Assembly: GCA_027031495.1 (NCBI GenBank) | Contig: JALVQA010000004.1 | Span: 56,070 to 120,069 of the forward strand | Direction: 5' to 3' | Length of the DNA: 64,000 nt | Origin: Candidatus Moraniibacteriota bacterium | GTDB lineage: Bacteria > Patescibacteriota > Minisyncoccia > Moranbacterales > GCA-2747515 | In this document: positions 1-64,000 of the stretch, one piece after another | How positions within the stretch are numbered: the stretch's first letter is position 1 | How the letters are laid out: each line of letters begins with the position of its first letter | Program-made: the position numbers and the translations under genes | The notes under the pieces: model-generated | What the model was told of the DNA's origin: nothing | Database searches by the model: none | The model's input: only the letters and a program-made list of their open reading frames with translations

Positions 1-1289
1 ATATCAAGCGTCACACTGATTGCGCCAAGACGTGCACCAAGCTGATTAACGGCAATTGCCGTATCATTGATGACCTTGATCCATGGATTAACACCGCCGG
101 ATGCACCTTGTACGCCACGAATCATTGCGCCGCGCGCCCGAATATTACCCAAATACACACCAACGCCACCGCCAAACTTTGAAATCTGCGCCATGTTTTC
201 GATGCCATGGTAAATTGCGCGCAGGTCATCATCAATATTGATTTTGAAACAACTGGAAAGCTGGTGGTAATTTGTGCGTGAATTAAGAAGTGTCGGCGTT
301 GGCAGTGAGATATGTTGCTTTGAGCAATGTTCATAAATTTTTAAAGCAAAGGCAAGACGGTTTTCTTTCTTTTCCGGGATCGCAAGAAACAACGCAACAG
401 ACATATACATCTCCTGTGGCAATTCTTCAACACAACCATTACGCTTGAGAAGATAACGCTTTGTCAGCGACAGAATAGTTGTATATTCATAAGCATGGTC
501 CGTATCAAAAGAAAGATGTTTCCCCGCTTCTAAAATATCATTCTCGGAATAATATTTATAGAAATCTTTGTAATAAAGACCATTTTTTATGTAGCGATCA
601 AAAAGTGCTTTGTACGCTTTTGGTGTGTACAAATCTTTTATATTTTTTACACCGCGATTATTCTTTGCTTGCTTGTAAAGATCGCCGAGCAGAATGCGTG
701 CAGCAACATGTTGCCACTGCGTATTATTAACTGTTACAAGGTCAATACACGTCTTTACCATGAGTTTGTTAATGTCAGACGTTTTGATACCTTCTACAAG
801 ATTCCGCTTAAACGCCTCTATAAACTCTTCAAATGTACATGCATCCTCATATCCCTCCGCACTACGATCAAAAACTTTTTTAATTTTTCTGATATCAAAT
901 TTCTCCTTTTTACCATCTGACTTTTGCACTTTCAAAGAACGCTTTTCAAATTGCTTTACCAGTCTTTCATGTTTCTCTTCACGACTTTCTGCACGTTTGT
1001 CACGATAAAGAATGTAAGCCTTTGCAACTTCGTATTCGTTAATTTTAACAAGATGGCGCTCAACACAGTCCTGTACATCCTCTACTGCAACTACCGGCAC
1101 ATGGTCATGTTGTGCGCGCTCACCAAGAGACTTTTCTATATCTACGACAATATCATCTGTCAGCGCCTTAATAAAAATACACTCCGATCCAACAGCATTG
1201 CACGCTTTGCGTATAGCATTTTCAATCCTTGTACGATCAAAATCGACAATTTCGCCGTTTCGCTTTTTAACCTTTATTATTGTGTTCAT
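1..1289 (-). CDS. nrdA: Ribonucleoside-diphosphate reductase alpha subunit (class I) with two N-terminal ATP-cone-like domains; runs off the window
   Basis: Not in the ORF track. Manual translation from the ATG at 1289 gives MNTIIKVKKRNGEIVDFDRTRIENAI...LKVQKSDGKKEKFDIRKI...ISLPTPTLLNSRTNYHQLSSCF...SKFGGGVG...AVNQLGARLGAISVTLDI. Confidence 0.93.
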   Translation of the reverse strand, partial: MNTIIKVKKRNGEIVDFDRTRIENAIRKACNAVGSECIFIKALTDDIVVDIEKSLGERAQHDHVPVVAVEDVQDCVERHLVKINEYEVAKAYILYRDKRAESREEKHERLVKQFEKRSLKVQKSDGKKEKFDIRKIKKVFDRSAEGYEDACTFEEFIEAFKRNLVEGIKTSDINKLMVKTCIDLVTVNNTQWQHVAARILLGDLYKQAKNNRGVKNIKDLYTPKAYKALFDRYIKNGLYYKDFYKYYSENDILEAGKHLSFDTDHAYEYTTILSLTKRYLLKRNGCVEELPQEMYMSVALFLAIPEKKENRLAFALKIYEHCSKQHISLPTPTLLNSRTNYHQLSSCFKINIDDDLRAIYHGIENMAQISKFGGGVGVYLGNIRARGAMIRGVQGASGGVNPWIKVINDTAIAVNQLGARLGAISVTLD

Positions 1290-1395
1290 ATTTTTATGCG
1301 CACACAAACAACGCATGTGTCAGATACTGGACACACCCCCTTCGTTATGTATGCATTATTTATTTTAAAATGTTACCTCTTTTTTATACTTAAAA

Positions 1396-1977
1396 TCACA
1401 AATATGCATTACGAAAGCGTTCCTCCACCACAGACCAGTTAATGTTGCCAATGAATGCATCTATGTAGTCGGCGCGCTTAAGTCCATATTCTGTAATAAA
1501 TGCATGTTCAAAAACATCCATTACAAGAAGTGGTTCTGCACCGGCAAGATGCCCCATGTCATGCTCATTGATCCACGCGTTAAACACTGTATCCGCCTCC
1601 TTGTCATAAGCAAGAACAACCCATCCAATACCACGCATAAGACCAACTGCACGAAAATCGTCTTCCCACTTTTCAAAAGAACCATATACTCGTGCAACAC
1701 TCTCTGTCAAAAGTGGAGCATTCTCACTTTTGACACCATCTTTTGAGAGATTGCCAAAGTAAAGCTCATGAAGACGCATACCATTCCACTCCCATCCAAA
1801 ACGACGTTTTAGTTCGGCAAATGCTGCCGTCCCTTTCTCTGTGTGCAATATTTGCTGCGCAAGAGCATTTGCATTCGCCACATAGCCGGCATAAAGCGTA
1901 AAGTGCATATGCAACAAGTCATCACTAAATCCGCTCATGCCAATGATGTGTGAAAAATCTTTCTCTTTATATGTCAT
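1396..1977 (-). CDS. sod: Fe/Mn superoxide dismutase family protein
   Basis: Motifs HFTLYAGYV, LHELYF, GIGWVVL and MDVFEHAF. Confidence 0.92.
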   Translation of the reverse strand: MTYKEKDFSHIIGMSGFSDDLLHMHFTLYAGYVANANALAQQILHTEKGTAAFAELKRRFGWEWNGMRLHELYFGNLSKDGVKSENAPLLTESVARVYGSFEKWEDDFRAVGLMRGIGWVVLAYDKEADTVFNAWINEHDMGHLAGAEPLLVMDVFEHAFITEYGLKRADYIDAFIGNINWSVVEERFRNAYL

Positions 1978-2019
1978 AACGTCATTATCTCTTCAAAATC
2001 CAATTATCTCGTATACATC

Positions 2020-2637
2020 CTAAATCTTGCCAACGAGGTCTACACCCGGCTTTAGAGCATCATCACCAGGTTTCCAGTTTGCAGGGCATACCATACCATC
2101 ATGCTCTCGCACAAACTGCGCCGCTTCAATCTTGCGCAAAAGTTCCTGCACATTGCGACCAATATCATTATTATGCACTTCATACGCTGCAAGTTTGCCA
2201 TCTGGATCAATGATAAATGTACCGCGAAGAGCAAGTCCTTCATCCTCAATATATACACCAAAATATCTCGCTATCTCACCCGTTGGATCAGCTGCCATCG
2301 GATATGTAACTTTACTAATTGCCGGTGATGTGTCGTGCCATGCCTTGTGCACAAACGCAGTGTCAGTGCTCACACTTACAATTTCCGTATTACGCTCTTG
2401 AAATGCTGTATAGTTTTCCGCCAACTCTTCCAGTTCCGTTGGACACACAAATGTGAAATCTGCTGGATAGAAAAAGAGTACTAACCACTTTCCTCTATAG
2501 TCGGAAATCTTTACATCTTCCTTAATTGTGTTTTTGTGAAAAACGGCAAAAGAAAGATCATGCACCTCTTCGCCAATTACCGGCAGACGATTAGCCATTG
2601 CGCCGCACTCGAAACATACATTTGTCAATTCCTCCAT
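2020..2637 (-). CDS. ahpC: 2-Cys peroxiredoxin (AhpC)
   Basis: FFYPADFTFVCPTE and VCPANWKPG. Confidence 0.95.
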   Translation of the reverse strand: MEELTNVCFECGAMANRLPVIGEEVHDLSFAVFHKNTIKEDVKISDYRGKWLVLFFYPADFTFVCPTELEELAENYTAFQERNTEIVSVSTDTAFVHKAWHDTSPAISKVTYPMAADPTGEIARYFGVYIEDEGLALRGTFIIDPDGKLAAYEVHNNDIGRNVQELLRKIEAAQFVREHDGMVCPANWKPGDDALKPGVDLVGKI

Positions 2638-2674
2638 ATTTTTGAAGTATTAATTAATAAGATCTAACACTTTC

Positions 2675-2749
2675 ATGATACAGTGGCGCTATCAGTGCGT
2701 CAAGAACAACTTGTGTCACAAAAGACAAAAAATACACAATATATTGTGT
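2675..2749 (-). promoter_or_regulatory. Sigma70 promoter (TTGACG-17-TATCAT) with an NrdR box
   Basis: Palindrome ACACAATATATTGTGT at 2734-2749 matches the NrdR consensus acaCwAtATaTwGtgt. The -35 is at 2698-2703 and the -10 at 2675-2680 on the minus strand. Confidence 0.75.
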
Positions 2750-2803
2750 ATTTTTTGTTTGACAGTTTATTTGACAGCATGCGAACTTTATCGCATTGCA
2801 ATT

Positions 2804-5122
2804 TTACTCAAAGTCACTGTCTTTGCATTTTTCTGTCGGCACAGGCCCAACGACAATTTTTCGATCTTTTTCTTCATACCACTTCTTTACACCCTTTTCC
2901 CATGATTTGTATTGTGGATCTTTCTCTGGTTTTTGTGGTGGATCACCCATAGGATCGCTTTTATCAACATAGTGAAGAATTGAGTGTGTATCAATAAATT
3001 TACGCCTTTTTACATCAACGTCATTGTTTTCACATGCATCTGATGCAAGGCACCATGTATTATCCTTTTTCGAAATACGACACACTTTTTTCTCATGCAA
3101 TTCCGGTACTTTACCATAAAGCAATGGACGCTCACTTTTTTCCTCTTCATTTTTGCCAGCACCACCTTCATCACTGGGATCAGGAAAGTGTTCGACCAGC
3201 GTATCTTTGAGGGCCTCCTCCATAAACGCATGCCATATCGGGGCAGCAACAACCGATCCGGCGGCGCCGACTCTCATTGCACGGTTATCGTTATTACCAA
3301 CCCACACACCAGCTGCAAGTGATGGTGTATATCCCATCGTCCATGCATCACGATAACCATTTGTTGTGCCAGTTTTTGCCGCTACCGATCGTTCGTCAAA
3401 ACGCAACGGATTATTTTGCCCAAATGCCGGTGCACGGTATTTATTCTTGGATAAGATATCACTCAACAGAGCAACATATTTTTCCTCAACAACGCGTTCA
3501 CCATCTCTGTCTCTAAATTCTTCCAGAACATTACCATCTTTGTCTTCAATACGCATAATACTTGTAAGATCCTTTCGTACACCACCGTTGGCAAGCGTTG
3601 CATATGCGTGTGTGTGATGAAGAAGCTGCACCTCACCACCGCCAAGCACCAACGAAAGGCCGTACCGCTTCGGTTCATCAAGACCTGTTAGACCAAGTTC
3701 TTTTCCCAGTTCTATAACCTCGTCAACACCAACAAGGTAAAGTGCCTTTACAGCCGGAATGTTAAGCGACATGCCAAGTGCCTTTTTAATTTTCACAGGG
3801 CCGCGAAATGTACCGTCATAATTCTGCGGCTCATATGCCTTATCACCACCATCAAACTTTGTCTTCACATCATAAAGAACAGTGTCCGGCACATATCCAC
3901 GACGAAACATTCCCAGAAAAACATATGGCTTAAATGATGAGCCCGGCTGACGGAAACGCAAGGCTACATTAACTTGACCATCAATATCCTTGTCAAAAAA
4001 ATCAGCTGATCCAACCATTGCAAGAAGTTGCCCTGTTTTTGGGTCTATCGCCACCAGTGCGGCGTTTTTCGCATTGTATCTCTTTCTGTTACGCTCAGCA
4101 CCATCGCGCACCACGCGCTCCGCCAGTTGCTGCAGATCCCAATCTAGCGTTGTAATGACACGCAAACCCATTTCCTTAACTTCATCCAATTTATACTGCC
4201 TTTCAAGATATTCGCGAATATACATCACAAAATGTGGCGCTTTGATCTTCTCCCTGTTTGGCACAACTTTTGCAAGAGTGTCAATTTTTTTTGCCTCATC
4301 CGCCTTTTCTTGTGTTATATAACCAAGTCGCGCCATCTGATCCAATGCATGTGCCTGTCGTTTGCGAAGACGCTCCAAGCGCTCCGGCCGTGTCCCGTAC
4401 GGTGAGTAGAATGATGGCTGTTGTGGTAGTGATGCAAGAAGCGCCGCCTCATCAAGCGTAAGATCTTTTGCGTGTTTGCCAAAAAATGTTCTCGCTGCTG
4501 CCTCAATGCCATACGCATTTGAACCATATGGAATAACATTCAGATAAAGCTCCAAGATCTCATCTTTTGTAAACTTCCGCTCCAACTCTAGCGAAAGAAT
4601 AATTTCTTTTAGCTTTCGCTCATATGAACGTTCACTTGTCAAAAGCGTATTCTTTATAAGTTGTTGCGTGATTGTAGAGCCACCACTACTTCGCCCAAAA
4701 TAGTGTGGAAATATCTGTGAGAGTGCCGCACGTATAATAGATTTTACTTTAATGCCGTGATGTTCATAAAAATCCTGATCTTCTAGCGCAATAGTCGCAT
4801 AACGTATAACCGTTGGCATTTCGTCAAAGTCTATAATTGTCCGCCGTTCTTCACCATAGATGTCATAAAGCAAAACCTTACCCGTACGATCATAAATTTT
4901 TGTTGACTCAGCAATTTCACGTGTACGCAACTGATCTGCTGGTGGCAAATCTTTTGCATAATACCAGAAAACACCGGCAGCGCTCAATATACCAACCGCA
5001 CCGAAGGACAACACACCAAAAAGCGCCCATTTTGCCATACGTTGCCCAAGCGTTTTTTTCTTTCTTTTGTTGCGCGACGCGCGTTGCACTCGTCGTCGCG
5101 TTACTACTTGTCGTGTACCCAT
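2804..5122 (-). CDS. Class A penicillin-binding protein (PBP1A family)
   Basis: Transglycosylase motifs EDQDFYEHHG, GGSTITQQL and RKLKE; transpeptidase motifs SSFK, SLN and KTGT; N-terminal TM. Confidence 0.95.
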   Translation of the reverse strand: MGTRQVVTRRRVQRASRNKRKKKTLGQRMAKWALFGVLSFGAVGILSAAGVFWYYAKDLPPADQLRTREIAESTKIYDRTGKVLLYDIYGEERRTIIDFDEMPTVIRYATIALEDQDFYEHHGIKVKSIIRAALSQIFPHYFGRSSGGSTITQQLIKNTLLTSERSYERKLKEIILSLELERKFTKDEILELYLNVIPYGSNAYGIEAAARTFFGKHAKDLTLDEAALLASLPQQPSFYSPYGTRPERLERLRKRQAHALDQMARLGYITQEKADEAKKIDTLAKVVPNREKIKAPHFVMYIREYLERQYKLDEVKEMGLRVITTLDWDLQQLAERVVRDGAERNRKRYNAKNAALVAIDPKTGQLLAMVGSADFFDKDIDGQVNVALRFRQPGSSFKPYVFLGMFRRGYVPDTVLYDVKTKFDGGDKAYEPQNYDGTFRGPVKIKKALGMSLNIPAVKALYLVGVDEVIELGKELGLTGLDEPKRYGLSLVLGGGEVQLLHHTHAYATLANGGVRKDLTSIMRIEDKDGNVLEEFRDRDGERVVEEKYVALLSDILSKNKYRAPAFGQNNPLRFDERSVAAKTGTTNGYRDAWTMGYTPSLAAGVWVGNNDNRAMRVGAAGSVVAAPIWHAFMEEALKDTLVEHFPDPSDEGGAGKNEEEKSERPLLYGKVPELHEKKVCRISKKDNTWCLASDACENNDVDVKRRKFIDTHSILHYVDKSDPMGDPPQKPEKDPQYKSWEKGVKKWYEEKDRKIVVGPVPTEKCKDSDFE

Positions 5123-5232
5123 ACAAAAAGTCTTATACCATACCAGTATACCGCAGAATATACAAAGTGACTATCAAATGCAAATTTTCGTGAATGAAAA
5201 ACAGCCCAAAAATTTCCTAATGAAAATAGACG

Positions 5233-6225
5233 TTAATCAAAAAGCATGTTGATGATTTCCGCCGATACATTGCGCGACACGCCTTCATATGGCTCATGAT
5301 GCATGCTTAACATTGGCGAATCATTTAGTTCTATTACCGTATAACCAACATCTTGAGGATTTTTTGTAATATCAGGTGTAAGAAAATCAATTCCAGCATA
5401 AGGAAGACCCGGTATCGCACGAATAATTTTTGTTGCCAAATCGCAAATGGCCGGATGCACCTTATCTGTGTAGTCAATGCTATCGCCACCAGTTGAGATA
5501 TTTGAGTTTTGGCGCAAAAAAATACGCTGACCTTTTGACGGAATACTATCCAATGTTAGAGATTTTGCTGCAAGAATTTTCAATATCTCATCGTCAACAA
5601 TAATGCGCACAATGGCCTTTTCGTGACCATCTCCACGACGTGGATCGCTGTTTTTCTCGTCAATAAGTTCACGAATTGTTGATACACCATCACCAATGAC
5701 ATTAGCCGGTACTCTATGAATAACGCCCAACGTTTTATCACGCGTTGCCAAAATGCGATACTCTTTGCCGACAGATTGCTCTTCTATTAAAAATGATGTG
5801 CCTTTTGTAGAAAATTTTTCTATGCAAGATCGTACTTCTTCATCCGTGCAAATATTGAGAAAAACATCCGTTCCCCAAGTACCTCCCGTCGGCTTGATAA
5901 CAAGCGGTTTTGGTAGCGTTTTACTATAAGCGATCGCCTCTTTAACCTCATCTTTGCAAAATGCCTGCCCGCGCGGTACACGAATACCACTTTTTTGCAA
6001 AAACTGTTTTGCAATATCCTTGTGTTTACAAATAAAATATGCATTGTAACTTAGTGACGGTAGTCTCTGCCCAATGATTGTCGCCACACGACCTTCATGC
6101 TCAATAATCAGGTGACTCCGCTTTGACTGTGGAAACATCTTACGCACAGCATAGCCGCGTCTTTGTGCCTCACGCGCAAGGAAATAATTACTTAAGTGAT
6201 TAAAATCGGACCTCGTAAAGTTCAT
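5233..6225 (-). CDS. ATP-grasp ligase (cyanophycin synthetase/GshF-type ATP-grasp domain)
   Basis: PLVIKP, EYRILA, RVPANVIGDG, NSNISTGGDS, AGIDF and IELNDSP. Confidence 0.85.
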   Translation of the reverse strand: MNFTRSDFNHLSNYFLAREAQRRGYAVRKMFPQSKRSHLIIEHEGRVATIIGQRLPSLSYNAYFICKHKDIAKQFLQKSGIRVPRGQAFCKDEVKEAIAYSKTLPKPLVIKPTGGTWGTDVFLNICTDEEVRSCIEKFSTKGTSFLIEEQSVGKEYRILATRDKTLGVIHRVPANVIGDGVSTIRELIDEKNSDPRRGDGHEKAIVRIIVDDEILKILAAKSLTLDSIPSKGQRIFLRQNSNISTGGDSIDYTDKVHPAICDLATKIIRAIPGLPYAGIDFLTPDITKNPQDVGYTVIELNDSPMLSMHHEPYEGVSRNVSAEIINMLFD

Positions 6226-6258
6226 ATTTCGATATATTTAAGCTCAAGTTAAAGAATA

Positions 6259-7671
6259 CTACTTACTCACATCTACCAAAAATTTGCCAAGGTTGCGCTT
6301 GCCGATAATTGCAGGATACTGCAAATGCGAGCGATCCACAATGTTGACGCGCGCCGGAACGCGTACACCGTCCATAATAAAATACAGCTTCACAATTGGG
6401 CGAATTGTCACGCCACTGGATGACCACACAACAGAAACATCAACCAACCCCTCAATGGCAGAACCGTACTCCTTCATAAATACGCGCTCAGCAACAGCGC
6501 CATCACCTTTTTTTTCTATAGAAAATGCACTTAGATTAATTTTGTCAAATGCGTCAAGTGTCGATCCAAAACCAAGCTCGCGCGCAAGCTTACGGTCAAT
6601 AGACGTGGAATATGCGCCCGTGTCAATTTTTGCCTTCACTGTTACGCGCTTGTTGTCTTTACCGATAAACGTTACTTCTTCTACCGAGCCGATGACACGC
6701 TTTCCCGATGTTTGCTCAAGCACTTCCTCGATTTCACCACCAAAAAGATCTTTACCGACACGAACACCGCGTGCGACGCTCTTGATTTTAAGACCAGCAA
6801 CACGATCAAGACGCTCCTTGAGACCTGCCATATTCGCTACTTGAATAGATAGACCGGGACGTGCATTGAGTTCCAAAAATACCGGACCGCGGTCACGGTC
6901 AATAACGACATCGGCACCGAGAAAACCAAGCTTGCTCGCTTCCTGCGCCTTTACTGCCATTGTAAGGATGTCATCCCAATACGGAATTTTGATACCTGAT
7001 AGTGGCATGTGCGTATCCGGTGTACGTTCTATAATTTTTCGCTTTCCCTGCACAGCTGTCGTTGTTGTGCCTGTCGCCATGTCAATGCCAACACCAATAC
7101 CACCGAGTTGCAAATTTGCCTTGCCGCCTGATTTTTTTGTTGGCAAACGCAACATTGCCATAACAGGCACCTTGTTATACACAATGATGCGCACATCGGG
7201 AATACCGCGATAAGCATAAGGGCGAAAAAGTTTGAGAAGTGTTAGACGCTCCTCAAAAAAAGCAATATCTGATACACCGGAAAGTGAAAACATCCCCTCA
7301 ATAATGTTATGTACGTGTGTGTAAATATCGTGTGCCGTTACAACAGAGCCATCTGCTTTAACCCACGCATCTTTCATACCTTTCTTGCGCCCAAAGAGAA
7401 CGATAATACCGGCGCCACCAAAACCGCGATTCGGCTTAACAACAAAAGAATCCGGCAATTGCGACCAATCAAAGTTTTCTAGTTCTTCACGTGTACCAAT
7501 CTTCGCAATAAGTTCCGGCACAGCAACACCAGCTTTTTTGAGCACATTCTTACTCAAGATCTTATCATCAGAGATAGCACGTGCATTTTTAAGATTGAGC
7601 GGACGCACATAGTGAAGGTTTCGCGCATTCATGCCCAAAATCTTCTGTGATTTTCTCAACAGCGTAAACAT
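6259..7671 (-). CDS. Alpha-L-glutamate-ligase-like ATP-grasp protein fused to a C-terminal RimK-associated aspartic-peptidase-like domain
   Basis: ILGMNARN, VVKPNRGFGG, ANLQLGGIG and LELNARPGL, followed by AKIDTGAYSTSID and DRSHLQYPAIIG. Confidence 0.85.
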   Translation of the reverse strand: MFTLLRKSQKILGMNARNLHYVRPLNLKNARAISDDKILSKNVLKKAGVAVPELIAKIGTREELENFDWSQLPDSFVVKPNRGFGGAGIIVLFGRKKGMKDAWVKADGSVVTAHDIYTHVHNIIEGMFSLSGVSDIAFFEERLTLLKLFRPYAYRGIPDVRIIVYNKVPVMAMLRLPTKKSGGKANLQLGGIGVGIDMATGTTTTAVQGKRKIIERTPDTHMPLSGIKIPYWDDILTMAVKAQEASKLGFLGADVVIDRDRGPVFLELNARPGLSIQVANMAGLKERLDRVAGLKIKSVARGVRVGKDLFGGEIEEVLEQTSGKRVIGSVEEVTFIGKDNKRVTVKAKIDTGAYSTSIDRKLARELGFGSTLDAFDKINLSAFSIEKKGDGAVAERVFMKEYGSAIEGLVDVSVVWSSSGVTIRPIVKLYFIMDGVRVPARVNIVDRSHLQYPAIIGKRNLGKFLVDVSK

Positions 7672-7677
7672 GATTTC

Positions 7678-8370
7678 TTACTTTATATGTGCTAAAACAT
7701 CGCGGAAACGTATATATTCCGTCACACGTAGACCAGTCCAACGCCCCAAAAGAATGTTTGCGGGAATTGTCAAAAGGACTGCAAAAGGATGTAGAAAAAC
7801 AAAATTTTGAATCGTTTGCGATGAAAGAAGCGCATACCCACAAAGTGCTACGACAAGTGTTTCAACCGCAAGAAAAAGTGCGGTTTTTGTTCCTTTTTCA
7901 ATTTGCACAGCCACAAATTTCTCAGCGATGACAACAAGCACAATAAGCGGAAACACATACATAGTCGCAAAACCGGTGCGTTGCATGTACGCACCGAGAA
8001 TCAAAATACCAAGAACAGTAAATGATAAAAATGTCATTGTAATGGCCACACGTGGCAAATACAGTAAGCGGAAATGTTTCAAAATAACGCGCATCCCCAT
8101 GCCAATAGCAATAACGGCAATGTAAATCGCAATACCATAACGTAAATCATAAAACATGCTACCGATGTTGAAACTCTCATAGCGTGCATCAGAAATCATA
8201 AAAAAAACCAACGCAATGATGGATGGTGTATAGATGCCAAAGGCCTTTATACCAATCACTTGACGAAAGAATGCAACAAGCGTTGCGACAAGCGGAAACA
8301 TAAGAAGAATAAGAACGGTTTGATCTGGAATCCCCAAATTGACAACAATACTATTAATCCATGGACTCAT
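7678..8370 (-). CDS. 7TM membrane protein of the inactive-transglutaminase-associated family
   Basis: RQVIGIKAFGIYTP, LLYLPR and GRWTGLRVTEYIRF; multiple TM segments. Confidence 0.85.
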   Translation of the reverse strand: MSPWINSIVVNLGIPDQTVLILLMFPLVATLVAFFRQVIGIKAFGIYTPSIIALVFFMISDARYESFNIGSMFYDLRYGIAIYIAVIAIGMGMRVILKHFRLLYLPRVAITMTFLSFTVLGILILGAYMQRTGFATMYVFPLIVLVVIAEKFVAVQIEKGTKTALFLAVETLVVALCGYALLSSQTIQNFVFLHPFAVLLTIPANILLGRWTGLRVTEYIRFRDVLAHIK

Positions 8371-8426
8371 ACTATATGCATTAAGATATCACTTACCATC
8401 AGCATAGCAAAGTTTTGTGTAAAAAT

Positions 8427-8921
8427 CTATGCTACGCGATGCATAACACGACTTGCACTATGACAAAACGCAACCGCAAGCGCATCAGCCGCATCATCCG
8501 GTCGCGGCACAGCATCAAGGTGAAAAATCGTCTTTACCATCGCCTGCACCTGCGCTTTTTCAGCACGTCCATTGCCGGCAACAGCTTGTTTGACTTGTAG
8601 TGGCGTATACTCACCGATAGCAAGATGTGCACGCTCGGCACACAACAAAAGCACACCGCGTGCCTGTGCAACAGTAATAATTGTCTTTTGATTTTTAAAA
8701 TAAAATAATTGCTCGATACCCATCTCTGCAGGTGCGTACGTTGCAACAATCTGTTCAAAATCCCGTGCAATCTCTCCGAGGCGATCAGCATCACTCTTTG
8801 TGCTCTCAGTTTCAATACACCCGTGTGCAACGTGCTTAACACGACCACCACCGTAATCATCAATTATCGCCCACCCAACAATTGCCGTACCAGGATCAAT
8901 GCCCAAAATCCGCACACTCAT
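8427..8921 (-). CDS. ruvC: Holliday junction resolvase RuvC
   Basis: ILGIDPG, EYTPLQVK and DDAADALAVA. Confidence 0.96.
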   Translation of the reverse strand: MSVRILGIDPGTAIVGWAIIDDYGGGRVKHVAHGCIETESTKSDADRLGEIARDFEQIVATYAPAEMGIEQLFYFKNQKTIITVAQARGVLLLCAERAHLAIGEYTPLQVKQAVAGNGRAEKAQVQAMVKTIFHLDAVPRPDDAADALAVAFCHSASRVMHRVA

Positions 8922-9640
8922 TATGATGCAACGTTACTATAGATCTCTTGCACATCGTCACACCCCTCTATTGCAGAGTAAAGTGCGTCATATGACACCT
9001 TCTCATCATCACGCAATGTGATAGTCTGCGTCGGTATATATACGATACTCACGTCATCTACGGCAACGCCGTGTTCCTCAAGATGCGCGCGCACTGCGTG
9101 CACATCCTTGACAGCTGTCGTAATAACAATGGCATCATCACCTTTTCTCTCGACATCTTCCGCACCGGCATCAATTGCCAAAAGCTCTACCGCATCAGGA
9201 TCATCAGTTCGCACAACGATGCGTCCAACATGTTTAAATTGAAACGCAACACCACCACCGGAAACAAACTTGCCACCATTTTTCTTGAGTGTTGTTTTAA
9301 CTTCTGTGAGCGCCCGATTCGTATTGTCGGTTGCACATACGATAATAAATGCGCTACCACTCGGACCCATTGCTTCATACACAACTTCCTCAATACGTGT
9401 CCCGCCATCAATTTCGCCTGTTCCACGCTTAATTGCACGCTCTATATTATCCTTTGGCATATTAACTGATCGCGCTTTCTCAATCGCCATCTTAAGCGCC
9501 GCATTCATTTCCGGATCGCCACCGCCTTGTTGCGCAGCAAGTGTAATATTTTTTGCAACTACCGTGAAAATCTTTGCACGTTTTGCATCGGTTGCCGCCT
9601 TCTTGTGTTTAATACTTGACCACTTATTATGTCCTGACAT
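8921..9640 (-). CDS. yebC: YebC/PmpR family protein
   Basis: MSGHNKWSSIKHKK, NMPKDNIERAI and TDNTNR. Confidence 0.96.
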   Translation of the reverse strand: MSGHNKWSSIKHKKAATDAKRAKIFTVVAKNITLAAQQGGGDPEMNAALKMAIEKARSVNMPKDNIERAIKRGTGEIDGGTRIEEVVYEAMGPSGSAFIIVCATDNTNRALTEVKTTLKKNGGKFVSGGGVAFQFKHVGRIVVRTDDPDAVELLAIDAGAEDVERKGDDAIVITTAVKDVHAVRAHLEEHGVAVDDVSIVYIPTQTITLRDDEKVSYDALYSAIEGCDDVQEIYSNVAS

Positions 9641-9702
9641 AGTTTTGCTTCTTATATCATTATGTTCGTATCGTGCATCATCGCTTCGTCAAAGATATTG
9701 AA

Positions 9703-10019
9703 CGCAAAACACCTGCCATGCGGCAGGTGCGTGTATTCACATTCTGTGTGTAGAAAGGGATTTGAGCAAGTACGCAGTGTTAGGCCACCGCATACTGCGG
9801 ACCTTGCGAGCCAAAGACCGATATTTGCTGTGCGCACATTTCTGTGCAGACAGCAAACGAGGAGAGAGATTTTTCGGTCATTTGCACTATCATCAAGGTC
9901 CGTGCTCAGAACTGCGTGCCACAATACAAAAATTAATTGCACCGTTTGCAGCAGGACCCCCTTTCTACACGCAAAACACGAACACATCCACCAACTCTAC
10001 ATCAAGGAACACCACATCC
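9703..10019 (-). ncRNA. Candidate structured ncRNA (RNA-S, ~300 nt), family unknown
   Basis: Promoter TGGACA-17-TACACT (-10 at 10026-10031). A ~27-bp closing stem whose G.U wobbles work only on the minus strand, several nested stems, and terminator cacctgcc-gcat-ggcaggtg-tttt at ~9705-9729. Confidence 0.6.
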
Positions 10020-10169
10020 ACCAACAGTGTAGCATGTTTTACACACTCTGTCCAATTATTGCGTATAAGCCCATTAGGCTCCATGTATGAATATGTAATA
10101 CTAAATAAACAGAGTAGTTCTACAAGAAATATATGTATTGTTAAATTCCTTTGTACATAACTAATAACA

Positions 10170-10214
10170 AAAAAATTGGAAGGAGGGGTAGTGGTGTTAC
10201 ACCACCCCTCCGCC
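10170..10214 (-). terminator. Intrinsic terminator after the 141-aa ORF
   Basis: Minus strand ggaggggtggtg-taa-caccactacccctcc followed by a U-tract. Confidence 0.6.
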
Positions 10215-10219
10215 GAGAA

Positions 10220-10645
10220 TTAATTTTCTTCCTCTTGATCCCCTGGCACATGCCAGTAGATCTCAAGTCTGTCTTCCTCCTCCCCAAGACCACCTTCGCA
10301 GAGTCCTTCTACCCTTTTTGTCCTTAAGTAGATTTTACGACCTGTATTTTTCACCACAAAAACTCCTTCTTTGCAGTCATTTTGACTATAAGCTCTTGGT
10401 GGATATGTATCCACCTGCGCTCCATCTTCTTCTCTTATTATTACAATTGACGGATCCAGCCTATGATACCAGAAGTAATCTCCTGGCTCCAAAAAAAAGC
10501 TTCGGAGAGCATCTTTTTTTTCGTTTAGCCTCTTCCTGAGGCCTCTTTCGTATTCATGCTTCCATGCTATTATATTGTTTAACTCTCTGTTTCTAACAGA
10601 GAGTACAACAATAATAACAACAACAAGAAGAAGAATAATGCTCAT
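10220..10645 (-). CDS. Hypothetical protein with an N-terminal membrane anchor
   Basis: 141-aa ORF with strong RBS (AAGGAGGG), hydrophobic N-terminus and its own terminator. Confidence 0.7.
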   Translation of the reverse strand: MSIILLLVVVIIVVLSVRNRELNNIIAWKHEYERGLRKRLNEKKDALRSFFLEPGDYFWYHRLDPSIVIIREEDGAQVDTYPPRAYSQNDCKEGVFVVKNTGRKIYLRTKRVEGLCEGGLGEEEDRLEIYWHVPGDQEEEN

Positions 10646-10690
10646 TGTTTTCCCTCCTTAAGGGACTTGGCCACCAGATCGGTGGCGTTG

Positions 10691-11342
10691 AAAAAAAATG
10701 TCACTCGCTGTTACGAGCGACGCCATTACAAGAATTTACACACCATTCTTACAACAGCGTCGCTCACAAAAAAGTGCTGCATCTATATTGTACAGCGCCC
10801 TTTGTATAATTACCTACCTGCAGAAAGCATTTCTACAGGCCATGGGTGGTTAGACCATCACCTGCAGCAGAAACTTTCTGCAAGAAAGTTCTGGGCGTCG
10901 TCATGCCGTTCGTGCGGGTATCACGTTGGACCCACTCACACTACTAGGGCGCAGTGCGTGATATCACATTAGATATCATCTCTTTCACTCTTCGTTGAGA
11001 GACACCGCTCATGCGACTTTTTACATGTTCATAAAATGAATATTTTCCCGTGCGTTTCTCCTCTCTCTCCTCATTGTCTCTGCCTAAGAGACTGTGAGAA
11101 AGGCATAGAACGCACACATCTTATGACCATTGCTTCAACTAAGGTACTGCTCATGTAAAGAACATTCTGACTGTATTTGCAGTCAGTACGCTGCGCATAC
11201 TCTTGCGCAAATACTGACAACAAAAAGCAGTACATCTCTTGAGAGTATGTACTGCTGCATTCGTCAGTTGGCGGTAGTATATACTCTCTCCTCTGTCCGT
11301 AAGCATCGATTGCCTAAAATCGTTTGCGCTACGTCCGTGATG
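10691..11342 (-). ncRNA. Candidate large structured ncRNA or leader (RNA-L, ~570-650 nt)
   Basis: Promoter TTGACA-17-TATAGT at ~11376-11348. No credible ORF. Many hairpins; the 5' ACCATCAC pairs with GTGATGGT (10854-10861). Terminator-like hairpins at ~10768-10798 and 10691-10721. Confidence 0.55.
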
Positions 11343-11390
11343 GTGCAACTATAGCATATATAAAAAATATTGTCAAGTACTTACTCCTAC

Positions 11391-12470
11391 ATTCTCATCC
11401 CAATCTTAATTCCTCCACAAAAAAGACATCCCTTGATATAATTGCAGATCTCTATACCTAACAGTTAACCATGGACAGGGATATCTCACACACATATTAC
11501 ACCATCTCATCGTACAGTGATAGTAGCACTGTTGCGTGCCGGTGTTTCCCAAAAGGATATTGCCGCACAACTCGGCAAAACGCCGAGTGCCATCTCTCAA
11601 AAAAAGATTAAGCGCAACAATGATGCTGACGGTGTCTACAGAAAGCGTACCGCTCAGGAAAGAACGACACGTCGCAGAGTTACTGTCAATCAGCGCTTTC
11701 GTGAACTAGCTCATGATCCGTGGCTCCGTGCATATATGGAACGAAAGCTCAAGATGCGCTGGTCACCGGAGCAGATAAGTGGACGATTGCGACTGCAGTA
11801 TGGCAGTACTCTGGGAAAAGATAGTATATATGCTACGTCTACACTCACCACACGGACTTGGTACAATATCTGCGGTGCAAGAAAGGATCTTTTCGCAGGC
11901 GTTGCGGTACGCGCATCCGTGAAAAAGTGCGTGAACAAGCCAAAATCAGGCGCATTGACACGCAACCAACCATTGTTGAGGCCCGAGAGAGAATCGGTGG
12001 CTGTGAGGGTGATACAATCATTGGAAAATATATGACAAAGCGACTCGTCACAAATGTTGATCGCAAGAGCGGCTACGGCATGATTGATAAGTTGTCAGTT
12101 ATCACGAGAGAAACGATGTTTGCTACGCTGGAGAAGCGCTTTGGTACGGATTGCTAGAAAGAGAAAGTATACGTATACGTACAAAAACGGTGCGGAATTG
12201 GGCAAGGAAGATGCGTGGCTGGAAGAAAAAATCAAGATGGATATCTACAGAGCGTACCCCTACCACTCCTAGGAGCGTGTGTGTAACGAGCTTAGTACGG
12301 GAGTTCTTTCCAAAAGGTACAGACTTTGCTGGAATGTCGGAGAACGAGGTGCGGCGAATAGAGTGCCTGCTCAACAACCGACCTCGCAAGAGACTTGGTT
12401 ACAGAACACCACGGGAAGTCTTTTTTGAGAAAAAAATGTGCATTTTTTTGATTAAGATTTGGGAGAGAAT
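11391..12470 (+). mobile_element. Degraded IS30-family insertion sequence
   Basis: Frameshifted fragments with an HTH (SQKDIAAQLGKTPSAIS), WSPEQISGRL, EGDTIIG, AYPYHS and LNNRPRKRLGYRTP. Imperfect IRs attctcatcccaatcttaat (11391-11410) and attaagatttgggagagaat (12451-12470). Confidence 0.85.
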
Positions 12471-12716
12471 TTAAGAGTTTTGACAATCTCTCACAGTACA
12501 TGGATACTTATGTCAACTCCCAATTTGCCAGTGACACATGGGGCGAGGTTAACTATGTTGGCCAACACTTAAAGGAAAAGGCCTATATCCGGGAGTCCAT
12601 CAATGACTAGATCAAAGCACACGGCGGCAAGCACTATCTTCTCAAGGAATAGCACCATCAAAAAACATCGACATATAGGTGTTTTTTTGATGATGTAGCC
12701 TCCCGGAGGAAATGCC

Positions 12717-13209
12717 TTATTCTTTTGAACTATTCCCCATGCGCATGAGAAAGCATGTCAGCAAGCGCACAGGCACGCCTGCCACACCCAGTGCAAGCGC
12801 CTCTTCTTTGATTGCAGTCATGCGCGGTGCCATGTCAATGTGCACCCATGGCACATTCTCGTGCACAAATTGTTTGAGAAACGCCGCAGTTGTAATCGTT
12901 CCAGCATAGCGGTCCTGTCCCGGCGTAGTGGTATTGGCAATATCCGCCACATCGCTCCTGAATTGCATCGTATTCTCCACCACCGGCACGAGTGTGACGA
13001 TACTCTTCTTGAGTTTGAGTTTTGCTGCTGCAAACAGTGTGTTCACAACCGCAACGCCACAACGCATCGCGAACATTGCGCGCAAGAAGCATGCCATAGG
13101 GACCGTAGTCATACACCGCCGCAAAGCCGCCGTAGATTTCGCTGTATGGAAAAACAAAACCCCGTCGCTTGGCAAACGCCGTGAGCGCATCCATTTTCTG
13201 TTCATCCAT
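12717..13209 (-). pseudogene. Chimeric remnant: glycyl-tRNA synthetase N-terminus joined to leucyl aminopeptidase (M17) fragments
   Basis: AKRRGFVFPYSEIYGG...YDYGPYG (GlyRS), then in another frame VPVVEN and SDVADIAN...AGTITTAAFLKQFV...WVHIDMA (PepA). Confidence 0.75.
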
Positions 13210-13224
13210 AAGATGCGCCAAAGG

Positions 13225-16071
13225 TTAGTAGACTATGAGATGTACATCTCTTTGCATCTTATTGCCAGCACGATCATGTGCCCAAACTCGCAAGATATGT
13301 TTTCCACGATTTATGCCTAAAGGAATAGTAAAAAACTTCTTCTTTGTCTTAACCTTTCTCCCGTTATCAATCTGATAACGATAATGCTTTATTCTAATAT
13401 CATCTTTTGCGTCCCACCAGATTTTATCACCAGGCTTTTTATGTAAGCGCCTTGGCAAATCAATAAAAACTGGGTCCTCTGTATCTACAATGACAGTATA
13501 CCTTTTTTTCTTAATACGATTGCCCTGAACATCATAAAAGCGTACTTCATATCTAAATTTTCCATCTTTCTTTACTTTAGCATTGAGCCTCCATTTGCCA
13601 TTTTTTCTAATTTCAGCTTTATCAACTGTTCGATTCTTATAACGAAGTTTGACCATTCCATTATATAGATTTTTTGTTGATCCTCTCAGTGAGAATGAGT
13701 GTCTATCAACATAAATCTTTTTACTGTTGATGTCTGTCCAGGGATCACTTTTTGAATCTCTTACTTTATCAACATCTGCATCAATCAAATTTAAAACGTA
13801 CTTATTTACGGCACTACACTGACTGTCTGAAAAAGGCACTTTTGATAAACCATTGTATCTTCGCATCATGACAGAATAAAGCACATTTGCAACTTCTCCG
13901 CGTGTCATTGATTTATTAGGGCAAAACTTTCCATCAGAACAAGGTTTCATCCACCCATTATTCACCATATAATATATATATGCGTGAGCCCAATGATCAT
14001 TAGGGACATCAGAAAAGGTATTGGTGGGGCCGCTGTTGGTTGGTGTGCATTTAGCATATCCGTATGCAAATGCACGCCCAATCAATGTTGCTAGTTGAGC
14101 TCGTGATATTAGAGCTTCAGGACAATACTTCTTTGGCCTCACAGAGCACCCTACCGTAATTTTTCTTGAGGCCAAGGCCTCAACAGCACCAAAGTAGGGC
14201 TGGCCAAAATGCACATCACTAAATGTGCCTACACCATTATAGTTTGTGTCGAAACCAAGGCTACGCGCAATTAACACAGCTGCCTGTCCCCTTGAAATTT
14301 TTTTATCGATACCAAATATAGCATCCCAGACGTTGCCAGTACCGTGTTGCACACCATTTGAAATATGGTGTGCCGATAAGAGCTGGGTAGCTTTCCAGTA
14401 TAAATTATTACGAGGAGTATCATCATAAATGAAAGAAGAGATAGGGATGCTCATATTGAGAAGCTGTTGTTGGACATGTAGAACTTCTACATCTCGTGGA
14501 TTCACACCCTGATGAATTGACAATGACGCTACAATACCAGCTACTTGTCCAATCATCATTACAATAGGCTGCAATCGCGTCGCTCCGTTTGCCAATCGTG
14601 TTACCCCGATATTCTTTTCTGCCGCAATCAGACCATTTATAGATTTTGGGATAAGTGCGCCTAGAGGCACCTGAAATGGACCTACAGCATCAGAAATATC
14701 ATCAGTAGTTTCGCCCAAATACGTTTCAAGATCACTATTTGCTCCACAGTTATGAAGATCTGTTACATAATCACCTACTGCAATCGAATTTACAGAGTTT
14801 CTCACAATACCGGCAGTTCCTGTGCGTTTGATATCTTTCGCTTTTAATGTTTCAATAGGAATTATGCGTGCACTCTCGCGGACATATGCCATAGGTGGCA
14901 TATGTTTTTCTAACCGATCTGGTATATCATTGCAGTTATTTTCCTCAATATTATAGGCAGTATCAAAACCTTCTTCTTTAGCCAAAGACCAATCAAGACC
15001 AAGTGTGTTCTGCCAATAGTAAAGTTGTTGTAATGTTTTCTTTTTTGCTTTACATAACGTATTAAAACGTTTCACTCTGTCATTTAAGAAGCTAGCATCT
15101 GCAGGATAGTCATTTTTTAGGTTGATAATCGTTTTTGTAATATTCGTACCATCTGACGCATGATAATCACCTGAACCAAGAGAGTCGGGCACTCCACGAT
15201 ACGCAAAAAATGGCTTTGGCCCATCAAGTCGCCAACTATACGCGCAGCCCGCTGCACTAGAACCTTCTTGACCAAAGAAACAGTTGTAGTAGTTTGTCCA
15301 TGTTGTTAAAGCAGCATCTGCTCCCGCAGAGTCATCACCAAAAAGCCATACCTTATCATTTTCATCTAAAATTAGGTCGGCAGGAACACCACCACTATAT
15401 TTTCGAACAACGGCTGTATAGGTAATATCCTGAATACATGCGTTTTCTTCTACATTAGAACTAAGGTTATTGGCAATTCTATAAGGTGATCCTGATAACA
15501 TTATGACATCCCCGTATTCTGTCGCATCAATTGTTACCGGCGCCTTCACAGTTTTTTTAACACCATCCTTGTTCTCAATAATTATCCCTGTTACTGTGTT
15601 ATTAGAAACTATTACAGATTTAACAGAATGTCGTTCGATAAGAGTGATGCGTGATTCCCGCTCAATCATGCTACGTAAAATCTTTTGTCCCACAAATGGC
15701 TCAAAGCAATACGTGGAGTCATTCCAATAGCATGTGCCAACAGACTTCCCTAGTCTTGCATAATAGTTTATAACTTGGTCAATAAATTCTTTATAAATAC
15801 CAGCATGTCGATCACGTGGACGAGAGTAGGCAGTATCATCCATGTTAGGTACTCCTGCACATGTCATCTGACCACCAATACAATCCGTTTCTTCAATCAA
15901 AACAACATTCTGCCCCATGCGTGCAGCTTGAATTGCTGCCGATATACCACCTGCACCCGCACCAACAACAATAACATCTGTCTCTATTGCAGCGAGCGCT
16001 TCTGATGTCATCACTAAAAAAAACAATATTACAAAAAAAAGTTTTGACATATTTTGTTTCAAATTTATCAA
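13225..16071 (-). CDS. Secreted FAD-dependent oxidoreductase with S-layer homology (SLH) repeats and a C-terminal Ig-like region
   Basis: Signal peptide (likely start ~16050), VIVVGAGAGG, IDATEYGD, TRLQPIVM; SLH-like FSDV...YCPEALISRAQLA and FSDVPNDHWA...FCPNKSMTRGE. Confidence 0.85.
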   Translation of the reverse strand: MINLKQNMSKLFFVILFFLVMTSEALAAIETDVIVVGAGAGGISAAIQAARMGQNVVLIEETDCIGGQMTCAGVPNMDDTAYSRPRDRHAGIYKEFIDQVINYYARLGKSVGTCYWNDSTYCFEPFVGQKILRSMIERESRITLIERHSVKSVIVSNNTVTGIIIENKDGVKKTVKAPVTIDATEYGDVIMLSGSPYRIANNLSSNVEENACIQDITYTAVVRKYSGGVPADLILDENDKVWLFGDDSAGADAALTTWTNYYNCFFGQEGSSAAGCAYSWRLDGPKPFFAYRGVPDSLGSGDYHASDGTNITKTIINLKNDYPADASFLNDRVKRFNTLCKAKKKTLQQLYYWQNTLGLDWSLAKEEGFDTAYNIEENNCNDIPDRLEKHMPPMAYVRESARIIPIETLKAKDIKRTGTAGIVRNSVNSIAVGDYVTDLHNCGANSDLETYLGETTDDISDAVGPFQVPLGALIPKSINGLIAAEKNIGVTRLANGATRLQPIVMMIGQVAGIVASLSIHQGVNPRDVEVLHVQQQLLNMSIPISSFIYDDTPRNNLYWKATQLLSAHHISNGVQHGTGNVWDAIFGIDKKISRGQAAVLIARSLGFDTNYNGVGTFSDVHFGQPYFGAVEALASRKITVGCSVRPKKYCPEALISRAQLATLIGRAFAYGYAKCTPTNSGPTNTFSDVPNDHWAHAYIYYMVNNGWMKPCSDGKFCPNKSMTRGEVANVLYSVMMRRYNGLSKVPFSDSQCSAVNKYVLNLIDADVDKVRDSKSDPWTDINSKKIYVDRHSFSLRGSTKNLYNGMVKLRYKNRTVDKAEIRKNGKWRLNAKVKKDGKFRYEVRFYDVQGNRIKKKRYTVIVDTEDPVFIDLPRRLHKKPGDKIWWDAKDDIRIKHYRYQIDNGRKVKTKKKFFTIPLGINRGKHILRVWAHDRAGNKMQRDVHLIVY

Positions 16072-16139
16072 CTATGAATCTAGATAGATTTAACAATCCT
16101 CTCTCTTTGTCGGTGTCTTCTTTTGGGGCTCTCTTAGTA

Positions 16140-16927
16140 GTATACCACGCATTGTTACCCTGAAGACTGAAGATTATCCTTCTGTGAAAGCAAACATTGT
16201 AGAGAAACTGAAAATAGGATTGAATCCTGATGAAATCAGTGGAATGATGAATAGAGAACGGCACGACATTATTGCATCAAAAACAACCATCTATCGATGG
16301 TTGTACAGTGCACGTAGACAGCAATATTGTTGGTATCTGTATACACAAGCGGTATGAGAAGAAGAAACGAAGAAAGAAGACCAAGAATGTCATGATTCTC
16401 AATCGGACAAGCATCTAGAAGCGACACCGTGGCGCAATGCGTCGGACACGCTATGAACACTGAGAGGTGGATGCCATTGTATCACTACAAGGAAATCGAG
16501 GGTCACTGTACGCTGCATAGGAACGCATAACACGGTTTGTGCGGATTTTCAAGTGTACTTCTCTGCGTGCACGCGAATATATCCAAAAACACCGTGCCGC
16601 CACAACACAGTGCAACGTTTTGTTCATGACATTCGATAACGGGATTGAAAACAAACAGCATCAGGAGCGCGATGTTCCAACTTTCTTCTGTGACCCCTAT
16701 GCTTCGTGGCAGAAAGGAAGTGTAGAGAATGTGAACAAATTAATCAGACAATATACTCCCAAGTGAATAGAAATTGCCAGAGTGCCGGTAGCATATATTC
16801 AGTTGGTGAGAGAGCATATTAACAGCAAGTCACGGAAAATTCTGAATTACAAAACCGCCTATGAGGCGGCGGTGGAGCATGGTGTATTGAAAAGTGAGAA
16901 GTGCTCTAATTGAGGGTGAAATTTAGG
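16140..16927 (+). mobile_element. Degraded IS30-family transposase
   Basis: Fragments IVEKLKIGLNPDEISG, SKTTIYRWLY, TFDNGIEN and FFCDPYASWQKGSVENVNKLIRQY, with stops and frameshifts. Confidence 0.8.
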
Positions 16928-17018
16928 TTAGTATACGGCGACGCATTATATAATTATAATGCATTTTTGTCAATTGATTTGATTTTTTCTTTTTGCCATC
17001 TTTTTTTATGATTAAACA

Positions 17019-19678
17019 TCATCTGCGTTGCATTTTTAGCGCGTCTTTCACAGACTGCTCATTTAAACCTGTAAGAGAAAGCGCAATGACAGCCGGATGA
17101 ATAGAAACGTCTGCTAAGTGTGTACGATCAATGACATACATTTCATCATACGTATTCACTTTTTCACTTCGCATATACACCGCAATCATTTGCACCGTAT
17201 GCGCAAAAAGTGCATTAAACCACGCCATGGCACGTCTATACCATGTATCGTGCACAGATGTTGCGCGTGGCGCTGGCGCATCTTTGCTGTACATATTGCT
17301 TTGTTTGGTATGTGTGCCAAATTCATTTTCCCACGCGCGCGCACTGATAGCACGCGCACGTTCATCACCACTACCGCCGCTATCTACCTGCGTTTGTTTT
17401 ACTTCTTTTTCTGCAACATGCGGCACATCCCAGACCCATCCACCACCGTCAGCATGCGCGCGTTTGCGATATACCGCATCATCTGGAACTGTTTTATATC
17501 CACTCGGCGGCGTGTATTTTTTACTGTATGCAATTGTTCCATCTGGCCTACGCACCGCGACATAGCCACCTCTATTCGGTAGCGTGATCGCACTGTATTT
17601 TGTATAAATCTTTTTCTCTTTACCTGGTGCAAGAACAATTTTTTTGTGCAACGGATGATTAACACTTTTATTTTTTGTGCTTCCCGTTACAATGCTCCAT
17701 CCACGCAAATTAACACTCTTTTTACTTTTATTTTTAATAACGACGTACTCCGTGCCAGTATCTTTGCCACGTGGATTTGGTGCGATGGCGACAATTTTGA
17801 TTTTTCTGTGTGGATATCGGTGCACATCTACAGAGAATTGCCGCATCACCTCTTCGCTTGCATCTTTGACGCGTACTTGTACCGTATAGTGTCCTTGTGC
17901 ATCATATGTGTGCGTTGTACTAGCTTTATAACTTCTGTGTCCATCACCAAAATCCCATCTGTACGAAAGTGCTTCCCCATCGAGATCATGTGCACGTACT
18001 GCAAAGTGTGCTGTGACATCTTTATAGATCTCGTCATCATACTCCAGTACATCAATAATCGGCAACATATTAAAGATATTGCGTGCACCGGGCGTGAGCG
18101 TTTTACTCCATCTGTAGACACCGCTTCTTTCATAATTCAGTGATACGTCCTCAGGTGCACTGCGTGTGTAGTGCAGGTGATCAACAACAACATACTCATC
18201 ACCGCGTGACGCCCACAGCGTAACACTATCACCATTGTTATTAAGCGCAAAACCAAAAGTCGGACGTCGTAACAGCAAAAATCCCTGCGGTGGCACTGCT
18301 ACGGAAGCAGGAAACGTATATCGTCCCGTTATGCTTTTATCACCAAGCACCCACCCGTGAAGATTTACACTTTTTGTATTCGGATTGTACAGTTCAATAT
18401 ATTCATTTATACTTTCGTCACCAGACGGGTTTGGTAAAATCTCATTGATGCGAATCTTCTCGCCCGCATAAGGCACTACGCACGGTTCTGTGCGAAAAAG
18501 TTGATGCGTACACTTCTTTGCTAGAGATGTATCACTGCGCGTGTGTGCAACATATGTATCGTTAGAAGGATTTTGACGATTTTTCCGTAAAAGGCAGCAT
18601 CCTTGTGGCCATGACCCCACGCTACAATATCACGCAGAACACGTTGATTATCAAGGAGAATAATTGCATTATTATCAGCAAATGACTTTTTGCGCACAAA
18701 ATCTGCCTTCCCTCTGTATGCACCATCCGCACGCGCAATTACAATCATGCCATGTGCCGGCAGGCGCACAGGTCCATCACCACACTCTTTTGTACCAAAC
18801 GTGCATATATTCTCACTTGTGCCGAATAGTGTGTCATCACATGTTTTAATTATCTTTGTCGCCGTTCGTCGTCGCACGTGCCATCCGGTAATGTCAACAG
18901 TGTGATCTGTCGTATTTTTAATGATAAGCGCATCATCTTTGTCGTGTATGGCAACAGCTGCAATAATGATATCGGACGATGATTTTTTGTAAAGACGCTT
19001 TTTGTAAGCATTGAGATCACATGTCTCTTTATTACTATCTTTGCCGTCATCATCACGCTTGTGCACCTCTTTTTCCGCTGCATCTGCACTTTCGTTTTTA
19101 TCACCTTTAAGCACACTTTGTGTGCTTGCAAAGTTATTTTCTTTCCCACTTTCTGACGAATCCTGACTGTATTTATTATTCTCCTTTGTGTTATTTTTTA
19201 TGTCGCCACCCTCTTGCCGCTTGTCATCTTCCTCCGCAGGTGTGTTATTGTTATCGCGTACAGTGTGTCCTTGCGTAGTATTATCATCAGAAGCATCACT
19301 CTCCCCATTTTCTTGCGTATGCTGTACGTTACCGCCCTCACTATTCCCGTCTGCTGTATCTACACTTTTTTCTCGCTGTACCTCTTCTTCTCTATTTACA
19401 TTATTGTCATCACCTTCATCTGCACTAGCGTCTATGTTGTCGCTTTCACTGTTATTTTCTGTAGCACTCCTCCTGCTGTATGCATTATCCCCTTCACTTT
19501 CGCTACTCACATTCTCCATAACGACACTTTCATATCCTTGATGTGTATCTATGTCTTCTTCTGCGTAAATTATACCGCCACTGTAAAATATCGCCCATGA
19601 AAAAATACTCACGCCCCATGCCGTGAGTATTCTAAAAAGAAAAAACATACGTCTCTCAACGCGCTCACGCCACCCCAT
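17019..19678 (-). CDS. Surface protein with lamin-tail domains and a PKD domain, split by a frameshift near 18570
   Basis: ORF 18521-19678 has a TM, an acidic linker and a lamin-tail domain. ORF 17019-18620 has INEILPNPSG..EYIELYN and YRWDFGDG..THTY. The two overlap in different frames. Confidence 0.7.
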
Positions 19679-20288
19679 CTTCTTTACCCTCATTTCTATC
19701 ATTACGGTTATCATCAGGAAGATTTTCCTCCGATTCATTATATGTCTTCCTCTGCATTTCCACAAGCATTGCTTTTACTGCATAAGGATCCGGTACGCTA
19801 CGAAAGAGGAAGCGTGTATGCTCTGCAGCGGTCTGCACTTCAACATCACCATAATTTAAAAGTGTCGGAATAATGCCACGTACATTACTTGTAATATCTT
19901 GAATTGTGTGAAAATACAATTCGCTTACCTGACGCGAAAAGAGACCTTTTTGTTCAATATTAACAACACGACGATTTGTTACAATCCATACATCAAGCCA
20001 ATAATCAATCCATGTTATAAAACCATAAAACCACAAGAAAACCACAAGAAAACTATCAACAAGGAGAATGAGTGGCATAATATGCTCAACACCAAGCGAT
20101 GATTCAAATAACCCAACAAAAAGTGTTCCCGCAAGCATTGTAAGAGCAACAAACGTTATAAGCACGTAATGCATCACAATATCAAACCAGTGTCGATGAA
20201 TTACTGAAAGAATAATCTCATCGTCGCGTTGCCCACGAAAGTGATAATGTGAAAAATCTTCTATACTATGTCCTACTTTCTTCGTCAT
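19665..20288 (-). CDS. Membrane protein with a bacterial PH domain
   Basis: Two TMs followed by WIVTNRRVVNIEQKGLF...NYGDVEVQTA. Confidence 0.8.
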   Translation of the reverse strand: MTKKVGHSIEDFSHYHFRGQRDDEIILSVIHRHWFDIVMHYVLITFVALTMLAGTLFVGLFESSLGVEHIMPLILLVDSFLVVFLWFYGFITWIDYWLDVWIVTNRRVVNIEQKGLFSRQVSELYFHTIQDITSNVRGIIPTLLNYGDVEVQTAAEHTRFLFRSVPDPYAVKAMLVEMQRKTYNESEENLPDDNRNDRNEGKEDGVA

Positions 20289-20290
20289 AA

Positions 20291-20533
20291 TTAGAATGTT
20301 TTAAATGTTTCCGTACGTTCACGACCAATATTAAACATGGCGTATATATTGTCGCGTACTACAATGAAAAGTATAAATTGTGCAAGAACAAGGATTATTG
20401 TTGTAAAAACAAAAACTATTATTGCATGGTGAGCAAGTTTTTTATTGATTGTATACGTATGCAAATGATAAACAATCACCCATGTGAGGATGCCATACAC
20501 AACAAGACTTATAAGAAAAATAATATCAACCAT
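20291..20533 (-). CDS. Small hypothetical membrane protein
   Basis: 80-aa two-TM ORF tightly packed in the ruvB operon. Confidence 0.65.
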   Translation of the reverse strand: MVDIIFLISLVVYGILTWVIVYHLHTYTINKKLAHHAIIVFVFTTIILVLAQFILFIVVRDNIYAMFNIGRERTETFKTF

Positions 20534-20543
20534 AAAAAATAAG

Positions 20544-21605
20544 TTACATACCTAGGGCGCTGCGCATTTTTTCATAACGCGCCGGGATATTTATATTAAG
20601 ATGTTTAAATGCTGCCTCAAGGGCCACGCGACCACGCGGTGTACGCATAATAAAACCATGTTGAATGAGATACGGCTCATACACTTCTTCTATAGTATAC
20701 ACTTCCTCGCCAAGTGATGCAGCAAGTGTCTTTACACCAACAGGACCACCATGAAACACGGTAATGATTTTCTCAAGAAGTTGACGATCCATTGCTTCAA
20801 GGCCACTTTCATCAATGTCCAATAATTTCAATGCATCACACACAACTGTATGCGTCACCTCACTAAGATCGTGCGCTTGTGCATAGTCACGTACACGTCG
20901 CACGAGACGATTTGCAACACGTGGTGTCTGACGTGAACGGTGTGCAATCTCCTGCGCAGCATCATCGTGAATCACAATATCAAGAAGACGTGCACTACGC
21001 AAAACAATTTGCTTGATATCGTTTGGTGTATAAAACTCCAGTCGGTATGTGCTTCCAAAGCGATTGCGCAAAGGATTTGACAGTGCACCAATTTGTGTCG
21101 TTGCACCAATGAGGGTAAATTTTGGCAAGTCAAGTTGAAGCGTACGTGCACTTGGTCCCTTTCCAACGATAATATCAATCACACCATCTTCCATTGCCGG
21201 ATACAATACTTCCTCCACTGTCTTACGCAAGCGATGAATCTCATCAATAAAGAGTATATCGCCATCAGAAAGATTTGTCAGAATAGATCCAAGATCGCCA
21301 ACGCGTTCTATTGCTGGTCCACTTGTTACAGTAATACCAACACCCATTTCTTTCGCTATAATATGCGAAAGCGTTGTTTTACCAAGTCCAGCACTCCCGT
21401 AAAACAAGATATGATCAATTGGTTCGCCACGCTTGCGTGCCGCGTTGATCACAATTGACAAATTACGCTTTATCGCATCTTGACCAACATATTCAGTAAG
21501 TGTTTCTGGACGCAGGGCGCGATCAAATATTTTCTCATCACGCAAAAGAACAGTACTGATATCATGTTTGTATTCTTCCTTTTTTTGCGCTGTTTTAATA
21601 ACCAT
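20544..21605 (-). CDS. ruvB: Holliday junction helicase RuvB
   Basis: LRPETLTEYVGQ, GSAGLGKTT, FIDEIHRL and RTPRGR. Confidence 0.97.
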   Translation of the reverse strand: MVIKTAQKKEEYKHDISTVLLRDEKIFDRALRPETLTEYVGQDAIKRNLSIVINAARKRGEPIDHILFYGSAGLGKTTLSHIIAKEMGVGITVTSGPAIERVGDLGSILTNLSDGDILFIDEIHRLRKTVEEVLYPAMEDGVIDIIVGKGPSARTLQLDLPKFTLIGATTQIGALSNPLRNRFGSTYRLEFYTPNDIKQIVLRSARLLDIVIHDDAAQEIAHRSRQTPRVANRLVRRVRDYAQAHDLSEVTHTVVCDALKLLDIDESGLEAMDRQLLEKIITVFHGGPVGVKTLAASLGEEVYTIEEVYEPYLIQHGFIMRTPRGRVALEAAFKHLNINIPARYEKMRSALGM

Positions 21606-21675
21606 AAATCATTAGGTCACGTGTGTTTATATCTAGATACTTGACAATTTTATAAACACGTGTTAGTATCACACG

Positions 21676-21927
21676 TTGCACTCCTCGCAGAGATGTAGAG
21701 GGATGCAGATATGTAATGATGTACATTACAACACCTTTAAAGCACTGAGTGTTCTGTAGACTCATGGGTAGTTCTATCTTTTCTACTCATGGCCGGATGA
21801 AGTGCCAAGATCGGGCAGGATGGTTATCGCACACTGTTTGTGATATACTGTGCTTCACCTCGACACTTCATCTTTCATCCGAGACCACAGATCCCGGACA
21901 CGTCTACAGAACTCTCAGTGTTTTTTT
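21676..21927 (+). ncRNA. Candidate 6S-like RNA
   Basis: Promoter TTGACA-17-TAGTAT (21641-21669). An 18/19-bp closing stem cactgagtgttctgtagac / gtctacagaactctcagtg encloses ~180 nt, with inner stem gatgaagtg/cacttcatc and a U-tract after it. Confidence 0.55.
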
Positions 21928-21992
21928 ACAAAAAACACTCTTCATAATCAGTGTACCACATTTTTATAAAGCACATTTATCTTGCATTAAAA

Positions 21993-22346
21993 TTACCGCA
22001 TTTCCGTAACAACCTTTGACACAACAGTACCGCCACACAGCGCATTGATGTAATTAATAATACCATTTCGTTGCATCCATACTTCTTGCGCCCACAAAGC
22101 ATTTTCCACAGATAATACAATTACTGATCCTGTATACTTATACGCACGTACTGCCTGAGTACCACGACGTCCATATTCCGCACGAATATAGCGATCACAA
22201 AGATAAAGAACCGTCTTTTCATCAACACAACATCCACCATTAGAATGTTTATACGCTTTTGGTACTTTCGCATTAGTTGGACACTTTAGCGCATTTTTTT
22301 TATCTTTATAACGATCAAGAACTGCTGATAATCGCTTCATACACAA
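21993..22346 (-). CDS. DciA (DUF721)-like helicase-loader protein
   Basis: VIVLSVENALWAQEVWMQRNGIINYIN; lies downstream of dnaN. Confidence 0.6.
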   Translation of the reverse strand: MCMKRLSAVLDRYKDKKNALKCPTNAKVPKAYKHSNGGCCVDEKTVLYLCDRYIRAEYGRRGTQAVRAYKYTGSVIVLSVENALWAQEVWMQRNGIINYINALCGGTVVSKVVTEMR

Positions 22347-22360
22347 AAAATATATTTACA

Positions 22361-23500
22361 CTATTTGCGAATTGGCATAACAAGATAGAGAAATCGCTCA
22401 TCATCATCACTTTTTGCAACCGGTGTAATAACAACCGGTGATGCCGCACCCGAAAATGCAATACGTACTTTTTCACTACCGCAACGACTTATGCCATCAA
22501 GTACATAACGCGTATTGAGATAGATTTCTTGTACTTCGCCATGCGCTTCAACCTGCAGTGTTGTCACATTTTCTCCACGATCCTGCGACATTGCACTAAT
22601 TACACATGTGCTTTCATCAGGATTTATCGTCACTTTCATATCACTCGTTGTATTATTTGCAAAGGCATCAGCAAGTCGCAGTACGCGCTCACATTCCGCA
22701 CGCGACACAATGATGTGCGTTGCCGTCTCTTGCGGAATAATCTGCTGATAGTCAGGATATGTTCCAGAGATAAGACGCGAAACAATTGTCACGCCATCAA
22801 CTTCAAAAAAGATCTGACCATCACTTATATGCATCATTATCATTTTTGTCGCACTATCAGAAAGAATATATAAAATTTCAGCAATAGCACTCGCCGGGAC
22901 AATAATGGAATCAATGTCTTTTTGTATAGCTGCAGCTTCAATCGGTGCCACACTTTCACTAAGACGGAAACCATCTGTTGCAGCTACACGCATAGTATTA
23001 TCAGTAAAAACTATATTCACACCGGTTAATTCAGGGCGCGCTTCCGTTTTTGCAACACTTATCATCACACGTGACAACACAGAGCGAAATACATCTGACT
23101 GCACTGTTACTTCACCATAGATATTTTCCTTTTGCGGTATCGGTGGAAAATCAACTGGATTATACCCCTTTATTACTGCACGTGACGATCCACTTTCTAC
23201 AGCAATGTCAGTGTCAGATACCTGAGACACAGTTACCTGTGCACCATTGTCAAGTGATGCAATAAAACTATTGAGAAGTTGTGGTGGAATAACAACACTG
23301 CCAACTTCTTCAATTTTGCCACTAATTTCAATACGCACACCCATATCAAGGTTTGTAGCAGCACACGCAAGTATATTATTTTCTGTTGAGATAATGACAT
23401 TTTGTATAATCGGCAACAGCGATTGCTTTGCAAGAGCTTTTGTACTGTAGCGTAGTGCCCGATCAAGGTGTTCTTTTGTGCATGTAAATCGTAAAGCCAT
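22361..23500 (-). CDS. dnaN: DNA polymerase III beta clamp
   Basis: ATNLD, RPELTGV, AATDGFRL, SRLISGTYPDY and LVMPIR. Start reassigned to MALRF at 23500. Confidence 0.96.
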   Translation of the reverse strand: MALRFTCTKEHLDRALRYSTKALAKQSLLPIIQNVIISTENNILACAATNLDMGVRIEISGKIEEVGSVVIPPQLLNSFIASLDNGAQVTVSQVSDTDIAVESGSSRAVIKGYNPVDFPPIPQKENIYGEVTVQSDVFRSVLSRVMISVAKTEARPELTGVNIVFTDNTMRVAATDGFRLSESVAPIEAAAIQKDIDSIIVPASAIAEILYILSDSATKMIMMHISDGQIFFEVDGVTIVSRLISGTYPDYQQIIPQETATHIIVSRAECERVLRLADAFANNTTSDMKVTINPDESTCVISAMSQDRGENVTTLQVEAHGEVQEIYLNTRYVLDGISRCGSEKVRIAFSGAASPVVITPVAKSDDDERFLYLVMPIRK

Positions 23501-23519
23501 AATAGTTATTACAATTAAA

Positions 23520-23740
23520 TCAAATATATTTAGTTTATTATTATTAGCGCTGTGGAAAGTGTGGAAAAGTGCGATAAATGTAGTTATTATGCACACACTT
23601 TTCTGTGTATTATTAATGAATAAATGCATGTTTTTGTGTGCAAGACTGTAGATGTGGGATATCCACTTTTATGTGCACAGAGTATAACACAGTTTTATAC
23701 ACATGCACATGCGTACTTATGCACAATTTTATTCACAGAG
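23520..23740. promoter_or_regulatory. oriC unwinding region in the dnaA-dnaN intergenic
   Basis: Tandem DnaA-box variants at 23551-23568, a GCGC spacer, TAT/TAG trios at 23536-23547, and further boxes TTATACACA, TTATGCACA and TTATTCACA. Confidence 0.75.
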
Positions 23741-25175
23741 TGTGTAATTTTCGTTTCAATGTGTCAATGGTATCCTTTAGTGCCGCATCAGCAATAAGTT
23801 CTTTTTCAATTTTACGACACGCATGTATCACTGTTGTGTGATCACGTCCACCGCAGTGTGCGCCAATTTCAGGGTATGAATATGTAAGTTCCTCACGCAA
23901 AAGAAACATGGCAATTTGACGCGGGCGGACAATTGTTTTTTTGCGCACCTTTCCGATAATGTCGTCAGGTGTAATATTGAAATGTTGTGCGACAATATCA
24001 ATAACAGAAGAAGCGCTTCGTGCCGGACGACGATTCACGATTGTTGGTGCAAGAATTTCCTCCACAACAGCGCGCGAAGGGATTTTTTGCTGAAAAGTGC
24101 AGATAGCGACAACTTTATTGAGTGCGCCTTCCAGTTCACGAATATTACTTGCCACATTACGTGCAATGTAGCGTGCCGCATCTTCCGGAAGAATAATATC
24201 TTTTTCATCTGCTTTTTTTTGAAGAATTGCCACACGCGTTTCAAAGTCTGGTTGTGAGATATCAGCAATCATGCCACCTTCAAAGCGGGAACGCAAGCGA
24301 TCTTCCAGTGTTGCAATTGCATGCGGTGGTCTATCACTTGAGATGATAATCTGTTTATTTTTTTGGTAGAGAAAGTTGAAAATGTGAAAAAATTCATCTT
24401 GCGTTTTTTCTTTACCGGCAAGAAACTGAACGTCATCAATAATGAGGAGATCAATTGTTTGATAAAACTTTTTAAAATCTGATATTGTATTGTTATGTAT
24501 AGAATCTATAAGCTCGCTAGTAAAACGCTCTGATGATGTGTAGAGAACGCGCTTTGTTGGATCAGCACTAACAACAGCATTACCAATCGATTGAAGGATG
24601 TGTGTTTTACCAAGACCAACATCACCATAGATAAATAGCGGGTTGTATACTGTGCCAAGCGATTCACTTACAGTGCGACATGCGGCATGAGCGAGTTCAT
24701 TATGTTGCCCAACGACAAAATTACTGAACGTATAGCGAGGGTTGAGACATGTATTATAGGGCGGTGTTGTTTTTGCTGTTGGTTTTTGCTGAATATTTTT
24801 AGCCTGTTGAATTGGTTGTTTTTGCTGCTGTATACTTCGCTGTGGCGCTTTTTTGAGAATTGTGCTGATTGTTGAATTTCCTGTTCGTTTCTGCGTGACA
24901 GCGTCGATAGATTGTGGCGCACGTTGGGGTTGTGGCGAAAGAGTGCAATGGATACGTGTAATACTTTTGTCATGATTGCGCAGCGCTTGTAAAACAATGT
25001 CAGAGCATTTTTTCTCAATCCACTCCTTCGCAAATCCATTCGGTGTAGTGATAGTGGCGCACCCATCGTCGATTGATTGAATTGATGTGTTTTTAAACCA
25101 TGTAATAAAATTTGCACGAGAAATGGAGAGTTCTATTTCACCGAGTGCCGCCGCCCATAATTGTTGAAAATCCAT
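23733..25175 (-). CDS. dnaA: Chromosomal replication initiator DnaA
   Basis: YNPLFIYGDVGLGKTH, IDDVQFL, RLRSRF and GGRDHTTVIHA. Confidence 0.98.
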   Translation of the reverse strand: MDFQQLWAAALGEIELSISRANFITWFKNTSIQSIDDGCATITTPNGFAKEWIEKKCSDIVLQALRNHDKSITRIHCTLSPQPQRAPQSIDAVTQKRTGNSTISTILKKAPQRSIQQQKQPIQQAKNIQQKPTAKTTPPYNTCLNPRYTFSNFVVGQHNELAHAACRTVSESLGTVYNPLFIYGDVGLGKTHILQSIGNAVVSADPTKRVLYTSSERFTSELIDSIHNNTISDFKKFYQTIDLLIIDDVQFLAGKEKTQDEFFHIFNFLYQKNKQIIISSDRPPHAIATLEDRLRSRFEGGMIADISQPDFETRVAILQKKADEKDIILPEDAARYIARNVASNIRELEGALNKVVAICTFQQKIPSRAVVEEILAPTIVNRRPARSASSVIDIVAQHFNITPDDIIGKVRKKTIVRPRQIAMFLLREELTYSYPEIGAHCGGRDHTTVIHACRKIEKELIADAALKDTIDTLKRKLHTL

Positions 25176-25219
25176 AGGAAGTAACTCTTTATTTTACGTA
25201 TAGATGATGACATGTTTAG

Positions 25220-25370
25220 TATAACACGGATAAGCGTTATACATGTGGATAAGTTGATAAATCTGTGGATAAGTTGTGTAAAATGTGTATATTTTGCACT
25301 TTACTCAGGATAAATAGTAAAAAAAGATGCAAGTTATCCACAGAAATAAATAAAAACACTGTGGAAAACA
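25220..25370. promoter_or_regulatory. DnaA-box cluster upstream of dnaA
   Basis: TGTGGATAA at 25244-25252 and 25264-25272, TTATCCACA at 25334-25342, TGTGGAAAA at ~25360. Confidence 0.8.
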
Positions 25371-25404
25371 GTGTTTTTATAATTATTGCAATGATATATT
25401 TTAT

Positions 25405-27162
25405 TTACTCAAGTGACTTTTCAACAACTTCTTCTGTGTAGATTTTCAGAACATCACCTTTCTTTATGCGCGTGTGCGTTGTGCAAACAAGACCACACTC
25501 CTTATTTGTTTCAACTTCTTGCACGGCAACTTTGCCTTGCTGTAAACTTTCTATAATACCGTCGCCAATATTTGCGTCATCGCGCGTAATCGTTACATGT
25601 GCGTCCTTTACAACGCGTCCTTTCTTTACGATGCCACCGATAATCATCTTTTCTTTCTCTGTGCGAAATATATCAAGAACTTCGAGTTCGCCTATATCTG
25701 TGCGGATGACTTCTTCCGGAATATGCTCAAGAAGTGTTTTTTTGATATCATCAACCAGTTCGTAGATGATAGAAAAGGTTTTAATAGTAACACCCCTATC
25801 TTCTGCAAGACGTTTTGCGACTGCAGTGACGGTAACATTGAAGCCGTAAATAATAGCATTAGTACTTTCTGCAAGTTTTACATCGGACTCTGTAATATCA
25901 CCAACATGAAGTGCAATATAGTGAATGGCAATTTTCTTTTGTGGAATTGTTGCACAAATTTGTTCTATAGCTTCAAGTGTTCCTTGCACGTCAGCTTTAA
26001 TGATAATCGGTAAATTTTTCTCATTATCATCTACGTTCTTGAGTGATGCGTCTTCCGCAATCTGTTGTGCTTTAAGTCGCGCTATTTGTTTACCACTCAT
26101 TACCTGAATGATGTCATTAACTTGTGGTGCATCGTTGAGGCCGTAAATAGTAACTGCTGCGCTCGGAGGAGCTTTCTCTATACTACGTCCTGTGAAGTCT
26201 TCAATGCGTCGTATGCGTCCATATGTTTTACCTGCACGTATATCCTGACCAACTTTTAGAACGCCGGTCTTTACAACGGCGGTTGCAACAGCACCTTTTT
26301 TCGAATCTACATGTGATTCAAGTACAACGGCAAGGCCGTCACGTGTATCATCTGCGCGAAAATCTTCAACTTCGGCGAGTAAGAGGATATTATCCAAAAG
26401 TTCGCCAATACCAATATTGTTTTTTGCACTAATCTCATTCGCAAGCACCTTGCCGCCCCACTCCTCAATAAGAATGCCATGTTCCGCGAGTTCTTGTTTA
26501 ACTTTTGCGACGTTTGCGCCCGGTGCGTCAATTTTGTTAATAGCGACGATCGTTGGGATGTTTTTTTCTTTGATGTAGTCAATAACCTCCTTTGTTTGCG
26601 GCTTGACGCCGTCGTCAGCAGCGACAATAAGAATGGCAATGTCGGCAATAGATGCGCCACGTTCACGCATGGCGGCAAATGCTGCATGTCCCGGTGTGTC
26701 AATAAACGTAATTGTTTTGCCACGCTTTTTAACTTGGTATGCACTGATGTGCTGCGTAATACCGCCAGCTTCCGTTTCAGCGACAGACGATTTGCGAATA
26801 GTATCAAGAAGCGTTGTTTTGCCATGATCAACGTGACCAAGAATTGTAACAATTGGTGGGCGTGGGCGCAAATTTTTGCCACTTTCACGCTCTTTTTCGC
26901 AAATTGTAAGTAAATCTTCAAGTGTAATAATGTCATCATCACTGACAGAAATGTCCGGTTTTACCGTAAAGCCGAGATCCTCCGCGATGATGCTAGCGGT
27001 TTCATAATCAATCTCCTCATTAATCGTGGCCATAATGCCGTTTTTCATGAGTTCTTCGATAACGCGTGTCACCGGCATAGCAAGAATTTCAGCAAATCGC
27101 TTAACGGTGATAACGGCTGGTAGCGCAACTGTATTGCGTTCTTCTTTTTTAACTTCTTTCAT
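25405..27162 (-). CDS. infB: Translation initiation factor IF-2
   Basis: [18 protein letters not shown] and IIKADVQG. Confidence 0.97.
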
Positions 27163-27209
27163 ATAGAGTAAGTGTTTATGATTTGTGATTTTATAATTCC
27201 AAAAGCGGT

Positions 27210-27716
27210 TTATGAGACGTGTAATTCTTCTTTGAGGGCGTTACGAACAGCACGTTCCTCTTCTTCTGACAACTTGTAAGGTGATGCTGCATTTACAATA
27301 GGTTTTGCGTAAATGCGCGTTCCTTCGCGTGTATGAAGTGATGAAACAACAATGCCATTATTATTTCCGTCAAGAAATGCAATGGCAAAACTCTGATTAC
27401 CGCCAAGATCTTTGAATGGATTATATCGCACAATGCTCTTGCGCCAGATACTTTTTGTAAGCGTATTGCGTATAGAAGCAATTTCCGCACGAATTTTTTC
27501 AATATCGCTACCAAGTATATCAATTTCCTTGCCATGCATCATAATAATATCTTCAAGTGATGCTGCACGCGCACCACGTGTAAGGTATGCTATTGTCGCG
27601 CTAAGTTGTCTATAGCGCACAAAGAGAAAAATGAGAAATACTACAAGCACAATAACAGCGCATGCAAGCGCGATAATAATACCAGCAGAATGATGGAGTA
27701 TGAACGATATCGCCAT
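27210..27716 (-). CDS. DUF4446-like membrane-anchored protein
   Basis: VRYNPFKDLGGNQSFAIAFLD...RIYAKP. Confidence 0.8.
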   Translation of the reverse strand: MAISFILHHSAGIIIALACAVIVLVVFLIFLFVRYRQLSATIAYLTRGARAASLEDIIMMHGKEIDILGSDIEKIRAEIASIRNTLTKSIWRKSIVRYNPFKDLGGNQSFAIAFLDGNNNGIVVSSLHTREGTRIYAKPIVNAASPYKLSEEEERAVRNALKEELHVS

Positions 27717-27923
27717 AGGATGTGATGATTGTGATTACATCTTATTTTTTACGCTAACACTATTTTGCGTTGCTGTAAACTATGATTATATAGTAAAAAT
27801 TGCCTGGTTATGATAGGTGAAGCGTAAATAAATGTTGTATTATAGAATTTGTGCCCGATCTTGCTTTTTTATGCAAATAGTGTAGGATGTATTTGTACTA
27901 AAGGATTTGGTCTTTTGATGTAT

Positions 27924-27995
<72 letters not shown>

Positions 27996-28045
27996 CATGA
28001 TTCTTTATTGAAGTATGTGCCTGTTGCACATAGTTTCATGATAAT

Positions 28046-28342
28046 TTGTTTTGTATGAAAAAATACACTGTTACTGTTGTTATCCACGAAACAGACGCTA
28101 TTGTGACACTTGTTGACAAAAAACAAAATGTTATAGCAATTAGTGATGCTATTGCGGTACGTGAAGTATCAAAACATCTCTTGTCGATAATTGAAAAACT
28201 TTGCGCTGATGCACATATAGAGTGTAGTGCTATTGGCGATATAAAAATTGTAACTCCTCTCAGTGAAACTGCGATCACGTACCGTGCCGTGCGCACCATT
28301 AAGTCTGCGTTTTTATTTGCACGAGATGCGCTTAAAAGTTGA
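28046..28342 (+). CDS. Short TsaB-like protein (N-terminal domain only)
   Basis: SKHLLSIIEKLC...IGDIKIV...TYRAV resembles the TsaB N-lobe; weak similarity. Confidence 0.45.
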   Translation: MFCMKKYTVTVVIHETDAIVTLVDKKQNVIAISDAIAVREVSKHLLSIIEKLCADAHIECSAIGDIKIVTPLSETAITYRAVRTIKSAFLFARDALKS

Positions 28343-28440
28343 CGTTTTTTGCATTTTGCGTTAGGATGAAGTAGTTTTACTGGTGAGTAGAATGTATTTT
28401 TTATTCGCAAGAGATTTCTTATTTTTTTAAAGATGGGGCT

Positions 28441-29094
28441 ATGCACAAAGAACTTATTGCATTTAATAAGACGCAACGTACACGTGCACAGGATTTTCGT
28501 GCCGGTGATGTTGTGCGTGTGTTTCGCAAGATTGTAGAGGGAAGTAAAGAACGTATCCAGGTTTTTGAGGGGATGATTGTTGTTACGCGTGGCGGACAGA
28601 GTTCATCACAAATGATTACGGTGCGTAAGGTATCAAATGGTGTGGGTGTTGAGATTATTGTGCCTGTGCAATCACCACAAATTGAAAAGATTGAGCTTGT
28701 AAAGCGTGCAAAAGTACGTCGTGCGAATATTGGTTATATTCGTACAAAGCCGTCAAAGAAATTACGTTTCAAATTTACTGACGCACAGGATCTGGAAAAG
28801 AAAAAAGAGGAAAATGTAGAGGAGAATGCTGATAAGGCAAGTGATGATGCAGATAATCTGACGAAGATCGAGGGTATTGGACCAAAAATTGCACAGACAC
28901 TTGCAGATGCCGGCATCAAAACATTTGCCACACTTGCTGAAGCTGATGTTGCAAAGATTGCGGATATTATCAAGGATGTGCGTGGCAATCATGATCCACA
29001 GACATGGCCACAGCAAGCGGCGCTTGCACGTGATGGTAAGTGGGACGAGCTTTCACAGTGGCAGGATGAGTTAAAAGGCGGAAAGGAGTCATAG
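28441..29094 (+). CDS. rplS: 50S ribosomal protein L19 with a C-terminal helix-hairpin-helix (DUF4332-like) extension
   Basis: FRAGDVVRV..KERIQVFEG..VRKVSNGVGVE..VRRA, followed by DNLTKIEGIGPKIA...WPQQA. Confidence 0.93.
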   Translation: MHKELIAFNKTQRTRAQDFRAGDVVRVFRKIVEGSKERIQVFEGMIVVTRGGQSSSQMITVRKVSNGVGVEIIVPVQSPQIEKIELVKRAKVRRANIGYIRTKPSKKLRFKFTDAQDLEKKKEENVEENADKASDDADNLTKIEGIGPKIAQTLADAGIKTFATLAEADVAKIADIIKDVRGNHDPQTWPQQAALARDGKWDELSQWQDELKGGKES

Positions 29095-29165
29095 ACGTGC
29101 AATATTTTTCACGGCTCCTGCGTACTTTTGTAGGTAGAGAAAAGTGCGCAGGGGTCGTGAGAGAG

Positions 29166-29250
29166 GCCGTGGTGCTGGAATTGGTAGACAGGCCAGGTTG
29201 AGGGCCTGGTGTCCGCTTAGGGCGTGAGGGTTCAAGTCCCTCCCACGGCA
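29166..29250 (+). tRNA. tRNA-Leu(GAG)
   Basis: GCCGTGG/CCACGGC acceptor, long variable arm, loop TTGAGGG. Confidence 0.93.
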
Positions 29251-29323
29251 CACAAAGTGTTTTTGCGCTTTTTCCGTTATGGTGTATACTGAGGTTGTTG
29301 CGCAATTTTACAGTTTTGTTTAG

Positions 29324-29397
29324 GGGTGATTAGCTCAGTTGGTTAGAGCACTTCTCTTACAAAGAAGGGGTCAGTGGTTCGAGTCCACTATCACCCA
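29324..29397 (+). tRNA. tRNA-Val(TAC)
   Basis: GGGTGAT/ATCACCC acceptor, loop CTTACAA. Confidence 0.93.
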
Positions 29398-29445
29398 CAC
29401 AGGAAGGATTGCGTATTTATTGATACGACTGATCTGATACTGTGT

Positions 29446-29517
29446 GCCGGGGTAGCTCAGTGGTAGAGCAAAGGACTGAAAATCCTTGTGTCGGCAGTTC
29501 AATTCTGCCTCCCGGCA
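29446..29517 (+). tRNA. tRNA-Phe(GAA)
   Basis: GCCGGGG acceptor, loop CTGAAAA. Confidence 0.93.
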
Positions 29518-29589
29518 CAGTCGCGGAACATGGAGTGCTGTCATGGAATGGGTAATTGGTCGTTCCGTGTACTCCATGTTTTGTTTTAG

Positions 29590-29662
29590 GGGACCGTAGC
29601 TCAGGGGTTAGAGCAGTCGGCTCATAACCGATTGGTCGCAGGTTCGAAACCTGCCGGTCCCA
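29590..29662 (+). tRNA. tRNA-CAT, probably Ile2 (lysidine)
   Basis: GGGACCG/CGGTCCC acceptor; anticodon arm GTCGGCTCATAACCGAT resembles Ile2. Confidence 0.85.
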
Positions 29663-29715
29663 CAAATTTAACACTTGATTTATTTTGCGTTTTCGCATAG
29701 AATAAACTGTGTGAT

Positions 29716-29787
29716 GCGAGTGTCGTATAATGGCTATTATGCCACCTTGCCATGGTGGAGACGGCGGTTCGATTCCGCTCACTCGCT
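29716..29787 (+). tRNA. tRNA-Gly(GCC)
   Basis: GCGAGTG/CACTCGC acceptor, loop TTGCCAT. Confidence 0.93.
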
Positions 29788-29851
29788 CAAGAAGCAAAAG
29801 GCGCTATGAACGTGTTCTAGCGCCTTTTGCTCATGTTGTTATACTGGTTAT

Positions 29852-31099
29852 ATGGCGATACTTCACGAGAAAATAAGAAAGATGCTAAAAATGCCAATTC
29901 ATTGGTTTGTGTGGAGTGGCGTCATTTTGTTTTCCTCCTACGCAATTTTGTTGCTGTTGCTTACATACCTATACAACACCCTTGCCATAGAGCAGAATAT
30001 CAATGATATTATTGCCGATAATAATGCAACAACACTTTTTCTTTATCAAAAAAAGATGACGGCACGCAACGGTGTTAATACAGGCAATCTTTTACCAACA
30101 GCGCCATTGCCAAAGATTGACACGGCACGCATGAAACGACAAGGATGTGTTACGGACGGTCTTTTGTCTGGCTATGGCGATGAAGAGAAAAACGTTGAAC
30201 TTATCAATCGTTTGCCATGTTATTATTTGCATCGTGCTGTGGAGACATGGCTTGAGGCACCTAACTGGTACAAAATCAATCGTATTAGGAGTTATATTGT
30301 GCGAAAACCGATTCTTTATGGCATGTTCATCGCGGAAGCAGTCAACACGAAGGAACACTATATCAACACACAAACAGGCAAAAGGTTTCGCTTTAAAAAA
30401 ATGTGTAAGCCGGGTACAAATGGACGGTGGGGCAAAAATACGTGTGTACCTGATTTTGATAGACGGGAGTATCGTGCCTATATAACACAGATTATGAAAG
30501 AAGCGATTGATAATGATATACAAGTATTTCTGATAGGGCAAGTACAAATACAAGATGCGCGGCGTGTAGAACAATCTGATATTGAGGATGTTCTCGCTGC
30601 TGTGCGTAAATATGCAGCGCAAAAAGGTGTTGATATTGCGATTGGCGCACAAACAAATGATGCGACAGATAAAGATTACTTGCGACTTTTTGACTTTATT
30701 GAAGGCGGTGTCGGCCTACATCCTGATGGCAGTATTGAAGATGGACCATGTTTTTCGCGTTATCTCAGAGAACATAACTGGTGTTGGGCTCTTTTATGGC
30801 ATGAAAAATATACAAAAAAAGCACGTAATGTTTTCGTGCACCTTGATTGGAGTGGTATGCATGATGATGATATGATGACGTTTGTCTCAATGGATCGCGA
30901 CATGCGTGCGTATGTGCTCAAGAAACTGTATACATTTTATACTAGACAGGATATAGGATTTCTTTTGCCGGTCTTTACAGCGTTGCCACATGAGCATGAT
31001 GGTTGTTATGGCAATAGAAAGCGCTACTATAGTGCGGATAATGCGTACTCATGCAAAGATGAGGACGTTATAAAAAGTATATTGACAAATTATAAATAA
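29852..31099 (+). CDS. Hypothetical membrane-anchored protein, Cys-rich
   Basis: 415-aa ORF with an N-terminal TM; no family recognised. Confidence 0.7.
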   Translation: MAILHEKIRKMLKMPIHWFVWSGVILFSSYAILLLLLTYLYNTLAIEQNINDIIADNNATTLFLYQKKMTARNGVNTGNLLPTAPLPKIDTARMKRQGCVTDGLLSGYGDEEKNVELINRLPCYYLHRAVETWLEAPNWYKINRIRSYIVRKPILYGMFIAEAVNTKEHYINTQTGKRFRFKKMCKPGTNGRWGKNTCVPDFDRREYRAYITQIMKEAIDNDIQVFLIGQVQIQDARRVEQSDIEDVLAAVRKYAAQKGVDIAIGAQTNDATDKDYLRLFDFIEGGVGLHPDGSIEDGPCFSRYLREHNWCWALLWHEKYTKKARNVFVHLDWSGMHDDDMMTFVSMDRDMRAYVLKKLYTFYTRQDIGFLLPVFTALPHEHDGCYGNRKRYYSADNAYSCKDEDVIKSILTNYK

Positions 31100-31246
31100 T
31101 GTGATATATTATGTTGTCGCGTGGATATATGCAAAAATATACCACAAATGACCGCTCGTATACACAATGTTTCCACAGAGTTATCCACAGTTTGTGCAGT
31201 GGAATAATATTCTGTATATGCGCGCTAAGTACATAATATTCATTTT

Positions 31247-31747
31247 ATGAATATTTTTACAAGTGCATTTGCAGCGACAGTTATTGCTTTTTCCGGTGCA
31301 AATGCCTATAGTGGTGAGATGTGTTTCAATCAACAGACACAGGATCATCGTGCTGTACATGTAACAACAACGACGCAAGAGATGGTAGAGGAAGTTGCGC
31401 GTCAGAAAATACTCAACCGATGGAAAAAAAGGCAAAAAGGCGCTTGGCGACATCTTCCGAAAGGTGATTTTGTAATCAACGCATCCGCATATACTGCGGC
31501 GGCTGATGAATGCGGTAAAAGTGATGGTATTACGGCAAGTGGCGTGAAAGTAAAGGAAGGGCGAACACTTGCATGTCCACCGCAGTACCCATTTGGTACA
31601 CGTATTCATATTGATGGTATGGGTACGTATACGTGCGAAGATCGCGGTGGTGCAATTAAAGGCAATCGATTTGATATTTACATGAAAACAAAGCGACAAG
31701 CATTTGCGTTTGGACGGCGTCATTTGACGGCTCATGTTGTCAACTAG
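31247..31747 (+). CDS. 3D-domain (MltA/Sps-like) cell-wall protein
   Basis: ASAYT, GITASG and YTCEDRGGAIKGNRFDIY. Confidence 0.9.
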   Translation: MNIFTSAFAATVIAFSGANAYSGEMCFNQQTQDHRAVHVTTTTQEMVEEVARQKILNRWKKRQKGAWRHLPKGDFVINASAYTAAADECGKSDGITASGVKVKEGRTLACPPQYPFGTRIHIDGMGTYTCEDRGGAIKGNRFDIYMKTKRQAFAFGRRHLTAHVVN

Positions 31748-31814
31748 TGAATGTGTAGTCATGTGTATAAAAACCCCGGACATGTTTATGTGCCGGGGCT
31801 TTATGTTGTGTTTC

Positions 31815-32303
31815 TTATAGAACGAAAGACAAAACTAGTATCACGCAATAAAACATGCATGATGCAAAAAGCGCATACAGTGCTGCTGGTAATGGTTTTT
31901 TGGCATGATTGCCGCTAAGAATATTGTCATCCATTAGCATGAGAGTGCGCATAACAGCGTAAATATAGATACCTGTTGTGAATATAAGTGTAATAGTGGT
32001 AGGTAATAAAATTGATAGAAAAGTATGCGCAGCAATGAGCGCGTTTTCTATTGTCAATGAAGCAAGTATTGCAGTTACAAATGCCAACGTTACAAGTATA
32101 CTTGGTAAAATTACCGATTTTTTCAGCATGTTTTTTGTAGCTGTGGCAAGTAGCGCAAGGATATTGCTCATTGCCATGAGGATAAGTGTGGTTGTAACAG
32201 CGGTTGATCTCTCTGCGTTTGACAGCGCAGTATGTGCTATAGCTGCAATAGGCAAAAGCGTGATAAAAACGATCGTTGTTAAGGTAGATGCAATTTTTTG
32301 CAT
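31815..32303 (-). CDS. Hypothetical membrane protein
   Basis: 162 aa with 4-5 hydrophobic segments, RBS AGGAG and a downstream hairpin. Confidence 0.6.
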   Translation of the reverse strand: MQKIASTLTTIVFITLLPIAAIAHTALSNAERSTAVTTTLILMAMSNILALLATATKNMLKKSVILPSILVTLAFVTAILASLTIENALIAAHTFLSILLPTTITLIFTTGIYIYAVMRTLMLMDDNILSGNHAKKPLPAALYALFASCMFYCVILVLSFVL

Positions 32304-32380
32304 GTTTCTCTCCTATTGGTTTTGACACACTGCAACCGTACCATATGATAGTTTAGATGTCCACATTTTGTATTCAGCAA

Positions 32381-32992
32381 TCATTGAATAAGGTGTCGTA
32401 TTCCAATTTGTGGCGAGTGCTCATAAATGATAGTGTAATTTCGCGTGCTACTTTTATTTCTGCACCACGATGCGAGCATTGGTGTTTTGTAGGTATCGCG
32501 CGGATCAAAGACGGCATCCTTTGGTAAAAGTGATGCAAGTGCGTCGTGAAAGTGAAAGAGAACATGTGTGTTGTATTTGTTTTTTACGATCTCAAAAAAC
32601 TTTGTACCAAACTTGTTATATATGCGCCTATAACAATTATCCTTTTGGATTTCAAATGTGTGCATAAATGGCACAACGAAGACATGTGGCTCTGCGAAGT
32701 GCGCGCACATTTTTTCAACAATGCCATCAACAAGACCGCGCCAACCAGCATGAATAATGCCATACATTCTTTTGTTATAAAAGCATATAGTTGCACAGTC
32801 AGCTGTTTTGATACCGAGCGCGAATGCGTTTGTGTTTTCTGTAAAAATGCCATCACAGCTATGCAGATCTTCTTTGCCGGTTTTTATCTCAACAATTCTG
32901 CTTGAATGTGTTTGTTGCGGCAGAATAACGTTATCAAGAAATAATTTATCTCTTTGTGACGGTAGATCAAATACTTTTATTTGATAGTACAT
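32381..32992 (-). CDS. YfiH/PgeF (laccase-domain, purine nucleoside phosphorylase) family protein
   Basis: QQTHS, CDGIFT, KTADC and IHAGWRG; start reassigned to MYYQ. Confidence 0.85.
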   Translation of the reverse strand: MYYQIKVFDLPSQRDKLFLDNVILPQQTHSSRIVEIKTGKEDLHSCDGIFTENTNAFALGIKTADCATICFYNKRMYGIIHAGWRGLVDGIVEKMCAHFAEPHVFVVPFMHTFEIQKDNCYRRIYNKFGTKFFEIVKNKYNTHVLFHFHDALASLLPKDAVFDPRDTYKTPMLASWCRNKSSTRNYTIIYEHSPQIGIRHLIQ

Positions 32993-33074
32993 TTTTGCAA
33001 TAATAGCAATGTAGTAGGTGTTAGGCAAATTGTTTGCGTTGTATAGTGTTGTACAGCGAAGTGATATATGATAT

Positions 33075-33097
33075 ATTATGCAAGTAACTTGCATAAT
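33075..33097. promoter_or_regulatory. Putative Zur/Fur operator
   Basis: Perfect 11-1-11 palindrome ATTATGCAAGT-A-ACTTGCATAAT directly before the Fur-family gene. Confidence 0.7.
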
Positions 33098-33104
33098 GAA
33101 TGTT

Positions 33105-33446
33105 ATGAGAACAAATATGTATGCACGTGCGATTCTTAAACTTCTGGAAACGCATCATCTTCTAAGTATCGCCGATATTAGTAAAAGAATTCCTGATGCC
33201 GATTACAGTACAATCTACAGGAATATCAAGAACCTCATGAAAACTGGTAAGGTACGGAGTGTTGTTTTAGATAAAAATAAGGTAATGTACGAAACTAACA
33301 GTACAAACAACAGCCATTGGCACTTTTATTGCGATTATTGCGGTGCTGTTGAGCGTATTGATATAACATCGGAGAGCATGTTTCCCCTTGTTCCCTATGT
33401 TGTAAAAGATGTTCTTCTCAGGGGCGTTTGCAATAAACATTCTTAA
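33105..33446 (+). CDS. zur: Fur-family regulator (Zur-like)
   Basis: STIYRNI, HWHFYCDYCG and GVCNK; first gene of the Zn ABC operon. Confidence 0.8.
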   Translation: MRTNMYARAILKLLETHHLLSIADISKRIPDADYSTIYRNIKNLMKTGKVRSVVLDKNKVMYETNSTNNSHWHFYCDYCGAVERIDITSESMFPLVPYVVKDVLLRGVCNKHS

Positions 33447-33458
33447 AATCTGATTCCT

Positions 33459-34394
33459 ATGAAAAAGACCATTTTTCTTTTAATTATTGCCTTCTTTGCT
33501 ATTGGTATTATCATCTTTTTGTTTGAAAAAAGTGTGCACAACAATAGTTTAAGCGCTTCACATGGTACATTTAAAGTTGCAACAACAATTTTTCCACTTT
33601 ATGACATTGTGAAAAATGTTGCAGGTGATGACCTTGATGTTGTCCTTCTTTTGCCATCTGGTGCATCGCCACATACATTTGAGCCGCTACCGAGTACGTT
33701 AAAGGAATTAAGTGGCTCTGCACTTCTCTTTGCTATCGGCCATGGTCTCGATGACTGGTCGCAGAACATGGCAAAGTCTGCAAATGTGCCGATTGTGACG
33801 GTTGATAAAGGCATAGCATTGCGCAAAAGTGGTGAAGAAGAACATGGAGAGCATGAAAATGAGCATGGTGAGCACAATCACGGCGCCATTGATCCGCATT
33901 ATTGGCTTTCTCTGACAAATGCGGCGCAAATTGCACATACAATAGCGGAAGAATTGGCGCACCTTGATAGTGAACATGCATCTTTTTATATGAAACGCGC
34001 AGATCTTTACGGAAAAAATCTTCTTCGGATGAGGGATGCGTTTCGTGAGCGCTTGCAATCACTACCGAACCGCAATATTATTGCGCTTCATGATGCATGG
34101 GGTTACTTTGCCGATGAGTTTGGATTGAATGTTGTTGGAACATTTGAGAGTGCCGCTGGTACACAGCCGTCACCACGTGATATAGAGATGCTTGCTAAAA
34201 AAGTAAAGGAGTATAATGTGTCCATACTTTTTAGTGAACCGCAGTTATCAACAGATGCTATCACTTCTTTTGCACGAGATCATAATCTTACGATTGCCAT
34301 TTTCGACCCATTGGGTGGCATAGACGGACGCATGCACTATACCGATCTTATGCGGTATAATATTAACAACGTCATAAACGCGCTAAAAAAGTAG
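33459..34394 (+). CDS. znuA: Zn ABC transporter substrate-binding protein
   Basis: SPHTFEP, a His/Glu-rich loop, DPHYWLS and HDAWGYF. Confidence 0.9.
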   Translation: MKKTIFLLIIAFFAIGIIIFLFEKSVHNNSLSASHGTFKVATTIFPLYDIVKNVAGDDLDVVLLLPSGASPHTFEPLPSTLKELSGSALLFAIGHGLDDWSQNMAKSANVPIVTVDKGIALRKSGEEEHGEHENEHGEHNHGAIDPHYWLSLTNAAQIAHTIAEELAHLDSEHASFYMKRADLYGKNLLRMRDAFRERLQSLPNRNIIALHDAWGYFADEFGLNVVGTFESAAGTQPSPRDIEMLAKKVKEYNVSILFSEPQLSTDAITSFARDHNLTIAIFDPLGGIDGRMHYTDLMRYNINNVINALKK

Positions 34395-34397
34395 ACC

Positions 34398-35114
34398 ATG
34401 CACACAACAAAAATTATTGAGGTAAAAGATGTTTCTTTTGCTTACAGGGATAGTGACTATGTTTTGCGCAATATCTCATTTGGTGTTGAAAAAGGTGCGT
34501 TGGTTATGCTTATCGGGCCAAATGGATCAGGAAAAACAACGCTGCTTAAGATTCTTCTCGGTCTCCTTAGACCAACACAGGGAACTGTTCTATTATTTGG
34601 CGAAAAACCTAGTGAAGTGCGGTATAAAATTGGTTATGTGCCGCAAAAACTTGATTTTGATCGCACGTTTCCTATCACTGTTAGAGAGTTTCTTCGTTTT
34701 TCCGATAGAAAGGCAACGGAAGCAGCGATTGATAGCGTTTTGGAGAGTATTGGTGCTGACAAATTCAAGGATAAACTTCTTGGCGCACTTTCCGGTGGAC
34801 AGTTGCAGCGCGTGCTTATCGCGCGCGCACTTCTCAGTAAGCCGGCAATCCTCTTTCTCGATGAGCCGGTAAGCGGTGTTGATATTGGTGGTGAACAAAA
34901 CTTTTACGAATTGATAAAAAAAGTTAAAGAGCGTTACAAGGTGACGATTGTGATGGTGTCGCACGAGATCACAGTCGTAAATACAATGGCAACACATGTA
35001 ATTTGTATCAATAAAAGGATGTTGTGCAGTGGCAATCCTAAAAGCGCTCTCTCAGCAAAGACTATTGAAGCGCTTTATGGCACAGATGTTTCACTTCATA
35101 AACATAAATGCTAG
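34398..35114 (+). CDS. znuC: Zn ABC transporter ATPase
   Basis: GPNGSGKTT, LSGGQLQR and LDEP. Confidence 0.9.
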   Translation: MHTTKIIEVKDVSFAYRDSDYVLRNISFGVEKGALVMLIGPNGSGKTTLLKILLGLLRPTQGTVLLFGEKPSEVRYKIGYVPQKLDFDRTFPITVREFLRFSDRKATEAAIDSVLESIGADKFKDKLLGALSGGQLQRVLIARALLSKPAILFLDEPVSGVDIGGEQNFYELIKKVKERYKVTIVMVSHEITVVNTMATHVICINKRMLCSGNPKSALSAKTIEALYGTDVSLHKHKC

Positions 35115-35117
35115 GTT

Positions 35118-35939
35118 ATGACAAATTTAATACACATGGAATTTATGCAGAGAGCGTTTCTCGCCGGTATGATGCTCGCGCCACTTCTTGCTACACTTGG
35201 ATCCTTTATGACGCTACGCAAAATGTCCTTTTTCGCTGATGGCATAGCACATGCCTCACTGCTTGGTATTGCGCTTGCGCTTATTTGCGGTGCCACGCCA
35301 TTTCTTGGCGCTATTATTGTTGGCGTTGTGTTTGGACTTGTTGTATTCTTCCTTGAGCGCTATGCGCGGCTTGCGTCAGACGCTGTTGTTGGCGTCATTT
35401 TTACAGCTGGTATGGCTCTTGGCATCATACTAATCTCACTTCAGCCCGGCTATCAGCCTGATCTTATCAGTTTTCTCTTTGGTAATATTCTTTCTATTAC
35501 ATGGGCGAATATATGGACGATTTTTGGCGTGTCAGTTACTATCCTTCTCACGATATTTGTGTTCTTTCGCCATTTTATCCTTATTGCTCTTAATGATGAT
35601 ATGGCATGGACATCGGGCGTAAACACAAAACGCCTTGATGCCCTCTTCTACATCATGCTCTCATTAACGGTTGTTCTTGGTGTTAAATTGCTCGGTGTTG
35701 TTCTTGTGAGCGCCCTTTTGATTATTCCGTCAATAACTGCAAAAATTGTGGCGCACTCTTTCTACACATATGTGTCTTTTGCAAGTATGTGCGCTTTTGT
35801 AGCTTTTGTTGTCGGTCTTATTGGATCATACTACCTTGATTTGCCATCTGGTGCATCAATTGTTATGGTGGCTGTTGGCATCTTTGTTATGACATTTTTT
35901 GGTAAGGTGATTATCTCAGGCAAGCGAGTTGCTGTGTAA
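35118..35939 (+). CDS. znuB: Zn ABC transporter permease
   Basis: DGIAHASLLG and FLFGNIL; multi-TM. Confidence 0.9.
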   Translation: MTNLIHMEFMQRAFLAGMMLAPLLATLGSFMTLRKMSFFADGIAHASLLGIALALICGATPFLGAIIVGVVFGLVVFFLERYARLASDAVVGVIFTAGMALGIILISLQPGYQPDLISFLFGNILSITWANIWTIFGVSVTILLTIFVFFRHFILIALNDDMAWTSGVNTKRLDALFYIMLSLTVVLGVKLLGVVLVSALLIIPSITAKIVAHSFYTYVSFASMCAFVAFVVGLIGSYYLDLPSGASIVMVAVGIFVMTFFGKVIISGKRVAV

Positions 35940-36368
35940 ATTATTTATATTTTCTATAGACCTCAAAACACCACTGCGCGTAGCGGTGTTTTGATATTTT
36001 GTGTCTTCTTATACAGCATTCGTCGCGTTCATATGTGCCACTACTCAGAGCTTTTCCCCGGGCTGCAGCTTGTGCGAGGATACTCTGTTGTTTAAGTTAC
36101 AAATTCATTAATTTGGTATGAGTTTGACAGTTAAACACTTGCTTATGTCTATGTATTTATATTATTTCCTTGCAACTTGAACCAAAAATTGTTATGCATA
36201 AATTACAAATGTTTTAGCGTTGTATTTATTGTTTAAGATTGTAAACTTTTAATGTTAGTTTTTAGCATTTACTAATATTAAAGTTAAGAAATATATTTAT
36301 CATATAAATATTATCGTTGTTATAGTAAAAGGCTCCTGGCACAATAGTTCTGCGCCAGGAGCTTATAG

Positions 36369-36785
36369 TTATGCTGCCATGAATAACATCGCCATGTTCA
36401 TGGCTAGCATTAATGTTATTTTTTTTATTTGGTTCTGATTTTCTTCTTCTTCCATGCAGCTTAACATTATTTCTAGTGCCTTTTTCACTATGTACACTGA
36501 AAAAGGCATGCCTAAAATTTCCATTAACGACAATCCATCATTTGGTAATGCGAAGCCAAATGATGTGATGATTGCCGCAAACGTGTAGACGAACACGTCA
36601 AATGGAAATATTTTATTGTATTTAAAAAATAACAATCTGTACCCAAGGCCGATGGCTGCAAGTGCCATGCTCAAAAAGAGCATGCCATCTTTTACACCAC
36701 GGGTCGCTTCACAGTAGCCCATTTTGTGGGCTACAACTGCCGCCACCGGTACGCTAAAGATGACGTACGCTGTCGTTAGTTTCAT
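36369..36785 (-). CDS. Hypothetical membrane protein on a small tRNA-linked islet
   Basis: 138 aa hydrophobic ORF with RBS GGAG and terminator ggctcctggc...gccaggagc. Confidence 0.6.
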   Translation of the reverse strand: MKLTTAYVIFSVPVAAVVAHKMGYCEATRGVKDGMLFLSMALAAIGLGYRLLFFKYNKIFPFDVFVYTFAAIITSFGFALPNDGLSLMEILGMPFSVYIVKKALEIMLSCMEEEENQNQIKKITLMLAMNMAMLFMAA

Positions 36786-37044
36786 TGTCGTTTTCTCCGC
36801 TCGTTACCCACGAGTAAGGGCCACGCATTGCGCGTGGATAATCTAAAAAAGAACCATTATTATTCTACAGTATATTTGCTATAAAGTCAAATATATACTA
36901 CAGAAAAACATACATTTTCCAGTTTGCAAGATAGAGATGGTATGTCAAGTTATCGTGCTGTCTTTGTGCTTTTTATGGCAACATAAACACGCCAAGTAGT
37001 TGGCGTGTTTTCTTTCTCACAGCAGTATTCGCTGCGTTCATATG

Positions 37045-37128
37045 TGCCGCGGGCGGGACTTGAACCCGCACGATATTGCTATCATTGGATTTTGAGTCCA
37101 ACGTGTCTACCAATTCCACCACCGCGGC
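37045..37128 (-). tRNA. tRNA-Leu(CAA)
   Basis: GCCGCGG acceptor, loop CTCAAAA. Confidence 0.93.
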
Positions 37129-37151
37129 GTACTCCATTTACAAGAATGATG

Positions 37152-37222
37152 AGGTCGCGCCCGGAATTGAACCGGGGTACAGGGTTTTGCAGACCCTTGC
37201 CTAACCACTCGGCCACGCGACC
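37152..37222 (-). tRNA. tRNA-Cys(GCA)
   Basis: GGTCGCG acceptor, loop CTGCAAA. Confidence 0.93.
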
Positions 37223-37267
37223 ATATATCAATTAACTTCTTTAGAGTACCAAAAGGTCTCGTTTCCG

Positions 37268-37870
37268 TCAATTTAAAGCGTGTTTTGTGTCATTTTTGAT
37301 TTTTTTGAGGAGCGCTGGGATGCGTGCAAAATCGGCAATGAGTGTCTCGCGGAGGGAGCCGTTGTAGAGCGCTGCCGCCGGATGATAAAGTGCATAAAAA
37401 ACATATGTACCACAACCATCAATTGTGCGTCTAAATGCCTTACCGTGATCCTCTGATATCTTTCGTCCCGGTACAAAACGCTCCAGTGCATGGCGTCCAA
37501 GAGGAATAATAAGTGTTGGCTTAATGATATTGATTTGTTCTTGAAGCCATGGCCAGCAGTCTGCTACTTCCTGCGGGAGAGGATCGCGATTGTTTGGCGG
37601 ACGGTATTTAACAACGTTCGTGATGTAGACATCACTGCGCTTAATATTGATGCTTGCGAGCATTTCATCAAGAAATTTTCCCGCAGCGCCAACAAATGGC
37701 ACGCCTTTAAGATCTTCTTGTTTTCCCGGCGCCTCCCCAATAAACATAACATCAGCATCAGCATTGCCAGCACCGTAAACGGCTTGCGTTGCTGTTTTGC
37801 GCAGTTGACAGGGGCAAAGCGCTTCCATTACTTTGTTGATATGATCAAGTTTTTCTTGCTTTGTTTGCAT
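37268..37870 (-). CDS. Uracil-DNA glycosylase, family 4
   Basis: [22 protein letters not shown] and YHPAA. Confidence 0.92.
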
Positions 37871-37904
37871 GACTCAGTAAAAAAACCAGTAAAAAGTGCG
37901 ACTT

Positions 37905-38879
37905 TTAGACGATGCACCATGTATTGTCCGTCTTTTTAATTGTACCACTAATTTCAAAGCCACTCGCAAGTGTGTGACCGCCCCCGCCAAGAAGTCTTGC
38001 AATACGAGATGTGTCAATGCCACTGCCCTTTTCTGTGCGAATACTTCCCTTTACAATGCCGTCTTTAAGTTGAATGAGGACAAGTGCAAATGGTGTGTGT
38101 GGCACACTGCACAAAAGTGATGCAACTTCTTTCAACTCTTCTTTTAATTCCTCCTGTGGAATGTTTTTTGTGGCGATGTGACGCCCTGTAATGACAGATG
38201 CTATTGCGCCAGATGGAGAGAGGCGTTTTGCGTTTTTTAGTGCAATGCCCCAGAGTTGTAGTGTATCTAGGCGCTTTGTAAGAAATGACTCTCTTATAAT
38301 GCGTGAAAGAGGAATATGTGCATCAAGAAGATGTGCCATAACATCAAGAACGTGTGCTGACGTATTTGGGTTATGAAAGAGGCGTGTATCACCAAGGATA
38401 CCGATGGCAAGCGCGTTCGCCTCTTTTTGTGTTGGTGTATGTGCAATGTATTCGAAAAAATCATGGAGAATTTCACATGTACTTGATGCTGCCGGATTTG
38501 TAATGAGAAGGTCGGGATGTATATTCGTGTGAGGATGATGATCGATGCCAACTGTGATATGATCACTTTTCGGTAAGTGTTTTATTATCTTGTCGAAGCC
38601 ACGGTCAATGTTATCGCTGCCAATGATGACATCAAATTGCGCGAAATTACTGATATCGCATGTCTGTATGATGTTGTATGATGGTAAAAAAGTATCAAAA
38701 GTATTTGGAAATGCATCGGTGCACGTAAGTGTTACAGGAATATTATGCGTGTGCAGATAGCTATAAAGTGTGACACATGCACCAATGGTGTCAGGATCGG
38801 GGCGTGAGTGAGCAACAAGGAGAACATTTCTTGCATGCGTGAGTATGTATTGAAGTGATGCGTATTTGTGGTTTATCAT
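37905..38879 (-). CDS. nrnA: DHH/DHHA1 phosphoesterase (NrnA-like)
   Basis: HSRPDPD, IDHH and GGGGH. Confidence 0.85.
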   Translation of the reverse strand: MINHKYASLQYILTHARNVLLVAHSRPDPDTIGACVTLYSYLHTHNIPVTLTCTDAFPNTFDTFLPSYNIIQTCDISNFAQFDVIIGSDNIDRGFDKIIKHLPKSDHITVGIDHHPHTNIHPDLLITNPAASSTCEILHDFFEYIAHTPTQKEANALAIGILGDTRLFHNPNTSAHVLDVMAHLLDAHIPLSRIIRESFLTKRLDTLQLWGIALKNAKRLSPSGAIASVITGRHIATKNIPQEELKEELKEVASLLCSVPHTPFALVLIQLKDGIVKGSIRTEKGSGIDTSRIARLLGGGGHTLASGFEISGTIKKTDNTWCIV

Positions 38880-39211
38880 AAATTAAGATCGTGGAAAATC
38901 TTTTCAATTTTGTCTGCACGTTCTTCTGTATCGTCATAAACAAATGAAATTTTCGGCATTTTTCGTAGATTTAGTTTCTGCGAAAGCGTTTTCTTTATGA
39001 GTCCTTGCTCGTGCTCTAGTGTTTTGATAGCATAGCGTGCTTCAGATGCCGGAAAAACACTTACAAAAACAGTTGATTGATAGAGATCATTTGTTGTGTA
39101 CACGCGCGATATTGTAAGAAAAACATTTGATTTGAGGTGTAATTTGCGCGCGATAATATCGGAGACAATCTGTTTGATAAGTGTATTAATTTTAAGAACG
39201 CGATTTGTCAT
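38876..39211 (-). CDS. rbfA: Ribosome-binding factor A
   Basis: RVLKINTLIK, TISRV and LRKMPKISFVYD. Confidence 0.88.
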   Translation of the reverse strand: MTNRVLKINTLIKQIVSDIIARKLHLKSNVFLTISRVYTTNDLYQSTVFVSVFPASEARYAIKTLEHEQGLIKKTLSQKLNLRKMPKISFVYDDTEERADKIEKIFHDLNL

Positions 39212-39282
39212 AAATGCACAGTATTATAAATCAACCTGAGAGTATAGCATGTTTATAAAAGAAATCAACTGTTGATGTGATG

Positions 39283-39354
39283 TGTCCCCAGACTGAGTCG
39301 AACAGTCATCTAGAACTTAGGAGGTTCTCGTTCTATCCATTGAACTATGGGGAC
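39283..39354 (-). tRNA. tRNA-Arg(CCT)
   Basis: GTCCCCA acceptor, loop CTCCTAA. Confidence 0.9.
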
Positions 39355-39493
39355 ATGAGGAGATACCTTTCTTAATAGAGTATATGCAAAAAGTAAATTT
39401 GACAAACAAAAACGTTTACATATCATTACTATGTAATAGTATATTGTATTTGTCAAGTATATAACAGTGTGATGATGTATGATAAGTGAATAA

Positions 39494-40366
39494 TGTTCCA
39501 CGTGGAACATTGCATACGCATAAAAAGACTTCCTCTTTCTAGCAATAAATATCAATTTTATATGGAAATGTAATTTTCTCTGTGATAGTGTATTTATTAT
39601 ATATTTAGTTTTCTATTTGATCTATTGGCACGATATTACTCCTGCAGCATCTTTTGCGATTACCTATCATGTAAAATTATTAATCTGTATTTCTTAGGCG
39701 CTTTGTATATTGCATATTTAATATATTGGGTCGCTTAATATGTTCCACGTGGAACAATTACGTTGAGTGTGTTACTTTTTAAACAATAAAATGTTCCACG
39801 TGGAACATTATTAAAGTAGTAAATTATTATTCGTATAAAAAGTTACTTTACTAAGATTTTTTATTTTTGGGCGTGTAAATAATGCTGAACAAAAATATTT
39901 TTTATTTCTAAATGGTTCAGAACATACCGGCATACACTCTATTATATAGACGTCTTTATATCTTTTGTGACAAAAAAAGAAAATTGTTCCACGTGGAACA
40001 ATATGCAAGTATTTTTGCATTTTTACGAACCAAATAATAAAGATGGTAATAAGCAACTGCTTTTTTGCGCTGAACATTTTTTATAGGACGCTGTTACTAC
40101 TTTTTAATCAATTATGTTCCACGTGGAACATAATGTCACACGCTTTTTACTTTATGTAAATTTTTGTAGAAAAACTATATTCTTTTGTTATGCTAGATGA
40201 TTCGGTTTTTGTTGATTTGTATAGTGTTGTAATTCTTTTTTTTAAGTAATAATGTTCCACGTGGAACATTTTACTGTTAAAAAAATAAGAATAAAATTTC
40301 TTTTATGTATTCATATTTTTTTGTTTATTTTTTAAAAAAAAGCTTCCCATTGTTCCACGTGGAACA
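39494..40366. repeat. Cluster of seven parS sites (TGTTCCACGTGGAACA)
   Basis: Identical 16-bp palindromes starting at 39494, 39741, 39792, 39985, 40115, 40253 and 40351; they match the ParB-binding parS consensus. Confidence 0.88.
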
Positions 40367-40708
40367 ATGGGAAATTAATTGTTCTTTGCTTTTCTTTATT
40401 TAGTTAATTTTGATCATGTGCCAACAGAAGGAGAAATGCAGCATATTTCTTAAAACATAGAATATTATTGTTTATCATATAATATCATATATATTGTAGT
40501 ACCTCCATCTTTGTGTATGATAACATCATACATTTACATATGATGTTATACGCTCAAATAGCTCCACTTTGTCATACGTTATATGATTATTGATGCATTG
40601 TGAGATGTGTGCCAAGCCAATAATTTGACATTGTTTCATTTATATTCTATAAATTATTGACTTTATACATAATGTATGCTAATATATTGGTAGGAATAGA
40701 AAAAATGG

Positions 40709-41668
40709 GTGATTCTCTGTGTAAGGCGTATAAGCGCAACACGGAGTCACCCGTTTTTTAGTCTGATATTCTACTATTACATTGCGATGCGCATTATGCA
40801 AAAAGAAAAACAAAAAAGAAAAATTTATATATTCCGTGATGGTGGCAAGGCATTTGCTTTTATGTACATGCTCTTTCTGCTGTTTTTTGTTGGCGTGTCT
40901 ATCTCGTATGGTAGTGAAGACATTACGGCGCAAAAGATCCTTTCTCTCATTAACAAAGAGCGTATGCAGAGAGGGCTGACACCATTAAGAATGAATGCAA
41001 AATTGCGTGTAGCCGCTGAAAACAAAGTGCGCGATATGGTGCGTCGTAAGTATTTTTCGCATAACGATCCTGATGGTAATGCGCCATGGAAATGGATACG
41101 AAATGCTGGTTACAATTATGCTTTTGCCGGTGAAAATCTTGCAATTGGCTTTACAGATAGCAAAAAACAACATGATGCATGGATGAAAAGTGCGCTTCAC
41201 CGGCGTAATATTCTCAATGCGCAATACAGGGATACCGGTATTGCCACTACGATCGGTACTATTCGTGGCACGCGAGAGCTTGTTGTTGTGCAGTTTTTTG
41301 GTAGGCGTGTTGGTGATGTTGCATCATTTCTTCCAGAAAGTGGTCGGTCTGTGCCGGAGCGTTCGGTGCGCACGCTCTCTCCGCGTGTAAATGGTGCATT
41401 TGCGGAGCGCTTTGGTGTCAGCAATGATGGGCATATATTTAACATGCAAATACGTGACTTCTTCACTGCTGTCGTCAGTAAGGTCAATGCTATGCTTGAT
41501 AACGTAGATACTGTTTTAAGCACCGCACTATCATCAAGGAGCGTGTTAATGCACTATAGCGCGCTAGCTCTTGTTATCATACAGAGTATTGTAAGTTTTG
41601 CTGTGGTTATAAGTATCTTTATTCGCGCACGACGCCGTGCTATTGATCTGGATAGTACCATGTTGTAG
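40709..41668 (+). CDS. CAP-domain membrane protein
   Basis: INKERMQRGL, YFSH, AGENLA and WMKSALHRRNIL; true start is probably further downstream. Confidence 0.85.
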   Translation: MILCVRRISATRSHPFFSLIFYYYIAMRIMQKEKQKRKIYIFRDGGKAFAFMYMLFLLFFVGVSISYGSEDITAQKILSLINKERMQRGLTPLRMNAKLRVAAENKVRDMVRRKYFSHNDPDGNAPWKWIRNAGYNYAFAGENLAIGFTDSKKQHDAWMKSALHRRNILNAQYRDTGIATTIGTIRGTRELVVVQFFGRRVGDVASFLPESGRSVPERSVRTLSPRVNGAFAERFGVSNDGHIFNMQIRDFFTAVVSKVNAMLDNVDTVLSTALSSRSVLMHYSALALVIIQSIVSFAVVISIFIRARRRAIDLDSTML

Positions 41669-41716
41669 AATCAAAGCACTATTGTGGTAATGTTTTTGTC
41701 TTTAATCTAAAAAAGA

Positions 41717-43033
41717 ATGGATCATTTTGTCGTACATGGTGGAAAGAAACTGTCTGGCTCAATTGCCGTTAACACATCAAAAAATGCAGCTGTTGCACTT
41801 GTTATGGGCGCACTCATTAATCGCGGTAAAACAACATTGCGCAATGTGCCACGTATTGAAGAGGTTGAGCGTCTCATAGAGGTTTTGAAGAGTATTGGTG
41901 TAAAGATAACACGTGAGGGGCGAGATGTATGCATTATTCCGCCAAAGAGGATAAGTTTAAAAAATATTGATCGCGTTGCTGCAATGCGGACGCGGAGTAT
42001 TATCTTTTTGTTACCAGTTCTTGCGCGCTTTTTAAAAAAATACAAAATTCCACAATCCGGTGGTTGCCGTCTCGGTGCGCGCAGTGTTGCGCCACATGCG
42101 TACGCGCTGGAATCTTTTGGTATTGATGTTGTGGCGACGCGAACGGATTTTAGCGTGCACGCGCGACTCAGTCTGCCACAACGTACGGTTGTACTCTATG
42201 AATCTGGTGATACGGTAACGGAAAATGTGCTTTTTGCTGCCGCTCAGATACCGGGGCGTACGGAGATACACATGGCAAGTGCCAATTACATGGTGCAAGA
42301 TGTTTGTTTTTTCTTGCAAAAACTCGGTGTGAAGATAACTGGTATTGGAACGACACGCCTTGTTGTTGAAGGATGCGCCGATATTAATCGTGATGTTACT
42401 TACGAAGTAAGCGAGGACCCTATTGAGGCGATGCTATTTATTGCAACGGCAATAACAACGCGCTCAAAACTGACAATTACACGTTGCCCAATTGATTTTT
42501 TGGAGCTTGAATTGGAAAAATTACGTCGCATGGGCCTCATTTTTGACGTGAGCAATACTTACAAAGCACGCAATGGCAAGACGCGTCTTGTTGATATTAC
42601 CATATATCCGTCACATCTAAAGGCACTTCGTGAAAAGATCTATGGACGGCCATTTCCCGGCATTAACATTGATAATGTGCCATTCTTTGCACCAATTGCC
42701 GCTGTTGCGCAAGGGCGTACACTCATACATGACTGGGTTTATGAGAATCGCTCTATTTATTTTACGGAGCTGTCACGGCTCGGTGTCAGTGTAACCCTTC
42801 TTGATCCACATCGTGTCTATATTGAGGGACCAACAAAACTTATGCCGGCAGAGATGATGTCGCCACCAGCACTGCGTCCTGCTGCCATTATTCTTGTGGC
42901 GATGCTTGGCGCAAAAGGAACATCAATGTTGCGCAACGTCTATCAAATTAATCGTGGGTACGAGAATCTTACGGAGCGCTTACGCTCAATTGGCGCCGGT
43001 GTTGAACTTGTCAACGATACGTGCAGTGTGTAA
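41717..43033 (+). CDS. murA: UDP-N-acetylglucosamine 1-carboxyvinyltransferase
   Basis: SKNAA, GGCRLGAR and INRGYE. Confidence 0.92.
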   Translation: MDHFVVHGGKKLSGSIAVNTSKNAAVALVMGALINRGKTTLRNVPRIEEVERLIEVLKSIGVKITREGRDVCIIPPKRISLKNIDRVAAMRTRSIIFLLPVLARFLKKYKIPQSGGCRLGARSVAPHAYALESFGIDVVATRTDFSVHARLSLPQRTVVLYESGDTVTENVLFAAAQIPGRTEIHMASANYMVQDVCFFLQKLGVKITGIGTTRLVVEGCADINRDVTYEVSEDPIEAMLFIATAITTRSKLTITRCPIDFLELELEKLRRMGLIFDVSNTYKARNGKTRLVDITIYPSHLKALREKIYGRPFPGINIDNVPFFAPIAAVAQGRTLIHDWVYENRSIYFTELSRLGVSVTLLDPHRVYIEGPTKLMPAEMMSPPALRPAAIILVAMLGAKGTSMLRNVYQINRGYENLTERLRSIGAGVELVNDTCSV

Positions 43034-43088
43034 GGGTATGCTATAATACTATACAATCCGTATTTTCTTAATTTGTATAGAGTGGAGC

Positions 43089-44102
43089 ATGTCTTTTTTT
43101 ACAACGAAAATCGGTATTGATCTTGGTACGGCGAATACGCTTGTTTTTGTGCCGGGTAAGGGTATTGTTGCAAACGAACCGTCGGTTGTTGCAATATCAA
43201 TTGTGGAAAATAGTGTCATTGCCGTTGGTAATGAAGCAAAAGAAATGCTTGGTCGCACGCCGGATCAAATTATGACAAGCCGTCCATTGCGTGATGGTGC
43301 AATTGCTGATTATCGCATAACAGAGGCAATGTTGCGCTATTTTATAGGCAAGGTTGTGAAAAAATACCAGCCATTTCGTGCTGAAGTTCTCGTTTCCATT
43401 CCTGCCGGCATCACATCAACGGAGCGTCGCGCTGTCATTGATGCTGCCATAAAGGCTGGCGCAAAGCGCGCATACGTTGTCAAGGAGCCAATTCTTGCCG
43501 CGCTTGGCGCGAATATTCCCATTCATGGACCGCAGGGGAATATGATTATTGATATTGGCGGTGGCACAACGGAAATCGCAATTTTATCGCTTGGTGGCAT
43601 TGTGGCTGCGACAAGTGCGCGCGTCGGTGGCGATCGCTTTGATCAAGCAATCATTGACTATATCAAGCGCAATCACAGTTTTGCCATTGGTGAGCGCACT
43701 GCCGAAGAAATTAAGAAAAAAATTGGTTCCGCAATCCTTTTTGCTAAAGAAGAAATAATGGAGGTACGTGGACGCGATTTAACGGGTGGTCTGCCGCGTA
43801 CAATTAAAATCACATCTACGGAAGTGACGGAAGCATTGCAGGATGAATTACGTGAAGTTATTAATGCTATCCGTAAGGTGCTGCAAGAAACACCACCGGA
43901 GTTGGCGGCAGATATTATGGATAAAGGCATGATTCTTTCCGGCGGTGGCGCGCTTTTACGTAATCTTGATCGCCTCATCACAAAAACGATTGGCGTGCCG
44001 TGTTTTATTGCAGAAGACCCACAGCTTTGTGTGGCGCGCGGCACAAGTATGGTGCTTGAGCATCTTGATGTTTACAAACGTTCTCTACTTGTTGATAAAT
44101 AA
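43089..44102 (+). CDS. mreB: Rod-shape protein MreB
   Basis: IGIDLGTANT, IDIGGGTTE and LSGGGALL. Confidence 0.96.
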   Translation: MSFFTTKIGIDLGTANTLVFVPGKGIVANEPSVVAISIVENSVIAVGNEAKEMLGRTPDQIMTSRPLRDGAIADYRITEAMLRYFIGKVVKKYQPFRAEVLVSIPAGITSTERRAVIDAAIKAGAKRAYVVKEPILAALGANIPIHGPQGNMIIDIGGGTTEIAILSLGGIVAATSARVGGDRFDQAIIDYIKRNHSFAIGERTAEEIKKKIGSAILFAKEEIMEVRGRDLTGGLPRTIKITSTEVTEALQDELREVINAIRKVLQETPPELAADIMDKGMILSGGGALLRNLDRLITKTIGVPCFIAEDPQLCVARGTSMVLEHLDVYKRSLLVDK

Positions 44103-45384
44103 GTCTAGTGTTTTTTCTATCGTCTTTTTCATTCTGTATGCTCGCAAGTAACACAAGGAGCCAAAAAATAAGCGCAAGATCATTTTTCCAGTAGGGCGTG
44201 TCAACAAGCCCATGTATCATAATGATGCCAAGTGCACACATAGCACCGAGTACAATGATATCATCTTTTGCGTATTTTTTCTTTTGTACAATGCAAATGT
44301 ACTTTTTACCTATGAGCAATACGACAAGTATAAAGCCACAGAGGCCGATTATGCCAGTCTGAAGCCAAAAAGCAAGAAAGAGATTGTGTGGTTGTGGAAC
44401 TGCCCATTCCGGATAAGGTGGGTAGTTTTTTTGATATGCAAGGTAGACAAATTGAAAATTACCTGGTCCAACACCAAAAAGCGGGTGATCCGCAATAATG
44501 TCAGTGGCAACATGCCAGATTACATATCGTGATGCGAGAGAAGAGTGGTGTGAATATGTAAAGAAGTCTTGTATGCGTGGTGTGCGCCAAAGTGTAGCAA
44601 GTACAAGGGAAAATATTAGGGAAAGTGCGAGCATGCTACCGGTAAACATACGCCATGACCGATAGTATGATGCGAAAAAAAGCACAAGGCCACCACTTGC
44701 CGCGATAATGCCGCCAAGGGAGCGTGTGAGTACAAGTACGATGCCGGTAAGTATAAGTGCAAAGACGATAAATATATACGTTTTCCTTGAGTGATGATAA
44801 TGTCGTACCAATATATAATCGGTAAACATGAGTGGAATAATCGGTGCCAGTGACATGGCAAGGTGATTAGGGGAGAGGTAGAACGCGCGCAAACGGTGGT
44901 CATAGGTAAAAATATCTAAAAAAGCATAAATAATTGCTGCAGTAGCGACAAAGGCACCACCGACGATTAGCGCACGGAAGATGTGTATGCGCGAGATGAT
45001 TGCGTGCCGCAGCGCATAGTGCACGCAGAGCAAAAACACAAACGGCACCACAAACCACCCCTTCACAATTCCAAGTCCGGTGTGCCACGCGCCGCCGGCG
45101 GCTGTAGAGAGAAATGTGCCTATAGTCATGAGCGTCCACGCTATAAGCACAATCCGCAGCGGCGTGTTATCTCGCAAAAAGTGCTGAAAGCACCTGCGCG
45201 CGCCACTCTTTGTTTTTGTGCCCCAAGCGTGCCACAGTGTTATACCGACGATTATTAACACCAATACCTCCAATACATTTGTTGGTATGTCAAAAATGGA
45301 AAATCGTATCAGATATAGTGGTGATGCAAGAATTGTGAGCGGAATTAGTGTGCGAAGGGTAATTTTTGTAAAATGATGTAGCAT
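44005..45384 (-). CDS. O-antigen ligase family (Wzy_C) protein
   Basis: Multi-TM; SPNHLA, SLASRYVIW, GVGPGNF, PHNLFL and HGLVDTPYWKND. Confidence 0.85.
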   Translation of the reverse strand: MLHHFTKITLRTLIPLTILASPLYLIRFSIFDIPTNVLEVLVLIIVGITLWHAWGTKTKSGARRCFQHFLRDNTPLRIVLIAWTLMTIGTFLSTAAGGAWHTGLGIVKGWFVVPFVFLLCVHYALRHAIISRIHIFRALIVGGAFVATAAIIYAFLDIFTYDHRLRAFYLSPNHLAMSLAPIIPLMFTDYILVRHYHHSRKTYIFIVFALILTGIVLVLTRSLGGIIAASGGLVLFFASYYRSWRMFTGSMLALSLIFSLVLATLWRTPRIQDFFTYSHHSSLASRYVIWHVATDIIADHPLFGVGPGNFQFVYLAYQKNYPPYPEWAVPQPHNLFLAFWLQTGIIGLCGFILVVLLIGKKYICIVQKKKYAKDDIIVLGAMCALGIIMIHGLVDTPYWKNDLALIFWLLVLLASIQNEKDDRKNTRLIYQQVENVCKHQDAQAPYLCRAPHKAVGLLQ

Positions 45385-46200
45385 TTATTGTAGCGGACTT
45401 TTAATATTTTTTAGCTTTGGATTTGTTATTTTGGCGTATATTTGTGTCGTGCGGATATTTGTGTGTCCCAGAAGCTCTTGAACATAGCGCATATCGGTGC
45501 CATTTTCAAGGAGGTGAGTAGCAAAAGAATGTCGCAGAGAATGAAAAGTGGCAGGTTTTTTAATCTGTGCTTTTATCAGGCTCTTGCGAAACATTTTTTG
45601 CAATGAAGTGGTTGTCAGTTTATCGCCACGATTAGAACCGAAGACAAAATCGTTCGCATTTTTCCCGGCAATAATATTCCGCAAGTCATTTTGCAGCCTC
45701 TCGGGTAGTACTGAGATCCTGTCTTTCTTTCCCTTTGCCTCTTTGATATGCACTATCAGTTCATCAATATCCAAATCGACCACACGCAAGTTAATGACTT
45801 CGCTAACACGCAATCCACAGGCATAGCCGAGTGAAATCATAAGGCGGTATTTTACATTATCAGTTGCGTTGATAATTTTTTCAATTTCTTCTCGCGACAA
45901 AACAACTGGCAATTTCTTATTTCTTTTGGCAAATTTTAAATCAATCTTCTGTGGATCTTTCAAAACTTCCGCATATAAAAATTTTACGGCATTGAGTGCA
46001 AGGTTGATGGTTTGTGGAGATTGCTTGCGTTTATGCTTATCAAGCAAAAATTCCTCAATAGCTTTTCGCTTATCTTTGATTCTGTTTTTCTTAGAAAAGG
46101 TGATATAATCTTTAATGTAAAGCAAATAGGCTTTACGCGTTTTAGGGGAGTAGTTGCGCAGTCGCAACAGCCGGTCGGTTTTCTCTAAAATTTTATCCAT
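45385..46200 (-). CDS. Short integron-integrase-like tyrosine recombinase
   Basis: N-terminal LRNYSPKTRKAY (SAM-like), KLPVVLS and catalytic GLRVSE, KGKKDR, HSLRHSFATHLLE, LGH, TTQIY; no IntI-specific insertion. Confidence 0.88.
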   Translation of the reverse strand: MDKILEKTDRLLRLRNYSPKTRKAYLLYIKDYITFSKKNRIKDKRKAIEEFLLDKHKRKQSPQTINLALNAVKFLYAEVLKDPQKIDLKFAKRNKKLPVVLSREEIEKIINATDNVKYRLMISLGYACGLRVSEVINLRVVDLDIDELIVHIKEAKGKKDRISVLPERLQNDLRNIIAGKNANDFVFGSNRGDKLTTTSLQKMFRKSLIKAQIKKPATFHSLRHSFATHLLENGTDMRYVQELLGHTNIRTTQIYAKITNPKLKNIKSPLQ

Positions 46201-46349
46201 ACAGGAATTGTAGCAAAAGTTTGTATAACATACAATCTTTTGCTACAATTCAGACGTAGAGTGTAGATAAAAACCAGTTATATTCAATTACGAGCCAGCC
46301 AGCCATACAAAGCATTACATTTATATAATTTAATCAAATATCAATTCTT

Positions 46350-46757
46350 ATGAGTGAATTTAATCATGTTGCAAAAAATCTTCAAGAAGAAAAGAAAGTA
46401 GTTTTTACTGCCCAATCTTGCAAGAACTTCCATCAAAGAATGTTAATCTGTAAGCACGCCTTTGAACAAGGTGTTATTCCCATAAACCCTTTTAATGTAT
46501 TCGGTTATTATCTCTATGAATTAGTTGAAAGAGACTTAGTTAGAAATGGAAATAATAACCTCATGAAAAGATGTGATGAATTATGGGTTTATGGAGAAAT
46601 TAGTGATGGAGTTCTTGCTGAAATTCAAATGTTTAAAAAATTAGGCAAACCTATAAGATTTTTTGACATTTCAAAATTACCTAAAGAAGTCAAAGAGATT
46701 TCTAAACACGAATTGATATTTGAAGATGAAGTAAGAGAATTTGCTGATTCTATCTAA
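46350..46757 (+). CDS. Cassette gene 1: nucleoside 2-deoxyribosyltransferase-like/DUF4406-type protein
   Basis: IPINPF...LMKRCDELWVYGEISDGVLAEI...GKPIRFF; AT-rich. Confidence 0.7.
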   Translation: MSEFNHVAKNLQEEKKVVFTAQSCKNFHQRMLICKHAFEQGVIPINPFNVFGYYLYELVERDLVRNGNNNLMKRCDELWVYGEISDGVLAEIQMFKKLGKPIRFFDISKLPKEVKEISKHELIFEDEVREFADSI

Positions 46758-46822
46758 CGGGCTGGCTCGTAACTCTGAAATTTTCCTTCGGAACGTTGCA
46801 CTAAATTTCAGCCATTCGGGGA

Positions 46823-46910
46823 ATATAACAAGGGATATGAGGTTACGAAGTCTTGCAGACTTCTTCACCCAAATTGCTATCGCAACTTCAGATATTCAGA
46901 AACGTTATAT
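46823..46910 (+). repeat. attC-like recombination site
   Basis: ATATAAC (46823-46829) and GTTATAT (46904-46910) enclose an imperfect inner IR ggatatgaggtt/aacttcagatattc and hairpin aagtct-tgc-agactt. Confidence 0.65.
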
Positions 46911-46944
46911 GAAATAAAATTTTAATTTTAACCACATTCAAAAA

Positions 46945-47289
46945 ATGAAAAAAATAAATCTGATTGTAATTTCAAAGATAATAGCATCCATTATTCTAAT
47001 ATGTCAGTTCATCCCTTCTACTTGGTGGACAATATTTGTTATGTGGGCATACTCTGACTTAGCAAATTTACTATCTTTCCCATTGGAATACCTTTTATTG
47101 ATTGGTATGTATTTAATGCCACTATCTTTTTCTATCTTTTCTATTTTATATTCTAAACATTTCTACTCTGATAATAACTATAAAAAATATATAAGTAGAT
47201 TGTTATTTGTTTTCAATTTGTTATTACTCATTTTTATGATTCACTTTTTCATTTCAGCAGGGATTGGAATGTATCCGGCATTTGACTAA
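46945..47289 (+). CDS. Cassette gene 2: hypothetical membrane protein
   Basis: 114 aa, 3 TMs, very AT-rich, bounded by inverted repeats. Confidence 0.65.
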   Translation: MKKINLIVISKIIASIILICQFIPSTWWTIFVMWAYSDLANLLSFPLEYLLLIGMYLMPLSFSIFSILYSKHFYSDNNYKKYISRLLFVFNLLLLIFMIHFFISAGIGMYPAFD

Positions 47290-47475
47290 AGCTAACGAAA
47301 ATTAAAAATTTACGTCATATAACAGCGTGTATCCGGTTCGGCAGATTTGACGCAATTAGGTTCAAAAGGAATGTCAAATCAGCCTCTCCCAAATTTCGCA
47401 AAAAACAATTAGATTTTGGTCTAGGATACTTTAGCACCTAAACCATGCTAAAATGGTTAGCTACTCTTGTGCCTA

Positions 47476-47750
47476 TGATTGATATTGGTCGCGTTGGTGG
47501 ACGCATTGAACATGACGAAGAGTCAGAGATTGTCTTATGAGGGAAATTCGCGAAGAGATTGTGTGATACTAAAAAACAGCGCCACCATCTTAAATCAGTA
47601 CAGGAGAAAGAGGATACAGATGTAGAAGATTATATCTTTGCTACAGAATTGTCCGAGGACGTTGATGAATTAAGTTTACACGAAGGACGCGCTATGCGGT
47701 TCTTTGCGCTCGGGGAGCTATTAGTTTTGGATATTGTGCGCCACACTATA
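47476..47750 (+). pseudogene. Frameshifted NUDIX hydrolase remnant
   Basis: GGRIEHDEESE and CLMREIREEI in different frames; LHEGRAMRFF. Confidence 0.55.
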
Positions 47751-47836
47751 GGAGTGTCATTATCAACTTCTTAAACCATAGACATGGTGATAAATAGTGT
47801 GGGCTTTTAGCTTTAGGCGCTATTTGTTCTGAGGGA

Positions 47837-49108
47837 TTAATCACTTCCCTTTGCGTAGGTGCTTGCGGCAAGGATGATGAGGAGAAGGGGGAGCGTGTGA
47901 ACGCTAAAGAGCATGGTGTCAAAGAGTCCGTGCGTGCTGAGAATGACAAGACTTGTGGCGCCGGCGAGACCGTGAGCGCGTGGATGGTAGCGCAGGAAGC
48001 GCGCAATGGCGGTGAGAATAAGCGCAATCCAGATGAGTGCTGTGAAGATGCCTGTTTCTGCAGCAATGTCCAGGTAGAGGTTGTGTGCGTAGTACGGGTC
48101 GCGGTAGTCAGCCTGCGGATTGACGGTGAGGGGATAGTTACCAAGACCGACGCCGAGAAGCGGATGGTCTATGATGATGTTGGCGGCATCCCGCCAAATG
48201 AGAACGCGCTGGGTGATGGAGGAGTCCGGGTTGCTGATGATGGAAAAGGCGCGTGCGCCAAGAGGTGTGCTAAAGAGAAGAATGCCAACAACACCAAGTG
48301 TGCCAAGTGTAGTGAGGAAGAGTTTGCGCACAGAGATGGTGCGCGCTCGGATAAGGAGCGTTGCAACTGCAAAGAGTGCGCCAACAAAGAGTGCGACGTA
48401 GGCGCCACGTGTGAACGTGGTGAGTGTGGCGCCGATGAGAAGCGCACTGCCAATGAGCCACAGTAGACGTTTCTTGCGTGTGTGTGCAGTGACGGCGGCA
48501 GCCAGCGCGAATGGTACAAGCATCTCAAAGAAGAACGCGGCCACGTGCGGATCTGGGAAGAAGCCGACGGCGCGCAGGTAGTCTGTGCCGGCGATGTTGA
48601 CGTAGGCGCTGGAGTACGTCGCGACCGTGTGCGCAAACGTCTGCCCGAGGAAGAGTGGTGCGATAAGCGCTCCCCAGAAGTGCATAACGGCATCTGCACC
48701 AACAATAAACTGCGCCGCCCATAGGGTGAGTGCGATGGCGGCAGCGGCGATGCCACCAAGAAGTGCCGTGCGCAGCAGCTGTGCCGCTGCTGCCCACGAG
48801 CGTACCGTGCCGGTAATGACAAAAAACAGCACAAAGAAATTCAGAAGAAATATGAATTTTCGTATAAACCATGTGTAGTCGTGTGCATTGAAAGATGAAA
48901 GAAGTGTGCTTGCGAGAAAGGCGGCAATGAGCAGTGGGATAGATGAGCGTGTAAAAGAAAGTGTACTGGTGACGGTAATGTGTATAAGAAAGGCAAAAAA
49001 GGCAAATGTGATAAGAATGCGAATGAGCGCAATATCAAAACCGCTCAATGGCGAAAGAGCTATCTGAAATGGAATAATAAATGCTAAGAGTGTGAGAAAT
49101 TTCTGCAT
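47837..49108 (-). CDS. O-antigen ligase family protein
   Basis: RAVGFFPDPH, TFTRGAY, RVLIW, GVGLGNY and AHNLYL. Confidence 0.85.
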   Translation of the reverse strand: MQKFLTLLAFIIPFQIALSPLSGFDIALIRILITFAFFAFLIHITVTSTLSFTRSSIPLLIAAFLASTLLSSFNAHDYTWFIRKFIFLLNFFVLFFVITGTVRSWAAAAQLLRTALLGGIAAAAIALTLWAAQFIVGADAVMHFWGALIAPLFLGQTFAHTVATYSSAYVNIAGTDYLRAVGFFPDPHVAAFFFEMLVPFALAAAVTAHTRKKRLLWLIGSALLIGATLTTFTRGAYVALFVGALFAVATLLIRARTISVRKLFLTTLGTLGVVGILLFSTPLGARAFSIISNPDSSITQRVLIWRDAANIIIDHPLLGVGLGNYPLTVNPQADYRDPYYAHNLYLDIAAETGIFTALIWIALILTAIARFLRYHPRAHGLAGATSLVILSTHGLFDTMLFSVHTLPLLLIILAASTYAKGSD

Positions 49109-49143
49109 GATAATACAAACGGCTTCTTTTCAGAGTAGCATGT

Positions 49144-50019
49144 TTAGCGCCATCGTCGCCAGAGTGCGCGCATAATACGCTGTGCTGTTGCGTAAAGAAT
49201 AGTATGGTGCGTACGAAAATAGAGGTCTTGCCCAGTATCGTAATGACGTTTTTGTTCTGTAAAACTTGCAAAACTCTGACCACTTTTATGAATGACTGTT
49301 ACGCGTGGATCAAAAATAATCTTTCTCTTTTGTTTTTTAAGGCGTGTGCAGAGATCAGTGTCTTCAAAATAGAGAAAGTAGCGCTCATCAAAACTGCCAA
49401 TTGACATAAAATCATGTACCCGTACGAACATTGCCGCGCCACTAACCCAGTCAACGGATGTTGGCGTTGATGGCAATTTTCTTTTGAGAATTTTTTCGCG
49501 CAAAATACGCAAGAGTGTCGGTTTTTTGCCGGCGCAGTAAGGATCGTATACACCGTGTTCATCTACGAGTTGTGGTGCAACAACGGCAACAGACCTGTCG
49601 ACAAAGTGTGTAAAGAGTGGCGCAACTGTTTGTATAAGAAATGCATCGGGGTTAAGAATTGCATGAATGTGAACATATTTCTCTGCAGAATATTTTTGTG
49701 CAATGGTTGCAATAGCACGATTGTGACCGGCGCCAAAGCCGCGATTTTTTTGTGCAATGATAGTAAGTGGCAGTGTAGTTTTCAGAGAGAGGTTTTCATG
49801 TGAGTGATTGACGACAATTATCTCTGCGAGATGTGGAATGTAGTGTTCCGCACGTGCAACGCACTCTTTTATGATTTTTGCGGTGTTAAAATTGACGATA
49901 CTCGCCGTTACGATGAAGCGTTGCTCTTTAGCAGTGGGAGATGTAGTGTTTGCGCGCGTTGCGGAAATCTTTGAATGCGCGACGGACGTGTGGTGCAAGT
50001 TTTTTGTCGGATGGGGCAT
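49144..50019 (-). CDS. Glycosyltransferase family 2
   Basis: NRGFGAGHN, LNPDA, WVSGAAM and FDERYFLYFEDTDLC. Confidence 0.88.
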   Translation of the reverse strand: MPHPTKNLHHTSVAHSKISATRANTTSPTAKEQRFIVTASIVNFNTAKIIKECVARAEHYIPHLAEIIVVNHSHENLSLKTTLPLTIIAQKNRGFGAGHNRAIATIAQKYSAEKYVHIHAILNPDAFLIQTVAPLFTHFVDRSVAVVAPQLVDEHGVYDPYCAGKKPTLLRILREKILKRKLPSTPTSVDWVSGAAMFVRVHDFMSIGSFDERYFLYFEDTDLCTRLKKQKRKIIFDPRVTVIHKSGQSFASFTEQKRHYDTGQDLYFRTHHTILYATAQRIMRALWRRWR

Positions 50020-50812
50020 AGTAACCTTTTAGTATGCGAAGAGGGATAATAATTTTGTAGAGTATTTTATGATACCACGATGCGTGTGCCGTAAAAAAGA
50101 GAAGTGCGCTCAAGACGAGCCAATATACTTTGAGCGGTCTATTGTGCGGCGCCTCACTTACCTCATAGTGAAGTGCTCTTGCGCGGGGCACAACGCCGAC
50201 GACAAAGTGTTTTTTGCGTGCACAGTATGAAAAATCAGCATCTTCGTAGTAGAGAAAGTATGATTCATTGAGTAGGCCGATTTCCTTAAACACATCTTTG
50301 TGAATACTTACAACACATCCGGTTGCACTCTCTGTCGGTATGACGGTTGTTGTGTGTGTGGTGTGTGGGGTGGTTGTGGTATGCATGATGCGCATAGCGT
50401 GCCAGTTAACTGTCGCACCGGCATACCAAATCTTACCAGATGGCTCTGTGATAATTGGACATAAAACTGACGGTTTTGCACATTTTTCGCCGGCACGTAC
50501 AAGGCGCGCAATAGTTGTTGTTTCAATGATTGCATCGCTATTGATGAGGATGACGTAATCAGCGCCACGTTCAAGGGCAAAGCGAATGCCAACGTTATTG
50601 CCGGCTGCAAAGCCGATATTTTTTGAATTTCTTATAAACTCAGCATGCTGAAATCGCTCTCGTGCTTCTTCGAGAGAGCCGTCTGTAGATGCGTTATCTA
50701 CAACAACTACGTGAAAGTCACCATTGTACTGCGTGCGAAAAACGGCGTTAAGACATGCATCAAGAGTCTCACCGCTATTATAGTTGAGAATAACCGCGTA
50801 AACTTTTGGCAT
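49928..50812 (-). CDS. Glycosyltransferase family 2
   Basis: VILNYN, VDNASTD, GFAAGNN and YFLYYEDAD. Confidence 0.9.
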   Translation of the reverse strand: MPKVYAVILNYNSGETLDACLNAVFRTQYNGDFHVVVVDNASTDGSLEEARERFQHAEFIRNSKNIGFAAGNNVGIRFALERGADYVILINSDAIIETTTIARLVRAGEKCAKPSVLCPIITEPSGKIWYAGATVNWHAMRIMHTTTTPHTTHTTTVIPTESATGCVVSIHKDVFKEIGLLNESYFLYYEDADFSYCARKKHFVVGVVPRARALHYEVSEAPHNRPLKVYWLVLSALLFFTAHASWYHKILYKIIIPLRILKGYYAPSDKKLAPHVRRAFKDFRNARKHYISHC

Positions 50813-50847
50813 ACGCTTTTTTTATTATGCTTTTTATGTTTTGTTTT

Positions 50848-52284
50848 TTACGCGATATCTTTTTTTGAAAAAAAGATTGCGCGAATTTCTTCCATACTAA
50901 TTGCACGTGTAAACCAGAGTGCAACAGCGTATACAGCTATTGAGAGTGCGATAACCGTAAAGATATTGAGTGACATTGTAAAAAAGAGTGTCAATGCCAT
51001 GATACCACTTGCGCCAATAATATGTAATAGCTGTGGGATACGAGGCATGTATCTGATGTGTCGTGCGACAAGAAACATGCTTAGTGCTACAACAAGACCT
51101 TCTGTTGCAAATGACATGCCTGCTGCGGCAATGTAAGAGAAGTGGGGAATGAGGAGCCAGTTGCCCGTGACGTTAAAAAATGCACAAACGGCAAGTGCAC
51201 TCATGAGGTACTTTTGGAGATTGCCAACAAGGAGAAGTGTTGTAAAGAACTGTCCAAGAAAAATGAAAAGAAGCGCGCCGGCGAGAATGCGGAGAACGGT
51301 TGCCGATGCCTCGTAATTAAAATCAGGGCCACCGACGATACGCATAATATCTTCCGCGCGAAACAAAATGCCTGTGACGATGGGAAGGATGATAGCAGAA
51401 AAGACCTTTAGTGTTTTATTCGCAAAATGCGTAAATTGTACACGATTCTGTGTAAGCGTGCGTGAGAGAATAGGAAGCATGAGGCCCATGACCATGGCAG
51501 GGAAGAATATAAGGTTTTCCATGATTTTATATGCCGCACCATAAATACCAACTGCAATGTCATTTTGAAGAAAAGAGAGAAGAATCATGTCAACCTTAAA
51601 GTAAAAGAACGTAATAATGGCGGCGATACCCATCGGAAGAGATTGTGCAAGAAATGTGCGCCAGTACGTCGGATCCCATACGAGGCGGAGTTTTACATAG
51701 CGACGGACGAGAAATGTGATAATGAGAAAGTTAAATCCCATTGCCGCAACAACGCCGGCAACAAGCCATATGAAACCGGCGTCAAAATACATTACGCCGG
51801 CAATCCATGCGACCTGAAGAACCTTGCCAAAAAACTCTGTAATGACAACGAGGTCCATGCGCAGATGTTTTTGAAAAACGCTATTGAGGAGGCCATAACT
51901 GGAAGAAAAAAGAAAGGCAACACCAATAAGAATAATGGCAAAACGTACATCATGCGTATACGGTAAAAACGGCACTACCGTCGCAGCAATAGCAAAAACG
52001 AAAAAAGAGATAATAATGCGCAGTGTGAAAATGCGTTCGATTGTTTCTTGTTCTTCCTCTACTGGTTGTCTGCCGATATCGCGTGCAGTGATATGATAGA
52101 GACCGAAGTCAGCAAATGCGACAAGAAGAGCGAAGAAGGCGAGGACTGTTGCGTATGCACCAAAACCGGCCGTACCAAGATAGCGTGTTACAAGACCAAT
52201 GCCAACGAGTGCAAGTGCCGTTGACGCGACTTTCATTACAACGTTGACAATAACGTTGTAAGCAAGTTGTTTGCCGAGTGCCAT
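50848..52284 (-). CDS. Wzx-type flippase
   Basis: Multi-TM; RYLGTAGFG and VGIYGAAYK. Confidence 0.88.
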   Translation of the reverse strand: MALGKQLAYNVIVNVVMKVASTALALVGIGLVTRYLGTAGFGAYATVLAFFALLVAFADFGLYHITARDIGRQPVEEEQETIERIFTLRIIISFFVFAIAATVVPFLPYTHDVRFAIILIGVAFLFSSSYGLLNSVFQKHLRMDLVVITEFFGKVLQVAWIAGVMYFDAGFIWLVAGVVAAMGFNFLIITFLVRRYVKLRLVWDPTYWRTFLAQSLPMGIAAIITFFYFKVDMILLSFLQNDIAVGIYGAAYKIMENLIFFPAMVMGLMLPILSRTLTQNRVQFTHFANKTLKVFSAIILPIVTGILFRAEDIMRIVGGPDFNYEASATVLRILAGALLFIFLGQFFTTLLLVGNLQKYLMSALAVCAFFNVTGNWLLIPHFSYIAAAGMSFATEGLVVALSMFLVARHIRYMPRIPQLLHIIGASGIMALTLFFTMSLNIFTVIALSIAVYAVALWFTRAISMEEIRAIFFSKKDIA

Positions 52285-52296
52285 ATATTTTGCAAT

Positions 52297-53061
52297 TTAT
52301 GATGCTTTCACCGACTTTTTCGTATGGGTAAGATAGTATTGTTGTACGATCATAAAGAGTGTTGACACAAACCAGTAGAGAGCAAGACCGCCAGGGAAAG
52401 TGAAACCAATAAGAAGCGTCATCACAGGCGCTATGTAGACCATTTGTTTCGTCATAATTTCTGCAAAGTCTTGTATAGCCGGTGCATCGGCGTCTTTTGA
52501 TGGTGTTTTTTTCTCGGCTGATGTGTCTTTTGAGCGCTGTGCCATCATCATTTTCATCTGAAGATACTGTCCAGCCGCTGCAAGAACTGCAAGAAGTGGA
52601 CTTGGTGTGTGTAAGTCAATGATGCCAAGGAGTGTTGGCGTCATTGTTCCCGGATTGTGTATAAAAGGATAGAGGCGTGCGCTATCAACAATCACTTCTG
52701 CGCCCTTCATGCCAAAGAGAATGCGGTAAAAGGCGATAAAGACAATCATTTGAATAATGAGAGGAAGGCAGCCGGAAACAGGGGTTGTGTTGTGTTTTTT
52801 ATAAAGCGCAAGAATCTCTTTTGTTTGCTTTTCTTTGTCATCCTTGTGCTCTTTCTGAATTTTCTTGATTTTTGGTTGCAATTCCTGCATTTTTTTCTGA
52901 CTCTCAATTTGTTTCTTTGAGAGATGAAGCATTGCGAGTTTGATAAGAATGGTTGCAACAATAATTGCAATACCAAAATCATGTGGCGGGATAAATTCGT
53001 AAGCAGCAATGAGAATGTTATAGAGTGGATTAACAACAAATGTATTAAAGAGAGAACCCAT
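52297..53061 (-). CDS. yidC: Membrane insertase YidC
   Basis: FGIAII, MQELQPKIK, GCLPLIIQ and GLALYW. Confidence 0.93.
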   Translation of the reverse strand: MGSLFNTFVVNPLYNILIAAYEFIPPHDFGIAIIVATILIKLAMLHLSKKQIESQKKMQELQPKIKKIQKEHKDDKEKQTKEILALYKKHNTTPVSGCLPLIIQMIVFIAFYRILFGMKGAEVIVDSARLYPFIHNPGTMTPTLLGIIDLHTPSPLLAVLAAAGQYLQMKMMMAQRSKDTSAEKKTPSKDADAPAIQDFAEIMTKQMVYIAPVMTLLIGFTFPGGLALYWFVSTLFMIVQQYYLTHTKKSVKAS

Positions 53062-53136
53062 AGTAATTAGTTACAGTAAATAAGAGATATTAAGCATGTA
53101 TGTATATTACATGACATACATTACAAGTATACACCA

Positions 53137-53487
53137 TCATCTTTTCTTTGCGCGTACATGTGCCTTTGCTATCGTTTTTGCAAGATCAGTGCAAAGTGCA
53201 TCATAGCTAACATTGTTAAGTGTTGTTTTTGGCGTAATAACAATGTGCATAGGTATATGCATCGTATGCATAATGCTCTCAAGAGCACCGTAAATGCGTC
53301 GGCGCAGTCTATTGCGCCTAACGATTGTGCGTGCATGCTTTTTGGGTATAGCACAGCCACAACGCACCTCCTTTATATCTTGTGCAATGAGCACGCGTGC
53401 ACACACAAAAGCGCCGCACGCAGAGGTGCCACGCTTCCATACGGCGTCAAATTGCTTTGTTGAGAGACGATGTTGTCGTGGTAACAT
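53137..53487 (-). CDS. rnpA: RNase P protein component
   Basis: MLPRQHRL...IVRRNRLRRR. Confidence 0.88.
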   Translation of the reverse strand: MLPRQHRLSTKQFDAVWKRGTSACGAFVCARVLIAQDIKEVRCGCAIPKKHARTIVRRNRLRRRIYGALESIMHTMHIPMHIVITPKTTLNNVSYDALCTDLAKTIAKAHVRAKKR

Positions 53488-53500
53488 TTTGACGATGATG

Positions 53501-53641
53501 CTATACAGCAAGTCTCTTGCGCCCCTTCTGACGGCGACGCTTAATAACTGCGCGACCTGCGGCAGTTTTCATGCGCGAAAGAAAGCCATGCACACGCTTT
53601 CTCTTTCGTACTTTCGGTTGGTATGTTCGCTTTGTAGACAT
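53501..53641 (-). CDS. rpmH: 50S ribosomal protein L34
   Basis: Manual translation [46 protein letters not shown]. Confidence 0.95.
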
Positions 53642-53762
53642 GTCTTTTCGGAAATAATATCTAATCAAAATACCCTAGAAGTGTAGCAGAAAAGGCGGTA
53701 ACTTGTCAAATGCTTATGGGTATGTTATTGAGATTATTGAAGAAGTGGTGTACATTTGATGT

Positions 53763-55220
53763 ATGTACGAAAAGGTTCCGCAAAATGTAAAAGATGTTAT
53801 CAAAACGCTTACCACTGCCGGGCATGAGGCGTTTGTTGTTGGTGGATGTGTGCGTGATATGGTTATTGGTCGTCAGCCAAAGGATTGGGACATTACAACA
53901 AATGCGCGTCCGGAAGAGGTACAGACACTTTTCTCGGATAGTTTTTATGAGAATGATTTTGGTACCGTTGGTGTAAAGGTTACACCGTTTTTGCCGCATG
54001 GAAAAGAAGGGCGCGAACATGATGTTATAGAAGTAACGACATATCGTATAGAGACAACGTACAGTGACAAGCGACGGCCTGATGATGTGGTGTTTGTAGA
54101 CACGATTGAGGAGGATTTGGCGCGTCGTGATTTTACGATAAATGCGATGGCGCTCGGTGAAGACGATGTGCTCCGTGATCCCTTTGGTGGTAGAGAGGAT
54201 ATTCGGCGCAAAAGTATTCGCGCTGTTGGTGATCCGCAACGGCGTTTTGAGGAAGATGCATTGCGCATGATGCGTGCTGTGCGTTTTTGCGCCGAGATTG
54301 GTTTTGATATTGAACAGCGTACAAGGGATGCAATTGTTGCACATGCTGATAGTATTAAGGACATTGCCATTGAGCGTATACGTGATGAATTTTCGCGTAT
54401 TGTGATGAGTTCACATCCGCGACAGGGCATACAATTACTTTCTGACATGCATTTGCTCAAGCACTTCATGCCGGAATTGGAAGAGGGGATTGGTGTGGAG
54501 CAAAATCACCATCATATTTATACCGTGTGGGAGCATAATTTACGTGCTTTGGCGATGTGTCCAAGTGCAAAGCTTTCCGTACGACTTGCCGCACTTTTGC
54601 ATGATGTTGGTAAACCACGTTCAAAGCGCGGTGTTGGTCGCAATTGTACATTCTATAATCATGAATATATTGGTGAGCGCATGGCGCGTAAGATTCTTTC
54701 ACGTATGCGTTACCCTAAAAAAGTTATTGATCATACGGCGCTTCTTGTACGTAATCATATGTTTTACTATAGTGTCGGTGAAGTAACGGAAAGTGCAGTG
54801 CGTCGTGTTATTGCGAAAGTCGGCAAGGAAAATATCAAAGATTTAATTGACGTGCGCATTGGTGATCGTTTGGGTAGTGGCAGTGCGAAGGCAAAACCGT
54901 ATAAACTGCGTCACTTTGAATACATGGTTGAGAAGGTGTCACATGATGCTGTCAATGTCAAAATGCTCAAAATCAACGGCGATATTATGATTAAAGAAAT
55001 GGGCTTTACCCCGGGACCAAAGATTGGTGCGATTCTTGAAACACTTCTTGCAGAAGTTATTGACGATGCATCAAAAAATACGTTACCATACCTGAGGAAG
55101 CGTGCAATGGAGCTTAATGAGGAAGATCTTGATACGCTACGCGCGCGTGCGCGAGAGCGCATTGCGTTGCAACGCAAGGAAGATGAAGCGGCACTCAAAA
55201 AGCGTTACTGGGTAAAGTAA
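53763..55220 (+). CDS. cca: CCA tRNA nucleotidyltransferase with HD domain
   Basis: VGGCVRD, DWD, RRDFTINA, EDALRMMRAVRF and LLHDVGK. Confidence 0.9.
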   Translation: MYEKVPQNVKDVIKTLTTAGHEAFVVGGCVRDMVIGRQPKDWDITTNARPEEVQTLFSDSFYENDFGTVGVKVTPFLPHGKEGREHDVIEVTTYRIETTYSDKRRPDDVVFVDTIEEDLARRDFTINAMALGEDDVLRDPFGGREDIRRKSIRAVGDPQRRFEEDALRMMRAVRFCAEIGFDIEQRTRDAIVAHADSIKDIAIERIRDEFSRIVMSSHPRQGIQLLSDMHLLKHFMPELEEGIGVEQNHHHIYTVWEHNLRALAMCPSAKLSVRLAALLHDVGKPRSKRGVGRNCTFYNHEYIGERMARKILSRMRYPKKVIDHTALLVRNHMFYYSVGEVTESAVRRVIAKVGKENIKDLIDVRIGDRLGSGSAKAKPYKLRHFEYMVEKVSHDAVNVKMLKINGDIMIKEMGFTPGPKIGAILETLLAEVIDDASKNTLPYLRKRAMELNEEDLDTLRARARERIALQRKEDEAALKKRYWVK

Positions 55221-55226
55221 AAAGAT

Positions 55227-55532
55227 ATGCGTTTTACAATACGATTACGAGATAACGTAACTGTTGCATTGCGTCGTGCCGGGTACGCTTTTCAAAAGCA
55301 TGTTGGTAGTGGCGAGATGGCTTTTGTGCGGCCATTAGGGCAGGGCGACTTTCCGCGTTTCCATATCTATGCAAAAGAGAAGGGCTTCAATGAATGTGTT
55401 ATAAACATTCATCTTGATGCGCGACGAGAGACGTACGGTAAGCAGGCAATGCATGGTGGTGAGTACAGCGATGATGGCGCACTTGGGCCGGAGGTGGATC
55501 GTTTGAAAAAACTCTTTGATGTGGTAGAGTAG
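55227..55532 (+). CDS. Hypothetical protein
   Basis: 101-aa ORF co-oriented after cca; FPRFHIY...HLD...HGGEY. Confidence 0.65.
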   Translation: MRFTIRLRDNVTVALRRAGYAFQKHVGSGEMAFVRPLGQGDFPRFHIYAKEKGFNECVINIHLDARRETYGKQAMHGGEYSDDGALGPEVDRLKKLFDVVE

Positions 55533-55565
55533 AAGAGAGCTTATTGACGCTAGGAAATTGAATAT

Positions 55566-55646
55566 GCCGAGGTGGTGAAATGGTAGACACGCCAGTCTTA
55601 GGAACTGGTGCCTTCGGGCGTGGAGGTTCGAGTCCTCTCCTCGGCA
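55566..55646 (+). tRNA. tRNA-Leu(TAG)
   Basis: GCCGAGG acceptor, loop CTTAGGA. Confidence 0.93.
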
Positions 55647-55818
55647 CAGAAATGTATCATGATTACATAAAGAAGGTTTTGCGACCTTCTTTTTTATTGA
55701 TTCTGCATATTTCCTTACGCAAACTTGTGCTTTTAATTTTGTAAGTTGTTTTTTGTGTCATTTAACGGTAGAATGAACAGTAAGGATAATGTGTTGATTT
55801 TAGAAATAAAAATAAAAT

Positions 55819-57348
55819 ATGCTTACTCTATTGCAAAATTTGCTCAAAGTCGTTCTCGCACTTATTGTATTGGTTGCTGCGTATTTTGGCGTGCAACTTG
55901 GTATAGATGATCATCTTTCCAATCAAAATCCAACAACTGCAATTAATGTTAATGTGAGTGACACTGTTGGAGCTGGGGGGAATGGTACTACTCCTGCAAC
56001 ACCGTCACCACCAGCAGGAAATGCTGGTGGCAGTCATTCAGCTGACACATCATTAACTGCTAATAATGGTAATAGCAGTAACAGTAGCGATACAACTGAT
56101 AGTGCGACTAGTGATACAGCTGGCATAGGTAGTATTGGCATAGGTGGTGTTTCACGTGTTGTTATTGGTGATTCTGACGATGATAGCACTGTAGGGAATC
56201 AGTACGTTGATAATAGCGATCATGCAACACCAGAAGTTTTTACTGGTAGTAAGATGATGGTTGGCGGTAATGATGGTACTGTGCGCTACAGTGGCGTTTC
56301 GGCACAGGAGGCTGCGGCAAGTGGTTTTGTTAATGGTGTTTCCAAAAAGAGCATTTGGGATGAGCGGCTTGTACGTCATGTTGCGTCTGCGTACGATGTT
56401 TTTCGCTGGATGAATAAAGTGCAAAACGGCGCTCAAATTAAAGGTGGTGGTTTTGATAGTTGGGAGAATCGTCCAAAAGCAAATGACCCTCTACCGGATC
56501 CGGGTGGATGGACAATGGAGCCATTGGCATATGAGTGGATGATTGATTTTTGTAATCGTGCAAAAGTGGATTGTTGGCTGACGGTACCGGCAGCAACAGC
56601 GGATGATCCGACATTTCCGGAAAAATTTGCAACTCTTGTGAAAAATCAACTTGATCCATCTTTGCATGTATGGGTGGAGTGGGCAAATGAGGCATGGAAT
56701 AGTGGTAACTATGCTGGTGGATGGATTGATGAGAACAAAGGCGGTGACCGTCCCGGGTACACGGCATGCGCAGCGGCGCAGCTGTGGGCCGGCTTTGACA
56801 AGGTTTATGGCAAGGACGATAAACGTGTCGTGCGTGTGTTGGCATGGCAGGCCGGTAATCCTGGCTCTGGGCGCACGCTGTTTGAAAGACTTAATGATCC
56901 ATCATGTAATCCGACAGGTGCAAAGCCGGATGTCTATGCAATTGCGCCATACGTACCAGGTAATCCGGCTGATGCGTCAACATACAATTATGAAAAAATG
57001 AGTGGCGAGCTACATAGTTATGTGGAGGCGGCAATCAGGGAGAATAAGGCGTTGGCTGATGAGCATGGCATTCCACTCGTTACATATGAAGGCGGGCAAC
57101 AATTTTTTGGTAGCCCCGGTGTTGCAACTCTTAATCGCAGTCAAGACATGTATGATTTCTACATCGACTACATGAACACACTTGCGAAAAACGGCATCAG
57201 GTTATTTATGCAATATGTTGGCGTGCCGGAGGAGTATGCAGAAACGGCAGCATATGGTGATTCTGAGGATATTGACAACCCAATGGCATCGCCAAAGTAT
57301 AGAGCGATTATTAATTGGCGTAAGGCGAACGGTATTGCACGCCCATGA
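55819..57348 (+). CDS. Membrane-anchored protein with a Ser/Thr linker and a glycoside-hydrolase-like domain
   Basis: TM and low-complexity linker; FRWMN, YEWMIDFCN, VWVEWANEAWN, AIAPY and VTYEGGQ (clan-A-like NE and E motifs). Confidence 0.7.
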   Translation: MLTLLQNLLKVVLALIVLVAAYFGVQLGIDDHLSNQNPTTAINVNVSDTVGAGGNGTTPATPSPPAGNAGGSHSADTSLTANNGNSSNSSDTTDSATSDTAGIGSIGIGGVSRVVIGDSDDDSTVGNQYVDNSDHATPEVFTGSKMMVGGNDGTVRYSGVSAQEAAASGFVNGVSKKSIWDERLVRHVASAYDVFRWMNKVQNGAQIKGGGFDSWENRPKANDPLPDPGGWTMEPLAYEWMIDFCNRAKVDCWLTVPAATADDPTFPEKFATLVKNQLDPSLHVWVEWANEAWNSGNYAGGWIDENKGGDRPGYTACAAAQLWAGFDKVYGKDDKRVVRVLAWQAGNPGSGRTLFERLNDPSCNPTGAKPDVYAIAPYVPGNPADASTYNYEKMSGELHSYVEAAIRENKALADEHGIPLVTYEGGQQFFGSPGVATLNRSQDMYDFYIDYMNTLAKNGIRLFMQYVGVPEEYAETAAYGDSEDIDNPMASPKYRAIINWRKANGIARP

Positions 57349-57559
57349 TCACCCTAACTTAAGGGGAGCACGCCAAGCAGTTAGCATATTCCTCTCCTTG
57401 CTTTGCTACGGAGAGAGTGGGATTCCCTTCCGGGCCGGGGAGTGCGATGGTCCGCGTGTCGCAAGCTTCACGCGCATCGCCCTCCCTTCGAATCCCACCT
57501 CACAAAAAAGCCAAAGCCCAACAACATCCCATTCAAGGGATGTTGTTGACCTCTGCGTG

Positions 57560-57648
57560 CGGAGAGGGTGGGATTCGAACCCACGGACCCGCGGGTGCAG
57601 GTCAACTGATTTCGAATCAGTCCCGTTCAACCACTCCGGCACCTCTCC
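57560..57648 (-). tRNA. tRNA-Ser(CGA)
   Basis: GGAGAGG acceptor, loop TTCGAAA, long variable arm. Confidence 0.93.
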
Positions 57649-57802
57649 ATAAGAACATACATAACCCATTTTAAACGATTTAGCAAAAAATGTCATTTTT
57701 ACTAATTTTTTGCTGTATTTAGTGTATTGTGTGATCAGATATGTATGCTGAAAGATGCAATTATGGTATACTTACGAGTAGTATAAAGAAAAATCAGATG
57801 AT

Positions 57803-59197
57803 ATGAAAAAGAAATCTCGTTCATTTATTGTTCTTGCAATGATTTTGCTTATTGGTAGCATTCTTTCCGGCTGTGGCGGAGAGAAAAAGTCTCCAATGTA
57901 TGATACAAATTTGGAGATCTGGGGCGTTTTTGATGATTCCGGCGATTATGGTACGATTCTTTCAGCATACCAACAACTAAATCCATTTATAACGAGTGTT
58001 ACATATCGCAAATTTCCGATAGAGGACTATGAGCGTGAGCTTTTGGATGCTTTGGCCGCCGGTAATGGTCCTGATATTTTTATGATTCAAAATTCATGGC
58101 TTCCTGATTATCTTAATAAGATTATACCGGCACCACAAGAATTTATAAATGAAAAGAAATTGCGTGAAACATTTGTAGATGTTGTCGCTGATGATTTTCT
58201 TGTTGATGGCAAGGTTTATGGTGTTCCTTTGTCTGTTGATTCTCTTGCTCTATACTATAATAAAGATTTTTTTAATGCCGCAGGGATCACGCATCCACCG
58301 AAAACATGGGAAGAATTTAGTAGTGATGTGGAAAAGATGACGCAGATTGATCAATTTGGTAATATTGTGCGTGCTGGGGCTGCGATCGGCACAGGTAAAA
58401 ACATAAATCGGAGTGCTGATATTATTACACTCCTCTTCTTGCAGAGTGGTATTGAAATGGTCAGCGAAAGTGAAAAAGAGGCAAACTTTCTTCGTTATGT
58501 GAAGAAGGGTGACGAATATGTTAATGCAGCGGAAAATGCTCTCAAATTCTATACAAATTTTGCATCACCGTCACGCTCTGTCTATACGTGGAATCGACGA
58601 CAACATTATTCACTCGATGCGTTTACAGAAGGAACAGTTGGCATGATGTTTAATTACTCGTGGCATTACAATACAATCAGGCGGAAAAATGAAAAGTTGC
58701 GTTTTGGTGTCGCACCTGTGCCGCAGCTTGATGAAAGTGCGCCACGAAATGTTGCGAACTACTGGGCTTTTGTTGTTTCTAAAAATAAGAAAGCATTTAC
58801 AAGTTCTGGTCGTCAATTACCGGAAAATGTACGCAGACATGAGGCGTGGGAGTTCTTGAAGTACTTAACAATGCGCAATGGTTCTTCTTTTAAGATTGTA
58901 CATGCTCTATCGAAAAAGGCAAAAAAGATGCCACTTTCCATTGATCCTGCAAAAGAGTATCTTGCGCTTACGCACAAACCGGCGGCGCGCCGTGATATTA
59001 TAGAGGAGCAGAAAGATGATCCCGTACTCGGCATTTTTGCGCGCGGTAATCTAATTGCGCGGAGTTGGCATCGCAAAAATGCTGATGCTGTCGATAAGAT
59101 TTTTGTTGATATGATTGAAAATGTAAATCTCGGCAAACAGACGATTGCACAAGCCCTTGAAACGGCACAATCGCGTATTACACAGTTATTGAGATAG
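57803..59197 (+). CDS. Extracellular solute-binding lipoprotein (sugar-type SBP)
   Basis: Lipobox LSGC, GPDIF, LYYNKD and PKTWEEF. Confidence 0.88.
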   Translation: MKKKSRSFIVLAMILLIGSILSGCGGEKKSPMYDTNLEIWGVFDDSGDYGTILSAYQQLNPFITSVTYRKFPIEDYERELLDALAAGNGPDIFMIQNSWLPDYLNKIIPAPQEFINEKKLRETFVDVVADDFLVDGKVYGVPLSVDSLALYYNKDFFNAAGITHPPKTWEEFSSDVEKMTQIDQFGNIVRAGAAIGTGKNINRSADIITLLFLQSGIEMVSESEKEANFLRYVKKGDEYVNAAENALKFYTNFASPSRSVYTWNRRQHYSLDAFTEGTVGMMFNYSWHYNTIRRKNEKLRFGVAPVPQLDESAPRNVANYWAFVVSKNKKAFTSSGRQLPENVRRHEAWEFLKYLTMRNGSSFKIVHALSKKAKKMPLSIDPAKEYLALTHKPAARRDIIEEQKDDPVLGIFARGNLIARSWHRKNADAVDKIFVDMIENVNLGKQTIAQALETAQSRITQLLR

Positions 59198-59249
59198 TTG
59201 CCGTGTAAAAGTGTGAAAATGTCTCAAAATATCTTGTTTATTGTTAAGT

Positions 59250-60356
59250 ATGAATAAATTGTTTGCATTTCTTGTTTCTGGTTTTATGACCATTGCCGTA
59301 GTAGCAGGGTTCTTTAACAGTGTGGCGTATGCCGAAAATTACAATGTGCAGAGTATTATCGGTACATATAAGACTGCGAGCAGTGTTTGCGCTGACGAAT
59401 CAAAAGTTGGTCATCTTGTACCATGCTCGCGACATTGTGATAATCCTGCGACGCCAAATGATGAAACAGAACCATGCAGTGTATGTCATATCATTGTTCT
59501 TGGGCATAATATCGTGCAATACATTCTCTACATAGCCGTTTTTGTTGCACTTGCCGTTATTACATTTGCTGGTGTAATGTACATTGTTTCAGCAGGTGAC
59601 CAAGGTATGATTACGACGGCAAAAGCTGCCCTAAAATATGCGCTCTTTGGTATGGTTTTTATACTTGCGGCATGGGTGATTATTAATACACTTATTACGG
59701 TCCTTTTGAAGCCAAACAAAGCAGGTGGTTCTCTGAAAGGTGGATGGAGTCAGTATTATTGTGAGAGTACTGACACCGGCGCTGGCACAAATCCTGACAC
59801 CGGCGCTGGCACAAATCCTGACACCGGCGCTGGCACAAATCCTGACACCGGCGCTGGCACAAATCCTGATAATAAAAAGCGCCCGGATAGTTGGATACCA
59901 AACCCGGATTCACATAGTGGAGTGATGTATTGCGCTGTTAAGCCATTTGCGAAAAATCCTGATCTTTTTATAGAGATGAACCGACATGAGTGTTACACAG
60001 ATGAGAATCATTGTCGAAATAAATTTAACAGTGTGGAGAATATGGAGAATAATGTCATGTGCATGAAATTTGATGCCAATACACCAAAGGTTAGACCTTA
60101 CAACTCATACAAAGTTTATCTCGATTTCATGGTAAAAGATAGTAAAGGTAGGGATGTGCGTATTTACGTTAACAAATACTATCCGCCATCAGATGATCCA
60201 TTAAATCCACGAAAGCGGTGTTTAGATGGAGTAGAAAAAGAATATGGGGACGCGTTAGATCAATATGGTGACAAAGGCAATCTTACTATCTGTGAGGGTT
60301 CGCTGTGGGCACCAAATGCAGATACTCAAAGGGATGCACAAAATACAACAAGATAG
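59250..60356 (+). CDS. Pilin-like (VirB2/TrbC-type) protein with Cys-rich extensions
   Basis: AGVMYIVSAGD..AK..LFGMVFILAAWVIINT. Confidence 0.75.
   Translation: MNKLFAFLVSGFMTIAVVAGFFNSVAYAENYNVQSIIGTYKTASSVCADESKVGHLVPCSRHCDNPATPNDETEPCSVCHIIVLGHNIVQYILYIAVFVALAVITFAGVMYIVSAGDQGMITTAKAALKYALFGMVFILAAWVIINTLITVLLKPNKAGGSLKGGWSQYYCESTDTGAGTNPDTGAGTNPDTGAGTNPDTGAGTNPDNKKRPDSWIPNPDSHSGVMYCAVKPFAKNPDLFIEMNRHECYTDENHCRNKFNSVENMENNVMCMKFDANTPKVRPYNSYKVYLDFMVKDSKGRDVRIYVNKYYPPSDDPLNPRKRCLDGVEKEYGDALDQYGDKGNLTICEGSLWAPNADTQRDAQNTTR
59770..59865 (+). repeat. 4 x 24-bp perfect tandem repeat encoding DTGAGTNP
   Basis: ctgacaccggcgctggcacaaatc repeated four times. Confidence 0.95.
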
Positions 60357-60451
60357 AGTTGTGCTTTGTGCAAACGGTGTAGTAGTTGTTATAGTTTGTT
60401 TATGTGAGATTGTATGATAAGAAATACTGATCTTTTTAAATAAAAATTTCT

Positions 60452-61042
60452 ATGAAAAAAATACTTTTTACTGTCATGTTATGTCTGTTGGCTCTGCCAG
60501 CTACTAGTGCGATGGCGCAAAAAATTGGCGCAGAGTACGAAAACCCTTTAAAATTTAATACGGCTGATAAATTGATTACGAGTTTTCTTGATGCTATGCA
60601 GTTAACGATTGGCACACTGGCGGTTGTTTTCATTGTTATTGGCGGTATTTTATATATCACATCTGCCGGCGATCAGAATCGCATGACTGCGGCAAAGGGT
60701 GCATTTACTGCTGCAATCATTGGTCTCGCCATCGCTATCGCTGCACCAAGTTTTTTGCGTGAGATTTACAAGATCCTTAATGCAAAGGATGTGCCGGGAA
60801 GTGTTGCCAAATCGCCAACCATTGCTCAAATTGTGACAAATGTGCTGGAGTTTCTCCTTGGTATTGCTGGCACTATTGCTCTCATTGCACTTATTATTGG
60901 CGGTATCATGTATCTTGCTGCTGGTGGTGATGAAAGTCGTCTGGATGCCGGCAAGAAGATATTTACCAATGCGATTATTGGTATTGTTATTATCATGATA
61001 TCGCTCGTTATTGTGCAAACCATTGGCGAATTCTTTGCATAG
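60452..61042 (+). CDS. Pilin-like protein with two tandem pilin domains
   Basis: GGILYITSAGD and GGIMYLAAGGD. Confidence 0.8.
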   Translation: MKKILFTVMLCLLALPATSAMAQKIGAEYENPLKFNTADKLITSFLDAMQLTIGTLAVVFIVIGGILYITSAGDQNRMTAAKGAFTAAIIGLAIAIAAPSFLREIYKILNAKDVPGSVAKSPTIAQIVTNVLEFLLGIAGTIALIALIIGGIMYLAAGGDESRLDAGKKIFTNAIIGIVIIMISLVIVQTIGEFFA

Positions 61043-61054
61043 GTAAGAGGCAGT

Positions 61055-61342
61055 ATGAGTAATCTTTTTCTTTTTCCTATTGCGCATGCCGGTGTTGTTG
61101 CAGATGCAACGCCTATATCCGTTGTACTTGCACGCATGCTTGATGATGTATTGACAATTGCTGGAACAATATGTATACTAGCAATAGTGATCTCTGGTAT
61201 TTTATATTTAGTTTCTGCAAAGACGGGAGATGAACGCCTGCAGGGTGTTGCAAAGAAAGGTTTTGCAGCGTCGGTTGTCGGCGCTGTTATGATTGTCGGG
61301 TCATTGGTTCTTATGCGCACGATTGCACACTTTTTACAGTAA
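61055..61342 (+). CDS. Pilin-like protein
   Basis: SGILYLVSAKTGDE..AKK. Confidence 0.7.
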   Translation: MSNLFLFPIAHAGVVADATPISVVLARMLDDVLTIAGTICILAIVISGILYLVSAKTGDERLQGVAKKGFAASVVGAVMIVGSLVLMRTIAHFLQ

Positions 61343-61425
61343 TGTGCTGTTGAGAATCGCTGTATGTGTGATGTATGCGGGAATGTTATTAGATAATAAG
61401 GAGTAATTCTTTACGTAACATAATT

Positions 61426-61803
61426 ATGAAAAATATGTCATTTATTAAAAGTGGTGTTGCTGCAAGTATTGTGAGTGTGTTCTCATTGACAGCGCAGAGC
61501 ACACATGCTCAGCTTCTTAGCCCTGATGTGCTGAAAGATGAGACAGGCCTTCCTCTCAACAACATCATTGACATCCTTACACATATCATGCAGTGGATGC
61601 TGGCACTAGTATCTGTATTGGCGGTGATTAGTTTTGTTATTTCTGGTATCCTCTACCTTACTGCTGGCGGTGATGAAGATCAACTTGGCCGTGCACGACG
61701 CGCTTTTGTTGGGGCTATTTTTGGTGTTATTGTATCTCTGGTTGGCCTTATTGTTATTCAGGCAGTGCAGAAAGTTCTCTCTGGTGAGGGTACAGTATTT
61801 TAA
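61426..61803 (+). CDS. Pilin-like protein
   Basis: SGILYLTAGGDEDQ. Confidence 0.8.
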   Translation: MKNMSFIKSGVAASIVSVFSLTAQSTHAQLLSPDVLKDETGLPLNNIIDILTHIMQWMLALVSVLAVISFVISGILYLTAGGDEDQLGRARRAFVGAIFGVIVSLVGLIVIQAVQKVLSGEGTVF

Positions 61804-61945
61804 TTTGTCGCATAAACAAATCATGTTATAATGGAAGTGTGTGTTGATATGGTTTTCTGTCAAGAGGTGAACAAAGATATAAATAAAAAAATAATATTCT
61901 CATTATGAATGAGATAAATATGCAAAAGAAAGGAGGTGGAAACAT

Positions 61946-62320
61946 ATGAAAAAGGCTATCTATAGTGCTGTAACATCGCTACTTGCTTTGCCTGCGCTTG
62001 TACGTGCTGGTGATGCTGGCGCTGGTGCTGGCGCTGGAAAATATATACCTGACGTTGACCTTCCAGAGGGCGATGGTACCGGTGTTCTTGGTATTGCAAG
62101 AAAGATCATGAAGTGGCTGCTGACACTTGTTGGTATTATCGCTATTATCGCGTTTGTTATTGCTGGTATTCTATACTTGACGGCAGCAGGTGACGAAGAC
62201 CAGATTGGAAGAGCGAAGAAGGCAATGATTAACTCTATCATCGGTGTGATTGTTGCATTGCTCGGTCTTATCGTTCTTAAGGCTGTTGACAATATGCTTA
62301 GAGCGAAAGATGAATGGTAA
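61946..62320 (+). CDS. Pilin-like protein, candidate major pilin
   Basis: AGILYLTAAGDEDQ; strong RBS AAGGAGGTG and its own terminator. Confidence 0.8.
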   Translation: MKKAIYSAVTSLLALPALVRAGDAGAGAGAGKYIPDVDLPEGDGTGVLGIARKIMKWLLTLVGIIAIIAFVIAGILYLTAAGDEDQIGRAKKAMINSIIGVIVALLGLIVLKAVDNMLRAKDEW

Positions 62321-62417
62321 ATCTCCTCGTTGCAACGAGAGAAAACAAGTGAGGGTTCCCCCTTGCTTGTTTTTTTTGTGGTACGATGTATACTATAAGG
62401 TAGTATAATATTTTTTT

Positions 62418-62831
62418 ATGTATAAAATTAAAATGAAAATTCTTGCAACAATTCTTATGATGATTGCACTTCCCGCATCAGTATATGCTTTTGATGCAGG
62501 TGATGTTGCAAGTGCAGTCGGTGATGCGGTCGGTAATTTTAATATGGGAATTGGTTATGCTGGCATTAAAACCTTTGGCTTTAAGCCAACGACAATTACG
62601 GGTGTTGTCACCGCTACTATGAAATGGCTTATCGGCATCGTCGGCTCGGTCGCAATTATCATGTTTGTTGTTGCCGGTATTATGTATATGACATCGGCTG
62701 GCGATGAAACACAGGCGGAAAATGCAAAAAAAACGGCACGTTACGCGCTTTATGGCACAATTGTTGCACTTGGCAGTATGGTTGTTCTTCAAGCAATCTC
62801 CGTGATGCTAAAAGGGTCACCGGATTTTTAA
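62418..62831 (+). CDS. Pilin-like protein
   Basis: AGIMYMTSAGDETQAENAKK. Confidence 0.8.
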   Translation: MYKIKMKILATILMMIALPASVYAFDAGDVASAVGDAVGNFNMGIGYAGIKTFGFKPTTITGVVTATMKWLIGIVGSVAIIMFVVAGIMYMTSAGDETQAENAKKTARYALYGTIVALGSMVVLQAISVMLKGSPDF

Positions 62832-62855
62832 TTTTTTACGTTTTAATTTTTAATT

Positions 62856-63248
62856 ATGCGTATCGTTAGAAATATATTTTTCGCTAGTTTATTATCTCTT
62901 GTGTTCATTCATGCAGCTTTTGGCTTTGAATGTCCTCAAGGCGATGGCTTAAAAATGAAAAAGATCGCTGGTGTGTGCGTGCAGGATTCTGGTCTTTCCG
63001 AACAGAAGATAGAGGTTATTTTAGTCACTGTTTCAAGCTGGCTTGCGTTTATGTTCGGCTCTGTTGCGATTGTTGTTCTGCTTGTCTGTGGCTTTCAATA
63101 CCTTCTTGCTGCCGGTGATGACACGCAGGCAGAGAATGCGAAGCGGTGCATAAAGTGGTCTGTTGTCGGGATTCTTGTTGCCGGCCTTGCATTTACAATT
63201 ACAAAGACGATTGCGTGGCTCGTTATGGGACTTCCGCCACTGTTTTAG
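62856..63248 (+). CDS. Pilin-like protein
   Basis: CGFQYLLAAGDDTQAENAKRC. Confidence 0.8.
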   Translation: MRIVRNIFFASLLSLVFIHAAFGFECPQGDGLKMKKIAGVCVQDSGLSEQKIEVILVTVSSWLAFMFGSVAIVVLLVCGFQYLLAAGDDTQAENAKRCIKWSVVGILVAGLAFTITKTIAWLVMGLPPLF

Positions 63249-63280
63249 TGTTGGATTATTTTTGTATCATAAATAGATAT

Positions 63281-63733
63281 ATGATGAGATACCTTTCTTT
63301 AATAGCACTTCTTTTCTCTTTTCTCTCCGTGTTTTTTGTTTATAACATGTCCTATACGTATGCGCTTAGTGGTAAAGGTGAAGCAGAATGTCTCGCGCAG
63401 GGCGGCAAAGTTGTCGGTACGCTTTGTTTGCCAACAAAACAAAAAACTGACCTTCCCGACAAGAAGATTCCTGCCATTTTAGCAAAAATTTCAGATTGGA
63501 TTGCCTATGTTTTTGGTTCTCTTGCCATCATTACATTTATTATCTGTGGCTTTCAATACCTTCTTGCTGCCGGTGATGACACGCAGGCGGAGAATGCGAA
63601 GCGCTGTATGAAGTGGGCCATAATTGGTGTTGCTACTGCAGGATCTGCAATGGTAGTTATGAGAGTTTTAGAAAGTCTCATAAATGCGTCATGGTCTCCG
63701 TTTTCGTGGTCTATGGTGCTCCCGGGATTATAA
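63281..63733 (+). CDS. Pilin-like protein
   Basis: CGFQYLLAAGDDTQAENAKRC; start reassigned to 63281. Confidence 0.78.
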   Translation: MMRYLSLIALLFSFLSVFFVYNMSYTYALSGKGEAECLAQGGKVVGTLCLPTKQKTDLPDKKIPAILAKISDWIAYVFGSLAIITFIICGFQYLLAAGDDTQAENAKRCMKWAIIGVATAGSAMVVMRVLESLINASWSPFSWSMVLPGL

Positions 63734-63752
63734 AGTTAATAGCAAAGAAGCA

Positions 63753-64000
63753 ATGAAATATTTTATTTTTTCACTAGTACTTATTGCACTTTCTTATGCA
63801 CTAACAGCTAGTGCCCTTGATGCGAATTGTCTTGCAAAGGGTGGTGTCTTAAACGGATGGATGCAGGGCGTTCACTGTGCAAATGACGCGTCAGGTCTTG
63901 AAAATACAAAAATAAAAAATATTATCAATGCCATAATGCTATGGATTATTACGCTTGTTGGCATTCTTTCCATTATCGCATTTGCCATTGCCGGTATTTT
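63753..64000 (+). CDS. Pilin-like protein, truncated by the window end
   Basis: MKYFIFSLVLIALSY...WIITLVGILSIIAFAIAGI. Confidence 0.7.
   Translation, partial: MKYFIFSLVLIALSYALTASALDANCLAKGGVLNGWMQGVHCANDASGLENTKIKNIINAIMLWIITLVGILSIIAFAIAGI

Follow-up and report, generated by a model that had tools for sequence, protein, structure and literature searches.

Natural antisense control of intrinsic terminators is known mainly from plasmid systems with opposite-strand antisense RNAs. Patescibacteria combine very small genomes with a large stock of orphan and defence-related genes. The antisense RNA of pT181 comes from the strand opposite its target, to which it is fully complementary. Its binding at the pT181 attenuator is described as starting with a kissing hairpin and as allowing a terminator to form that an antiterminator otherwise blocks (PMC3753616). 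The CI RNA of P4 is described as pairing with two sites in a leader, seqA and seqC, and causing premature termination (PMC4825925). In Proteobacterial phages, the P1/P7 c4 antisense RNA (RF01695) is reported to repress antirepressor synthesis, with c4-a1b1 as its bipartite target motif (PMC2864571, PMC8546580). Control of Rho-dependent termination by sRNAs has been reviewed, which does not make intrinsic cases unknown (PMC6582626), and the DUF1874 RNA motif is described as a structured element between consecutive accessory ORFs (PMC5737381). Here we describe two RNA elements, the leader of an accessory operon (RNA-L) and a small RNA (RNA-S), which are absent from Rfam 15 and are joined by an invariant ten-base complementarity that is conserved across Patescibacteria.

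Both elements lie on the minus strand of the window, the 64,000-nucleotide stretch of DNA analysed, to which all coordinates refer (G-numbers denote compared genomes, G000 being the source genome, and C-numbers denote contigs). The arrangement observed is a promoter, a leader with a GA box, orphan ORFs and RNA-S at the end of the operon. The putative leader promoter is of the sigma70 type (11348..11376; TTGACA-17-TATAGT with an extended -10), matches the consensus at 11 of 12 positions and is kept in G002. It is followed by a first leader unit that we predict to be an attenuator (11222..11341), composed of a kissing hairpin whose UUAGGC loop (11312..11317) is complementary to a loop of RNA-S, a GA box, GAGGAGAGAG (11284..11293), as the predicted RNA-S binding site, an antiterminator strand (11276..11288) complementary at 12 of 13 positions to the 5' arm of the terminator (11241-11253), and a predicted intrinsic terminator with a hairpin and U5 (11222..11255), which a simple terminator scan had missed. 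The same layout is repeated at C13 and C21 of the source genome and in G002. A second module (11040..11122) holds another UUAGGC loop (11082-11087) and another GA box (11063-11072), with no terminator tied to it; this second copy can also pair locally within RNA-L.

Further downstream, the leader contains a conserved multi-stem core (10827..11015) that ends in a junction with a CUAACCAC loop (10846-10853). This core is 85% identical over 125 nt in G002, compared with 51% for the neighbouring protein, and an alignment of the window and G002 sequences over 10822-11122 shows compensatory changes at 11 of 71 predicted pairs. While its 3' hairpin recurs in other leaders, the core as a whole was found in only 1 of 29 other family genomes (G002), in none of 150 order genomes and not at other GA/CU loci. 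The 3' end of the leader carries terminator-like hairpins (10700..10796), including a terminator-like site at 10721-10700; at other loci a similar leader hairpin has no U run after it, so this one may not mark the end of a free RNA. The leader region as a whole (10690-11345) folds better than dinucleotide shuffles (z -9.2). The leader's own UCUAAC loop was considered as a partner for UUAGGC and rejected, as the pairing is weak (-1.7 kcal/mol). A broken insertion-sequence transposase, which we take to be IS30-like, occupies 11405-12474 and ends just upstream of the leader -35; its HTH matches fall below the cut-off, and ends similar to it were found in G026, G028 and G029.

The gene between the two RNAs is a 141-aa orphan ORF (10220-10645) with a strong RBS (10653-10659; 10220..10659 in all) and one N-terminal hydrophobic stretch, for which we found no Pfam, PHROG or sequence homologue, and Atlas matches were below 0.8. 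The sequence after the ORF holds a GC-rich hairpin (10182..10211) that is shortly followed by a U run and is a probable terminator. RNA-S itself (9705..10019) would be a structured small RNA of ~310 nt and is a predicted trans-acting repressor. It is preceded by a promoter-like site (10026..10054) that matches the consensus at 9 of 12 positions and has the TG; just upstream of this site, a second GCCTAA lies in a small hairpin (10074-10079). RNA-S ends in a terminator-like hairpin (9705..9730; terminator-like site 9730-9709), and a near-identical terminator hairpin follows the RNA-S homologue of G411. Promoter-like and terminator-like sites thus flank both RNAs, as originally predicted, except that RNA-L has an internal predicted terminator as well (11255-11222). 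Within RNA-S, a predicted 15-nt bulge holds the CU box, AAAUCUCUCUCCUC (9859..9872), which includes UCUCUCUCCUC at 9859-9869 and whose 10-nt core is the element conserved throughout the phylum. A second docking site, GCCUAA (9780..9785), is a free loop only in the genus; it had been placed in an internal loop and is a 6-nt hairpin loop in the predicted fold, while the CU sequence is bulged as proposed. Both sites are predicted to be unpaired (P 0.94-1.0), and the RNA-S region (9695-10020) folds better than dinucleotide shuffles (z -7.6). All six motifs of the original prediction are where it put them and exactly complementary, which is far beyond chance, the likelihood of a 310-nt stretch holding both complements being ~5e-6 from genome-wide word frequencies.

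The suspicion that these RNAs belong to no described family held up against Rfam 15 and the literature covered. Neither region matched Rfam 15 at the gathering score or beyond noise at E <=10, none of 16 homologous loci matched at the rod, and no match to the window RNAs was found among the large ornate RNAs and self-splicing introns of Rfam 15. RNase P RNA and tmRNA were ruled out, both being located elsewhere in the genome, and 6S RNA had no match anywhere in the genome at E <=1. A group II intron, suggested by a GUGYG start and a kissing pair, had no model match and was dropped. No description of the GA/CU pair was found in the open-access literature searched.

The locus is flanked by a lamin-tail/PKD-type gene (a label from our reading of the sequence) and yebC. 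As these two genes adjoin each other in G001 and G003 and no motif except isolated hexamers was found upstream of yebC at 27 family loci, the element is an insertion. BLAST against 60 relatives recovered the leader core in G002 and RNA-S in G001. The G002 leader has retained its promoter, terminator, first GA box and two UUAGGC loops, while its second GA box is degenerate (locus L027 is near-identical to the G002 locus and was counted once with it), and no RNA-S was found in this genome, which is 89% complete and whose contig ends near the leader. The G001 RNA-S keeps the CU bulge and the GCCUAA loop, and its stems have changed.

The locus had been pictured as one RNA pair around one gene. Instead, we identified two further leaders with promoter, UUAGGC hairpin, GA box and terminator on contigs C13 and C21 of the source genome, making four GA plus UUAGGC modules at three loci, and found RNA-S in single copy. 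By chance the genome should contain 0.013 instances of TTAGGC with the GA 10-mer no more than 60 nt after it; it contains 4. The C13 and C21 leaders head arrays of short accessory ORFs with shared hairpin elements between the ORFs; the array genes include a STIV B116-like gene (PF08960, which we take to be the AcrIII-1 ring-nuclease family) and a weak DHH match. Given several leaders that head ORF arrays and one RNA-S, RNA-L is more plausibly an operon leader than a free RNA. A possible degenerate leader is present on C3. Further accessory arrays with shared inter-ORF hairpins lie at C3:8984-10700 and C14:8900-10300, the GA box of the C3 leader being degenerate, and in G001 a small structured unit with its own terminator (C116; L037 1340-1470), which had no Rfam match at the gathering score, stands upstream of an array promoter.

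In exact-pattern searches, the CU 14-mer AAATCTCTCTCCTC was matched 13 times among 319 order genomes, 12 of which held a match, compared with 3 control matches. Among 401 phylum genomes it was matched 23 times, in 20 of them, again with 3 control matches, and 12 of the phylum matches outside the source genome are intergenic rods. For the CU plus GCCUAA pattern, 401 class genomes yielded 9 matches spread over 8 genomes (control, 3), and two of these matches, G411 and G685, are true homologues. Altogether, 15 genomes of the phylum hold RNA-S-like rods, at 17 loci, with CUCUCUCCUC mostly unpaired. Among the intergenic candidates, 17 of 18 fold at z -2.8 to -15.7, and G304 (z +0.3) was dropped as an RNA-S; the exception to the unpaired CU box is G685 (P 0.2). 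Two of the 19 other (control) CU matches also fold strongly, L176 in G1064 (z -7.1) and L109 in G188 (z -4.5), and may be further family members. In three congeneric rods, 10 of 42 pairs show compensatory changes, around a CU box that does not vary and is unpaired. Two rods have a consensus promoter of their own. In G685 the rod is the last element of its operon and lies directly 3' of a type III hammerhead core, which scores below the gathering cut-off (E 0.004) and would release the rod. The genus-specific patterns recovered one relative each in the collection scans, covariance models built from two sequences reached the genus only, and the UUAGGC-GA module pattern was at background outside the genus among 319 order genomes (15 matches, with ~40 in the control). 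Matches to viral sequences were chance-like or inside ORFs, apart from one intergenic match (L119), and were set aside.

Several features near individual rods are recorded here as observations. G685 has two near-identical type III hammerhead cores in its accessory operon (L164 8436-8480 and 9633-9675). G895 has three CU rods, one of which (L181/L198; G895 C1:536090) also carries a UUUUAGGC hairpin loop. L107 (G101) and L114 (G304), each with a CU box, have almost the same 17-nt word around GCCUAA and lie beside what reads as a tmRNA-like 3' end and tRNA genes; G304 is unstructured on the CU strand. In G411, bAvd and a reverse transcriptase resembling a diversity-generating retroelement lie 3 kb from the RNA-S homologue (L163 341-2113), and the ORF after the rod encodes a cyclic-phosphate-processing receiver domain (L163 5047-5403).

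The rods and the GA box are found together well beyond the genus. Of 14 loci outside the source genome that have upstream DNA, 7 carry GAGGAGAGAG on the same strand no more than 3.5 kb upstream, a denominator that keeps G304 and leaves out G781, G101 and G001, which start at contig ends; the three control directions gave 1, 1 and 0 of 14. G707 and G734 are of one genus, so the seven loci represent six lineages. At each of them the GA box lies in a promoter-led leader before orphan ORFs, and G748 and G685 have two GA boxes each, as in the window. Further support is provided by the reverse search for a promoter with a GA box, which used no CU information and gave matches in 9 of 191 genomes (control, 0): the source genome, G748, G868, G771, four cases in which the box is a ribosome-binding site and one match inside an ORF. 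In G868 and G771, which are of one family, the leader has a terminator and a single orphan ORF, with a CU rod 960 and 1154 nt downstream. The genes at the orphan-ORF position differ between loci and include a gene of the STIV B116-like ring-nuclease family and a DHH-like gene. G1039 has two intergenic GA boxes on a contig other than that of its rod. For the rods of G001, G101, G411, G712 and G979, no target leader was found by exact-match searches of these fragmented genomes, and a UUAGGC-GA target was not found in five rod-bearing genomes. At three distant loci a divergent TrmB-type HTH gene precedes the GA leader (L103 1532-2335, L164 11383-12150 and L197 7853-8611), possibly a protein regulator of these promoters.

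Docking by a kissing loop plus a helix had been proposed. The GA-box helix is supported by conservation and by co-location across the phylum, while the kiss is conserved only within the genus: UUAGGC/GCCUAA was not found in 7 other systems, and GCCUAA lies in a predicted stem in G101, G411 and G685. Homologues show intramolecular compensatory pairs, as described above. For the intermolecular pairing, the boxes are invariant among exact-pattern matches and covariation in the flanks is not significant (p 0.12 and 0.16), so that covariation does not prove it.

We next consider how the GA box might act on the leader. When the nascent RNA is folded as far as the apex of the terminator, the GA box of the four genus leaders is predicted to pair with the terminator's 5' arm, and in all 8 terminator-bearing leaders examined it pairs with the 5' half of the terminator (mean P 0.48-0.90). 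For the genus leaders, the antiterminator helix was matched by 3, 0, 3 and 150 of 2000 shuffled arms, and a helix of the same strength was found 3, 0, 3 and 15 times among 194 other terminator-like arms, a set that may include the leaders' own hairpins. The leaders of G748, G772, G868 and G771 have the antiterminator geometry with P 0.90, 0.84, 0.81 and 0.50, and 0, 1, 134 and 104 of 1000 shuffled arms, respectively, did as well. The antiterminator is thus clear against shuffles in 5 of 8 leaders and weak in 3, and non-cognate arms cross-pair nearly as strongly as cognate ones. In the genus leaders the predicted duplex of RNA-S with the GA box (-19.3 to -23.0 kcal/mol) is more stable than the antiterminator (-13.7 to -18.9 kcal/mol). 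Since the complete leader is predicted to fold into the terminator with or without RNA-S, the decision must be kinetic, made during transcription. Roughly half of the GA boxes are embedded in long stems and have no clear terminator, namely those of G895, G707, G734, G1025 and G685 and the second boxes of G748 and the window.

Taken together, we lean towards trans-acting attenuation, in which RNA-S would bind the GA box of nascent leaders, free the terminator and silence accessory operons under negative feedback. According to the folding predictions, without RNA-S the emerging GA box would pair with the 5' half of the terminator and allow read-through. When RNA-S is present, its CUCUCUCCUC, predicted to be unpaired, would bind the complementary GAGGAGAGAG box in the promoter-proximal nascent leader, a binding that in the genus is probably nucleated by the UUAGGC/GCCUAA kiss. 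This duplex, predicted to be more stable than the antiterminator helix, would free the terminator hairpin, so that transcription would stop before the genes, and one RNA-S may silence several dispersed operons. As RNA-S is frequently the last element of the very operon that it would control, the circuit would be one of negative feedback. More speculatively, a shortage of RNA-S, as might follow the entry of the DNA into a new cell, would turn the genes on. A trans-acting regulator was the best of the roles originally suggested for RNA-S, although not one dedicated to the 141-aa gene, as the genes at this position vary and there are several leaders.

RNA-S might instead act after transcription, its CU box covering a purine-rich RBS or leader stems and altering translation or processing, either in trans or in cis by joining both ends of one transcript. 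We regard this as unlikely, though it is the strongest of the alternatives. The GA box is indeed the ribosome-binding site just before an ATG in 4 of the 9 promoter-GA matches, the invariance of the box fits a ribosome-binding constraint, and the position of RNA-S at the end of the same operon and the GA boxes that lack a terminator are also accommodated; yet no ORF begins for hundreds of bases after the GA boxes of the window, C13 and C21, the four ribosome-binding cases have no exact CU box downstream in the DNA examined, pairing in cis is impossible for leaders on other contigs, and the 16S tail is the standard CACCUCCUUU rather than the CU box. We hold it quite improbable that RNA-L and RNA-S form a stable two-RNA complex, scaffold or split ribozyme, as the original prediction had allowed. 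The strong conservation of the leader core in G002 and the two docking sites per module with kissing loops would fit such a complex, but the core was found whole in only that one other genome, whereas the GA/CU pair extends throughout the phylum, and all that the other leaders have in common is the box and the terminator; moreover, no Rfam ribozyme matched. Less probable again is activation, with RNA-S opening GA-box stems and helping to build a BoxA-linked processive antitermination complex that passes the array hairpins. A BoxA-like ACUCUUUAACAA follows the leaders of C13, C21, G001 and G002, the arrays are full of terminator-like hairpins, and the GA boxes that have no terminator are sequestered within stems. 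The geometry of the first GA box, however, predicts more termination in 8 of 8 leaders, and the window leader has no intact BoxA.

The two remaining alternatives concern the DNA and the protein. Orphan ORFs are enclosed by the boxes as inverted repeats, the locus is an insertion whose site is empty in G001 and G003, and the DUF1874 motif has been likened to attC sites (PMC5737381), all of which would suit boxes that act as DNA, bracketing a mobile or shufflable gene cassette, with the RNA fold as a by-product. Lone leaders and lone rods exist, however, promoters and terminators lie outside the boxes, the terminator and hammerhead context is strand-specific, and no recombinase gene lies between or beside the boxes at the co-located loci inspected, which makes this reading very improbable. 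Lowest of all we place the suggestion of a dedicated type I toxin-antitoxin pair, in which the 141-aa ORF would encode a toxic membrane protein under repression by RNA-S. A type I system has one conserved small hydrophobic toxin, usually under 60 aa, that is dedicated to its antitoxin RNA. The hydrophobic N-terminus, the long structured leader and the adjacent small RNA recall such a pair, but the ORF has no homologue, unrelated genes occupy its position elsewhere and each genome offers several targets.

Returning to attenuation, a wider version is possible but doubtful: a protein-free regulon across the phylum, in which one small RNA family with an invariant ten-letter key would silence, by attenuation in trans, many dispersed integron-like arrays of foreign and anti-defence genes, with added kissing loops as lineage-specific address codes. 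RNA made from the ends of arrays, in one case through a hammerhead ribozyme, would then serve as a feedback or immunity signal. The proposal is of a concrete RNA-only circuit, whose small RNA family and leader targets are conserved across many Patescibacteria families; it can be tested without culturing the organism and would supply compact parts for synthetic transcription control.

Comparison with the described systems places RNA-S close to three of them. It resembles P4 CI in being a structured RNA that comes from the locus it would control and would pair with short sites in an untranslated leader, premature termination being the predicted outcome. Unlike P4 CI, with which it has no sequence or Rfam match, it is not cut from the leader and has its own promoter-like site here, release by a hammerhead being predicted in G685 only; the ORF and RNA-S follow the two target boxes, whereas P4 CI has targets on both sides, the targets of RNA-S are dispersed in the chromosome, and the terminator is a predicted intrinsic one. 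As with c4, a predicted trans-acting antisense RNA faces a bipartite, separately conserved target motif. Two single-stranded sites against a bipartite target, the trait of RF01695, are predicted in the genus, the second site not being found in the 7 other systems. RNA-S is longer than c4 and heterogeneous outside one 10-nt box, and the RF01695 covariance model gave no match in the window at E <=10 nor at the 16 homologous loci. With pT181 the leader shares a mutually exclusive antiterminator and intrinsic terminator (8 leaders by folding, clear in 5). In contrast to the pT181 RNA, RNA-S is encoded on the same strand, 1.2-1.4 kb away, pairs over 10-13 nt plus a 6-nt loop in the genus, and has several predicted targets. 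A different kind of likeness is to the DUF1874 arrays: at C13 the leader stands at the head of an array that includes a DUF1874/STIV B116-like gene, and similar DNA follows the G002 leader (72% over 113 nt). The GA leader and RNA-S are nevertheless elements other than the DUF1874 motif, and the C13 locus has no Rfam match at the gathering score. On this reading, RNA-S would work like P4 CI, c4 and pT181 and is a member of none, since it matches no model, is not encoded opposite its target, and has targets that are all upstream and dispersed. If true, a same-strand, short-seed, multi-target version with feedback would extend the antisense-attenuation class.

Follow-up and report, generated by a model that had tools for sequence, protein, structure and literature searches.

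The 64,000-nt stretch of DNA analysed here (the window) belongs to a 1.0-Mb genome (G000) of the Patescibacteria, a group whose gene control is almost unexplored. On its minus strand, a strong promoter is followed by some 570 nt that the first-pass annotation took for a single, free-standing and ornate non-coding RNA. The locus thus raises the question whether such an RNA exists, whether it belongs to a known family and what it might do at this position.

Promoter, extent and fold of the element

The near-consensus promoter proposed in that annotation was confirmed. It agrees with the consensus at 11 of 12 positions, has a 17-nt spacer and an extended -10 box, and reads from 11376 to 11348 on the minus strand (Table 1); transcription is predicted to start near 11342, and an equivalent promoter precedes the homologous copy in the congener G002 described below. 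Folding z-scores were -7.67 for the plus and -7.58 for the minus strand, none of 100 dinucleotide shuffles being equally stable. All stems listed by the first-pass annotation are present in the window sequence, but two of them, the 11159/11020 stem and the 10840-10816 hairpin, have no counterpart in the helix list of G002, and the conserved 3' hairpin is the one at 10867-10833, in place of the last hairpin of that list (10840-10816). Similarly, the conserved body stops near 10820 and not at 10770 as had been proposed, which leaves a conserved length of ~530 nt. The long helix said to close the 5' region on the 3' region (P1) is real within the genus: according to the helix lists, G002 has a 7-bp equivalent in which three pairs differ on both sides. 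P1 is in competition, however, with the 3' hairpin, whose conservation extends more widely, and no general occurrence of P1 was found. The view that the stretch holds no credible ORF was upheld, since the overlapping short ORFs (51-101 aa) share no frame with the homologue by eye, and no conserved small ORF was seen when the window was compared with G002. The whole stretch is covered by one contig of a public sequencing run, possibly that of the source sample; run X3 had no coverage of the element.

Table 1. Position of the element's parts and of neighbouring features in the window
Feature	Coordinates	Strand	Remarks
Sigma70-type promoter	11348..11376	-	-35 at 11376-11371; extended -10 at 11353-11348
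Stems	11344-11337/10861-10854; 11268-11261/11220-11213; 11256-11247/11235-11226; 11186-11180/11173-11167	-	First: 8 bp, arms ~475 nt apart
Further stems	11159-11152/11027-11020; 11116-11109/11056-11049; 10978-10972/10965-10959; 10840-10830/10826-10816	-	
P1, 5' strand	11337..11344	-	Partner 10861-10854; alternative to inner stem of 3' module; similar pairing at contig C21 of G000
5' hairpin	11299..11332	-	Six-base loop 11317-11312; recurs in G002 and on contigs C13 and C21 of G000
Purine-rich motif	11284..11293	-	Second copy 11072-11063
Terminator-like hairpin with U tract	11217..11259	-	Hairpin 11256-11226; equivalent hairpin and U tract in G002 and C21
P2	11259-11252/10870-10863	-	Alternative pairing of the 5' arm of the first terminator; one two-sided change in G002
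Second terminator-like hairpin	11167..11186	-	Stem kept in G002 with two-sided changes
Internal boxA-like 9-mer and second leader-enriched motif	11141..11164	-	9-mer 11164-11156; second motif 11148-11141
Middle domain	11029..11126	-	Helices 11126-11117/11038-11029 and 11116-11109/11056-11049; second six-base-loop hairpin 11092-11076
Core domain	10897..11017	-	Bulged-A closing helix 11017-11010/10905-10897; 7-bp helix 11008-11002/10957-10951
Core hairpins	~11000-10983; 10978-10959; 10935-10914	-	First: pentaloop
3' module	10823..10879	-	Outer helix 10879-10874/10828-10823; conserved internal loop; hairpin 10867-10833; 9-nt loop 10854-10846
Hairpins after module	10700..10800	-	Conservation in G002 lacking; includes terminator-like site 10721-10700; boxA-like motif absent
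Orphan ORF, 141 aa	10220..10645	-	Hydrophobic N terminus; Shine-Dalgarno-like site ~10660-10653
Decayed IS30-like remnant	11517..12474	+	Upstream; outside the element; absent beside the G002 copy

Three terminator-like hairpins lie between the promoter and the 141-aa ORF (Table 1), as compared to 0.03 in shuffles, although this control is a mononucleotide shuffle, which any structured RNA exceeds. The 7-mer of the purine-rich motif occurs in 17 of 25 leaders, where 2.1 were expected, and once on the antisense strand. The internal boxA-like 9-mer agrees with E. coli boxA at 8 of 9 positions, a match estimated to arise by chance in ~6% of 530-nt stretches and thus weak on its own. The middle domain is confined to the window and G002. 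The 141-aa ORF, for which neither a family nor a relative was found by profile and homologue searches, is the likely cargo of the window element. A further decayed IS30-like remnant was noted at ~16184-16766, upstream of the promoter. On the plus strand, an 8-mer at 11270-11277 resembles the RfaH ops site; it is missing from the G002 copy and probably due to chance.

Comparison with known RNA families

The window was compared to the 4227 models of Rfam 15, which include OLE, HEARO, raiA, group I and II introns and riboswitches. The only matches at gathering score were tRNAs, and raising the E value to 10 added five unrelated matches far below the cut-offs. The ROOL model found no match in the window at either setting, nor was any match to the Rfam model of the GOLLD 3' domain obtained. 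The element is thus not ROOL, GOLLD, OLE or any other Rfam 15 family, even though the size class named by the first-pass annotation holds, with a conserved body of ~530 nt compared to 581 nt for ROOL (PMC5737381). It is neither RNase P RNA, which is encoded on contig C20 (122.8 bits), nor tmRNA, which lies on C4 outside the window, and no intron family matched at E values up to 10, so the reported absence of intron signatures stands. A reading as intron, retron or TPP-like element, suggested by motifs, was dropped for want of an Rfam match. Rfam searches also gave no match in 18 trmB-flank loci (7 of which carry the module described below; E up to 0.5) or in the C13 cassette of G000, riboswitch families included for the window and the flank loci. 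In the window, no tRNA gene lies within 16 kb of the element, the closest being at 27924. A background folding score together with a lack of conserved homologues, a match to a decayed coding gene or mobile element, and a known Rfam family had been named in advance as outcomes that would speak against a new RNA; none of them was observed.

A full-length homologue in a congener

BLAST searches of 101 relatives gave one real match, in the congener G002, and a search of 319 relatives again detected G002 only. This homologue extends over the full length of the element behind a promoter of its own, with a folding z-score of -3.74. In the RNA core, 101 of 119 columns are identical between both copies (85%), whereas the protein encoded by the adjacent gene is 51% identical and its four-fold sites agree at 39 of 123 positions (32%). 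The 47 modelled pairs of the two copies are paired in 98.9% of the cells, and 6 of them show two-sided changes, these figures referring to two sequences only; within the 7-bp helix of the core, 4 of 7 pairs show such changes.

The lamin-tail/PKD gene upstream of the window element also precedes the G002 copy. In the congeners G001 and G003 this gene abuts yebC, which indicates that the site is empty there. The G002 copy has no insertion sequence beside it and is followed by a separate element of ~115 nt, also found in the C13 cassette of G000 before a STIV B116-like (DUF1874) gene and absent from the window. A second ORF-poor and hairpin-rich stretch of ~570 nt was observed in the window (9650-10219, minus strand) between the 141-aa orphan and yebC; it is missing at the empty site of G001 and G003 and unlike the downstream flank of G002.

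Searches farther afield returned little. Phages and plasmids contained no blastn match to the element. Exact-pattern scans found three stretches in GTDB, of which one was real (a G002-type sequence), and two in metagenomes, of which one was real and identical to G002. Viral contigs gave 0, 69, 0 and 120 stretches among the matches listed, none with a profile E value below 0.02. A first covariance model, R1, recovered only the window from 151-genome samples of the order and of the phylum, its prefilters having missed true homologues that were found later.

A modular family across Patescibacteria

The R1 model also detected a partial copy in G001, in which the 3' hairpin follows the promoter almost directly and is succeeded by a pentaloop-type hairpin and a boxA-like motif. 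Profiles of single modules disclosed further copies within G000, one on C21 with the 5' domain and the 3' hairpin but without the core, one on C13 with a boxA-like motif in addition to the 5' domain, and a shared stretch on C3. Each of these three heads a run of short orphan genes. A model of the 3' hairpin based on four sequences (R2), in which 48 of 48 cells were paired and 7 of 12 pairs had two-sided changes, led to loci in G004, G014 and G022; these and the C21 locus are divergent from a gene of the TrmB family.

The final model, R3, was built from 11 sequences and found 22 loci in 20 genomes and five families at scores of at least 35 bits, 11 of the loci lying outside the training set. 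At E values up to 0.02 it matched in 15 of 151 sampled genomes of the order (two dropped), in two others among 151 genomes of the class and in one other among 151 of the phylum. In the 22-row alignment 93.8% of the cells pair, compared to 67.7% in shuffles and 39-48% in slid controls, and all 14 pairs of the 3' module show two-sided changes; as the alignment was fitted to the model and the loci are related, these pairing figures lean upward. The bulged-A core is present at 10 loci, and all 10 core-bearing leaders that were tested have its closing helix. When the hairpin was chosen blind, a pseudoknot between its loop and the flank comprised 48 paired bases over 10 leaders (null mean 28.7, maximum 37) and was significant in 7 of them, the exceptions being G014, G097 and the window copy, whose 4 bp are at chance level. 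It has one two-sided change in G002. A first version of the test, in which the flank picked the hairpin, had given p < 0.05 in only 1 of 10 leaders.

Taken together, comparative sequence evidence identifies the element as a real, uncatalogued and modular RNA element supported by covariation. The free-standing ornate RNA of the first-pass annotation therefore survives in part, being large, conserved, covarying, uncatalogued and provided with its own promoter, but its modules recur in other lengths and orders at the heads of gene cassettes. Where an exact promoter was called (15 loci), it lies 285 to 708 nt from the module. The searches found the module a single time at each cassette head, no more than two times in one genome (as in G000, on different contigs) and not between genes, and the enriched leader motifs are strand-specific.

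Several weaker matches were set aside, either after inspection as chance or coding sequence (L224, L246, L252, L256-L259, L344 and L345) or on score or alignment alone (L247-L251, L253 and L255). Four TrmB-divergent leaders of families f2 and f5 (L267, L278, L280 and L287), which R3 does not score, carry the loop word of the module in another hairpin, probably a sister module.

boxA-like motif, Nus factors and ribosomal leaders

The commonest 7-mer within 130 nt after the module is boxA-like. It is present exactly at 11 of the 22 loci (shuffles: mean 0.2, maximum 2) and within one mismatch at 15 (mean 4.4, maximum 9), and only once upstream of the module. A boxA profile detected a variant of it in G002, G001 and C21, and the window copy has no such motif within 130 nt after the module, the best candidate carrying two mismatches. 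We take the 7-mer to equal the rRNA boxA consensus of Firmicutes. The term boxA-like refers here to the similarity with the Aquifex and E. coli sequences in PMC3177189, which describes boxA as the NusB-NusE site. NusB is encoded by all four congeners tested, and the RNA-binding domain of Rho was detected in none of the four. Rho not being found, a boxA on protein-coding cassettes has no obvious textbook purpose. NusG gave a single match in G000, G002 and G014, and two of near-identical score in G268.

The 16S gene of G000 lies on C6 behind an unrelated leader, and no rRNA gene is located downstream of the element. The boxA profile of the cassettes had no match in the 16S leaders of the four congeners (L234-L237), and the NusB of these cells may therefore have another preferred sequence; a different boxA-like variant was observed by eye in these leaders. 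The anti-Shine-Dalgarno sequence is kept at all three complete 16S ends, although the best Shine-Dalgarno 5-mer precedes only 16 of 467 long ORFs. Housekeeping genes were seen to have A-rich start regions, cassette genes strong Shine-Dalgarno sites.

Gene cassettes downstream of the probable leaders

A Shine-Dalgarno-led ORF was called downstream of the module at 18 of the 22 loci, and a trmB gene faces it at 16 (12 by tblastn, 3 fetched as trmB flanks, and G111 by coordinates), a share that is inflated because the loci were partly sought through trmB. Among the new whole-genome matches in the order, trmB was facing in 3 of the 5 that could be judged, and conversely 15 of 70 trmB flanks, some of them short, carry the module. 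Relatives of the TrmB protein occur in 69 of 319 genomes of the order and nearly always face a strong promoter followed by a leader of variable length; one relative of the protein is assigned to Candidatus Moranbacteria. The genes downstream of the leaders share no function: 16 of 18 cargo proteins scanned had no family, one was DHH-like and one Csx3-like.

Individual cassettes showed further features. The C13 cassette of G000 (L226, ~24700-21500, minus strand) combines tandem promoters and the same 5' modules with a boxA-like motif and with a STIV B116-like (AcrIII-1-type) gene. On C21 (L228, 12470-16500), a short TrmB-divergent leader precedes a DHH-like gene and several orphans, and similar intergenic hairpins recur by eye between genes on C21 and C13. 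The third long leader of this genome (L229, C3, 8985-11400) is followed by a downstream stretch common to C21, orphan ORFs and a tRNA-Leu gene. Among the cargo in G022 (L245, 1769-2820) are two ORFs, one P-loop-like and the other similar to the ring nuclease Csx3/Crn3. In G001 (L223, contig C116, 1-1119) the gene divergent from the short leader encodes an AAA_14/DUF4143 ATPase and not TrmB.

Possible functions of the element

We give about an even chance to the reading of the element as an antitermination leader for accessory gene cassettes. RNA polymerase would start near 11342 and produce a long 5' leader RNA with intrinsic-terminator-like hairpins. The 3' module and the boxA-like signal would recruit NusB-S10, NusA and NusG onto the polymerase, and the Nus-loaded polymerase would resist later terminators and read into the accessory gene cassette, while TrmB would repress the leader promoter at the trmB-linked loci. 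We infer transcription, Nus binding, read-through and TrmB repression at these loci from the arrangement of the sequence signals. The boxA-like motif after the module, the Shine-Dalgarno-led genes and the variable distance between promoter and module argue for this reading, as do the three terminator-like hairpins before the window ORF and the presence of NusB where Rho was not found. Moreover, a known antitermination system, described in PMC12691694, also combines a leader hairpin with intrinsic terminators. Against it, a multi-domain fold of 530 nt far exceeds the needs of a boxA site, NusG paralogues are lacking in G000, G002 and G014, and the loci are kin, hence not independent, and were partly sought through trmB. 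The window copy itself departs from the family: trmB is missing, the module is not followed by a boxA, the pseudoknot is weak and an IS30 remnant lies upstream. Since its core is 85% identical to that of G002 in spite of the missing downstream boxA, conservation does not need that boxA. This copy probably depends on the boxA-like site inside the leader, or else gives rise mainly to a terminated RNA of 530-640 nt.

It is possible, though doubtful, that the element is instead a stand-alone large ornate RNA similar to ROOL and GOLLD, a tertiary and perhaps multimeric RNA-only body merely co-transcribed with accessory genes. Core identity to G002 far above that of the four-fold sites of the adjacent gene, a loop-flank pseudoknot above the null over 10 leaders, terminator-like hairpins after the module in the window, two six-base loops complementary to the module loop over 5-6 bases (by eye) and a size fitting ROOL (581 nt, PMC5737381) would all suit such a body. 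It agrees poorly with the several-fold variation in length and module content, the module being able to stand nearly alone behind a promoter, with the regular position upstream of boxA and cargo, with the lack of a tRNA within 16 kb in the window and of phage, plasmid or viral homologues for the queries used, and with the chance-level 4-bp pseudoknot of the window copy. If this reading were true, a lineage-specific ornate RNA would be added to those available for structure determination. A two-state attenuator or riboswitch, in which the P1 and P2 strands invade the 3' module and the choice of state depends on a ligand, a protein or the speed of transcription, appears improbable to us. P1 and P2 are kept in G002 with three and one two-sided changes, respectively, and pairing between the module arm and the first 110 nt of the same leader reaches -18.1 (window), -19.6 (G002) and -18.9 kcal/mol (C21), which ranks first or second among 21 non-cognate leaders in each case; furthermore, the forced folds in the window are 5 kcal/mol apart. 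In the other 19 cases, however, the own leader is in the top two only three times, the pairing being mostly unremarkable outside the genus, and the local state is better by 12 kcal/mol in G002. Moreover, the first terminator is already complete ~380 nt before P2 can form, so that P2 could not prevent it within one round of transcription; the downstream genes have no common function and the element no Rfam riboswitch match.

Even less credit can be given to a scaffold that processes or stabilises the cassette mRNA, or to a DNA-level cassette signal of the attC kind suggested for the DUF1874 motif. The ~115-nt element in the G002 flank and the C13 cassette is compatible with it, and the DUF1874 motif is discussed as possibly attC-like in PMC5737381; but the module was found once at each cassette head, at most twice in a genome and not between genes, the enriched motifs are strand-specific and the window does not contain the 115-nt element. 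Hardly credible at all is an origin by chance, from a decayed intron or from IS30 debris. The element does occupy a variable slot next to IS30 remnants, with an empty site in two congeners, but covariation over 22 loci and conservation above saturated neutral sites both refute it as the main explanation, no intron family matched at E values up to 10, no insertion sequence lies beside the G002 copy and one contig spans the stretch.

With its short RNA module, in which covariation is strong, and the clear mutants that it allows, the family lends itself to testing whether an RNA leader confers read-through of intrinsic terminators. It is likewise a marker for the start of orphan cassettes that change rapidly; genes resembling those of ring nucleases or phosphoesterases are found in three of these cassettes and may be relevant to how the epibionts deal with the defences of their hosts. 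A bolder proposal, to which we assign a rather low probability, is that of a new class of large, modular RNAs of Patescibacteria without a dedicated protein. Their covarying 3' module and pseudoknotted core would grip the elongation complex or self-assemble and thereby license TrmB-controlled cassettes with Csx3-like, STIV B116/AcrIII-1-like and DHH enzymes able to destroy host CRISPR alarm signals, strand invasion between the 5' and 3' regions acting as an on/off switch in the genus.

Comparison with known systems

In the literature searched, at the level of titles and abstract openings, no leader of this kind is described for Patescibacteria. The closest arrangements are the boxB-boxA leader of rRNA operons, with NusB-NusE, NusA and NusG, and the lambdoid nut sites. 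They share with the family a strong promoter, an untranslated structured RNA and a stem-loop followed by a boxA-like motif, and nusB is present in the congeners tested. Unlike the rRNA leader, however, the family heads protein-coding orphan cassettes in genomes where Rho was not found, and unlike both it has a 57-nt two-helix module within a leader of up to 700 nt, the window copy being without a downstream boxA. The put and EAR RNA antiterminators are comparable as well, with long leaders, a conserved hairpin and intrinsic terminators before an accessory operon.

The same layout characterises the LoaP-dependent dfn and mln leaders of Bacillus velezensis, where, according to PMC12691694, a leader hairpin confers terminator resistance for LoaP. 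The family differs from them by a single NusG in G000, G002 and G014, a 9-nt loop instead of a UNCG tetraloop, and the boxA-like motif. With ROOL, GOLLD and OLE (PMC12286853 and PMC5737381) the element has in common its size class, many stems, a pseudoknot and a patchy presence among close relatives. ROOL and GOLLD are described there as often located in prophages or near tRNA genes and as forming RNA-only multimeric cages, whereas the present element, known from sequence, has no Rfam match, was not seen in a prophage or tRNA context, varies in length by modules and keeps a fixed place at cassette heads. The DUF1874 RNA motif (Weinberg 2017, PMC5737381) is likewise multistem and lies in the 5' regions of cassette-like genes, and DUF1874-type cargo is found in a sister cassette of G000. 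It is set apart, by its description, in that it repeats in consecutive intergenic regions whereas the family's module is single per cassette, but the motif could overlap with parts of these leaders. If it is indeed an antitermination leader, the element would work like a boxA leader but head protein-coding cassettes, in cells where Rho was not found.

Follow-up and report, generated by a model that had tools for sequence, protein, structure and literature searches.

A putative integron-like cassette array with branched recombination sites beside an integrase lacking the IntI insertion in a Candidatus Moraniibacteriota genome

Introduction

Can gene cassettes be captured by a tyrosine recombinase that lacks the insertion of the integron integrases, which two studies call essential for integron function (PMC8138268, PMC4792948)? 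The question is raised by a locus in a 64,000-nt stretch of a Candidatus Moraniibacteriota genome (the window; contig JALVQA010000004.1, positions 56,070–120,069, or G000:C4:56070-120069, G000 being the 1.0 Mb host genome). An earlier note on this window had pointed to a 271-aa recombinase and two AT-rich genes; the ORFs were found as claimed, and all strings that it quoted lie where it had placed them. Beyond that note, we describe a branched site structure, damage to the first cassette site, a split between cassette frame and cargo, and an empty site in a relative.

Genomic setting

The element is an AT-rich insert of 2,452 bases (GC 0.30–0.33 vs. 0.41–0.56 in the flanks), which lies between two O-antigen ligase-like genes:

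44005–45384, reverse strand: host O-antigen ligase-like gene (flank), beginning directly past the integrase stop
47837–49108, reverse strand: second host O-antigen ligase-like gene (flank), adjoining the first ligase gene in the same-genus genome G003

In G003, these two genes overlap without an insert, while a broken integrase relative (75–79% DNA identity), which keeps its docking site and one different cassette, lies several genes off, beyond murA. The same-genus comparison rests on G003, the other two same-genus genomes being fragmented at the ligase-gene locus. The same-order genome G046 carries the same locus as L063.

The short integrase

45385–46200, reverse strand: tyrosine recombinase of 271 aa with Phage_int_SAM_4 and Phage_integrase domains (Pfam), without the IntI insertion (alignments)

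The catalytic residues (R131, K156, H220, R223, H246, and Y255) are all intact in this integrase and unchanged across 101 aligned relatives. The earlier proposal that the enzyme lacks the IntI insertion was borne out. Its best PDB sequence match is VchIntIA (2A3V), aligned in two pieces, with residues 178–194 corresponding to VchIntIA 182–241 (15 residues there vs. 58 in VchIntIA), and both insertion parts around patch III are absent from the short integrase in an alignment with three canonical IntIs (~43 residues shorter); the IntI-specific additional domain around patch III (I2) is thus absent by both comparisons. The score against the IntI model TIGR02249 (224.5) lies below the cut-off of 265, as does that against the XerA model NF040815 (203.8; cut-off 220) and those against the XerC/XerD models TIGR02224 and TIGR02225. 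An alignment-based structure model (alignment A1) reached a pLDDT of 92, compared to only 54 for a single-sequence fold, and most resembled 2A3V (Z 24.3, rmsd 3.9, 264 aligned), followed by XerA (Z 22.0).

In a quick tree of 70 rows, with the short enzymes thinned to about one in three, the short integrases, IntIs, and proteins from Bacteroidota, IS91-linked loci, and Pacearchaeota form one clade apart from the Xer types (SH-aLRT 99), inside which the tree gives no order of short integrases and IntI. By scores and clade, the integrase belongs to none of the XerC, XerD, or XerA families. We noted one short-clade integrase (L164:1483-2394), heading a normal array, with its own insertion of ~30 residues right after patch III, unlike the IntI insertion. 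On a Clostridium plasmid (L161:5001-7035), a related short recombinase overlaps an IS91-family transposase, which is another link between this clade and single-strand DNA.

The docking site

46260–46279, forward strand: attI-like docking site (11-nt left arm 46260–46270; 7-nt overlap 46271–46277)
46205–46251, unstranded: palindrome with 22-bp arms, holding an upstream copy of the docking-site left arm (46220–46235)

The docking site of the window lies 76 bases upstream of the integrase. Upstream of the start codons of the relatives, we found the consensus TTCGCATAA-AAAC(G/C)A-GTT, with information at background beyond +12. At least 15 of the 17 motif positions match in 64 of 73 loci, compared to 6 of 1460 shuffles; the motif was derived from the same loci in which it was counted, and a looser 13-of-17 form also matches 15% of shuffles. 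Two further features played no part in the selection, namely the (A/C)AT that follows the motif in 65 of 68 cases and the fixed distance to the start codon, which is 75–77 nt in 17/17 relatives at ≥77%. The DNA past the GTT (first 40 nt) is distinct in 85 of 86 loci.

Together with the cassette side (GTT-n5-RAAAT), the docking site makes up two 11-nt inverted arms around 7 nt, and the spacing of the junction equals that of attI1 in L171. From these features, we infer a crossover at G|TT (46277|46278). Of 72 distinct sites, 38 also have a copy of the left arm 55–57 nt ahead of the G, and the palindrome that holds it in the window is likely an accessory integrase binding site. In L121 (1160-1190), on a contig that has no integrase, cassette 1 of the window stands upstream of hrcA at a motif resembling the docking site, possibly a secondary site.

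The two cassettes and their sites

46277–46829, forward strand: cassette 1 body, branched type; its first 9 nt pair with 46821–46829
46286–46289 with 46771–46774: further pairing in cassette 1 (A.C mismatch), with a side branch of 46 nt at 46775–46820
46290–46300 (5′ copy) and 46760–46770 (3′ copy), unstranded: cargo-specific inverted repeat of cassette 1
46320–46327, forward strand: TTTATATA motif, 23–30 nt before the start codon of the cassette 1 gene
46350–46757, forward strand: cassette 1 gene, 135 aa, DUF7768
46830–46903, forward strand: core of site 1, with stem arms 46831–46841 and 46889–46899; between them, side hairpin 46842–46870, AAAT 46871–46874, second hairpin, and ACTT 46885–46888
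46904–47323, forward strand: cassette 2 body, direct type, with 23/26-nt complementary ends
46945–47289, forward strand: cassette 2 gene, 114 aa, hydrophobic
47324–47417, forward strand: site 2, truncated before the right stem arm and GTT
47418–47473, unstranded: scar of 56 nt; its two halves each correspond to an element end at another place in the genome (C12:2519 and C20:60750)

The self-complementary cassette ends of the earlier note are present, but GTTATAT and ATATAAC do not fit the integron consensus GTTRRRY/RYYYAAC, and the 13-nt repeat that it listed in cassette 1 is actually an 11-nt cargo repeat with two binding-arm bases. Such short repeats are weak alone, with some perfect 13-mer inverted pair in 11 of 200 shuffles and some GTT 9-mer pair in 22 of 200; we nonetheless regard those of cassette 1 as real, because other copies of the cassette keep them. 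The inverted ends of cassette 2 stand more firmly, as their 23 matches in 26 nt were never reached in 40 shuffles (best 21).

Searching 42 metagenome loci with a relative of the cassette 1 gene, we found the whole cassette 1 body (505–524 of 553 nt identical) in five (L117, L118, L119, L120, and L122), following five different upstream sequences, its start in L121, and its end in L123/L124. In L120, it is the first cassette of an array, at the docking site of a 59.6%-identical integrase. Given that one cassette is seen in different contexts, the cassettes are apparently mobile. The reading of the locus as non-canonical cassette capture is supported by these copies in other arrays and by variable GTT...AAC-bounded genes behind the conserved docking site in relatives; invariant neighbours, which the note had named as evidence against it, were looked for, and the neighbours of the relatives proved variable.

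The copies also differ at their junctions. In L117, L118, and L120, the site cores behind the shared cassette 1 body differ, beginning with the AAC, a hint that cores may occasionally be swapped by top-strand recombination. At both cassette 1 ends in L119 and downstream in L122, junctions without a site core read AAC, four bases, ATT, and the next cassette, and look as if cut at the L arm.

The TTTATATA motif before the cassette 1 gene, which we take to be TATA-box-like, is common to the non-cassette copies L128 and L126 and is absent in the bacterial copies L125, L127, and L130. Two non-cassette DUF7768 copies adjoin archaeal marker genes (L15e in L128, aIF-2 in L150); the DUF7768 gene tree does not resolve an archaeal origin or the direction of transfer. 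Among the matches listed, most of the more distant relatives of the gene lack cassette ends, and a model of the cassette sites, run on 18 loci with such relatives, gave no match in L125–L128, L130–L132, L106, and L107.

The 88-bp attC-like site reported after cassette 1 exists, though not as a simple hairpin, and it is damaged: its arms form only 6 of 11 stem pairs, compared to full pairing in the relatives L118 and L205, and on folding it does not adopt the full branched form described below. Its left arm resembles that of L205 and its right arm is of another type, so two sites have probably been joined into a chimera; a search of 231 loci gave no source for the mismatched right arm.

For the cassette 2 gene, a search for relatives found none, and neither cassette gene had a PADLOC or PDB match. 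The second site, suspected earlier to be truncated, indeed is, with 104 of 110 bases matching a full-length site in L073 up to 47417, where the match ends. The scar that follows may be IS1595-like, a label left unconfirmed by a search of G000 in which PF12762 was absent and only weak HTH matches appeared. The array of the window is decayed and, given the mismatched arms of site 1 and the scar that cuts off site 2, likely partly frozen. The 360 bases separating the scar from the second ligase gene (47474-47836) hold an interrupted reading frame.

Structure and strand bias of the branched sites

Across related loci, the cassette sites run in the order AAC, one A, 11-bp stem, side hairpin ending in CCC, A(A/T)AT, second hairpin, AC(T/A)T, right stem arm, 3–4 unpaired bases, and GTT, a description that left out 5 of 39 parser matches as off-pattern. 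With a stricter parser, 1.47 Mb yielded 72 distinct sites, of which 56 are less than 85% alike; a shuffled copy yielded none. In a MAFFT alignment of 29 sites, 87.9% of cells are paired, with 195 double changes, where shuffles give 61 and slid controls no more than 57. The sites were chosen for stem pairing, so the count for the 11-bp stem is partly built in; however, the pairs past the junction (columns 74-131 and 77-80), which were not part of the site selection, covary as well. As the sites are related by descent, none of these counts are independent trials.

The sites are also strand-biased. At arm position 10, an A.C on the top strand, equal to a G.T on the bottom strand, occurs in 48 of the 56 sites, and the comparison of A.C with G.T on the top strand stands at 42 vs. 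5. GCG(N/NN)AGC, an extraordinarily stable DNA mini-hairpin according to PMC13037366, has 38 copies on the bottom strand and one on the top in the same non-redundant sites, compared to an unbiased 547 vs. 591 across the host genome. The bottom strand folds at lower energy in 48/56 sites, and free folding of the circle junctions of L118 and L073 gave the branched form on that strand. The overlaps, of 7 nt at the docking site and 8–9 nt at the cassette sites, are unequal and not exchanged.

A covariance model built from the sites found both arrays of G000 and gave 75 matches in 27 long loci, as well as matches in a Pacearchaeota contig (L086). It found nothing in three canonical integron loci, nor in 12 Bacteroidota, Spirochaetia, and Clostridium loci (L090–L098 and L160–L162), whose recombinases may use other site types. 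In this archaeal contig, the sites lie close to a short integrase, but the docking motif did not turn up. The second array of the host genome (G000:C12:79100-82641; L232, L234) comprises two sites, a gene-less mini-cassette, and AT-rich genes, and reaches the end of the contig; no integrase was seen in it, and one acting in trans could serve it. A scan for a cassette promoter gave 5 vs. 6.4, which is chance level.

Cassette frames, cargo, and cargo repeats

Of 71 cassette bodies, 46 show own-end pairing at variable positions, compared to 11.5% of cross pairs; among those that pair, 25 are of the direct type of cassette 2, and 20 resemble cassette 1 in having a second side branch. The 25 of 71 bodies without own-end pairing include many that start with gene-less mini-cassettes, which the model misses. 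These mini-cassettes (37–48 nt plus a differently built core) are often first in the array (L067, L058, L043, L044, L047, and L054) and are possibly empty frames or selfish units; in L067, one occurs four times, interspersed with gene cassettes.

Each cassette can be divided into a frame and a cargo. Six pairs of frames are 91–94% alike yet bear unrelated cargo, including that of cassette 2, whose frame is 94% like an L073 cassette bearing an unrelated DKNYY gene; the cassette 1 frame likewise bears a different repeat and a different gene (carboxypeptidase) in L205. The switch from frame to cargo falls at the outer edge of the R arm, away from the cut site. The cargo is co-oriented (51 of 56 ORFs) and, among 56 proteins scanned in Pfam, of which 28 were scanned in PADLOC together with both window genes, includes type II and III restriction-modification, GmrSD, PDC-S41, and Ppl-like genes, and many unknowns.

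At the ends of the cargo lies a terminal inverted repeat, which, counted at ≥7 nt in direct cassettes defined without the cargo stem, occurs in 27/27 (median 14 nt), compared to 6.7% of cross pairs. Of 43 cassettes, 16 have their stop codon at the 3′ repeat and 1 has its start codon at the 5′ repeat. To our knowledge, how cassettes are first made is an open question, and these repeats possibly record it as a scar of cassette birth. New cassettes would arise by joining of the cargo at the outer R-arm edge, with a short copy of the cargo 3′ end laid at its 5′ end; the arrangement of the repeats suggests that the 5′ copy was templated in this manner at capture. We think it unlikely, without dismissing it, that the repeats are no such scars and that either the captured units were genes with natural inverted repeats on both sides, or small transposon-like elements, or the repeats arose later by selection for a longer stem. 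The repeats are AT-rich and short (7–32 nt overall, 7–23 nt in the direct type), as pre-existing repeats might be, and a longer stem would help circle folding; pre-existing repeats sit poorly, however, with their presence in every direct cassette, with their being unrelated between cargos on frames that are 91–94% alike, and with 3′ copies that overlap 11–18 coding bases in L213, L063, and L038.

Distribution and host sites

Relatives of the integrase, found mainly in Patescibacteria records, occur in 42 of 401 phylum genomes at E 1e-45 and in 22 of 61 close genomes at E 1e-30. Phage records held no close relative (all <60%), and viral contigs gave 2 matches only, at 27%. Orientation relative to replication stands at 24 vs. 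12 loci (p 0.065; 6/42 neutral), a comparison confounded by coding-strand skew.

The 97 integrase loci fall into 75 neighbour clusters and thus occupy many host sites, which would suit an integrase that also moves its own platform, with the 3′ end as a second attachment site recombining with host sequences near start codons. The empty site and the separate broken copy in G003 would suit this too, as would an ATGA overlap between integrase and host gene, which 11 of 96 integrases show compared to 6 of 271 control genes (p 0.0007). We nevertheless hold such movement to be improbable: host DNA fits the cassette-start profile only slightly (p 0.02) and has a variable base in place of the G, the constancy of the AGY serine codon does not exceed that of another serine, the C-terminal SPL ends canonical IntIs as well, and a deletion up to the stop codon would give the same picture.

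Proposed mechanism

Taken together, the locus is likely a cassette array with its docking site, served by an I2-less recombinase that would insert and excise cassettes through recombination between the docking site, as double-stranded DNA, and the bottom strand of a branched site in its folded form. PMC4792948 and PMC5027507 describe attC bottom strands as cut at AA|C, with extrahelical bases held by I2 blocking the second exchange and replication resolving the junction. In the system described here, the folded site would rebuild two 11-bp Xer-like arms around an uneven centre (6 vs. 8–9 nt), the bottom strand would be cut at AA|C of the R arm, and a single strand would be exchanged, with the junction resolved by replication. 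The side hairpin would split the L arm after base 7, with the G.T wobble at base 10, and the two may impair the L-arm monomer, thereby standing in for the extrahelical bases and I2 in blocking the second cut. The unequal, unexchanged overlaps would agree with a single exchange.

Host XerC/D-type enzymes, or a canonical IntI in trans, might instead move the cassettes, as in phage CTX, with the short recombinase as a passenger. The 11-nt arms do resemble the XerD arm shown in PMC2731167, XerCD recombine folded single strands without I2 (PMC4792948 and PMC5027507), and G000 holds two Xer-like genes besides the short integrase. However, the distance between docking site and integrase start is fixed, the docking-site overlap is 7 nt compared to 6 in dif, and the catalytic residues of a supposed passenger are invariant in the 101 aligned relatives; none of the 401 phylum genomes gave a match above the TIGR02249 cut-off, in a genome scan that scores single stretches, missed the integrase of the window itself, and was used for the cut-off count only. 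We consider such movement by other enzymes highly improbable.

The top strand of the sites carries CTTCGG, a possible RNA tetraloop, which, like the lack of an I2 helix in the integrase and the capability of IntI itself for two-strand exchange on attI x attI (PMC4792948), could be counted for ordinary double-stranded sites recombined by two strand exchanges, with the hairpins as terminators or RNA structures. This is very unlikely given overlaps that differ in length and sequence, the excess of A.C over G.T on the top strand (42 vs. 5), the DNA mini-hairpin motifs on the non-transcribed strand, the lack of terminator-like sites, and an Rfam scan with one chance match and none credible.

Comparison with known systems

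The array with single-strand, I2-less recombination that we favour shares much with integrons (the sedentary integrons of Vibrio with VchIntIA, and class 1 integrons): a divergent integrase, a docking site with a 7-nt overlap and G|TT, co-oriented cargo, sites ending AAC...GTT, and defence cargo. The bottom strand folds ~1.8 kcal/mol better, compared to 2.12 for attC (PMC5027507), and the aadA2 attC in L171 likewise has a GCGTAGC mini-hairpin on the bottom strand. In contrast to integrons, the integrase has no insertion around patch III, the cores read GTT-n5-RAAAT rather than GTTRRRY, the L arm is split by a whole hairpin rather than by single extrahelical bases, the centre is uneven (1 vs. 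3–4 nt unpaired) where attC has a central spacer of 5–6 nt, the cargo has its own inverted repeat, and the platform occurs at many host sites. Of the features that define integrons, we thus found the catalytic residues, an attI-like site by the integrase, and tandem cassette arrays that appear mobile, but neither the IntI-specific domain nor attC sites with canonical cores, spacer, and extrahelical bases; as judged from sequence, the system appears to work like an integron yet to lie outside the definition, with two defining features absent.

Xer/dif systems, including Xer-using elements (phage CTX) and archaeal XerA, share the enzyme without I2, 11-nt arms (PMC2731167), and a folded single-strand substrate (PMC4792948), and XerA structures are the next-best matches of the integrase after VchIntIA. 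They differ in that here one dedicated enzyme of a separate clade stands beside its site, with tandem cassettes and many host neighbours, and in that the 11-nt arms enclose a 7-nt overlap, not the 6 nt between the 11-mers of dif (PMC2731167). Archaeal integrons (Ghaly et al., bioRxiv 2022.02.06.479319) similarly extend arrays outside Proteobacteria and involve cross-domain exchange, but have the IntI-specific domain and canonical attC folds. Short Phage_int_SAM_4 recombinases of Bacteroidota and IS91-linked recombinases of Clostridium have the same domains and share the quick-tree clade, but sites of the present type were not found in the 12 loci searched.

Full-text literature searches, mostly outside subscription journals, gave no account of such a system. 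PMC8138268 describes the insertion as “not fully conserved” in its integron-like subgroup, so short integrases may be grouped there with their cassettes unnoticed.

Implications

A broader reading is conceivable, if somewhat doubtful: the system may be a second, I2-free integron design that is common among Patescibacteria and extends to DPANN archaea, uses a DNA side hairpin in place of the protein insertion, and may resemble the IntI ancestor, with cassettes built on a reusable frame by templated copying and cassette 1 as an archaeal gene in a bacterium. If this is true, the templated cargo repeat would be a sequence record of de novo cassette creation. The frame/cargo boundary and cargo repeat give exact predictions on cassette origin. 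The I2 insertion is what integron detection tools look for, according to PMC8138268, PMC4792948, and bioRxiv 2022.02.06.479319, and an I2-less system in 42 of 401 phylum genomes would mean that a large cassette pool has been missed. Such a system would also offer a natural test of the path by which folded single strands became substrates of an Xer-like enzyme. Given that the cargo includes restriction and other defence genes, the arrays may be defence stores of ultra-small bacteria. At least ten sites were counted in one array (L213, G016:C1:210000-222500), in which a 440-bp cassette occurs in three tandem copies.
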